Source: Candidatus Harpocratesius repetitus (lineage in GTDB: Archaea; Asgardarchaeota; Lokiarchaeia; Sigyniarchaeales; Promethearchaeaceae). From it: a stretch of 32,000 bases of DNA. The position numbers and the translations under genes were made by a program. The notes below the pieces were generated by a model. The model was given only the letters and a program-made list of their open reading frames with translations, did no database searches and had not been told where the DNA came from. Shown piece by piece: positions 1-32,000 of the stretch (within the stretch, counting starts at the first letter, position 1; each line of letters starts with the position of its first letter). The DNA is taken from positions 2,070,001-2,102,000 of the forward strand of contig JAIZWK010000001.1 of assembly GCA_021498095.1 (NCBI GenBank), read 5' to 3'.

Positions 1-1
1 T

Positions 2-1084
2 GAATTCTCCATAAAATCAAGTGCTGTTAGGGAAGAATATCGTTTAGCTAAAAAATTTGAAAGAAAAATAATCCCCATCATTTTAAATGAAGATTTAAAT
101 GCTGAAAACATCAATTCTACGAATAATGAAGAATATTCTAAAATAATAAAAGAGCATTTTCCAGATATTTACAAAAATCAATATATTGAGAAATATCGAA
201 CTGGATACGATTTAATCGAATTTCAATCAAGCTTGTTGGCAATGGTTGAGAAGCTAACTGGTGTGCAAATTCAAGAAAGTGTTGGTTTAGTTCCTATCTA
301 TAATATTCAAAAAACAATAATTGGTTTCACCACACGACCCTTTTTACATTTCATTCCCCAAGCTTATCACAAGACTATTATCGCTATCCTCGTTGCTCCT
401 GTTATGCAAGATAAAGGAATTATAGATCCCACGAAACGAAAAATCATCGTTCAAGTAAAACCAAAAAAAAGGAAGAGAAGATCTGGGAGTTTAGCATTTT
501 TTGGAGGGCATAACGAAATAAATGAGTCTTATACTGATACCGCCATACGGGAATTGAGTGAAGAAATTAATATTCCTGAAGAAGAAATTACCAAACAGCC
601 TCTCATTAGAATTGGTAGAGAAGGTGAATTCTCATGGACAGCAGAAGATAAAGAATTTTCACGGTATAACTATGAATTCAGCACATTATATGTATACCAT
701 CTTGCAAATCGTCCGTATTTCTTTCAAGAAACGATAGGACCTAAGATTTTACCCGTTTTTACAATTCAAATAACCTTAGATGAATTATTCAATATCTATA
801 ATAATTCAACAACAATTGGTTCATTTATAAAAGACAATTCAATCGAAATTCCTGAAAACATACAAAAAAACATGGGAGATTTCACGGATCCATTACGATT
901 TAGTGATGATATTGTTCGTTTATTTGGATATCCTGAAAATATCACACAAAAAAATGGACAAAGCTTTAGTGAAGATCTACAAAAGAGAAGAGAAAAATAT
1001 GAAAAGAGATGGAAAGCTGCAATCTTTGATGCAATTCAAAATCCCCACCATCTGTCAAACCCAGACTGTAAATTAATTTTATAA
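2..1084 (+). CDS. TIR-domain + Nudix (IDI-like) hydrolase fusion protein, 5'-truncated by the window edge
   Basis: The frame of ORF 233..1084 is open back to base 2. It reads EFSIKSSAVREEYRLAKKFERKIIPIIL, matching the TIR_2 pattern S-x-x-V-x-x-E-x-x-x-A...K-I-I-P-I-I-L. Downstream is a Nudix box GGHNEINESYTDTAIRELSEE (G-x5-E-x7-REUxEE, from 503) with IDI-like flanking motifs (IIGFTTRPFLH, YHKTIIAIL, IIVQVK, EFSTLYVY). Confidence 0.75.
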   Translation, partial: EFSIKSSAVREEYRLAKKFERKIIPIILNEDLNAENINSTNNEEYSKIIKEHFPDIYKNQYIEKYRTGYDLIEFQSSLLAMVEKLTGVQIQESVGLVPIYNIQKTIIGFTTRPFLHFIPQAYHKTIIAILVAPVMQDKGIIDPTKRKIIVQVKPKKRKRRSGSLAFFGGHNEINESYTDTAIRELSEEINIPEEEITKQPLIRIGREGEFSWTAEDKEFSRYNYEFSTLYVYHLANRPYFFQETIGPKILPVFTIQITLDELFNIYNNSTTIGSFIKDNSIEIPENIQKNMGDFTDPLRFSDDIVRLFGYPENITQKNGQSFSEDLQKRREKYEKRWKAAIFDAIQNPHHLSNPDCKLIL

Positions 1085-1183
1085 TTCTTCGTTTTTTTCT
1101 TCAATTCAGGCAAAAAACTATAATTATAAAAAGATTAATGGAAATTTTTTACTAGCAAAATACGTTGAAGGTAGGTATTTCTT

Positions 1184-3202
1184 ATGACTGAATTAAAGAA
1201 AAGAAGAAATTTAAATCGAAAAAGAGCAAAAAAAAATGTCCCACTCGCCCAATTTTTTCAAGAAATACTTCAAACTAGTAACTCTATGGAAGTAATAGTA
1301 TATGAAGGACTTGTAGGCATTAAAGTCAATTCTCCAGAAGAGGCTATGAAATGTTTTGAAAATGATCTTAATCTCCTTTACAATGGTTATTTACATTATT
1401 TTGAGGAGGAATTGAAATTCATCGAAGATTCCATATATGAATATGATTTCGGCAGTAAAGAATATAAAAAGTATAAAAGAAAGATTAGAAAATTAGTAAA
1501 GGACTATCGCAAACAGCAAGAAGTCTGGTTAAAAAATAAAGAATGGAAAAGTAAATTTGAAGAAATTTTAAGAAAAATTTGGGCGAATATTTTAAAACCA
1601 GAAAACTACCAAGGAATTCAAGGCTATGTACTTCAGTATAGTGGAAATGTTAGTGTTAGTAATGATTCCGATTATCTTTATTCATCTGAAGATTTATTAC
1701 TGTTAAAAGACAGTGCTCCAGATGGTATTACTGGTATTGCATTATCCAATGAACTCTCAAGTTTATTACATAATCTCGATATATTCATAAATGAAATACA
1801 AGAAATCTTATCTAGAATGTTAAATTGTGATGATGAAACAAAATGGATGAGATTGTTAACAAGAATTTATACTTCAGAAGATTTTCCTGTTGGAGAAACT
1901 CATTTTTATGCAATTCAAAGTATGGTTAGGAATTTTGGAATAGATGGATGGGAAATTGCCATGCGAAGAAGAGCAAAAATAAAAAAAAATAACTGGTTAG
2001 AAGAAGATTATGATTACTATATTTTTCCGCAAGAACTCAAATTATTGATAAAAATCAGCAATAAAATCGGTCATTATATTAATATACATGAACAAAATTT
2101 TTATCCTTCTTATAGAAGTGGAAAGGTCCGTTCCGCCGAAAGAAAAATAGAAGATAAATGTTTTGCAATTATTAGATCGGTTACTGATTTTGATGATTTA
2201 GAATTTGAAGATTTTATTGATATAGAATATAAAGATTTTGACTACTATTGGGAAGATGACGATTTTATGCATATCAGATCTTTAGGATTAAGAGGGTTAT
2301 CCTTAAGCAAAATTCCAGAGGAAATTTTTAATTTTAAGTTTTTAAATTATTTAGATCTTTCTCAAAATTCGATTGAATATATACCTGAAGCAATCTTGAA
2401 TTTAAAATTTTTAAAAAAACTGAATTTGATCGAAAACCCTTTAAAATTAAAATATCAAAAAATATTCGAGAAAAATCCATTATTAACTTGTGAATATATT
2501 AAGAGTTATCTTCAAAATGAAAAATTGACACTGGATGATATTAAAAGCAGAATTACACAGAACCAGGCTTTAGATTTTTCAAAACATATCCCGAAAGTAA
2601 TCCTTAATAATAAAGAACAAATCATAAAATTTTGTCAAAAGCACCATTCAAGTACAGCAAAATTCCTTCAGAATTACTTGAAAATGGATTTTATTCAAGA
2701 AGAAGCAATCCATCTAAATGAAGCTAAATGGATTAGACAGCTTTTTACTGAGATTTCTACTGAAATTCCACTTTATCATGATATCGCATATAATTTCGAT
2801 GAAGAATTTGAATATCAAATTGATAAAGGTATTATTTTAAGAGAATACAGAGTATCCAGAATTTTCTTAAATGGTCTCCAACTAGAAGAAATTCCCAAAG
2901 CGATTTTTCACTTCAAAAAGTTGATAGAATTGCAACTAAAGAATAATAATTTATCAGATTTACCTTTTGAAATGGATAAATTGAAAAAATTAGAATATAT
3001 TTCTTTATCAGGTAATAACTTTTCTGAAATTCCGGTTGTTCTTGGTGGTTTTGAAAAGTTAAAGGAAAAATGTTATGAAGAATTAAAAGAGTATTGTGGA
3101 TTTGAAGAAGTAACTGGCGAAACTATCAAAAATCATATAAAAACTCGATATCATACAGAGAAATTGAATTTTCAAGGAAATCCACCATCTAACAAACCCT
3201 GA
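1184..3202 (+). CDS. Leucine-rich repeat protein with two separate LRR blocks and an uncharacterised N-terminal region
   Basis: LxxLxLxxNxLxxIP repeats: LSKIPEEIFNFKFLNYLDLSQNSIEYIPEAILNLKFLKKLNLIENPL and LEEIPKAIFHFKKLIELQLKNNNLSDLPFEMDKLKKLEYISLSGNNFSEIP. SD-like GAAGGTAGGT lies upstream. Confidence 0.85.
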   Translation: MTELKKRRNLNRKRAKKNVPLAQFFQEILQTSNSMEVIVYEGLVGIKVNSPEEAMKCFENDLNLLYNGYLHYFEEELKFIEDSIYEYDFGSKEYKKYKRKIRKLVKDYRKQQEVWLKNKEWKSKFEEILRKIWANILKPENYQGIQGYVLQYSGNVSVSNDSDYLYSSEDLLLLKDSAPDGITGIALSNELSSLLHNLDIFINEIQEILSRMLNCDDETKWMRLLTRIYTSEDFPVGETHFYAIQSMVRNFGIDGWEIAMRRRAKIKKNNWLEEDYDYYIFPQELKLLIKISNKIGHYINIHEQNFYPSYRSGKVRSAERKIEDKCFAIIRSVTDFDDLEFEDFIDIEYKDFDYYWEDDDFMHIRSLGLRGLSLSKIPEEIFNFKFLNYLDLSQNSIEYIPEAILNLKFLKKLNLIENPLKLKYQKIFEKNPLLTCEYIKSYLQNEKLTLDDIKSRITQNQALDFSKHIPKVILNNKEQIIKFCQKHHSSTAKFLQNYLKMDFIQEEAIHLNEAKWIRQLFTEISTEIPLYHDIAYNFDEEFEYQIDKGIILREYRVSRIFLNGLQLEEIPKAIFHFKKLIELQLKNNNLSDLPFEMDKLKKLEYISLSGNNFSEIPVVLGGFEKLKEKCYEELKEYCGFEEVTGETIKNHIKTRYHTEKLNFQGNPPSNKP

Positions 3203-3217
3203 TTGTAAATTGATTTT

Positions 3218-4223
3218 TTAATTCTTTGCATGTTCCTTCAATTCAGGTAAAAAGTGATATGCTAAGATAAAACTTCCTACTGCCATGATGATAGAGATAT
3301 ATAATGCAATATGCCAATTCCAATCAAAAATAATAAATTTCAGAATTATCGAGAAAAATACGGTAAAGATTGCAGGAACAGAGCCTAAAATGCCCCAAAT
3401 ATAATCAATTTCATTATTATTAAAGGATGAATAAATATAATCCATACTGAAAGGTTTAACAAAATCCCGCGCCATTAAAATTATTACCGAAATAAGCATC
3501 CAAATATAAAGCTGACCAGCAGCTAAAATCATACTTAAAGGAATCACATCAAAAATCAAATCAAAGAGAAAAATTTGTTTTTTTTTTAGGTTTTTTTGTT
3601 AAGACCGCCATTAAAATGCTCAATCCTCCAACTAAAAGATGTCCAAAACCGTAAGATTCAAAAATATCTGAAATTGGAAAGCCTTGTATGAAAAAAATAG
3701 ATGGTAAAAATGAAAAAGTGGCAGAAATCCAAGATGTCATTATTGCAATGATTAATTGAAAAATCAAAACTTTTTTGTTAACTAGTGATTTAAATGAAGA
3801 AATTGGTTGATTTTCGATTGTTTGAGTTATATTTGAAGAGGTTTTGTTTGTTTCCATTTTTTGGTTAACGATCCTGTTGCGATTCCTAAATATAGGAATA
3901 AATCACGAATAGAGAACACTTTACCTCTTTCATTTTTTGCTCACAAGCGCGTAGATAGCTAATGAAAAAGTAGTGACTCGTAAATTACCAAATTTGCTAC
4001 TTAACTTAAAAATTGGTAATATAATAATGCAAATTTGAGTGATCACTTTATATGCCGTTATTGCAACAGGTTTTTGTTGAAGATTGAAGAATAATTCGGA
4101 ACCTAAATCAATGATCTCAAAGAAACTCCAGAAAAAGAAGAATAACAAATAGATTAACATAAAATCTAGTCGAAATATATTATAAATTGAGTTATGTTTC
4201 TTTTTTGAATTAAATCCGATCAT
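3218..4223 (-). pseudogene. Decayed MFS transporter, covering track ORFs 3930..4223, 3561..3857 and 3218..3559
   Basis: Removing one base from the T10 run (3578-3587) fuses the two distal ORFs into a 6-TM MFS C-terminal half (...AVLTKKPKKKQIFLFDLIFDVIP...). Removing one base from the T6 run (3933-3938) gives YALVSKNERGKVFSIRDLFLYLGIATGSL, an MFS TM4-5 loop/TM5 pattern. LSSKFGNLRV resembles MFS motif A. TM3-4 and TM6 appear to be deleted. Confidence 0.65.
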
Positions 4224-4446
4224 TTTACAACCAGTTAAAGATTGATCATGAAATTATTTTTCAATAATGAGCAAGATACAGAAAAGATCATTTTTTATTT
4301 TTCTTATACTCACAATTTAGAATAGTAAAGTTGTTGAGAATATGTGATATTAGAAGTAATATTAAGTTGTACAAATTCAATGTGGATAAAATTCGTTTTG
4401 GATTGCAAATAGTAAATATTAATGGAGTTCTTGGATTTGTTAATTT

Positions 4447-5031
4447 ATGGAAAACGAAATTCAACACTGTCCAGATGATATTTCTATTGAAAAATTGAAA
4501 AGTGAATTAATTGCCCGAAATATTCGTTGGCAAAAAATTAAAGATGGTTCTAATTCGATAAATGGTTCAATGAAGACTGTAATTTTATCTTGTATTGATT
4601 CCAGAGTCCCTATTGAAAAAATTTTTAGTGCAAAACCAGGTGAGATTTTAGTTTTAAAGAATGCAGGAAATCTCATTACTGAGGATATGTTACGTTCAAT
4701 TTTAGTTGCAATATTAGAATTAGGCGCAAAACATGTTATTATAATGGGTCATACAAACTGTGGTATGGCAATTAGAAATATTACTTATAAAATTGAGCAT
4801 CTTAAATTGAAAATTACTCCTGCTTTGAAGGAAAAAATTGAAAAATCTGAACATCAAACTATCTCTGAGTGGTTTGGATTCTTTGATGAAGGTCAATGGA
4901 TTAAAAACGCCAAGATTCAAGGTGAAAAATTAAAAAAATGGTTAGAAGTATTACTTAAAGAAGAAGATCGCCCAAATATTATTATTGCTTTATATAATCT
5001 TGATTCTGGTGAAGTATCTTTTCCTGAGTAA
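4447..5031 (+). CDS. Beta-class carbonic anhydrase
   Basis: Zinc-ligand motifs SCIDSRV (C-x-D-x-R) and GHTNCGM (H-x-x-C), plus KNAGN. Confidence 0.92.
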   Translation: MENEIQHCPDDISIEKLKSELIARNIRWQKIKDGSNSINGSMKTVILSCIDSRVPIEKIFSAKPGEILVLKNAGNLITEDMLRSILVAILELGAKHVIIMGHTNCGMAIRNITYKIEHLKLKITPALKEKIEKSEHQTISEWFGFFDEGQWIKNAKIQGEKLKKWLEVLLKEEDRPNIIIALYNLDSGEVSFPE

Positions 5032-5089
5032 AAATCTTTTATTTATTTTTTATTATTAATATCAGATTTACACCTATTTTTTTCCCTAC

Positions 5090-5977
5090 TTATTCAATAA
5101 GAGAATGGTAATTGTCAAATCTGTGCACTTTTTTCATCGGAAATATGAGTGTTATCACACTTAAACAGCAAATCATACTAAAAGTAATTATCAAAGAAGT
5201 ATAAATCAAATAAGGTGGAAGTTCTGAACCATTAGAATAAAGATATACAATAAAGATAATCAAAAGTCCAATAGGAAACGAAGAAAAGATAAAAATCTTT
5301 TTCAATTGCTTTCGATTATTATAAGGATTTGAGACTTCTTTGTTCGAATCTGAGTAATAAAACACTTTAGATTGAGTAAATCGAAATATAAATGTTACTA
5401 AAAGTAATTTAAACATATCACCGGGTAAAAATGGAAATAATCCAAGATTCAAGGCTATTTTCAATTTTAACCCTAATATTAGAAGCATAGAAACTCCAGA
5501 GATATAAATAATTGAAGTTGCAAAAAAGCCAATTGAAAGAATTCTAAGAAATGAAAGATGCTCATTACTTTTTTCTTTGATCCAACCAATTGTCCATGCA
5601 GAAAAAACGAAACCTATTAAGTATCCACTGGTTGAACCTATTAGAACAGAAATTCCTGATTTCATACCTGAAAACCAAGGAATACCGGCAATTCCTCCAA
5701 AAATATACAATATTTGAGATAAAACTCCTTTATTTTTTCCTAATATAAAGCCGGATAAAAGAATAGAAAATGTTTGAAACGTAATTGGTACTGGTGTAAA
5801 TGGGAGAGTGATTGAAATTAAACCACCCAAGCCAGTTAATAAAGCAAACGTTAAAACACTTAGAAGATCATTTAATCCTATAAGGAATTGAGAATATTCC
5901 GTTCCAATTTTTAGATTTGTCAAGGAAAGTTGATTTTCTTGGTTATTGTAAGATCGAGTCATGACTTGTATAGACAA
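5090..5977 (-). CDS. bioY: Biotin transporter BioY (ECF S-component) with a C-terminal hydrophobic extension
   Basis: PFTPVPITFQTFSILLSGFILG, YIFGGIAGIPWFSG, GSTSGYLIGF and PFLPGDMFK are BioY hallmarks. Confidence 0.9.
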   Translation of the reverse strand: MSIQVMTRSYNNQENQLSLTNLKIGTEYSQFLIGLNDLLSVLTFALLTGLGGLISITLPFTPVPITFQTFSILLSGFILGKNKGVLSQILYIFGGIAGIPWFSGMKSGISVLIGSTSGYLIGFVFSAWTIGWIKEKSNEHLSFLRILSIGFFATSIIYISGVSMLLILGLKLKIALNLGLFPFLPGDMFKLLLVTFIFRFTQSKVFYYSDSNKEVSNPYNNRKQLKKIFIFSSFPIGLLIIFIVYLYSNGSELPPYLIYTSLIITFSMICCLSVITLIFPMKKVHRFDNYHSLIE

Positions 5978-6473
5978 TCATTGATATATATAAAAAATCT
6001 TCTAAATAAATATTTTAAAATGTTAGAAGCAGATATTTTTTGTTTTTGAAATTTAGAACTCCAAATGGCATATTGAACGATTAACTTTTCATCAGTTATT
6101 CTCACAATGGTAAAAATGATGTTTAAATAGAGGATATTTCATCTTTTTTAATTTAAACGCTTTTTTGAATATCATTTATATATTTCCGACTTAAATCTGA
6201 AATATCGCAATTCTTTTTTTGTCGAACTCGATTTTTTCAAAGAATTTGCTAAAAATTTACCATCCTGCTTATAAATTCTTCAATTTTATGTCGAATTTAT
6301 TATAATTATTGATTTTCATACGTTGAATTTGGTACGTTGATAAAATCGACAAAAAATAAGGAAGGATATTTTGGATTTGAGTCGGAAGAATTAAGATGAA
6401 GGAATGAAAAACTTCGAATCTTTGAAATTTAAAATATTCTCAATTATTTATGTGTTTTATTATTTTTCAAGAT

Positions 6474-6779
6474 TTACATTATCAATTCATAGCCGTTTCT
6501 CAATTTAAACTTGGGCCGAAAGTTTTTTGCCCACCTTATATGTTCATCTCGCAGTTCTTTTTCTGGAATCTGCTCCGCAGCAATTAAAGCATAATCCATA
6601 AATTTAATCCGCTCTGCAGTCCATGTGGTTTCAAACCCGTATTCTTCAAAAAATAGCTTTTCCCACTCCTTATAGCGTTCGAGATTCTCCTGCTTTCGGG
6701 GATGGATGAAAGAATCAAAATCATACATGAATTCCTCACTGTTTTCAATAAATAAGTCTCCAGCCGATGAGAGCGACAA
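6474..6779 (-). CDS. Hypothetical protein inside a higher-GC mobile-derived patch
   Basis: 101-aa ORF with protein-like composition and no recognised motif. It lies downstream of the IS607 remnant on the same strand. Confidence 0.55.
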   Translation of the reverse strand: MSLSSAGDLFIENSEEFMYDFDSFIHPRKQENLERYKEWEKLFFEEYGFETTWTAERIKFMDYALIAAEQIPEKELRDEHIRWAKNFRPKFKLRNGYELIM

Positions 6780-6866
6780 GTATCATTTTTATGAAGATCA
6801 ATTTCTTTATTAAAAATTATTTTTTTCTTGTGTTTTGTTTTTACTCAATTTTTCTACTGGTTTTTT

Positions 6867-7121
6867 TTAACAGCAATAAACGGCTAAATTCCTTGTCAAC
6901 TTGCTCAAAATTCTTTCCGAATCCCTCCTAACATAACTATCGATAATTGCATCAATTCTTTCCCGCTCTTTCTCCTCTCTATCGTAGCCTTTCGCCTGAA
7001 GCGCCCGTAACTGATACAATTTGCCCGAAAACGACGCAATCAGCGCCATCAAATCCGTCACCAGCTGCTCCTCCAGAGAAGTGTTCAATCCACGCTCCAC
7101 CTCGATTATCTGCAGGTAACA
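6867..7121 (-). mobile_element. IS607-family serine recombinase (TnpA) C-terminal remnant
   Basis: Reads CYLQIIEVERGLNTSLEEQLVTDLMALIASFSGKLYQLR, matching the IS607 TnpA C-terminal signature (EeLVxDLxxIIxxFSxKLYGxR). An in-frame stop lies just upstream, so the MerR-like HTH and the catalytic N-terminus are missing. Confidence 0.75.
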
Positions 7122-7371
7122 TTTGCTTTAATCCTTCAGAACCGGTTAAATGGCCAATTATTCCTAAAACAGGCTTAACTAAATTGTTTATTGCACCTTT
7201 TAATGTATTTGCTAAGCTGCTATCCATATTTAGATAATCGATTATTTCTTCTGCTAAGTCAAAAATATTAGGTAATGCTGGAGATTCCCGAGTATCATCA
7301 GTCCCTAATATTCCTACCTTCTTTCTACGAATAGGCCCTACGATCTTCTCTGCTAAATCGATCAATTTCAA
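7110..7371 (-). pseudogene. Fragment of an unidentified gene abutting the IS607 remnant
   Basis: The first ~87 aa of track ORF 6979..7371 (LIDLAEKIVGPIRRKKVGILGTDDTRESPALPNIFDLAEEIIDYL...) are AT-rich and coding-like. The ORF then switches at ~7110 into GC-richer sequence that is off-frame IS607. Confidence 0.4.
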
Positions 7372-7389
7372 ATTTTGGAGATTTAAATA

Positions 7390-8076
7390 ATGGAAAGTAA
7401 TTTAAATAATACGAAGAAAGAAATCGAAAATATTGGTTTAAAATATGTAGAATCGCAAGAACATTACTTATTATTCAGTATTCTTTTTCCTTTTTATTCT
7501 ATTATAGTACAGATTATAAATATATTGTATACCTTAGAACTAGTTCGTAGACCTCCACCTCCACCACATCCCCCTTTACCTCTTATAGATATTTTAACAC
7601 CATTTATCATTTTCTTGATGATTTCATTATTTGCTCTTTTAAAATTCATTTATCTGTTGTTTTTAAAAAAGAAGGTAAGGAAATTACATCAATATATGAT
7701 TATTCTAAAAAACCTTGAAAAGCATGAAGAATTTGAAGAAATTGAAAATATTCCTTCTTTGGTAAAAATTTTCTATGATTTGATAAATTATGTTAAGACT
7801 ATTCGTGTAATTTTCATCTTTGTCAACTTAGCATTTATATTGTATTTACAATGGTCTATTCGATTTATTTTAACCTATCTTCATTTAATTCCACCTGGAC
7901 CACTTCCTTCCAACCTTATTTTTCATGCTTTGAATAGTATCGCTGAATTTGGCTTATTAATATATATGGTTGTTGAATGGCATTATTTCTTACGTTGGAA
8001 TAAAAAAATCAAAAAATTAGAAGATTTTGAACGCTTAATTTTCGATGAAATCAAATATGATAATCCTTCTTTATAA
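7390..8076 (+). CDS. Hypothetical multi-pass membrane protein with a proline-rich loop
   Basis: About four hydrophobic segments, with RRPPPPPHPPLP and PPGPLP loops. Confidence 0.8.
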   Translation: MESNLNNTKKEIENIGLKYVESQEHYLLFSILFPFYSIIVQIINILYTLELVRRPPPPPHPPLPLIDILTPFIIFLMISLFALLKFIYLLFLKKKVRKLHQYMIILKNLEKHEEFEEIENIPSLVKIFYDLINYVKTIRVIFIFVNLAFILYLQWSIRFILTYLHLIPPGPLPSNLIFHALNSIAEFGLLIYMVVEWHYFLRWNKKIKKLEDFERLIFDEIKYDNPSL

Positions 8077-8116
8077 GCTTTAATTTAATTAGAATGGGAG
8101 AAATGATAAAAAATAA

Positions 8117-8236
8117 ATGAAATCCTATTTTAAAGATCGTGTTGATCAATGGATGTTCCGCCCCACTCGTATGGGAAAAATTGGTGGAAACGGACATTTG
8201 ATTGATAAAAATTTAGCGCAAGCTAAAGGAAGGTAA
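8117..8236 (+). CDS. Possible 39-aa small ORF in the rps19e leader
   Basis: ATG 8117 to TAA 8236 encodes MKSYFKDRVDQWMFRPTRMGKIGGNGHLIDKNLAQAKGR. It is in the rps19e frame and is below the ORF-track length cutoff. Confidence 0.3.
   Translation: MKSYFKDRVDQWMFRPTRMGKIGGNGHLIDKNLAQAKGR
8145..8206 (+). ncRNA. Candidate structured leader RNA upstream of rps19e
   Basis: ATCAATGGATGTTCCG (8145-8160) pairs with CGGACATTTGATTGAT (8191-8206), about 15 bp with two single-nt bulges. An inner CCAC/GTGG or CCCA/TGGG stem is possible. The segment is GC-rich against the background. Confidence 0.45.
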
Positions 8237-8242
8237 TGGAAA

Positions 8243-8674
8243 ATTAATATCTATGATGTATATCCCCAAGATTTGATCAGCGCAGTTGCTGAAAAATTAA
8301 AAGCTGAGGAAACCATCAAAGCTCCAAAAGAGGCAATGTTTTGGAAAACCGGATGGTTTAAGGAGTATCCTCCAGTCGATTATCAAAATTTCTGGTATAT
8401 TCGCGCAGCCAGCATTTTACGAAAACTTTATCGTAAACCTATTGGTGTAAACCGTCTTAAAAAAGAATATGGTGGAAGAGATCCTGGATATGTTCATTTA
8501 AAGCATAGTGCCAAAGGTTCTGGTTCAATTATTAGGCGAATATTACAACAATTAGAAAAGGCAGGATATGTCCAAAAAACTGAAAAAAATGGTCGTCATA
8601 TTACCAATAAAGGGCGATCTTTACTTGATGCATCTGCTGCAGAAATTCTAAAAGCAGAATCGTCAAAAAGCTAA
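8243..8674 (+). CDS. rps19e: 30S ribosomal protein S19e (start codon anomalous)
   Basis: WYIRAASILRKLY, PIGVNRLKKEYGG and GSGSIIRRILQQLEKAGYV are S19e signatures. The conserved N-terminus (NIYDVYPQDLI) extends upstream of the track start at 8273, but the nearest upstream ATG (8236) is out of frame. Confidence 0.95.
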   Translation: MNIYDVYPQDLISAVAEKLKAEETIKAPKEAMFWKTGWFKEYPPVDYQNFWYIRAASILRKLYRKPIGVNRLKKEYGGRDPGYVHLKHSAKGSGSIIRRILQQLEKAGYVQKTEKNGRHITNKGRSLLDASAAEILKAESSKS

Positions 8675-8726
8675 TTTATTTTTAACAAACACTATAATCA
8701 ATTTATTTAAAGGTGAGGTTGATCTA

Positions 8727-9083
8727 ATGAGCGATGATGAAGAATTAAAAAAACTGAGAGCACAGCGCATGGCTGAGTTGCAAAACAAACAAGCGCAGCA
8801 ACAACAGCAAGAAGCATTGCAGCAACAACAGAAGCAAGCTTTAGAAGCGCAAAAACAGATGCTTCTCATGCATATCTTATCATCTGAGGCTAGATCCAGA
8901 TTAGCTAATATAAAATTGGCTCGACCTGAATTTGGAGCAAATATTGAACTTCAATTAATTCAAGCATATCAATCAGGAGCATTACATGGTAAAACACCCA
9001 TGTCAGATGAATTTTTTAAAAGCCTACTCATGCAACTTCAAAACCGAACCAAAAAACGAACTGGAAAAATTGTTTTTAAATAA
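8727..9083 (+). CDS. PDCD5/TFAR19-family DNA-binding protein
   Basis: MSDDEELKKLRAQRMAELQ and ILSSEARSRLANIKLARPEFGANIELQLIQ, in the canonical position after rps19e. SD AGGTGAGGT lies upstream. Confidence 0.93.
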   Translation: MSDDEELKKLRAQRMAELQNKQAQQQQQEALQQQQKQALEAQKQMLLMHILSSEARSRLANIKLARPEFGANIELQLIQAYQSGALHGKTPMSDEFFKSLLMQLQNRTKKRTGKIVFK

Positions 9084-9154
9084 AAAAATAAATTGAAAAA
9101 AAAATCAAAAATAGAAAGAAATGAATATAAAAATAACAAAAAAAAGTGAAAAAA

Positions 9155-9313
9155 ATGGCTAGAAATAAAGACTTACCCCGTAAAATACGCTTGATGAAGC
9201 ATAAAAAGAAAAGTGGGAATATTCCGACTTGGGTGACTATGAAAACTAAAGGAAAAGTTCGTTGGACTCCATTTAGCCGACGAAACTGGAGAACACAGCG
9301 ATTAAAATCATAA
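9155..9313 (+). CDS. rpl39e: 50S ribosomal protein L39e (not in the ORF track)
   Basis: Manual translation: MARNKDLPRKIRLMKHKKKSGNIPTWVTMKTKGKVRWTPFSRRNWRTQRLKS* (52 aa). It has the L39e IPxWV and RRNWR motifs and the canonical position. Confidence 0.95.
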   Translation: MARNKDLPRKIRLMKHKKKSGNIPTWVTMKTKGKVRWTPFSRRNWRTQRLKS

Positions 9314-9352
9314 TCGATTTTCGTATTCTCTTTATCAGGATGATGAATTAAG

Positions 9353-9853
9353 ATGGCAAAAAAGAAAGTTATTAAGAAAATTAAAACTGAAGATAATCAA
9401 CTTAAAGCTGTAAAAGTAGATAAGCGCGTTGAGCGTGAAGAACAGAAAAAGAAGGAAGAAGAAGCAAGAAAGCAAGCAGAAGCTAAAAAAGAAGTAGATG
9501 CCTTCGATTTAGATGAAGTACCTGAAGGTGAAGAAGAACTTAGTGAAATTGAACAAGAAATTGCTGAAGCAGAAGAAGCAGAATTCGAAGAAGAAATTCA
9601 AGAAGAAAGATTCTATGTTGTTCCGCTTGCAAAAAAGGGATTTGAACGCGCCCCTCGCTGGAAAGCTTCTAAAAAGGCCATTAAAGTACTTCAAGAATTT
9701 TTAACCCGTCATATGAAACCTGAAGGACCTGTATATATTTCCCCAGAATTGAATGAACGAATTTGGGAAAATGGAATCAAACATCCTCCTCGGAAAGTAC
9801 GTGTTCGGGTTACAAAAAGTGTTGATGGGATTGTTCGTGCATATCTAGCATAG
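9353..9853 (+). CDS. rpl31e: 50S ribosomal protein L31e with a long charged N-terminal extension
   Basis: C-terminal half ERFYVVPL...APRWKASKKAIKVLQEFLTRHMK...ISPELNERIWENGIKHPPRKVRVRV is L31e. Confidence 0.95.
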   Translation: MAKKKVIKKIKTEDNQLKAVKVDKRVEREEQKKKEEEARKQAEAKKEVDAFDLDEVPEGEEELSEIEQEIAEAEEAEFEEEIQEERFYVVPLAKKGFERAPRWKASKKAIKVLQEFLTRHMKPEGPVYISPELNERIWENGIKHPPRKVRVRVTKSVDGIVRAYLA

Positions 9854-9936
9854 ATTCATCTGAGATATGCTTTAACCTTATCCTAAATTTAACTATTTTT
9901 TCTTTTCTCCTTAATATGACAGAGCTTTGATTCAAT

Positions 9937-10611
9937 ATGCCGATAAAAAAAGAAAACATTTTTGGAGGGCCAAATATCGGAGTATATTTAGCCATGAATA
10001 ATGCTTATTTTCTCCATCCACCTAAAATTAATCCTAAAATCCTTGAATTCGTAAAAGAAATTCGATCAGATATGGTTTCGATTGAAACATTTATCGGAGG
10101 TGGCGCTGTCATTGGATCCTATGTGGCAATGAATTCATTTGGAATTATTGTACCTCATAATATTTTTGACTCAGAATTAGAAGTTTTACGAGCGAATATG
10201 ACTCACGAATTTCAAATTTCTGTTGTTGAGACTGATTTAAATGCATTTGGGAACTTAATTTTATGTAATGATCATGGTGCGATAATATCACCAAAAATTG
10301 GAGAAGCAAAGGATGTTATTTCAAAAGCACTTAAAGTTCCTGTTAGAGTTTTGGGTTTTGCTGGATCCAACTTACCTGGAGCTTGTGGATTAGCCAACAA
10401 TAAAGGTGTTTTAGTCCATCCGATGATTGATGAACATGATGCCGAAATTATTGCAGATACTTTAAAAGTTGAAATTGATGTCTCTACGATTAACACAGGT
10501 AATCCTTATTTAGGTGGAGGAGCTATTGTAAATGACTATGGAGCTCTTTTTGGGCGCGATTCAACCGGACCAGAAATCCAACGATTACTTGAAGTATTGC
10601 AAATTGAATAA
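9937..10611 (+). CDS. eif6: Translation initiation factor 6 (aIF6)
   Basis: GPNIGVY, NAFGNLILCNDHGAIISP, ANNKGVLVHP and STINTGNPYLGGGAIVNDYG. Confidence 0.96.
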   Translation: MPIKKENIFGGPNIGVYLAMNNAYFLHPPKINPKILEFVKEIRSDMVSIETFIGGGAVIGSYVAMNSFGIIVPHNIFDSELEVLRANMTHEFQISVVETDLNAFGNLILCNDHGAIISPKIGEAKDVISKALKVPVRVLGFAGSNLPGACGLANNKGVLVHPMIDEHDAEIIADTLKVEIDVSTINTGNPYLGGGAIVNDYGALFGRDSTGPEIQRLLEVLQIE

Positions 10612-10685
10612 CCAAAAGAATAATCAAAAAAAATTAAAATCATGATTCTTTTTTAAAATTAATATTTAGCACAATGTGAAAGATT

Positions 10686-10922
10686 ATGGCAAACTCTGAA
10701 GTAAAAATCTATAAAATCACAGGAAAATATGTTAAAAAACATCAAAAATTTAAATTTACTAAATATGTTCGGGCGCTCACACCAGAAAATGCTTTGGATA
10801 AAGTACTTGGTGCAATTACCTCCCAGCGTATTTTACGCAGAAAAATCGAAATTGTTGAAAATACTGAAGTATCTTTGGATGAATGCCCAGATTTATATAT
10901 TCGAGGACTTGCAAATCTATAA
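10686..10922 (+). CDS. rpl18a: 50S ribosomal protein L18Ae/LX (eL20)
   Basis: VKIYKITGKY...FKFTKYVRAL...ALDKVLGAITSQRILRRKIEI, in the canonical position after eIF6. Confidence 0.88.
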   Translation: MANSEVKIYKITGKYVKKHQKFKFTKYVRALTPENALDKVLGAITSQRILRRKIEIVENTEVSLDECPDLYIRGLANL

Positions 10923-11106
10923 TTCTAATTGAATGAGATCATTTTGCAGAACCAAAATAAACTTGGTTAAAAAACTCTTCTTCTTTTTTAATTCTTCTTT
11001 CATTTTTCATTTTAAAGGATTTAGATTCACAAAAATTCAAATTAGGAATCAAAGTTCAATAATGATTCCCAGAACTATCAATAACCTTTCCAAATACTGA
11101 TAAACA

Positions 11107-11532
11107 ATGAGCCAACATACAGATAAAGCCCCTATAGATATACAACAACTTATTTATATTTATCAAGTTTTACAAGACCAACAAGCAGCGATAATTGATC
11201 AGTTAAATCTTTTAGACACCCAGATTCATGGTGTGAAAACTGCTTTAACAAGCATGCAAGGTTTAAAACAAGTCGATAAAGAACATGAGATTATTATAAA
11301 TATTGGTGTAAATGCCTACACCTATGCAAAAATTATTGATCCTAATAAAATATTAATATCTGTTGGGAAAGATATAGTGATCGAAAAATCTATTGATGAT
11401 GCGATTGTAACAATGAGTGAAATACAGAAAAAATACGAAAATATTCGAGAAAAATTAAATCAAAATCATCGAGAGATAAGTTTAAAATTAAAAGAGATCC
11501 AACCGATTATCGATCAAACCTATAAACGTTGA
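11107..11532 (+). CDS. pfdA: Prefoldin subunit alpha
   Basis: Coiled coils flank the beta-hairpin EIIINIGVNAYTYAKIIDPNKILISVGKDIVIEKSIDDAI. Confidence 0.92.
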   Translation: MSQHTDKAPIDIQQLIYIYQVLQDQQAAIIDQLNLLDTQIHGVKTALTSMQGLKQVDKEHEIIINIGVNAYTYAKIIDPNKILISVGKDIVIEKSIDDAIVTMSEIQKKYENIREKLNQNHREISLKLKEIQPIIDQTYKR

Positions 11533-11561
11533 AATATGGAAATTAAGGAGGAAATTTCTAG

Positions 11562-12464
11562 ATGTTTTCAAAATTGCGTAAAGGGCTATCTTCAGTATTG
11601 AAAGTAACTCTAAATGACAAAAATATGGATAAAGTTCTTACTGATTTAAAATTAACATTATTAAAAAATGATGTAGCTGTTTTTGCGGCTGAAAAAATTG
11701 TCGAAGAAACAAAAGAACTGCTTGTTGGTACAGAGGTAGGAGCTTTTAGTAAAAAAAATTTACTTCGCACAACAGTTGAAAAAGCAATTTATACATTACT
11801 AAATGTTGAAAATCAATTTGATTTGATAGATAAAATAAAAAATCGGCTTAATCCAAGAAAACCATTTGTAATAATGGTTTTAGGGGTAAATGGGACTGGA
11901 AAAACAACAACAATTGCAAAATTAGTAAAATTATTAAAAAAAAAAGAAATTTCTGTCGTTGTCGCTGCAGCGGATACATTTCGTGCAGGTGCTATTGAGC
12001 AATTATCTCAACATATGAAAAATCTCAATACAAAACTAATAAAACAAAAATATAAAGCAGATCCTGCTTCAGTGGCATATGATGCTATTGATCATGCAAT
12101 AGCAAAGAAAATTCAAACTGTAATCATAGATACAAGCGGTAGGCAAGTTACGAATTTTAATTTAATTGAAGAATTAAAGAAAATAAAACGAATTAATGAT
12201 CCTGATCTCATTCTCTTTATTGGAGATTCATTGGCTGGTAATGATGTCTTATTTCAAGCTGAAAAGTTTAATGAAGCTGTTGGAATTGATGCCAGTATCA
12301 TTACTAAGTTAGATGCTGATGCAAAAGGCGGTGCAGCTCTCTCCATTGCATATATAACAAAAAAACCAATTATTTATATTGGTGTGGGTCAAGGATATGA
12401 TGATCTAATACCATTTGATCCTGATTGGTTTATTGAGAAATTGATTGGCAAAAAAAGTAAATAA
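11562..12464 (+). CDS. ftsY: SRP receptor FtsY (NG domain only)
   Basis: GVNGTGKTTTIAKL, AADTFRAGAIEQL, DTSGR and TKLDADAKGGAALS. Confidence 0.96.
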   Translation: MFSKLRKGLSSVLKVTLNDKNMDKVLTDLKLTLLKNDVAVFAAEKIVEETKELLVGTEVGAFSKKNLLRTTVEKAIYTLLNVENQFDLIDKIKNRLNPRKPFVIMVLGVNGTGKTTTIAKLVKLLKKKEISVVVAAADTFRAGAIEQLSQHMKNLNTKLIKQKYKADPASVAYDAIDHAIAKKIQTVIIDTSGRQVTNFNLIEELKKIKRINDPDLILFIGDSLAGNDVLFQAEKFNEAVGIDASIITKLDADAKGGAALSIAYITKKPIIYIGVGQGYDDLIPFDPDWFIEKLIGKKSK

Positions 12465-12534
12465 TAACGATCCACAAATACTCTTATCAAAAATATTTTA
12501 ATTCATAAAAAATTGGTAAAGGTGAAGAATTCTC

Positions 12535-12741
12535 ATGTCAGTTGCAAAGAATAGTCCTAGTGAGACGATGAATAAATTTCAACGATTTTGGCTAAATATC
12601 AAGCGTATTATTAAAATTTCAACAAAACCTACGAAAAAGGAATTTTTTACTATGGTTAAAGTTGCTTCGATTGGTATGGCGATTATTGGAGGCCTTTACT
12701 ATATCGTTCAATTGATTTCAAGTTTACTTTCTAATAATTAA
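12535..12741 (+). CDS. secE: Protein translocase subunit SecE/Sec61-gamma
   Basis: RIIKISTKPTKKEFFTMVKVASIGMAIIGGLYYIV, with SD AGGTGA upstream. Confidence 0.93.
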   Translation: MSVAKNSPSETMNKFQRFWLNIKRIIKISTKPTKKEFFTMVKVASIGMAIIGGLYYIVQLISSLLSNN

Positions 12742-12819
12742 ACAATTAAAATACTTTTTTCCTATATTTTGAGAATTTCTTAATTCCCATGATTCTCAGT
12801 TTTGTCTTTTTTCTAATAA

Positions 12820-14156
12820 TCACATAACGGCTACCCCTCCTGTTAATAAACAAGAAATTGATTTAGATACGGTTTGGAAAGAAATATTCACTTGATTAAG
12901 AACCTGATCCAATATTTTTGGTTCATCACGAATAATAAAATAGAAAATCAATAATTCGTTCCATATTTCCATTGATCGTCGTCCTCGAAAATCAATAAGT
13001 TTTTTAAGCGCACTGAACTCTTTTTCGATAAGGTTGGAGGTTATGTGCATATTTCGAAATTGCTTGAGGATTATCTTCATTGCGGTGCCCACCACAGTAG
13101 AACTTCCACCAAGAGCAGTTATCCAACCTTTTTTTCTGTCATGATTGAAAACATGCACTTTCCATCCCTTTTTAGCAGATTTTGCTGGAGGTCGACCACG
13201 AGGTTTCCTGTTTTCTGCCTTTTCTTTCTTTTCTGCCGCAATAATATGTTTGGAACGGTTTTTACTCCCCTTTTTCGACCACGCTTTCGATTGCCTAAGC
13301 TCTCTTTGGTTGTTTTTACATGTCCTATAAACCATCCAAATGTTGTAGTAATTTCATTCGTTGTTTTAAAGATTGTTTTAGAAACGTCAAACTCATCATA
13401 CGAATAGATTTCTACGATAATTCTCCTGTACGGAGGTTTGTGAATATGTCTTACATGTGTGAGATTTTTGCCTAATTTCCTTGCTACCCCTACATATACT
13501 TGAAATCCATCAGATATCAAGAGTTGTAGGCCATATAATAAACGATCTGCACAATTCTTGACAATTTCGAATATTATTGCTTTAGTTCGCTTTTTAACTA
13601 ACTCGACTGCCATAATTTTGTTATTTCCACTCACTACAACAATCAAATACCATGTTTTCCTTCCGATTTTGAGAAATGTTTCATCGATAAACAAGCAATT
13701 ACTCCGTCTCCGCTTAGTCTTAAAATATTTCTTGTGTTTAATCGAATTTGAGACTAATTTAATAACTTGTAATAGAAGCCTCGAAGTGGTCGATCTTTTT
13801 AATTGCAATCTTCTCGATAAAGATTTTACATTTAATCGTCCTCTTTTGAGTGATTAAGAGATGATCGTCTTGATATCGGTTTTCAATTCTTTGAAGAAGC
13901 GACTAGTATGCGGATAGAAACATCTTCCGCATGTAGTGCAAACAAATTGCTGTGGAGAACCTTTAACGCTTGTATCTTGGCTATTCTTAGTCAATATATG
14001 AACTTCTTCACCGTCTTTTTCATTTGGACAACATATTTTCACATAATCAGTAATGATTTTAGTCCCAATTGAAATATTTAGTGGAATACATAATCCATCA
14101 ACCGGAAGTGTATCAATTTCACACGATCTTGACATGATATGGAACGTAACATACAA
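12820..14156 (-). mobile_element. Inactivated IS1/IS6-like DDE transposase (pseudogene); track ORFs 13854..14156, 13119..13808 and 12820..13335 are one gene
   Basis: Zinc ribbon (CCPN...CTTCGRCF), FIDETF, LISDGF and TSNLIEKEF. There is an in-frame TAA at 13854-13856 (14156 and 13808 share a frame) and a 1-nt frameshift at the C4T5 run 13267-13275. Motifs are collinear with the intact transposase at 22125. A possible 9-bp direct repeat AAACAATTA lies at 12740-12748 and 14156-14164. No convincing terminal inverted repeats. Confidence 0.82.
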
Positions 14157-14172
14157 AACAATTACATGAAGA

Positions 14173-15525
14173 TTAAAGAAAATCCTTAAAGTAATACAAT
14201 TCTATGCTCGTTGGATCTTCAACTTTTAGATTTTTATCGATATTTACCGCTACGATATGCTTAATTCGATGTTTTATTGCTTCATCAAGAAATCTTTGAG
14301 TAACTACTCCATCAATTATTAAAGTCTTCATATTAGAATTCATTTCTTCAAAAATCTTAACATTGCTTGTACGGTAAATTTCTTGGTATTGATCATTTAA
14401 AGCTACAGCAATATTACTTGAGATTATTTCTTTCACTATAGGTGAAATTTTATCTTTTGGAAGAGAAATTCTTGGTCTTTCATATTTATCTCGTTCTCGC
14501 GTTGAACGACGCATACTTCGATCTTGTTTGGAACCACGATAACTTTTTTCCGATGCCATACCTCGACGAGTTCGGATTTGTTTATCTCTTCCTTGACGTT
14601 GAGAACTTGAATTCATCCTTCCACTTAAAGATCTGGAATGATTCAGATTTTTTTTTGAAGTTTGAGGCAAAACTGCTTTTTCACTCCGCTTTCTTCTTTC
14701 TTTAAGTAAATCAGAAACAAGACGTTTATTTTGTAAACAACTTACTAATTCTTTTGGGATTAATTCTTCAACTTCTTTATTAGGTGGTGCTCGAGCATAA
14801 TATTTAATCTTTGATACTTGTAATAACTCATTAAGTATCATATCTCCTCCACGATCTCCGTCTAAAAATGCAGTGCACTCTTTTTCTTGAGTCAAATCTA
14901 CAATTACTTTTGGAATTGATGTTCCATTTACAGCAACTGTATTTCTTACTCCAATTTTTAGTAATTGTTGAATATCATTTCGGCCTTCAACAATAATAAC
15001 TTCATCTGCCTCTTCAATTTTATCTCCAGCAGGAAGTCCATTCCAAGTTATTACAGATTCTTTCTCTAATTCAATATTAATTTTTTCTGAAATTGAATTT
15101 CGATCAGCAGTATCTGCCTTCCAGTCTTTTAACAATTCTTTTGCGCGAGCTTCAATTTGAGCAAGTTTTGATTTTCGTAAGTCTTTAATCTCTTTTAACT
15201 GAAGAGATGCTCTACATGGACCTACTCGATCAACAGTTTCTAATGTAGCGGCTAAGATTGCTGTTTCAGTACGATCAAGGCTTGAAGGAATAATTATTTC
15301 ACCTGTTGTTATGCCTTTTTCAGAAGAAGCGTTAACGATAATTCTTCCGATTCTTCCTGTTTTTTGAAGTTCACGTAATTCTAAAGAGTCTAAAAGACCT
15401 TCTGTTTGACCAAACAGCGCCCCAACAACATCTTGAACTTCTACAACTCCATTAACTGTAAAATTTGCAACTATATTGTATTTTGCACTAGTTTGATCAA
15501 TACTTTCATTAATTCCTTTTGTCAT
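14173..15525 (-). CDS. dnaG: Archaeal DnaG (TOPRIM; primase-like, exosome-associated)
   Basis: DVVGALFGQTEGLL, LRELQKTGRIGRI, SSLDRTETAILAATLETVDRVGPC, IIVEGRNDI and FLDGDRGGDMI. Confidence 0.95.
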   Translation of the reverse strand: MTKGINESIDQTSAKYNIVANFTVNGVVEVQDVVGALFGQTEGLLDSLELRELQKTGRIGRIIVNASSEKGITTGEIIIPSSLDRTETAILAATLETVDRVGPCRASLQLKEIKDLRKSKLAQIEARAKELLKDWKADTADRNSISEKINIELEKESVITWNGLPAGDKIEEADEVIIVEGRNDIQQLLKIGVRNTVAVNGTSIPKVIVDLTQEKECTAFLDGDRGGDMILNELLQVSKIKYYARAPPNKEVEELIPKELVSCLQNKRLVSDLLKERRKRSEKAVLPQTSKKNLNHSRSLSGRMNSSSQRQGRDKQIRTRRGMASEKSYRGSKQDRSMRRSTRERDKYERPRISLPKDKISPIVKEIISSNIAVALNDQYQEIYRTSNVKIFEEMNSNMKTLIIDGVVTQRFLDEAIKHRIKHIVAVNIDKNLKVEDPTSIELYYFKDFL

Positions 15526-16397
15526 AATATATTCACTGTTTCTTTTGTTTTATGAGTTGCAAGAAAATACAATTGTTATTAGAAAAAGCAGAAAAATGAT
15601 GATAAAGTCTACCAAAACCCTTTGATTTTTAATGTCTTTTTCGTATATTACCTCTATAAATTGATAACTCTAAAGTGATTCTAATAATAGACATTTATCT
15701 AAGATAAATTCAAGACTATTTTAAGGGATTATCTTAAGATATTCATAATTCTCAAATTTAACTTTGATTCTTTATTTATCATTCGAAGTTTGATTTGATC
15801 TATACTTTATTCTTTCGGAATTTGATGATTCCATTAATTTCTTTAGAGTAATTAACCTTTTAGTAATATTAACCAATGATATTGATTGTATTGTGAATGA
15901 AGATTATCAATCGTAATATGTTGAATTTATTTCAACTTCAGGTAATATATGATATTTTGCATATTTCAACCAAAGGGAATTATAATTTTTCTTCCTTTTC
16001 TAATTATATACTTCCTTGCTTAATTTGTATATTTTTTATTTTTATCCTCAATGTAATTATTATCTATTTTATTGTGGTAATAATTGATTTGGATTATTTT
16101 TGTTATATTAGTTATAATTGTGATATGTGATGTGATAAGGATAATAGATGAAATATAAGAGTTATTTGAATATTTATCTATTAACATTCACGTTGAACAC
16201 AGAACCTTTCTGACTTTTGTTCGTTATTAAGTTCAGAATGTTTCTTAAGTGAACCGTGAATTTTCTTGTATCTGGAGGATATTTATCCTCAATATTATAA
16301 AATTTATTTATAGATAAAAATATTTGGATAAATTTGAGAGTTATTGAGATATTTTACCATAAAATTTGAAATTGTAGTTTCATAAGATAACTAGGAT

Positions 16398-17627
16398 ATG
16401 GAAAATATTCTTGTATTTGGTGGAAAAGGAGGAGTCGGAAAATCTTCAATTTCTACTGCAACTGCTGTACATTTGGCAAGAAAACTCCCTCAAAAGAAAA
16501 TTTTATTAGTTTCTTTCGATATCGCTCATAATTTATCCGATCTATTTGAAAAGGAGATTGGAAATGATATAACACAAATCACTCCTAATTTATTTGTAAT
16601 TGAACCTGATCCTGATTTGTATGCTTTAAGTTATACGGGTGAATTAACGAAAAAAACGAGAGAGTTGTTTAAATCATCCAAACTTATGGCAATGATCCCC
16701 CAATTGGAGTCGATTGTTGAAGAATCTCTCAGGAGTGAAAACTTACCCCTTGCTATGAAAAATGCTCTTTTTTTTCAGAGTATTATTGATGCAGAAAATC
16801 CTATGCAAGGTATTGGAGAACGAAAGCTTCGATATATTGCTCTTAATCAAAGTAAAGAAACACCTCTAAATGAACGTGCTTTACTGCCAAAATTTGATAT
16901 CATGGTTTGTGATTTTCCTCCAACAGGAAATATGATTGCACTTTTCGAAGTTCCTGCTGATCCTTCACGACGATTGATGAAATTAACCTTAAAAATTATT
17001 TCAGTTTTGCAGGATTCTTTAAACAAATTTAAGTCAATAACAAAATGGGCTCAACCCGCAATTTGGATGGCAAAACATGCAATCAACAAGGAAGCAAAAC
17101 CTTCAAATCCTCTAGATAAGGAAGATCAACAAAATTTAGCCCAGAATATACTGGATCTTCTTTATGAAATGGAAAAACGCAGTGATCGTATTGCAGCTTT
17201 ATTAAAAGGAATCGGTTCACTTCGGTTAGTGTCTATTCCTGAAAAACCTTCATTTGAAGAAGCAAAAAGGGCAAAAATACTTTCCGAACCTTTCATTTCA
17301 GTAGATGTATTACACATAAACCGTTTGATTCCACCTTCAGAAATGGGAAAAACGCTCTATTTAGATAAAATTCTTTCTAGTCAAGAAAAATATCGTCAAA
17401 AAATTCATAAAGAATTCCAAGACTTAAAAATATGGGAATCTCATTGGTTGGAAGATGAACCAATCGGAATTGATGGATTAACTCGTTTAGCTGAAGAGAT
17501 CTATAAAGATTCTTCTACATTTGAGATTTTAAATCCATTAAATCGTTATTTAAAGAATCCTACAACGAAACAAGAAAAAAATCCCCTAAATATTGAAGAA
17601 CTGCGTCAAAAATGGCGTGAGAGCTAA
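16398..17627 (+). CDS. arsA: ArsA/Get3(TRC40)-family ATPase
   Basis: Deviant Walker A GGKGGVGKSS, SFDIAHNLSDLF (switch I), CDFPPTGN (switch II), IPEKPSFEEAKR and INRLIP. Confidence 0.88.
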   Translation: MENILVFGGKGGVGKSSISTATAVHLARKLPQKKILLVSFDIAHNLSDLFEKEIGNDITQITPNLFVIEPDPDLYALSYTGELTKKTRELFKSSKLMAMIPQLESIVEESLRSENLPLAMKNALFFQSIIDAENPMQGIGERKLRYIALNQSKETPLNERALLPKFDIMVCDFPPTGNMIALFEVPADPSRRLMKLTLKIISVLQDSLNKFKSITKWAQPAIWMAKHAINKEAKPSNPLDKEDQQNLAQNILDLLYEMEKRSDRIAALLKGIGSLRLVSIPEKPSFEEAKRAKILSEPFISVDVLHINRLIPPSEMGKTLYLDKILSSQEKYRQKIHKEFQDLKIWESHWLEDEPIGIDGLTRLAEEIYKDSSTFEILNPLNRYLKNPTTKQEKNPLNIEELRQKWRES

Positions 17628-17688
17628 GATATTAAAAGTAAGCTGAATTCCAAAATTTTTTTGATGATCTCGCTTTTATTTTCTTGAT

Positions 17689-20079
17689 ATGCCACATGTG
17701 CAATTTGAAATTCGCGATCAACAAGGATTAAGCCGAGTAGGGCGATTTAAATCTGGAAAATTCTTTTACTATACACCAAATTTGATTTTTCCAATAAATG
17801 AATTTGAAAATCTCTTATCTAGCTTAAAAACAGAAAATTCTTCTTCATCAAATCAAAATTCATTGGTATTTGAAGATTACCAAAATTTAATAAAAAATAC
17901 TGCCCATTCATTTTTGGCTTCTTTAATATTTGATCCATTGAGATTATTTTCAAAAAATCAATCAGTCTCCTTAGGACAAAAACAATCCTATCAAATTATC
18001 GAAAATCTTGATCTTTTTGGTGTTTATTCGATAAAAAACCTAAAAAATACTGATTTTTCTTCATCTTTTTCATCTTCTGAAAATCCATCAAATTCTGATC
18101 TCTCTCATCTTTCTCATTCTTCTCTTTCTAAGGATAACATTTCAAGCCATATCCATGTTTTATCAGCCAATTTTCCAAATACAGACTATAATAGATATGA
18201 ATCATATGAAAAAGCCCTTATTCAAAATCGATTGGAACTTTATTCAACCCAAATTCTTGCCCAAAATCCAAATGACTTTTTTATATTAGAAATTCCCTTC
18301 ACTACGCAAAAATCCATCATGAATTTGTATTTATCTTGGGTTCAGAATCATCAAGATCAATTATTTGGATTAAAGTTTACTAATATTTTTCGCAATTTAA
18401 GAAACCAATCGGAAATATTAGAGTGGATTTTTACTTTTAAAAACCAAACCTCTCCAAATTTGATGTGGATTGCTGGAGGGCAGATTTTTCCTCAAAATTA
18501 TGCTTTAGCGATATACTTAGGATTCGATTGTATCGAAACTAATTCACTTTTTTATTATTCTTATCAAGGGTTATACATTACTTCTCAATCGTCTCAATGG
18601 TTGCGTAATCTTCAAATTCCTCCTTGTGCTTGTCCAGCCTGCCAGCATTTGGAAAGATTGGTGCCTGGAACAGGTTCAGAGAGTTTGGAACAATTGCATT
18701 TGATTTTATATCATAATATTTTTACTGCTCGTACAGAAATTCGACGTATTGAACAGTATCTAAGTGAAGGATCACTTCGATCGTATTTGGAAGCTCAAAC
18801 TCATACAAAACCTGAATTTGCTGCTATGGTTCGACTTATCGATAAAAATTATGCAAATGAAATTAATTCACGCTACAAACTATGCAATTCTCATAAAGTC
18901 GATTGTATTGGAGTTGAATCATATTTTCGACCTGAAGTACAAAATTTTATTCAACGTGTAAAAAATGAAATTACCCCTGCTCAAAAATACCGAATTGTTG
19001 TAATTCTTCCATGTGCTGCAAAGAAACCATATTCTCAGTCGAAATCTCATCAATATTTTAGAAAAATCATCCGAAAAACGATGGGAAAAGAATTTTACTC
19101 TCAAGTGCATCAAGTTATCATTACTTCACCATTGGGAGTTGTTCCAAGAGAAGTGGAGCACATTTTTCCCGCAGCTCATTATGATATTCCTGTAACTGGT
19201 GATTGGGATGATTACGAAATTAATATAACTGGAGAATTGCTCGCGAATTGGCTTAATAAATATCAACATATTGAAGATGGCAATAATCAAAAAGAAGAAA
19301 GCCCTCTTATCGTAGTTGCTCATGTTCATGGAGGATATTATTCAGCTTGTAAAGTAGCTGAAGACAAAATGAAATTGGAATCAAGTAATGTTATTTGGAG
19401 ATATACTTTAATTCAAGGAGAAACTGCTTCACCTTCTTCAAAGATTGGGTTGAAAGCATTAGAAAATATTCTTAATGAAATTAAATTATCTTGGGTTTTG
19501 TTAAAAAAAGATGGAATAGAATATAGAAATAATCATGATACTAATTTATCAAAAAAAGAAATCATTTCATCTTTAACAGAAGCAGAAATTATGATTCGTG
19601 CCAATTTAGATTATCAATTTGGTAAAGGAGCAGGAGATTTGTTTATGGATACAGGAATAATTGTAAATAAGTCCAGGAACCCTCAATATTTTGAAGTATT
19701 CACATACGATGGTGCTGGAAAATTTCAGATTGGGCGACTTCATACGAATTCTGGATTTCTTAGGCTCACGCCTCGTGGGGCACAGCGCTTAATTACTCAT
19801 GGTCGGAATTTTATAAAAATTACTGAACCTACTATGAAAGGAACAACTGTTTTTATTCCAATCTTAGCGAATTTGGATTCATTATGTCATCCGGGAGATG
19901 AAGTAATTGTTCTAAATTCCAACAATGAATATCTTGGAGTAGGAGAATTAATTCGGGCTCCAGCAGATTTGAGAAATATAAAATATGGTTTAGTTTGTAA
20001 ACTGAGAAAAAAAGTTAAAGAGCAACACTTTTCCACTTCTTCTACTGATGTAGACCTATTGAAGGAGATTGAACAATGA
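17689..20079 (+). CDS. arcS: Archaeosine synthase subunit alpha ArcS (TGT-like + DUF5591 + PUA)
   Basis: N-terminal TGT-like segment with Zn site CACPAC...HN, then LPCAAKKPYSQSKSH, ITSPLGVVPREVE...YDIPVTGDW and YQFG, and a C-terminal PUA-like domain. Confidence 0.88.
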   Translation: MPHVQFEIRDQQGLSRVGRFKSGKFFYYTPNLIFPINEFENLLSSLKTENSSSSNQNSLVFEDYQNLIKNTAHSFLASLIFDPLRLFSKNQSVSLGQKQSYQIIENLDLFGVYSIKNLKNTDFSSSFSSSENPSNSDLSHLSHSSLSKDNISSHIHVLSANFPNTDYNRYESYEKALIQNRLELYSTQILAQNPNDFFILEIPFTTQKSIMNLYLSWVQNHQDQLFGLKFTNIFRNLRNQSEILEWIFTFKNQTSPNLMWIAGGQIFPQNYALAIYLGFDCIETNSLFYYSYQGLYITSQSSQWLRNLQIPPCACPACQHLERLVPGTGSESLEQLHLILYHNIFTARTEIRRIEQYLSEGSLRSYLEAQTHTKPEFAAMVRLIDKNYANEINSRYKLCNSHKVDCIGVESYFRPEVQNFIQRVKNEITPAQKYRIVVILPCAAKKPYSQSKSHQYFRKIIRKTMGKEFYSQVHQVIITSPLGVVPREVEHIFPAAHYDIPVTGDWDDYEINITGELLANWLNKYQHIEDGNNQKEESPLIVVAHVHGGYYSACKVAEDKMKLESSNVIWRYTLIQGETASPSSKIGLKALENILNEIKLSWVLLKKDGIEYRNNHDTNLSKKEIISSLTEAEIMIRANLDYQFGKGAGDLFMDTGIIVNKSRNPQYFEVFTYDGAGKFQIGRLHTNSGFLRLTPRGAQRLITHGRNFIKITEPTMKGTTVFIPILANLDSLCHPGDEVIVLNSNNEYLGVGELIRAPADLRNIKYGLVCKLRKKVKEQHFSTSSTDVDLLKEIEQ

Positions 20080-21194
20080 ATTCTGAGAAGAAACTTCCAT
20101 CTGCAATTTCTTATCTGCGCGAAGAATTGCAGTATTTACGCCAAAGACCATTATCCAAGCAAAAAAAAGCAAAAACGCACCAATTTTCAAAACCTGTCGC
20201 CAGTTTTTCAAAGCCTGATAGGCTCAAATCAGGAATGGGAACAGAGATTACTTTAATTTTTCGATCTCGCGCCTGTAGTTGGGCAGGTTCTGCCTCAGGA
20301 GGTTGTACTATGTGTGGATATTGGAATGATCGAGCCGAAGGCGATATTACTGCAGATCATTATTGGCAACAATTTACTTCGACAATTGAGAAGTTTAAAT
20401 CACAATTAGAGGATGTTAATCAAAAAATAGTATTTAAAATGTTCACTTCTGGGAGCTTCTGTGATCCTAAAGAATTAGATGAAAAACTTCAACTTAAAAT
20501 TTTGCAGAAACTAACAGAATTTCCGTCAATAAAAGAAATTGTCATCGAATCGCGTCCTGAGTTTTTAACCTCTGATCTATTGACTAAATATCGACAAATT
20601 ATTTCAGAACAATATCTGGAAATCGGTATAGGTATAGAAAGTAGTTCTGATTATATCCGCGCTAACATAATCAATAAAGGATTTAATTGGAAACAAGTAA
20701 TTAAAGCAGTTGAGCGGGTTCATACTCACAATTTTGGTGTAAAAGCCTATTTGCTCTTCAAACCTCCCTTTCTTTCAGAATATACTGCTTTAATGGATTT
20801 ATTTCAATCAATTCGAGATTGTGTGCAGTTAGGAGTGGATACAATCTCTATTAATCCTACCAATATCCAACAAAATACCATCTGTAGCGTACTTGCTTCT
20901 CAAAATCAATTTCGATCTCCATGGTTTTATTCACTATTTTGGATAATAAAGCATGCAATTTCTCAAAAAGAACTAGAACATACTCGATTACTTTGTGACC
21001 CAAGCGCTGCTGGCAAAGAGCGTGGGATTCATAATTTTTACAGTCATCATCCATCTAATTCAGAAGCAATTGACATTCTGCAAAGATTTGTTGAACATCA
21101 AGAACTTTCTATAATTCCTGAAATAATTAATGATAAGGAATCATTGGTTAACTATAACAGATATCGAACTGAAATATTATATAAATGGAGTTAA
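20076..21194 (+). CDS. raSEA: Archaeosine biosynthesis radical SAM enzyme RaSEA
   Basis: FRSRACSWAGSASGGCTMCGY, MFTSGSFCDPKE, IESRPEF, EIGIGIES and YLLFKPPFLSE. The ATGA start overlaps the arcS stop. Confidence 0.9.
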   Translation: MNSEKKLPSAISYLREELQYLRQRPLSKQKKAKTHQFSKPVASFSKPDRLKSGMGTEITLIFRSRACSWAGSASGGCTMCGYWNDRAEGDITADHYWQQFTSTIEKFKSQLEDVNQKIVFKMFTSGSFCDPKELDEKLQLKILQKLTEFPSIKEIVIESRPEFLTSDLLTKYRQIISEQYLEIGIGIESSSDYIRANIINKGFNWKQVIKAVERVHTHNFGVKAYLLFKPPFLSEYTALMDLFQSIRDCVQLGVDTISINPTNIQQNTICSVLASQNQFRSPWFYSLFWIIKHAISQKELEHTRLLCDPSAAGKERGIHNFYSHHPSNSEAIDILQRFVEHQELSIIPEIINDKESLVNYNRYRTEILYKWS

Positions 21195-21847
21195 AATGTA
21201 GGTAAAATGCTATTTTTTCTTCCAAAATAGAATATTCCATTTGTTAAATGCCCATTCATTGTCTTAAATGTGGATGTATCAGCAATAATTAATTGAAAAT
21301 CTTTAACTAAATCAAAAATTTCTTCTTGTGAATGATGTCGAAAAATACCACCATCCGGCAATTCAAATATCCCATAATGCTGATATTTTTTTTCAAATTT
21401 CAAATATCTCTCTCGATTATATATATTCGGCGTAATTAGAAAATCATTCATGTATAGATAACCCCCCGGTTTTAAAACACGCCAAATTTCGCTCATGGTT
21501 ATCTTCTGCTGTTTTTTAAAAGGTATGCAGGTAAACAAAGCTAATGCAATAACAGCATCAAATGATTCTTCTTTAAATGGAATTTTTTCTGTTATCAAGT
21601 GATGTAAATTTAAATATGGATGAATCGATTTTCCTCTAGCAATCATCTTTTCAGAAATATCTATTCCTACAGTATTTTGATATCCTTCATTATATAATGA
21701 AAATAGTGTTCTGCCGTATCCACAACCAAAATCGAGGATCCGTGCATTTTTAGGGAGATATTTGGAAAAAACATCTATTTGAAAAGGGGTGGTGAATTCT
21801 TTTTCATCCGCAACCCCATTCCAGTATTTTCTTTGATTTTCTAACAT
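21191..21847 (-). CDS. Class I SAM-dependent methyltransferase
   Basis: ILDFGCGYGR, GIDISEKMI, ESFDAVI and RVLKPGG. Confidence 0.92.
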   Translation of the reverse strand: MLENQRKYWNGVADEKEFTTPFQIDVFSKYLPKNARILDFGCGYGRTLFSLYNEGYQNTVGIDISEKMIARGKSIHPYLNLHHLITEKIPFKEESFDAVIALALFTCIPFKKQQKITMSEIWRVLKPGGYLYMNDFLITPNIYNRERYLKFEKKYQHYGIFELPDGGIFRHHSQEEIFDLVKDFQLIIADTSTFKTMNGHLTNGIFYFGRKNSILPTF

Positions 21848-21995
21848 AATTGCAATCTGCTCTCAGCTGCAAAAGAACTTCTTAAACACATATTTTTATT
21901 AATCTATAAAAACCATTCGATAAAAATTGAAATTTAACAAATTGCGATGATTTTTAAAGATAAAGGATCAATTAAGAGAAAGCCTATTTTTTAAA

Positions 21996-22056
21996 TTATT
22001 CCTAAATTATCTTTCAAAGAATTGTCTTTGGCAAATTTATTGAAATTTAGGAATAA
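21996..22056. repeat. 13-bp perfect inverted repeat with a 35-nt spacer
   Basis: TTATTCCTAAATT (21996-22008) and AATTTAGGAATAA (22044-22056), in the divergent methyltransferase/transposase intergenic region. Confidence 0.6.
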
Positions 22057-22124
22057 AACGTAGATTTTTTTAATCATCTATTTCAAGTCAGTTCGCAAAC
22101 CGATGTTTTGGAAATGTTTAAATC

Positions 22125-23516
22125 GTGTCGATCATGTGTTATCCTATGGTAGGACGCCCTAAAAAGGAATACCCTCCATTATTCGAGCCATTATGCATTA
22201 ATTTCGAAGATGGAAGGGAAGAAATTCTAGAAATAATACCTGTTTTGTGCCCAGAATGTCGCTCTGCTGTCGTCGGAGTATATGGCACTCATAAACGGAA
22301 AGGAAGAAGGGTTCAATATTATCAGTGTAAAAATCCTGCATGTTCATTCAATAAAACTCACAATACTGCCCGACAATTTGCCTTGACTACATCTGGAGGT
22401 GTCAGAGAAGTGCTTGACGGCATGCTTGGCAAGATGACAAAAGAAATCATGAAAGGAAAAATCAGCCAGAGTGCTATAGCCGAAAAATATGGAGTTTCTG
22501 ATGCTCTTATCTGCTATTTACGTTCTAAGATAGAGAAAACAATTTCAAATCTGCAGGGATTAAAAAATCTGGTTGTGGAATTAACGAATGATACTGCGGT
22601 TGCAGAAGATGAAACTTTCATTCGAATTAACAGTGTACCGTTTTATATTATCATGTTCACGGGCTATACCAGTCATAAAATTCTTAGAATAAAGGTTTCA
22701 AAAACGAGGAACGAAAAAGACATCCGTGAAGTCTTTGAGGAAGCGAATCGAAATACAAAATTGCCGATAAATGTAGTTACTGCCGATGCATGGGGTGCTA
22801 CACAAACAATGAGCAAGAATTTAATGCGTAAAATTACCTTAGTAATTCATAAGCATAAAAAACCCTATGATAAGGCTGTTATTTGGCATATTGATTATGA
22901 AAAAACGAAGCGGATAATCACTAAAATAGGTCTCAAAACCAATTTTTTTAAAAAACGGGGCAAGAGAGAGTATTTTTACTTAGTGAATGAAGATAATTTA
23001 AGTCTACCAGTACCAAAAAAGCGGGGAAGACCAAAAGGAGTGAAGAACGGGCAAGGAAAACAAAGAAAAAATCTAAAACCAAAAATGAAGCGAGGAAGGA
23101 AAGGCCTCTTTACAGTTTTTGACAGAGGAAAACGGGGATATGCCAAAATTGACCCTTCTCGTAAAACTCTAATATTGGCAAAAGGTGTGCTTCCTGCAGT
23201 TGCAGCTGCTTTTAGGGAAACACAAGACTTATTTTGGAAAAAGTCTATATCAAATAATCTAGCGGAGAATATAAATAGTGTGATTGAGACTCGTGTTCAT
23301 TTAACTGGGCCTAAAACAGCTGAGGGTTTAGAACTGCGACTTCGGGCATTTATTATCGCCAGAAATAACCCAGAAATCTTTGAAATTGCATTTGTCTCGC
23401 ACAAATTTAGTCCAAAAATTCTCTTTAATGAATGGAATAATTCAGGAATTAAACGACTATTTCAATTAAACGAAAATTGGGGGAAAAAAAATCAAACCGA
23501 GGTGTTAATGAATTGA
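22125..23516 (+). mobile_element. Intact IS1/IS6-like DDE transposase with zinc ribbon, HTH and AT-hook-containing insertion
   Basis: CPECRS...YYQCKNPAC (InsA-like ribbon), SQSAIAEKYGVSDALI (HTH), AEDETFI, VTADAW and SNNLAENIN (DDE triad), KKRGRPKG. Element ends could not be delimited. Confidence 0.85.
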
Positions 23517-23589
23517 TCCTTCGTTATTAAAAATAGCCCAAATTGCAACAAATTAGATTATTTTTATCGACTCGTCACACTCAGACTGA

Positions 23590-24405
23590 TTAATCAGTAA
23601 GTTGATAAATTTCTTTATATAGAAATAGTCTTTTTTGTCTTCCATCCTTAGTTATCTTAATTTTCTGAAGTTGTTGCAGTTTATCGACATGATATTTTAC
23701 AGAATTGCGCCTTAGTCCTGTTTTTTGTGCAATTTCACTCGCAGTTATCCCCGGTTTTTCATCAATCAAATTCAGTATTGTGCGTGTCATAACTGATTTA
23801 TCGATTTTTATCATAATATTAAGATTTTTAGGTATCTGATCTCGCAGAAAAAATAAGCAAAATTGACCCTCATATGCCTTTTTTATCAATCCATATTGTT
23901 CGAGAATTTCCAAATGCCATGTCATTTGTCCTGCACTTAGATTTAACTGCCGCTTAAGAGCATTAAAATGAATACCTGGTTCATTCGCTATTGTGCTTAA
24001 AAGTCGTTGTCGATTCTCATTACTTAAAATATCTTTACAAGATAGTCTGTGAATACCTTTATTCTCGTTAATTCGATTTTCTAACCAATTAACTGCTTCA
24101 TCCGCACTGAAAATCGTAGATAAAGCAATGATTAATAATGAAACGATAAAGAATATACTTTTCACACTCAAGTTTGGAAGAAAATTCTCAAATTCACTAT
24201 TTCTTATATCATCGGATGGTAATGATGGTAAGGTTTGGTCGATTTCATTGAAAAAAATAGAAGGAAAAAGTAAATAAAATATATATATGCTAATTAAAAT
24301 TAAAACAAGGGTAATAGAATGAGATCTTAAACAAACCATCTGGATTTTCTCTGATGCTCTCGATTTGATTATACTTTTCTGAGATTTGAACACAGATAAT
24401 TCCAT
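23590..24405 (-). CDS. Membrane-anchored tandem winged-HTH transcriptional regulator
   Basis: Two N-terminal hydrophobic segments, then NENRQRLLSTIANEPGIHFNALKRQLNLSAGQMTWHLEILEQYGLI and a second HTH PGITASEIAQKTGLRRNSVKYHVDKL. Confidence 0.85.
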   Translation of the reverse strand: MELSVFKSQKSIIKSRASEKIQMVCLRSHSITLVLILISIYIFYLLFPSIFFNEIDQTLPSLPSDDIRNSEFENFLPNLSVKSIFFIVSLLIIALSTIFSADEAVNWLENRINENKGIHRLSCKDILSNENRQRLLSTIANEPGIHFNALKRQLNLSAGQMTWHLEILEQYGLIKKAYEGQFCLFFLRDQIPKNLNIMIKIDKSVMTRTILNLIDEKPGITASEIAQKTGLRRNSVKYHVDKLQQLQKIKITKDGRQKRLFLYKEIYQLTD

Positions 24406-24615
24406 CCTATAACCTTATTCCACATAAATGGAAAAAAAGATAATTCTTTCCAGTGCAATTATAATATCGTGGCCTATTAATTAAATGCTGGGGGATACTT
24501 TTTGAACTTTTTTTCATAATTAACCTGTTATCGATATTATATGAGGTGTGAAAAGTTGGGATTTTTTGATCCTTTTTTGGGAATCATTTTTATTGTTATA
24601 TCCCTCAATCTTGTT

Positions 24616-25953
24616 ATGAAACAACGGTTGATTAGCATTGATACTGCAAAAGGCTTTGGCATTTTTATTATGATTCTAGTTCATCTTTTTACACAGGCAA
24701 TCGCTCGTGGCGATCCAGCTGTATTTGTTCCCGTTGTTTCTCAAATGTCTATATTTCTTTGGATTATTCTCTTTCCTTTAATTATAATGAGTGTCTGGGG
24801 GAGTATTTTTACCGTAATGACATGTTTGATAATTACGATTCAGATGTTAAACCGCTTGAAAACATCAAAACGGCGCTATGGGAAATTTATTTTAAATAGA
24901 GTTTTAAGTGGGGCTTTAATACTGCTTCTATACTCTCAAGTTCGGAAATTATTGGGTATTCGTAATGCAGAATCGCGATATCGGACCATAGGTTCAATTG
25001 AACTTGTATTTTCCAGCGATACGATCGATTCAATTGTGTTTGTGGGGATCCTTATTCCAATTATGCTATGGGTCATACTTTTAATCCCCAAATTAAGCCG
25101 ACCTATTCCATTTATTCTTCTTTTTACAAGTCTTGGTGTGGGTGGATTAGTTTTTAGCCCTTATTTTATTCGCTGGGGTCACATCCAGATTGAATTGTTA
25201 AATTCAAAAGGTTGGGTCATTCCAGAATGGATTCTCTCGAAATTTATATATGGCAGGTTTAAAATAGCCCAAACGTTTAGTTTTGGTTGTATGGGAGTAA
25301 TCTTTGGATATATGATTTATCAACGCATTTCGGCTAAGCAATTACTACATTCTGCTGCATTATTCTTTGCTACCATGATGATTATTTTAGGAATTGCTGT
25401 ATTGATCGATTGGCATTTTCTCCTTCATTTTGCCGACACAGATATTCCACTTCCTGTTCAATTCTTTAATTTAGGAGGACAAGCACTTTTATTGTCAGTT
25501 TTCATAACTCGACTAGATTATGGATCAGAATATTCAAGAATTCGGGCTGTAAAACGAACTGTATGGCTCCGTCGATATGGTGTCGTCTCATTTACAATAT
25601 TTACAATTGGTCGATTAGTTGGTGATGGTGTTTATTGACTATTTTTACGTTGGTTTGGCTCTTCTATCGGTTCTTCTGATTTAGGACCTCGCCTTGATTG
25701 GAATACAGCGCTAATTTGTTTATTCTTGTTGACTGTTATCATAGCATGGGAACTTATCTTACGCTTATGGGAAAAATTGCGCTATTATGGTAGTATGGAA
25801 TTCTGGATTTCTCTAATTCTTATTTTATTCCGATTTCGTAGTCGTTCTTCGCTGGATATTACTCCAAAATTATATTATTACAGAAATTTGGTGCCGATTA
25901 AAGATGTTAAGGAGAATCCAGAAAATGATTCACTCATTATCTTCAATAACTGA
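24616..25953 (+). pseudogene. DUF1624/HGSNAT-like (acyltransferase-type) membrane protein interrupted by one in-frame TGA at 25636-25638
   Basis: Begins MKQRLISIDTAKGFGIFIMILVH (R-x-x-S-I-D-x-x-[RK]-G motif). ORFs 24541..25638 and 25726..25953 share a frame, and the intervening sequence reads GDGVY*LFLRWFGSS...WNTALICLFLLTV without another stop. Confidence 0.7.
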
Positions 25954-26174
25954 TATTTTCTTAGACACTAAGTGTAGAAAGTTTTTTTGGCTTATATTTC
26001 AAATAGAATTCGAATAGATAGTTCATTTTTTTTATTGAAAAATGCTTTCTATGCCTCTAAAAGTTGATCATTCTTAAATTCTTGATCCTTCTAAAATAAT
26101 CAACATTGTAAGTTGTCAGTTGAGAGTTTTATTCATTAAAGTCTGGAGCATGAGAAGGCATAACTTGAAAAATC

Positions 26175-26399
26175 ATGCAGTACTACCGCCTAACAACAGA
26201 CCAGATTATTCAAAAAGCCATCGACGGCACCCTTCTCCCCATTTATTACCCAAGATTAATGCGGGAAACTAAATATGAAATTAAACGCTTCATTCTCGAT
26301 AAATTGCCTCCAAAACATAAATTAAGCCGCAAATTAATGCAATGGATCCTGGAACACGACTCAATTCACAATAAACACGGCTTTCCCATCGTAAAGTAA
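26175..26399 (+). CDS. Small hypothetical protein
   Basis: 74-aa ATG-started ORF with protein-like composition and somewhat higher GC than its flanks. No recognised motif. Confidence 0.45.
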   Translation: MQYYRLTTDQIIQKAIDGTLLPIYYPRLMRETKYEIKRFILDKLPPKHKLSRKLMQWILEHDSIHNKHGFPIVK

Positions 26400-26481
26400 C
26401 ATTCGTGAAAAAAAATCGCAAAAATTCATATTTTATGCCCTACTTCCATACTTAACTCAAAGTTAGTTTAGTTGATATATT

Positions 26482-28731
26482 ATGGTAAAAGTTAGAAATT
26501 CTAAACAGATTGAAAATATGGTTATACGTGGGGAATACAAGCAAAAGCGTATCTTTTCAATCGTAGCTCATATTGACCATGGGAAGACTACTACTTCAGA
26601 CTTTTTGCTTAAAAGAGCAGGGCTTATGCGACCAGAGGATGCAGGAGCCATGCAAGCAATGGATTCTGACGATGAAGAACAAGCACGAGGTATTACAATA
26701 TTTACTTCGGTTGTATTACTCGCTTTCGATGATCCTCGCAAAGAAAATGAAGATCCTTATATTTTCCAAATTAATGATACTCCAGGGCACCTTTCCTTTA
26801 CAGGAGAAGTCTCACGAGCCCTCCGAAGTTCTGATGGAGCAATTTTATTGGTCGATGCTTTAGAAGGGATGATGACCCAAACTGAGACCAATATCCGGCT
26901 TTCTGTTGGAAATGAAATTTGTAAACCAGTAGTTTATATTAACAAGGTTGATCGTTTGATTTCTGAATTACGTTTGGAACCAAAAGAAGTTTATGAACGA
27001 GTAGATGCAATCATAAACGATGTAAATAATTTGATTCGTGAATTACAACCTGAAGGTGTTGATTGGACCGTTTCTTTTGCAAAAAGCCAAGTTGCTCTCG
27101 GATCTGCCAAGCATGGTTGGGGATTTACCATGGAAATTTTGCAAGAGCGTAAGATCAAGCCTACTTTTGTCTTTGAGAAATATAAAGAAGGCGATATTGA
27201 ATTCTTGCGTAAGAATTTGCCTTTAGACGATTCATTATTGCGGATGGTTATCGATCATTTGCCTGATCCAATCCAAGCCAGTGCTTATCGCTTACCCAAA
27301 TTGGTTGAAAATGTTGATTTCAATTCTGAATTAGGTAAAGCTTTAACTTCTAGCGATCCTAAAGGACCTTTAATGGGTATGATTGCCAAAGTGTTTATTG
27401 ATCCAAAATCCTTCCGTCCAACTTTAATCGGTCGTGTCTTCTCTGGAACTCTTCGACAAGGTGACAGCATTTATTTGGTCAACCGCCGTGAAAGTTATAA
27501 AGTTAAACGTTTAGGTGTAATGGAAATCACCGATTTACTTGATATGGATCAAGTTCCTGCAGGTAACTTATTTGCCCTCTTTGGATTCATCTGTCCTTCC
27601 GGTGAAACTTTCGTTGCAAAAGAATATGCTGATACCTTTGAAGATAAGGGAGAATTACCTCGATTTGAAAGTATTAAATATTCTTGTGAACCTGTTGTTT
27701 CGCGATCAATCACACCAGTTGATCCTCAAGATTTAGGCAAACTCGGAGAAGTTACCTCTAAATGGCTCATGGCTGATAATACTGCTAAATTCTCGTTAAA
27801 CAAGGAATCAGGCGAGTATATTCTTAGTGGAATTGACCCATTGCAGATTGAAATTCTCACAAAACGAATCGATCGACAGGTAAAGATCAAAGTTGGTGAA
27901 CCAATTATTGTATATCGGGAAATGGTTACAAAGAAATCCAAGCCTTATCATACCAAATCACCAAACGGTCACAACAAGTTAATCTTGTATGTTGAGCCTT
28001 TAGATCCTATTGCCACACAACTCGTTTTAGATGGTGAATTAAACGAATTAATGGATGCAAAAACAATGTCTAAAATTTTGCGAGAAAAAGCGGGTTGGGA
28101 TGCAAAAGAAGGTCGAAAGATTTGGGATGTTTACGAAGGTAACATTCTTATTGATGGTTCCCGAGGTTTACAGCGTTTAGATCGTATCAAATCATATTTA
28201 ATCAGCGCTTGGCGTGAATGGTGTTCAAACGGACCATTAGCTAAAGAACCAGTAATGGGTGTTAAAGCAGTCTTTACTGATGCAGATGTTCATGTTGACC
28301 CTGCCCACACCGGATACTCTGAAATCGCGACCATGACTACCGCTGCACTCTCTCTAAGTTTCCTAGATGCAGATCCAAAATTATTTGAACCCATTCAAAA
28401 ATGTGATGTTAAGACACCGAATGGAACCGAAGGTGGTATTATAAAAGTTTTAACACAACACCGAGGAATTATAGAAGAAATTTTACCTGATGGTGCCTAT
28501 ATGCGTGTTAAAGGAAAATTACCCGCAGAGGAATTATCAAAAGGGATTGCAGATGATTTTCGTGGAGCCACCCAAGGTCGAGCTTTCTTTGGATATGAAT
28601 TTGCCGGTTTTGAGCCGATTCCACGAGCATTGATGAACCAATATATATTAGAGATTCGTAAGCGTAAAGGAATGGCAGAACAATTGCCAGACGGTTCTAA
28701 CTATCACCGATTTATTTACGTGCGAACTTAA
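26482..28731 (+). CDS. fusA: Elongation factor 2 homologue, probably the divergent Asgard EF-2 paralogue (aEF-2p)
   Basis: AHIDHGKTT, RGITI, DTPGH and NKVD GTPase motifs, EF-2 domain layout. The diphthamide loop reads DVHVDPAHTGYSEI rather than the canonical ...HEDxxHRGPAQ. The gene is not within an rps12-rps7-tuf cluster here. Confidence 0.9.
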   Translation: MVKVRNSKQIENMVIRGEYKQKRIFSIVAHIDHGKTTTSDFLLKRAGLMRPEDAGAMQAMDSDDEEQARGITIFTSVVLLAFDDPRKENEDPYIFQINDTPGHLSFTGEVSRALRSSDGAILLVDALEGMMTQTETNIRLSVGNEICKPVVYINKVDRLISELRLEPKEVYERVDAIINDVNNLIRELQPEGVDWTVSFAKSQVALGSAKHGWGFTMEILQERKIKPTFVFEKYKEGDIEFLRKNLPLDDSLLRMVIDHLPDPIQASAYRLPKLVENVDFNSELGKALTSSDPKGPLMGMIAKVFIDPKSFRPTLIGRVFSGTLRQGDSIYLVNRRESYKVKRLGVMEITDLLDMDQVPAGNLFALFGFICPSGETFVAKEYADTFEDKGELPRFESIKYSCEPVVSRSITPVDPQDLGKLGEVTSKWLMADNTAKFSLNKESGEYILSGIDPLQIEILTKRIDRQVKIKVGEPIIVYREMVTKKSKPYHTKSPNGHNKLILYVEPLDPIATQLVLDGELNELMDAKTMSKILREKAGWDAKEGRKIWDVYEGNILIDGSRGLQRLDRIKSYLISAWREWCSNGPLAKEPVMGVKAVFTDADVHVDPAHTGYSEIATMTTAALSLSFLDADPKLFEPIQKCDVKTPNGTEGGIIKVLTQHRGIIEEILPDGAYMRVKGKLPAEELSKGIADDFRGATQGRAFFGYEFAGFEPIPRALMNQYILEIRKRKGMAEQLPDGSNYHRFIYVRT

Positions 28732-28736
28732 TCGCC

Positions 28737-28744
28737 TTTTTTTT
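28737..28744 (+). terminator. Oligo-T tract, candidate archaeal terminator
   Basis: T8 run 5 nt after the EF-2 stop codon. Confidence 0.35.
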
Positions 28745-28826
28745 ACCGAAAAATTGAGAAAAAAATTAATAAAGAAAGTTCCAAGAAAAATCGTTTTATT
28801 TTTTCATTCCTTATTCTTTTATAATT

Positions 28827-29393
28827 ATGAGCATGATTCAAAAAGGAAAAGCATTTGTCTATGGGAAAAATTTGGAATTTCGACCCTTAGAAAAGGATTA
28901 TTTGCAAACCATTCGAAAGTGGATTAATTCTATTGACTATCGCCGTTATTCGAGAAATGAGTTTCCATTACTTAGTGAGACTCATAATTCATGGTATGAA
29001 AGTTTGACAAAATCCAAGAGCGAGATTGTTTTTTCAGTATGGCATACAAAAGCTGAGCAATTAATCGGTGACGCCGGTTTGTATAATATCAATTATACCA
29101 ATAGAAGTGCTGAAATTGGATATGGAATTGGTGAGGATAAATTTCTTCGTAAAGGTTATGGAACAGAAATTATATTTCTTCTATGTCAATATTGTTTTAA
29201 TGAGTTAAATTTCCATAGAGTTTATGCTTCAATAATTGCTGAAAATATTGGTTCGATAAAATGTTTTGAGAAGAATGGATTTAAAAGAGAAGGAATTTTG
29301 CGAGAGGATGCTTATGTTGATGGAAAATACATCGATAATTATAGATATGGTATTTTAAAGGAGGAGTGGTTAAGTAAAGTTAGAAATGTATAA
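28827..29393 (+). CDS. GNAT N-acetyltransferase (RimJ/RimL-like)
   Basis: LIGDAGL, SAEIGYGIGEDKFLRKGYGTE, ENIGSIKCFEKNGFKREGILRE. Confidence 0.92.
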   Translation: MSMIQKGKAFVYGKNLEFRPLEKDYLQTIRKWINSIDYRRYSRNEFPLLSETHNSWYESLTKSKSEIVFSVWHTKAEQLIGDAGLYNINYTNRSAEIGYGIGEDKFLRKGYGTEIIFLLCQYCFNELNFHRVYASIIAENIGSIKCFEKNGFKREGILREDAYVDGKYIDNYRYGILKEEWLSKVRNV

Positions 29394-29537
29394 AAAAATA
29401 AAACGCACTCTAAAAGTGGATACAACCTTCATCGGCTACATTTTTATTTTTTGTTCTTGGCTTTTTCTTTATAAATTAAAGATAAATAGATATTTTCGAT
29501 AATAGTTGCTGTCCTAATTAATCGAAAGACAATCTTA

Positions 29538-29780
29538 TCAACAGTCTACAATTAAATTGTCTTGATTATTATTCTTTTTCATGTATTCAAGATAATCAGT
29601 ATCAGTTGAATCGGTAAAATAGAGTCTGTAAGTCTAAAGAATGGCATGTTCAATTGAGCCAAGAGAAATATTAATTGCAATTGAAAATTTAGTGTTAGAA
29701 TTAAGAGAGAATTGAAAGTCTTTATCAAGTTTTGATGTATTGAGATTTCGCATGAATTCTACTTGGTAATGTCCTGTATT
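29538..29780 (-). pseudogene. Decayed fragment resembling the C-terminal part of a DOMON-like domain
   Basis: Manual translation: NTGHYQVEFMRNLNTSKLDKDFQFSLNSNTKFSIAINISLGSIEHAIL*TYRLYF.... This resembles the G-Y-x-x-E-F-x-R-x-L-x-T...D-x-x-F...H pattern. There is an in-frame TAG at 29634-29636 and further stops upstream. Confidence 0.35.
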
Positions 29781-29971
29781 ATTTCACATTTTGTTGCTTT
29801 ATGAATCAGCAAATTATTTAAAACCGGGCCCTAATAGAAACATAGAACGACACACAAAAGAATCTAGATGAATTATTATTCCTCTACCGTACAAAATCTT
29901 GATATTTAAATTTCTTCTGGAATCATATGTGTGATCTTAATAATCACGAATATTGAAAGCCTTGGATTATT

Positions 29972-32000
29972 ATGAACACTAAAATCCCTTATTCTTTGAC
30001 TTATGAACAGTTAATGAATTTATTTGGAAAGGAACAGCGACAATTTTCAAATCTTACCGTACGTTGGGTTCTCTATTCTAGTTTTGGAGAAGATCCTCAA
30101 AAGAAAGTAATCGATTCCATTTGTGATCTTATTTTTGACAAAAGTAGTTCAGTTGAGCGAATTGATTCTGAATTTTGCGGAATTACTGAAATATATCACT
30201 TTTTACCCCAATTGAGATGGAAATGCAGTAGTTCTGATAGTGATCAAATAATAAATGTATCAATACCTGGTCATCGGTTGCTGAATATATCTATCGATGA
30301 TGATAATATTTTGATTAGTTTTATGCCTCATGGAATTAGGAAAATTACAGGATTTCCAGTTGAGTTTCCAGTTGCATGGGGACAATTTATTTTGGTAGGA
30401 ATTACTGAAACAACAGATGGTAAAGAATTGCTTCAATTATTGAAGAAAATATTATATTTGCAAGAATCTGAAAGTGTAGATCATCCCGAGAGCATAGATC
30501 AGTCTGCAGGCAAAGATCAACTTAATAAATCCACTTTAAACATTGATAGTTTGAAACCACGTGCTCGCTGTTCCAGTTGTGAAGGAATTTTGTTATTACG
30601 ACCACTTCCTCAAAATAAAGATCCCAAAGATCCTATTTCAAATCGAAATTTCATATGTACGGATTGTTTGATGGCTGCGTTGAAGTATTATGAAGAATTA
30701 GAAGATCAGATAATCGAACAAGAGCAAAAAGGGAAGATTGAAGGCAATATTGAGACATTGCTTGATATTATTGATGGGGGGATTACATTGGCGCGGAATC
30801 TTCAAGATGAACGTCTTATGCACGAATTTTTTATGTTTCGCGCTTTTGTTTTAGTTAAAAGTGATGATCCAGAGATTCTTGAAGAAGCTCAAGATTTGGT
30901 TGAAATTGTCTCTGATTTTGCCGAAGCAAATGAATACTCTAAATTGAGTCGAAATGCAACTCAACTGAGAAAAACCATCATTAAGAAGAAGTCAAAATTA
31001 AGTGATTCTAAAATTGAAAAAATAGAAAGTATAGAAACAAAAATTACCGCTGAATCAGGAATAAAAATTGCAGATAACGCAGAGGCAAAAATTACTAATA
31101 AAGTAGATTCAAATATATCCAGTTTAGTGCAGAATGAATTAGCTAAAGAATTAATTGATGAAGTATCTACTAAAAATTCTACCGATTTAGAGTTTGTAAT
31201 GCCTGATGATATAGAACTGGACGAAGATGCAATGGCATTGGGTGAAGCTTTAAATTACGTTCCTAATGAATCAGATCTGACTACAAAAGTTCCATTTATC
31301 GAAACTGAACAACAAACAATTTCTGAAGTTTCAAAAAAATCTACCGCTGCAAAAATTCCCAAAGTCATCAAAAATCTAAAAATTCCTAAAATTCCTAAAG
31401 TCCCTAAAAACTCTAAAGTCCCTAAAAATGAAATGGTAAATAAAATTCTACAAGACTTGCCTCTTAAGAGTATTTCCAAAGCTACTGAAAATTTCCCAAA
31501 ATCAGAAGAAGTTTCATCATCACCTCCAACAATTACTGCATTCAAAAATGAGAGAACATTGATGAATAATGAAAATAATGATTCAAAAATATCAAGTATC
31601 AGTGAGAGAAGCCAAGAAACTGTTGCATATTTTCAAGATGATGAAGAAGACGATGATGAATTTGCGATTCCAAACATACCAAAGCGAAAACCAATACAGA
31701 TTCCAAATTTAAACATTGAAACCACGCTTTCACAAGATGAAACACAATCTTCAGCGACTTTAAGTTCTGCAGAAAGTGTTGCAGATTCTAATTTTCACTC
31801 TTCTGAAGGTATAGAAAATCAATCAAATGTCGAATTTTCTATTAATTCAGAGACTATCCCTTCAAAATCTGAATTAAAGGACAAAAGTTTGGATAAAAAA
31901 CCAGAATTTGATTCTGAAGAAAGAATAGAAAATAATCTAAAAGAAAATGTTGGAGGAATTATTGAAGGAAAGAGAGAAGAGAGTTTTGATAATCTCTTAG
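29972..32000 (+). CDS. Large hypothetical protein (>676 aa, 3'-truncated; not in the ORF track): globular N-domain, C4 zinc finger, helical segment, long disordered tail
   Basis: Open from ATG 29972 (MNTKIPYSLTYEQLMNLFGKEQRQF...) to the window end with no stop. CSSC-x25-CTDC lies at 30569-30667, followed by a Ser/Glu/Lys-rich low-complexity tail. Confidence 0.85.
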   Translation, partial: MNTKIPYSLTYEQLMNLFGKEQRQFSNLTVRWVLYSSFGEDPQKKVIDSICDLIFDKSSSVERIDSEFCGITEIYHFLPQLRWKCSSSDSDQIINVSIPGHRLLNISIDDDNILISFMPHGIRKITGFPVEFPVAWGQFILVGITETTDGKELLQLLKKILYLQESESVDHPESIDQSAGKDQLNKSTLNIDSLKPRARCSSCEGILLLRPLPQNKDPKDPISNRNFICTDCLMAALKYYEELEDQIIEQEQKGKIEGNIETLLDIIDGGITLARNLQDERLMHEFFMFRAFVLVKSDDPEILEEAQDLVEIVSDFAEANEYSKLSRNATQLRKTIIKKKSKLSDSKIEKIESIETKITAESGIKIADNAEAKITNKVDSNISSLVQNELAKELIDEVSTKNSTDLEFVMPDDIELDEDAMALGEALNYVPNESDLTTKVPFIETEQQTISEVSKKSTAAKIPKVIKNLKIPKIPKVPKNSKVPKNEMVNKILQDLPLKSISKATENFPKSEEVSSSPPTITAFKNERTLMNNENNDSKISSISERSQETVAYFQDDEEDDDEFAIPNIPKRKPIQIPNLNIETTLSQDETQSSATLSSAESVADSNFHSSEGIENQSNVEFSINSETIPSKSELKDKSLDKKPEFDSEERIENNLKENVGGIIEGKREESFDNLL
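31352..31428 (+). repeat. Degenerate 9-bp coding tandem repeat (KIP/KVP)
   Basis: AAAATTCCC AAAGTCATC AAAAATCTA AAAATTCCT AAAATTCCT AAAGTCCCT AAAAACTCT AAAGTCCCT encodes KIPKVIKNLKIPKIPKVPKNSKVPK. Confidence 0.7.

Follow-up and report, generated by a model that had tools for sequence, protein, structure and literature searches.

A TIR–Nudix fusion protein in a Promethearchaeota genome and its possible role in the consumption of NAD+

The window analyzed here is a stretch of 32,000 nucleotides (G000:C1:2070001-2102000) from the single-contig, 4.36 Mb genome of Candidatus Harpocratesius repetitus, which has a GC content of 31%. Positions are counted from the first letter of the window, and negative positions lie upstream of it. 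At its beginning, the window contains the last 360 codons and the stop codon of a gene on the plus strand (1..1084) that encodes a TIR domain followed by a Nudix domain. Downstream of this gene are, in order, a gene for an LRR protein of 672 aa, three short ORFs, a carbonic anhydrase gene, and BioY. Upstream of the window is a divergently oriented gene for an AAA_14/DUF4143 ATPase. The region farther upstream encodes an RHH antitoxin-like protein paired with a 171-aa protein that belongs to no known family, as well as an SBF transporter, an ArsR regulator, and a DDE transposase. In the following paragraphs, we describe the TIR–Nudix gene and its two domains, the distribution of the family and the surroundings of the gene, and then consider what the protein may do.

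Frame 2 is open from base 2 of the window through the stop codon TAA at 1082-1084. In the whole genome, the frame runs 250 nt further in the 5' direction, without any stop, and reaches an ATG at G000:C1:2069750. The complete gene (G000:C1:2069750-2071084; window -250 to 1084) consists of 444 codons, which encode 444 aa (P0001). A second ATG located eight codons on gives a 436-aa product, which is identical to entry P0002 of the public protein collection, for which both Pfam domains have already been precomputed. A preliminary description of the window, made from its sequence, reported that the frame is open to base 2 and adds SSAVREEYRLAKKFERKIIPIIL as a TIR_2-type alphaC/betaD segment. This segment is indeed residues 90-112, with a helix at 91-102 and a strand at 106-111 in the AF2 model, and retrieval of the upstream contig, which the same description had recommended in order to obtain the full N-terminus, yielded one uninterrupted 444-codon gene. 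On the other hand, its statement that the TIR part is "hidden upstream of the called ORF" reflects an artifact of the window edge; the public collection calls the whole gene, and the TTG-233 ORF is only a mechanical ORF within the window.

Given 444 open codons in DNA of 31% GC and two family matches over the curated cut-offs, the frame is judged to be far beyond chance. The possibility of two separate genes or of a pseudogene was also considered and ruled out: there is no stop and no frameshift, and the orthologues are colinear. The GC content of the gene equals the genome median, so that its composition gives no hint of a recent transfer. No paralogue of the gene was found in its own genome. 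No RNA data set is listed as containing the stretch, and just one DNA run, probably that of the source sample, contains it. The genome contains two further TIR_2 matches, at G000:C1:77785-78144 (minus strand) and 2523546-2523734 (plus strand); one lies in an open frame of 1074 aa and the other in a frame of 75 aa that may be a fragment.

The TIR domain was identified by a Pfam match to TIR_2 (PF13676) over residues 26-116 (E 7.6e-16; 59.1 bits against a curated cut-off of 28). Its N-terminal part (residues 24-84) is encoded upstream of the window, and it is this part that supplies the betaA/alphaA motifs LFISYSHQD, IRFWYD, and PG..W. The C-terminal part (2..265, plus strand; residues 85-172), as delimited by Pfam, the AF2 model, and Foldseek, contains the end of betaC, alphaC, betaD, the alphaD region, betaE, and alphaE. 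The putative catalytic glutamate, located by alignment, is Glu96, whose codon is at 35..37 on the plus strand. In a HMMER alignment, E96 falls on E77 of SPARTA TIR-APAZ, which is the catalytic residue of that protein. E96 is invariant in an alignment of four sequences (A1), and reading the sequences of P0010 and of five wider TIR–Nudix relatives by eye showed the same residue there. The glutamate at 35-37 had been described as intact and putatively catalytic, and its alignment to E77 of TIR-APAZ and its conservation in every relative examined agree with that description.

Among solved structures, the closest TIR domain by sequence is that of SPARTA TIR-APAZ (E 5e-4). When the full-length model was compared with known structures using Foldseek, the best matches were the TIR domains of SPARTA, RPP1, RPS4, and SARM1; the rmsd to the SPARTA TIR was 4.4 over 164 columns, and the TM-score by target for the RPS4 TIR was 0.58, in a region where the model itself has a pLDDT of only 57-88. 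The confidence of the full-length AF2 model is only moderate (pLDDT 68, pTM 0.50), and therefore we draw nothing from it about the relative placement of the TIR and Nudix domains. From these sequence and fold similarities, the TIR domain is a probable NAD-cleaving domain. As regards the observations that, according to the preliminary description, would speak against a TIR domain, the betaA/alphaA motifs are present, the model matches the flavodoxin-like TIR fold, and the upstream part belongs to the same gene.

The Nudix domain starts about six residues past the TIR domain and occupies residues 178-342 (281..775, plus strand), as determined from the domain model, Foldseek, and the profile. The Pfam match to NUDIX (PF00293) covers residues 230-295 (E 4e-6; 27.3 bits against a curated cut-off of 21.1), so that the HMM searches and the structure prediction named in the preliminary description gave matches over both Pfam cut-offs and a model that matches TIR folds. 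The Nudix box, GHNEINESYTDTAIRELSEEINI, is located at residues 253-275 (506..574, plus strand) and fits the pattern Gx5Ex7REUxEExGU with one exception, namely an Asn in place of the penultimate Gly. The statement that a complete Nudix box is joined to the TIR domain on one polypeptide thus holds, with this single Gly-to-Asn change. In an alignment of 16 Nudix sequences (A4), E259, R267, E268, E271, E272, H200, H207, H254, N307, and E309 are invariant. In addition, His200 (347-349) and His207 (368-370), which span 347..370 on the plus strand, correspond together with His254 (509-511) to the metal-site residues His25, His32, and His69 of Escherichia coli IDI in an hhalign comparison.

Modelled alone with the 16-sequence alignment, the Nudix domain reaches a pLDDT of 89 and a pTM of 0.89. 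The top Foldseek matches of this model, in the PDB and among the Swiss-Prot models, are E. coli YfcD (2fkb), human and bacterial IDI-1, 3dup, and DR0079, and the family profile, when compared with the PDB, finds YfcD at E 1.2e-12. The possibility of a type-1 IDI isomerase was ruled out: although the three His residues are kept, the catalytic Cys67 of E. coli Idi (CGH motif) is replaced by Gly252, which stands opposite it in the hhalign alignment. Since IDI Cys67 is Gly here and the REUxEE box, which IDI lacks, is intact, the Nudix domain is, by its motifs, of the hydrolase type and not an isomerase. The earlier label "IDI-like" is therefore apt for the fold, which resembles YfcD and IDI-1, and for the three retained IDI histidines, but not for the activity, because the catalytic Cys is missing.

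Neither Foldseek nor the comparison of the profile with the PDB revealed any specific kinship of the Nudix domain to ADP-ribose pyrophosphatases, NudC, or RppH, and ADPRases rank far below YfcD and IDI in both. ADPRases are marked by a conserved Pro about 15-16 residues past the Nudix box. This ADPRase-type Pro at +15-16 is absent, the only Pro residues past the box being P276 (+1) and P284 (+9). A strongly basic loop, KPKKRKRRSGS, precedes the box, and a phosphate-rich substrate is plausible for the domain.

The remainder of the protein (776..1081, plus strand; residues 343-444) is a mostly helical C-terminal extension with a conserved FSDDIxR motif. The long form of this extension is specific to a close subfamily, which forms a well-supported clade (100/99). 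The mean pairwise identity is 51% in the Nudix domain, 42% in the TIR core, 31% in the tail, and 26% in the TIR C-terminal region and linker (residues 117-177); conservation is highest in the Nudix domain, as one would expect if it is a working enzyme. No infection-sensing domain was identifiable in the 444-aa protein.

To describe the distribution of the family, several collections were searched. When 5.8 billion proteins were searched by a word index, no more than three additional full-length relatives, with 39-44% identity, were obtained, and an exhaustive profile search with the Nudix half against 1.8 billion representative proteins found one more close relative, P0010. In total, the representative proteins contain about five close and about six wider TIR–Nudix clusters. 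In the wider clade, the same type of Nudix domain lies behind a TIR_2 domain in P0014, P0016, P0017, P0019/P0078, and P0020; counted as protein clusters, the fusions of this Nudix clade to TIR_2 number at least 10. All the named members come from MAGs of Promethearchaeota and are annotated just as "TIR domain-containing protein". Among 185,579 prokaryotes, with one genome per GTDB species, close relatives occur in only two further genomes, both from Promethearchaeota. The survey of Asgard genomes for TIR–Nudix fusions that had been suggested earlier gave a full-length match in two of the 301 genomes of the phylum, namely the genome of the window and one genome of the same genus; another same-genus genome, which is 92% complete, gave no full-length match. 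A search of other Asgard genomes for split pairs of TIR and Nudix genes yielded none among the moderate profile matches. These proved to be a Nudix gene of the YfcD-like kind and a true IDI located next to genes of the mevalonate pathway, and neither had a TIR gene in its vicinity. The family is very rare, patchy, accessory, and so far Asgard-only.

This distribution bears on one alternative, a two-step decapping of NAD-capped RNA. According to one report, NAD-RNA is deNAMed by TIR proteins from bacteria and by one from an archaeon, after which NudC or DXO yields p-RNA, and its authors propose a two-step pathway (PMC10937652). A protein in which both activities are fused would fit this proposal exactly: the TIR domain would carry out the deNAMing and the Nudix domain would then cut the ADPR-type cap to leave 5'-monophosphate RNA, in RNA turnover or against viral transcripts. 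However, the Nudix domain is of neither the NudC nor the RppH type, the protein has no RNA-binding domain, and the very rare and patchy occurrence just described argues against a general role in RNA metabolism. We consider this alternative to be quite improbable.

The profile search also retrieved the Nudix domain in other settings. In other clusters it stands alone, and in P0012 and P0021 it precedes a match to Nuc_deoxyrib_tr, which is over the Pfam cut-off in P0021 and below it in P0012. These two metagenomic proteins (876 and 1031 aa, respectively) consist of an N-terminal domain of this Nudix clade, the Nuc_deoxyrib_tr-matching domain, and then about 600 residues of no known family.

Such changes of partner raise the possibility that the Nudix domain, with the C-terminal tail, acts mainly as a ligand-binding switch for a TIR NADase effector. 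The switch would bind a nucleotide alarm molecule and perhaps hydrolyze it slowly as a timer, in a manner comparable to TIR-SAVED and TIR-STING. The same Nudix clade occurs with differing partners, either TIR or the Nuc_deoxyrib_tr-matching domain (a match that passes the cut-off only in P0021), and in the more distant P0022 it precedes hydrophobic, membrane-like segments; a variety of partners is what one typically sees when sensor domains are combined with interchangeable effectors. Nudix-fold sensors of ADPR, such as NrtR, are known (PMC9503650), and as the family has no conserved partner gene, sensing must be built into the protein. On the other side, the catalytic Nudix residues are all invariant in the 16 sequences, whereas Nudix domains that serve only as sensors usually lose them, no ligand-making enzyme is linked to the family, and the assignment of P0022 is weak (E 1.8e-8, on a long branch). 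Taken together, a role mainly as a switch is unlikely, and an active hydrolase is the reading that we retain below.

The surroundings of the gene were compared at six places, and no conserved neighbor was found across them. Immediately behind the same-genus orthologue is an MFS gene in convergent orientation, and the genes that surround three other relatives are unrelated. In view of this lack of a conserved neighbor, the protein probably works alone.

On the upstream side, the ATPase gene (L001 1-1137, minus strand; window -1500 to -364) matches PDC-S01, a candidate system of PADLOC, at E 5e-109. With a GC content at the 2nd percentile of the genome, the gene looks foreign. Together with the RHH antitoxin-like gene and the DDE transposase, this PDC-S01-matching ATPase lends the surroundings a conflict flavor, although a weak one: PDC-S01 is only a candidate system and no neighbor is conserved, so that the neighborhood evidence for defense is weak. 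The divergent intergenic region of 112 bp between the ATPase gene and the TIR–Nudix gene is mostly filled by a 23-bp tandem repeat with 3.3 copies of the consensus AAAAGTTTTCATTATCAATGAAC (L001 1150-1226; window -350 to -274). No other array of this repeat was found in the genome, and it may be a binding array for a regulator.

On the downstream side, the gene for the LRR protein (1184..3202, plus strand) has Pfam matches to LRR_14/LRR_8; the N-terminal half of its 672-aa product belongs to no known family and had no usable match in a protein-atlas search. The gene is bracketed by a direct repeat of 72 nt, which lies in a 101-column alignment with 84% identity. Copy 1 (1045..1116, plus strand) covers the last 13 codons of the TIR–Nudix gene and 32 nt downstream, and copy 2 (3182..3253, plus strand) is entered by the LRR frame in another frame, which stops there. 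The GC content of the LRR gene is lower. Since the two genes have the same orientation, with 100 nt between them, one might suppose that they form a module in which the TIR–Nudix protein is the effector and the LRR protein is its pathogen sensor; LRR sensors with TIR domains are a pattern of plant and animal immunity, and two TIR-LRR genes lie behind the gene of the relative P0017. However, at the other four places examined (the same-genus orthologue and the three other relatives), no LRR gene adjoins the TIR–Nudix gene; at the fifth, the P0017 contig L027, the TIR-LRR genes are unrelated and their products resemble the LRR protein of the window only in the repeats. Because of this absence, the bracketing by a repeat of the TIR–Nudix 3' end, and the lower GC, the LRR gene is probably a later insertion and not a conserved partner. 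The arrangement resembles the insertion of a cassette at the 3' end of the TIR–Nudix gene, and the two-gene module is very improbable indeed.

Beyond the LRR gene, at 3218-4223 on the minus strand, are the three consecutive short ORFs of 113, 98, and 97 aa, which are split by a frame change and stops. Weak matches to MFS_1 were obtained for the first two and no Pfam match for the third, and the three ORFs probably represent the remains of a transporter gene. A tblastn comparison of these fragments with the MFS gene that follows the same-genus orthologue gave no significant match; only gene order and the weak Pfam matches connect them.

The contig of P0017 (L027 1-11279) carries seven genes in a row, namely TIR–Nudix, two TIR-LRR genes, a gene for a 576-aa protein, an 80-aa ORF, SIR2_2, and TPR. 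The 576-aa protein has a C-terminal NUDIX domain. This row looks like an NAD-centered immune island, and it gives the wider family an NAD-centered conflict context.

For the function of the protein, the reading that we put forward, with a probability of about 0.5, is that it is a one-chain, two-enzyme Asgard protein that would act in conflicts with viruses or other mobile elements and would consume NAD+ in two steps. Activation would probably occur through self-association of the TIR domain, as in other TIR NADases. The TIR domain would remove nicotinamide from NAD+ to give ADP-ribose or a cyclic or transferred variant of it, and the adjoining Nudix domain would cleave the pyrophosphate of this product into an AMP-type piece and a phosphoribose-type piece. 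The most likely effect of the two steps would be a destruction of NAD+ that could not be reversed from ADP-ribose; less likely, a nucleotide signal would be shaped or ended. The phage pathway NARP1 uses ADP-ribose to rebuild NAD+, and molecules of the ADPR type are cleaved by the Nudix enzyme NudC (10.1101/2024.02.11.579819); by our own reasoning, cleavage of ADP-ribose would deny viruses the substrate of this pathway. In favor of the two-step reading are the union of two catalytic-type domains in one chain, the conservation of both active sites, the rare and accessory distribution of the family, and the lack of a conserved partner gene. Against it, the nearest Nudix relatives, YfcD, IDI-1, and DR0079, are not ADP-ribose pyrophosphatases, and the ADPRase-type Pro is missing; the median GC content of the gene, the lack of an identifiable infection-sensing domain, and the weakness of the neighborhood evidence also count against it.

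The idea of the preliminary description that the TIR domain could serve as a writer, and the Nudix domain as an eraser or processor, of an ADPR-type signal is also plausible. However, the family is not accompanied by any conserved reader or effector gene. This speaks against a role of a diffusible signal and favors a self-contained NAD+-destroying enzyme over a signal generator. A special case would be a one-chain maker of a new nucleotide messenger, in which the TIR domain makes an ADPR-type adduct and the Nudix domain trims it to a phosphoribosyl-nucleotide that is read by an unlinked Asgard receptor. The pRib-AMP/ADP of plants is thought to arise by similar trimming, and the messenger, if real, would represent a prokaryotic forerunner of the eukaryotic TIR/Nudix signaling axis; we nevertheless regard it as a long shot, and the two-step consumption of NAD+ is the reading carried forward.

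NAD+-cleaving TIR enzymes are an immune tool common to bacteria and plants as well as animals. Plants hold them in check with Nudix hydrolases, and the ADP-ribose left over from TIR activity is used by viruses to rebuild NAD+. Against this background, a TIR–Nudix protein could show what the cleavage of a TIR product is for, whether irreversible depletion of NAD+, tailoring of a signal, or switching off of a signal. It would also give the first substrate lead for the uncharacterized YfcD-like branch of Nudix proteins. A literature search for TIR–Nudix fusions found no paper describing one, and two surveys of Asgard defense do not mention such a protein; this is in line with the earlier remark that the architecture is not known to have been characterized in archaea. 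What is particular to this gene may be the YfcD/IDI-like type of its Nudix domain and its restriction to Asgard archaea.

Several known systems share one or the other half of the protein. The TIR half is most like SPARTA TIR-APAZ: both have a TIR_2-type domain with an aligned Glu (E96/E77), and neither has a Trp four residues before this Glu. The TIR–Nudix protein, however, has no APAZ; a Nudix domain is fused instead, and there is no Argonaute nearby. As regards Thoeris, the match to ThsB_TIR is marginal (22.4 bits against 21.2), and no ThsA-type effector (SIR2/SLOG, Macro, or TM) is found among the neighbors. In contrast to ThsB and the TIR-SAVED effectors, the TIR–Nudix gene has no ThsA, SLOG, or SAVED partner.

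The Nudix half has its best fold matches in YfcD (2fkb), DR0079, and IDI-1, with which it shares an N-terminal hairpin that carries a conserved His before the first core strand. It differs from these proteins in the helical tail of about 100 aa and in the fusion to a TIR domain. The family profile also recovers true IDI and YfcD-like genes in other Asgard genomes.

With respect to the order of the reactions, the in vitro system of TIR deNAMing followed by NudC or DXO (PMC10937652) has the same sequence of a TIR step and then a Nudix step, but it is composed of separate enzymes, and the Nudix domain described here is not NudC-like. In plants, a TIR enzyme and the Nudix hydrolase NUDT7 likewise act on the same nucleotide pool, and NUDT7 suppresses TIR-triggered cell death (10.1101/2021.11.09.467869). 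Nudix effectors of pathogens also restrain plant TIR signaling. The plant proteins are separate and act in trans, and NUDT7 does not belong to the YfcD/IDI-like branch, whereas here both domains are placed on one chain. By analogy, this TIR–NUDT7 pairing is the nearest functional parallel to the archaeal protein.

What the first reader, a model, noticed from the sequence alone, without database searches (positions are those of the whole stretch)
2..3202. TIR-Nudix gene directly followed by an LRR protein: candidate split sensor/effector immune module
Seen: the two genes are co-oriented, 99 bp apart, and the second has two LRR blocks behind a ~350-aa unknown N-terminal region. Established: LRR sensor plus TIR signalling is the logic of eukaryotic TLRs and TIR-NLRs, and Asgard archaea are the closest prokaryotic relatives of eukaryotes. 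Inference: this may be a two-gene LRR-sensor/TIR-enzyme defence or signalling system with a built-in Nudix modulator. Caveat: LRR genes are abundant in Lokiarchaeia, so adjacency may be chance.
Basis: inference. Interest (0 to 1): 0.72.

Follow-up and report, generated by a model that had tools for sequence, protein, structure and literature searches.

The report
Rare TIR-Nudix gene beside LRR gene
A rare archaeal gene fusing an NAD-cleaving TIR domain to a Nudix hydrolase really does sit 99 bp upstream of a leucine-rich-repeat gene, but most of its relatives lack such a neighbour, so it is more likely a one-gene enzyme than a fixed sensor/effector pair.

Summary
Window 2-1084 is the last 360 codons of a 436/444-codon TIR_2 + NUDIX gene that starts about 250 bp before the window. 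A co-oriented 672-aa gene (1184-3202) follows after 99 bp. It has an orphan ~355-aa N-domain and two short LRR blocks.

The TIR-Nudix family is very rare: about 16 clusters in billions of proteins, mostly Promethearchaeota metagenomes. I found 11 family loci with readable neighbours. Three have an LRR gene next door: this one, a metagenome contig with two TIR-LRR genes plus SIR2 and another Nudix, and genome G155. Eight do not, including all four closest homologues (38-52% identity).

The three other members of the LRR gene's own genus-specific family lie beside unrelated genes. The LRR partners share nothing beyond generic repeats.

The pair sits in an ~8-kb strain-specific island with a toxin-antitoxin-like pair and an AAA_14/DUF4143 ATPase. 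A congener lacks this island.

Best reading (0.55): an autonomous two-step NAD+-destroying enzyme, with the LRR gene at most a facultative, lineage-specific partner (0.25).

The scan's earlier notes on this DNA concern this same stretch only.

The parts
2..1084 (+). 3' part (residues 85-444 plus stop) of the TIR-Nudix gene. The whole gene is G000 2069750/2069774-2071084, so it starts 250 or 226 bp before the window.
   Evidence: ORF lists; Pfam TIR_2 + NUDIX; five-sequence family alignment A1; model with pLDDT 72 that matches TIR and Nudix folds.
2..170 (+). C-terminal third of the TIR domain (residues 85 to about 140). It contains the invariant putative catalytic Glu96 (window 35-37).
   Evidence: E96 is invariant in A1. 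It falls in the Glu-bearing '..E..' motif in the profile alignment to the Cat1 TIR chain; other bacterial TIR chains (AbTIR) are also hit.
362..784 (+). Nudix domain (residues about 205-345). The Nudix box G253-x5-E259-x7-R267-E268-x2-E271-E272 lies at window 506-574.
   Evidence: Pfam NUDIX. The box residues are invariant in A1 and A3. Foldseek hits to Nudix structures 2o5f, 2fkb (E. coli K12 'possible Nudix hydrolase') and NadM 2qjo.
785..1081 (+). C-terminal helical region (residues 346-444) with the family motif RFSDD(I/V)xR. No known family.
   Evidence: Alignments A1 and A3; helices 343-430 in the model.
1085..1183 (+). 99-bp spacer. It has a T7 run at 1092-1098, 8 nt after the stop codon. 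An A-rich stretch plus TATA-like element (aaaaaacTATAATTATAAAAag, 1112-1133) lies about 55 nt before the ATG.
   Evidence: Sequence read directly. Reading these as an archaeal terminator and promoter is inference. Such motifs are frequent in 29%-GC DNA.
1184..3202 (+). LRR672 gene: a basic N-terminus, an orphan N-domain (residues 1-355, window 1184-2248), LRR block 1 (361-415, window 2264-2428), a ~140-aa linker and LRR block 2 (559-621, window 2858-3046).
   Evidence: Pfam. Family of four, restricted to the genus. Model with pLDDT 64 in which only the LRR part finds structural matches.

Best explanation
The TIR-Nudix gene is a self-sufficient, one-gene NAD+-degrading conflict (probably antiviral) enzyme of a rare, patchily distributed archaeal family. 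It is carried in an ~8-kb strain-specific island.

Inferred mechanism: on activation the TIR domain (catalytic Glu96) cleaves NAD+ to nicotinamide plus ADP-ribose or a cyclic isomer. The fused Nudix domain has an intact Nudix box and weak YfcD/IDI-like affinities. It splits the pyrophosphate of that product into AMP and ribose-5-phosphate. NAD+ loss then becomes irreversible and cannot be undone by viral pathways that recycle ADPR, such as NARP1.

The downstream LRR672 gene belongs to a genus-specific LRR family. It is not a conserved or obligatory partner. At most it is a facultative, lineage-specific accessory.

Shown: the domain composition, the conserved catalytic motifs, the rarity of the family, the island context and the non-conservation of the pair. 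Inferred: the enzymology, the defence role and the absence of coupling.
For: - TIR_2 and NUDIX score above the Pfam cut-offs.
- Glu96 and the whole Nudix box are invariant in five long-form members. The Nudix box is also invariant in nine long- and short-form members.
- The best solved relatives of the TIR are NADases: Cat1, AbTIR, SPARTA TIR-APAZ and SARM1.
- The Nudix fold matches DR0079, 2fkb and the NadM ADPR pyrophosphatase.
- Eight of 11 family loci with readable flanks have unrelated neighbours. These include an MFS transporter, penicillin amidase, hexapeptide transferases, flavin reductase, ADH, ribosomal protein L11 and a CN-hydrolase. The only feature common to all loci is the fusion gene itself.
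- LRR672 relatives lie next to SfsA, an NHL-repeat protein and rhamnogalacturonan-lyase/NTP-transferase genes, never next to TIR.
- The segment from after ACR3 to BioY (G000 2067121 to about 2075090) is missing at the syntenic site of the congener G136:C96. It holds an RHH antitoxin-like gene plus a 171-aa gene, the AAA_14/DUF4143 ATPase (PADLOC PDC-S01, E 8e-115), TIR-Nudix, LRR672, a broken MFS gene and a beta-carbonic anhydrase.
- The family is patchy: 4 of 400 Asgard genomes carry it, and the closest homologue is in another family-level lineage.
- The ADPR-recycling logic comes from doi 10.1101/2024.02.11.579819.
- The spacer carries a T7 run and a TATA-like element, consistent with separate transcription (weak).
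Against: - Adjacency of a TIR gene and an LRR gene in a genome with only about 10 LRR and 3 TIR genes is expected about 1.5% of the time.
- Two further, distantly related family members also have LRR genes as immediate neighbours. That makes 3 of 11 loci. In a crude regex control on ±1.5-kb flanks, 0 of 17 other Asgard TIR loci had an LRR neighbour (Fisher p about 0.05, my arithmetic).
- TIR-LRR fusions exist in Asgard genome G124 and on contig L067. This is a Rosetta-stone-type hint that the two domains work together in these organisms.
- No enzymatic or expression data exist.
- A constitutively active NADase would be toxic, so some trigger or sensor is needed and has not been identified.
- The substrate of this Nudix branch cannot be read from sequence. 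The NCBIfam hits are far below cut-offs.
Confidence: 0.55

Rival explanations
1. Two-gene split sensor/effector module. LRR672 recognises a viral or other cue through its LRR blocks or its orphan N-domain. It then activates or scaffolds oligomerisation of the TIR-Nudix enzyme, as the LRR does for the TIR in TLRs and TIR-NLRs.
For: - The genes are co-oriented and 99 bp apart.
- Chance adjacency in this genome is low, about 1.5%.
- LRR neighbours recur at two other, independently diverged family loci.
- TIR-LRR fusion proteins exist in the phylum and beside a TIR-Nudix gene on L067.
- Both genes lie inside the same strain-specific island.
- The enzyme needs some trigger.
Against: - Eight of 11 family loci lack an LRR neighbour, including all four closest homologues.
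- None of the other three LRR672-family genes is near a TIR gene.
- The three 'partner' LRR proteins share only generic repeats and differ in architecture and orientation: downstream co-oriented, convergent, and divergent.
- On L067 the LRR proteins carry their own TIR domains, so paralogous TIR clustering could explain that case.
- G155 is very LRR-rich, so adjacency there is expected at a few percent.
- The spacer carries a T7 run and a TATA-like element.
Confidence: 0.25
2. Single-chain writer/eraser of a nucleotide signal. The TIR makes a cADPR-type second messenger for an effector encoded elsewhere. The Nudix domain degrades it to reset or threshold the response.
For: - There is a weak ThsB_TIR Pfam hit (22.4 bits, cut-off 21.2) and PADLOC ThsB hits.
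- Nudix domains are predicted to degrade ADPR-derived signals (PMC9503650).
- Both catalytic motifs are conserved.
Against: - No ThsA-like, SLOG, Macro or SAVED receptor/effector gene lies within about 15 kb upstream or 6 kb downstream in G000.
- None is visible at the other family loci. L067 is a partial exception because it has a SIR2_2 gene.
- A signal maker fused to its own eraser in one chain would be futile unless the two are differentially regulated.
Confidence: 0.1
3. Not an immune gene. It is an NAD/ADPR housekeeping or regulatory protein, for example with the Nudix domain acting as an ADPR/NAD sensor as in NrtR or NUDT9-H. The LRR gene is unrelated.
For: - The neighbours of most homologues are metabolic genes.
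- Nudix domains can act as ligand sensors (PMC9503650; PMC13464706).
Against: - All catalytic Nudix-box residues are kept.
- The distribution is extremely patchy, divergence is fast (38-52% identity, including within one genus) and the gene lies in a strain-specific island. This is the pattern of accessory conflict genes, not housekeeping.
- A congener carries only a decayed 30-codon remnant.
Confidence: 0.1

Closest known systems
Prokaryotic TIR NADase effectors (AbTir, SPARTA TIR-APAZ, CRISPR-associated Cat1, ThsB-type TIRs)
   Same: It has a TIR_2 fold with the conserved catalytic Glu. The best sequence and structure matches are to these proteins. It also has the accessory, patchy distribution typical of defence genes.
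   Different: It is fused C-terminally to a Nudix hydrolase plus a ~100-aa helical tail. It has no Argonaute, CARF/SAVED or ThsA partner nearby. NADase activity is not shown.
Nudix ADP-ribose/NAD pyrophosphatases (the NadM Nudix domain, NudE/NudF/NudC) and the YfcD/IDI-like Nudix branch
   Same: The Nudix box is complete apart from G to N at the penultimate position. It has a Nudix fold. Short-form relatives give weak YfcD/IDI NCBIfam hits.
   Different: All NCBIfam scores are far below cut-offs, so it is not a member of any named equivalog and its substrate is unknown. It has family-specific motifs (H..P.[YW]HKT, NYEFST, F[SA]D[DG]IxR) and is fused to a TIR domain.
LRR + TIR receptors (animal TLRs, plant TIR-NLRs) and prokaryotic TIR-LRR fusion proteins
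   Same: An LRR protein and a TIR protein are encoded side by side. True TIR-LRR fusions occur in the same phylum (G124) and beside a TIR-Nudix gene on contig L067.
   Different: Here they are two separate genes with no conserved pairing. There is no transmembrane segment or NB-ARC/STAND module. The LRR blocks are short, about 3-4 repeats each. There is no homology to TLR or NLR beyond the generic domains.
Thoeris (ThsB TIR + ThsA effector)
   Same: A TIR domain with weak ThsB_TIR/ThsB1 profile hits.
   Different: No ThsA (SIR2/Macro + SLOG) gene is found in the neighbourhood. The Nudix fusion is not part of Thoeris.

Membership tests
TIR domain (Pfam TIR_2, PF13676), NADase-type | Profile match above the curated cut-off | tested here: met
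   59.1 bits against a cut-off of 28, E 7.6e-16, residues 26-116.
TIR domain (Pfam TIR_2, PF13676), NADase-type | Conserved catalytic glutamate in the alphaC region | tested here: met
   E96 is invariant in alignment A1. It falls in the Glu-bearing motif in the profile alignment to the Cat1 TIR chain.
TIR domain (Pfam TIR_2, PF13676), NADase-type | Flavodoxin-like TIR fold | tested here: met
   The model (pLDDT 72) aligns to SPARTA TIR-APAZ, SARM1, AbTir and RPS4 TIR domains. Rmsd is 3.5-5 A over about 150-168 columns, probability 1.00.
TIR domain (Pfam TIR_2, PF13676), NADase-type | NAD+ glycohydrolase or cyclase activity | not testable with these tools
   This needs an enzyme assay.
Nudix hydrolase superfamily (PF00293) | Profile match above the curated cut-off | tested here: met
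   27.3 bits against a cut-off of 21.1, E 4e-6. Homologues score 28.7-48.7 bits.
Nudix hydrolase superfamily (PF00293) | Nudix box GX5EX7REUXEEXGU | tested here: met
   The sequence G253-HNEIN-E259-SYTDTAI-R267-E268-L-S-E271-E272-I-N-I has all metal-binding and catalytic positions present. Only the penultimate G is N (sequence read; invariance).
Nudix hydrolase superfamily (PF00293) | Defined substrate class (ADPR/NAD versus other NDP-X) | tested here: inconclusive
   NCBIfam hits (CoA pyrophosphatase, MutT; YfcD and IDI for short-form relatives) are all far below their cut-offs.
Thoeris defence system | ThsB-type TIR together with a ThsA (SIR2 or Macro + SLOG) gene in the same locus | tested here: not met
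   Only a marginal ThsB_TIR hit (22.4 against 21.2). No SIR2/SLOG/Macro gene was found among the ORFs scanned from 15 kb upstream to 6 kb downstream.
Conserved two-gene LRR-sensor / TIR-effector module | The gene pair is retained across homologues of either gene | tested here: not met
   An LRR neighbour is present at 3 of 11 TIR-Nudix family loci and at none of the four closest homologues. None of the 3 other LRR672-family genes has a TIR neighbour.
Conserved two-gene LRR-sensor / TIR-effector module | Co-transcription of the two genes | not testable with these tools
   No RNA run is listed for this DNA (see Tried and rejected). Sequence signals in the spacer are only suggestive.
TLR / TIR-NLR type receptors | LRR and TIR in one polypeptide, with a TM segment (TLR) or an NB-ARC/STAND NTPase (NLR) | tested here: not met
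   These are two separate ORFs. No NB-ARC/NACHT or other domain is detected in LRR672 beyond the LRR.
PADLOC candidate PDC-S01 (AAA_14 + DUF4143 ATPase), for the divergent upstream neighbour | Full-length profile match | tested here: met
   PDLC04787: E 8e-115, residues 29-406 of 406. Pfam AAA_14 + DUF4143. This is a candidate system only. A defence function has not been established.

The most novel reading that the evidence does not exclude
In Promethearchaeial (Asgard) genomes the YfcD/IDI-like Nudix, TIR and LRR domains form a recurrent, modular NAD-centred immune toolkit. LRR proteins, either fused to a TIR or encoded next door, act as pattern sensors for TIR(-Nudix) enzymes. This would be a prokaryotic, partly split counterpart of the LRR-TIR logic of TLRs and TIR-NLRs. 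The G000 pair would be one split instance.
Probability: 0.2. Interest if true: 0.8.

Novelty: new variant of a known kind. Interest (0 to 1): 0.45.

Why it matters
TIR NADases and Nudix ADPR hydrolases are each well known. I found no description of a fused TIR-Nudix enzyme: a full-text search for 'TIR-Nudix' gave 0 papers, and two Asgard defensome papers do not mention Nudix or LRR-TIR pairs. If the fusion destroys NAD+ and then ADPR, it would be a host answer to viral NAD+-reconstitution pathways that recycle ADPR. If the weak LRR association is real, it would put an LRR-sensor/TIR-enzyme arrangement in the closest prokaryotic relatives of eukaryotes. As it stands, the specific two-gene module is not conserved, so its evolutionary significance should not be overstated.

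Tried and rejected
- **Co-folding.** I submitted TIR-Nudix 22-444 as partner against LRR672 42-301 and 362-656, using my own shallow alignments. The tool's verdict was 'no answer (no support, and no evidence against)', with a score of 0.00 against a mark of 0.32. I do not use this either way.
- **RNA evidence.** No RNA holder is listed for window 1-3300. There are only two DNA runs, and one is probably the source sample.
- **Is the G135 locus orthologous, with the LRR gene inserted between TIR-Nudix and an MFS gene?** Rejected. The G135 MFS protein P0009 has no detectable similarity to the broken MFS fragments at window 3218-4223.
- **The N-domain of LRR672.** There are no Pfam, NCBIfam or PADLOC hits. 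The word-index search found only the protein itself. The Atlas feature search gave no usable hit. Foldseek and VIA-align matched only the LRR part, so the N-domain was effectively untested because the model has 672 residues and pLDDT 64. No claim about its fold is made.
- **The ~800-aa Asgard TIR proteins found with the TIR query.** I suspected these were TIR-LRR proteins. They carry helical TPR-like repeats and none of my LRR motifs, so they are not relevant to the LRR question. Pfam was not run on them.
- **A single inversion between the two LRR paralogues as the explanation for the G136 arrangement.** This does not fit the flanks: the ATPase in G136 is followed by the '410-aa' gene orthologue, not by the TA/ACR3 genes. 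G135 is too fragmented to help.
- **P0132.** This is a 111-aa fragment, 85% identical to the C-terminus, on a 292-kb NCBI contig. It could not be located.
- **The sigma-70 promoter scan** was not used because it does not apply to archaea.
Full report
**1. What is there**

The window is G000:C1:2070001-2102000 of a 4.36-Mb single-contig genome. Relatives of its proteins are labelled Promethearchaeota in public records.

Window 2-1084 is the 3' end of a gene whose frame opens at G000 2069750 (444 codons). A second ATG, 8 codons in, matches the homologues' starts and gives the 436-aa product P0001. Pfam finds TIR_2 at residues 26-116 (E 7.6e-16) and NUDIX at 230-295 (E 4e-6). Both are above their cut-offs.

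After a 99-bp spacer comes a 672-aa ORF at 1184-3202. It has two short LRR blocks (361-415 and 559-621) and nothing recognisable in residues 1-355. Only the last third of the TIR domain lies inside the window.

**2. The TIR-Nudix protein**

Five long-form members (38-52% identical) share an invariant Glu96 in the position of the TIR catalytic glutamate. They also share a complete Nudix box, G253-x5-E259-x7-R267-E268-x2-E271-E272.

A profile search of PDB sequences ranks the NADases Cat1 and AbTIR and other bacterial TIRs first, then MutT/ADPR-pyrophosphatase-type Nudix proteins.

An AlphaFold model (pLDDT 72) has a TIR domain (about 24-140), a poorly predicted linker, a Nudix domain (about 205-345) and a helical tail. 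Foldseek matches SPARTA TIR-APAZ, SARM1, AbTir and plant TIRs for the first domain. For the second it matches DR0079, 2fkb (an E. coli K12 'possible Nudix hydrolase') and the NadM ADPR pyrophosphatase.

NCBIfam gives only sub-threshold hits: YfcD and IDI for short-form relatives, CoA pyrophosphatase and MutT for the long form. The substrate therefore cannot be assigned.

**3. How rare it is, and who its neighbours are**

A word-indexed search of 5.8 billion proteins found three full-length homologues. An exhaustive HMMER search of 1.84 billion representatives added a few short-form (330-360 aa) TIR-Nudix proteins. A profile of the Nudix half (A3) brought the total to about 16 clusters.

Of 400 Asgard genomes, only four carry the family: G000, G135, G272 and G155.

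The eleven loci with readable flanks are as follows.

| Locus | Member | Neighbours | LRR next door? |
|---|---|---|---|
| G000 | query | LRR672 downstream, co-oriented | yes |
| G272 | 52% identity, another family-level lineage | 217-aa unknown, penicillin amidase, hexapeptide transferases; an LRR gene about 6 kb away | no |
| G135 / P0004 | same genus | convergent MFS transporter, PIG-L | no |
| P0003 | long form | convergent unknown ORF | no |
| P0002 | long form | ribosomal protein L11 upstream; downstream cut | no |
| P0166 | short form | polyketide-cyclase-like, flavin reductase | no |
| P0162 | short form | two unknown ORFs, ADH | no |
| P0165 | short form | DUF6144-like | no |
| P0160 | short form | CN-hydrolase, CxxCxxCC | no |
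| P0136 (11.5-kb contig L067) | short form | co-oriented 622-aa TIR-LRR gene, convergent 628-aa Zn-ribbon-TIR-LRR gene, then a 576-aa Nudix protein, SIR2_2, TPR, WD40 | yes |
| G155:C259 | Nudix-first member | divergent 217-aa LRR-only gene 400 bp away | yes |

So an LRR gene is an immediate neighbour at 3 of 11 loci and at none of the closest homologues.

**4. The LRR gene's own family**

The N-domain of LRR672 has relatives only in the genus. There is a 927-aa paralogue in G000 (41% identity, three LRR blocks), next to SfsA and far from any TIR gene. There are two proteins in G135 on contigs C55 and C69, next to NHL-repeat, rhamnogalacturonan-lyase and NTP-transferase genes. The G135 TIR-Nudix gene is on C34.

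The LRR proteins at the three 'positive' loci share only generic repeats.

**5. Is 3 of 11 more than chance?**

G000 has about 10 LRR genes and 3 TIR genes, so adjacency here is about a 1.5% event. This assumes about 4,000 genes, which is my estimate.

G155 is LRR-rich, with at least 160 LRR_8 matches, so adjacency there is expected at a few percent.

With a per-locus chance of about 3%, three or more hits in eleven loci has p of about 0.004. If both gene types concentrate in variable islands and the per-locus chance is 10%, p is about 0.09 (my arithmetic).

I also ran a crude motif control. None of 17 other Asgard TIR loci (±1.5 kb) has an LRR neighbour. One TIR protein, in G124, is itself a TIR-LRR fusion, which Pfam confirms. 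Fisher's test on 3/11 against 0/17 gives p of about 0.05. The regex missed two known weak LRR proteins, so the control is insensitive.

I read this as suggestive of a domain-level association. It is not evidence for a conserved gene pair.

**6. Genomic context**

Upstream and divergent is an AAA_14/DUF4143 ATPase that matches PADLOC PDC-S01 at E 8e-115. Beyond it are an RHH antitoxin-like gene with a 171-aa partner, then ACR3, ArsR and a transposase. Downstream are three fragments of a broken MFS transporter, a beta-carbonic anhydrase and BioY.

In the congener G136 (contig C96), ACR3 is followed directly by BioY. The ~8-kb segment carrying the TA-like pair, ATPase, TIR-Nudix, LRR672, MFS fragments and carbonic anhydrase is therefore strain-specific.

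G136 does keep the ATPase (about 90% aa identity), the shared intergenic region and the first 30 codons of the TIR gene, which are interrupted by a stop. These lie at a different place, between genes that in G000 flank SfsA and the LRR927 paralogue. So the ATPase-TIR segment has moved or decayed within the genus. What followed the TIR gene in G136 is lost.

**7. Transcription signals**

A T7 run lies 8 nt after the TIR-Nudix stop codon. An A-rich/TATA-like element lies about 55 nt before the LRR672 ATG. This is compatible with separate transcription units, but such motifs are common in 29%-GC DNA. No RNA data are available.

**8. Mechanism and verdict**

The best-supported reading is an autonomous TIR NADase fused to a product-degrading Nudix pyrophosphatase. 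The TIR would turn NAD+ into nicotinamide and ADPR or a cyclic isomer. The Nudix would turn that product into AMP and ribose-5-phosphate. This would make depletion irreversible and deny viruses the ADPR needed by NARP1-type NAD+ reconstitution (doi 10.1101/2024.02.11.579819). PMC9503650 describes the general role of Nudix domains in NAD/ADPR conflicts. All of this enzymology is inferred.

The two-gene LRR-sensor/TIR-effector reading remains possible as a lineage-specific arrangement (about 0.25). A writer/eraser signalling role and a non-immune role are less likely.

The fusion family appears undescribed. I rate it a new variant of a known kind, of moderate interest.

Noticed in passing
G000 2069655-2069722 (window -345 to -278; L003:14655-14722): Three tandem 23-bp units (TTTTCAWTRnnAATGAAYAAAA) lie in the 112-bp region between the divergent AAA_14 ATPase and TIR-Nudix genes. 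Each contains the inverted repeat TTCATT/AATGAA. Shuffles expect 0 matches. There are only loose matches elsewhere in the genome. The units are conserved in G136. They may be an operator for a shared regulator.
   Followed up: partly
G136:C60:3954-4147 (L030): A congener keeps the ATPase, the intergenic repeats and only the first 30 codons of the TIR gene (76% nt identity, in-frame stop, start region deleted). This remnant lies at the site where G000 carries SfsA and the LRR927 paralogue. I cannot say whether it is a coincidence that the same three families (AAA_14, TIR, LRR672-like) meet at both loci.
   Followed up: partly
window 3218-4223 (-): Three consecutive short ORFs (113, 98 and 97 aa). 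The first two give weak MFS_1 hits to successive parts of the profile. This looks like a broken MFS transporter gene convergent on LRR672.
   Followed up: partly
G000 2067121 to about 2075090 (window -2879 to about 5090): An ~8-kb segment between ACR3 and BioY is absent from the syntenic site in G136:C96. Its parts occur scattered on other contigs in G135 and G136, so the island is a mosaic.
   Followed up: yes
L067 (ENA contig k141_1352716, 11.5 kb): An NAD-centred gene cluster. It holds a short TIR-Nudix gene, two Zn-ribbon-TIR-LRR paralogues, a 576-aa protein with a C-terminal Nudix, an 80-aa ORF, SIR2_2, a TPR protein and a WD40 protein. It is a good candidate defence island in its own right.
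   Followed up: partly
L066 (G155:C259:1785-2780): A Nudix-first member of the same family. Its C-terminal part (cut by the contig end) reads like a TIR-like or 2-deoxyribosyltransferase-like domain by eye, but Pfam does not detect it. This may be a swapped domain order.
   Followed up: no
L014 (G124:C268:857-2176): A 440-aa Asgard protein with TIR_2 (123-227) fused to LRR (341-420). This is a compact TIR-LRR fusion.
   Followed up: partly
L015-L028 (e.g. G214:C44, G218:C156, G246:C43): Many Lokiarchaeial genomes of family f3 carry tandem arrays of ~800-aa proteins. Each has an N-terminal TIR and long TPR-like helical repeats. They may be TIR-STAND/TPR sensors.
   Followed up: no
P0132 (111 aa, NCBI, 292-kb contig): A fragment 85% identical to the C-terminus of the TIR-Nudix protein exists in another assembly. 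Its locus could not be fetched. It would be the closest relative and could settle whether LRR672 follows it.
   Followed up: no
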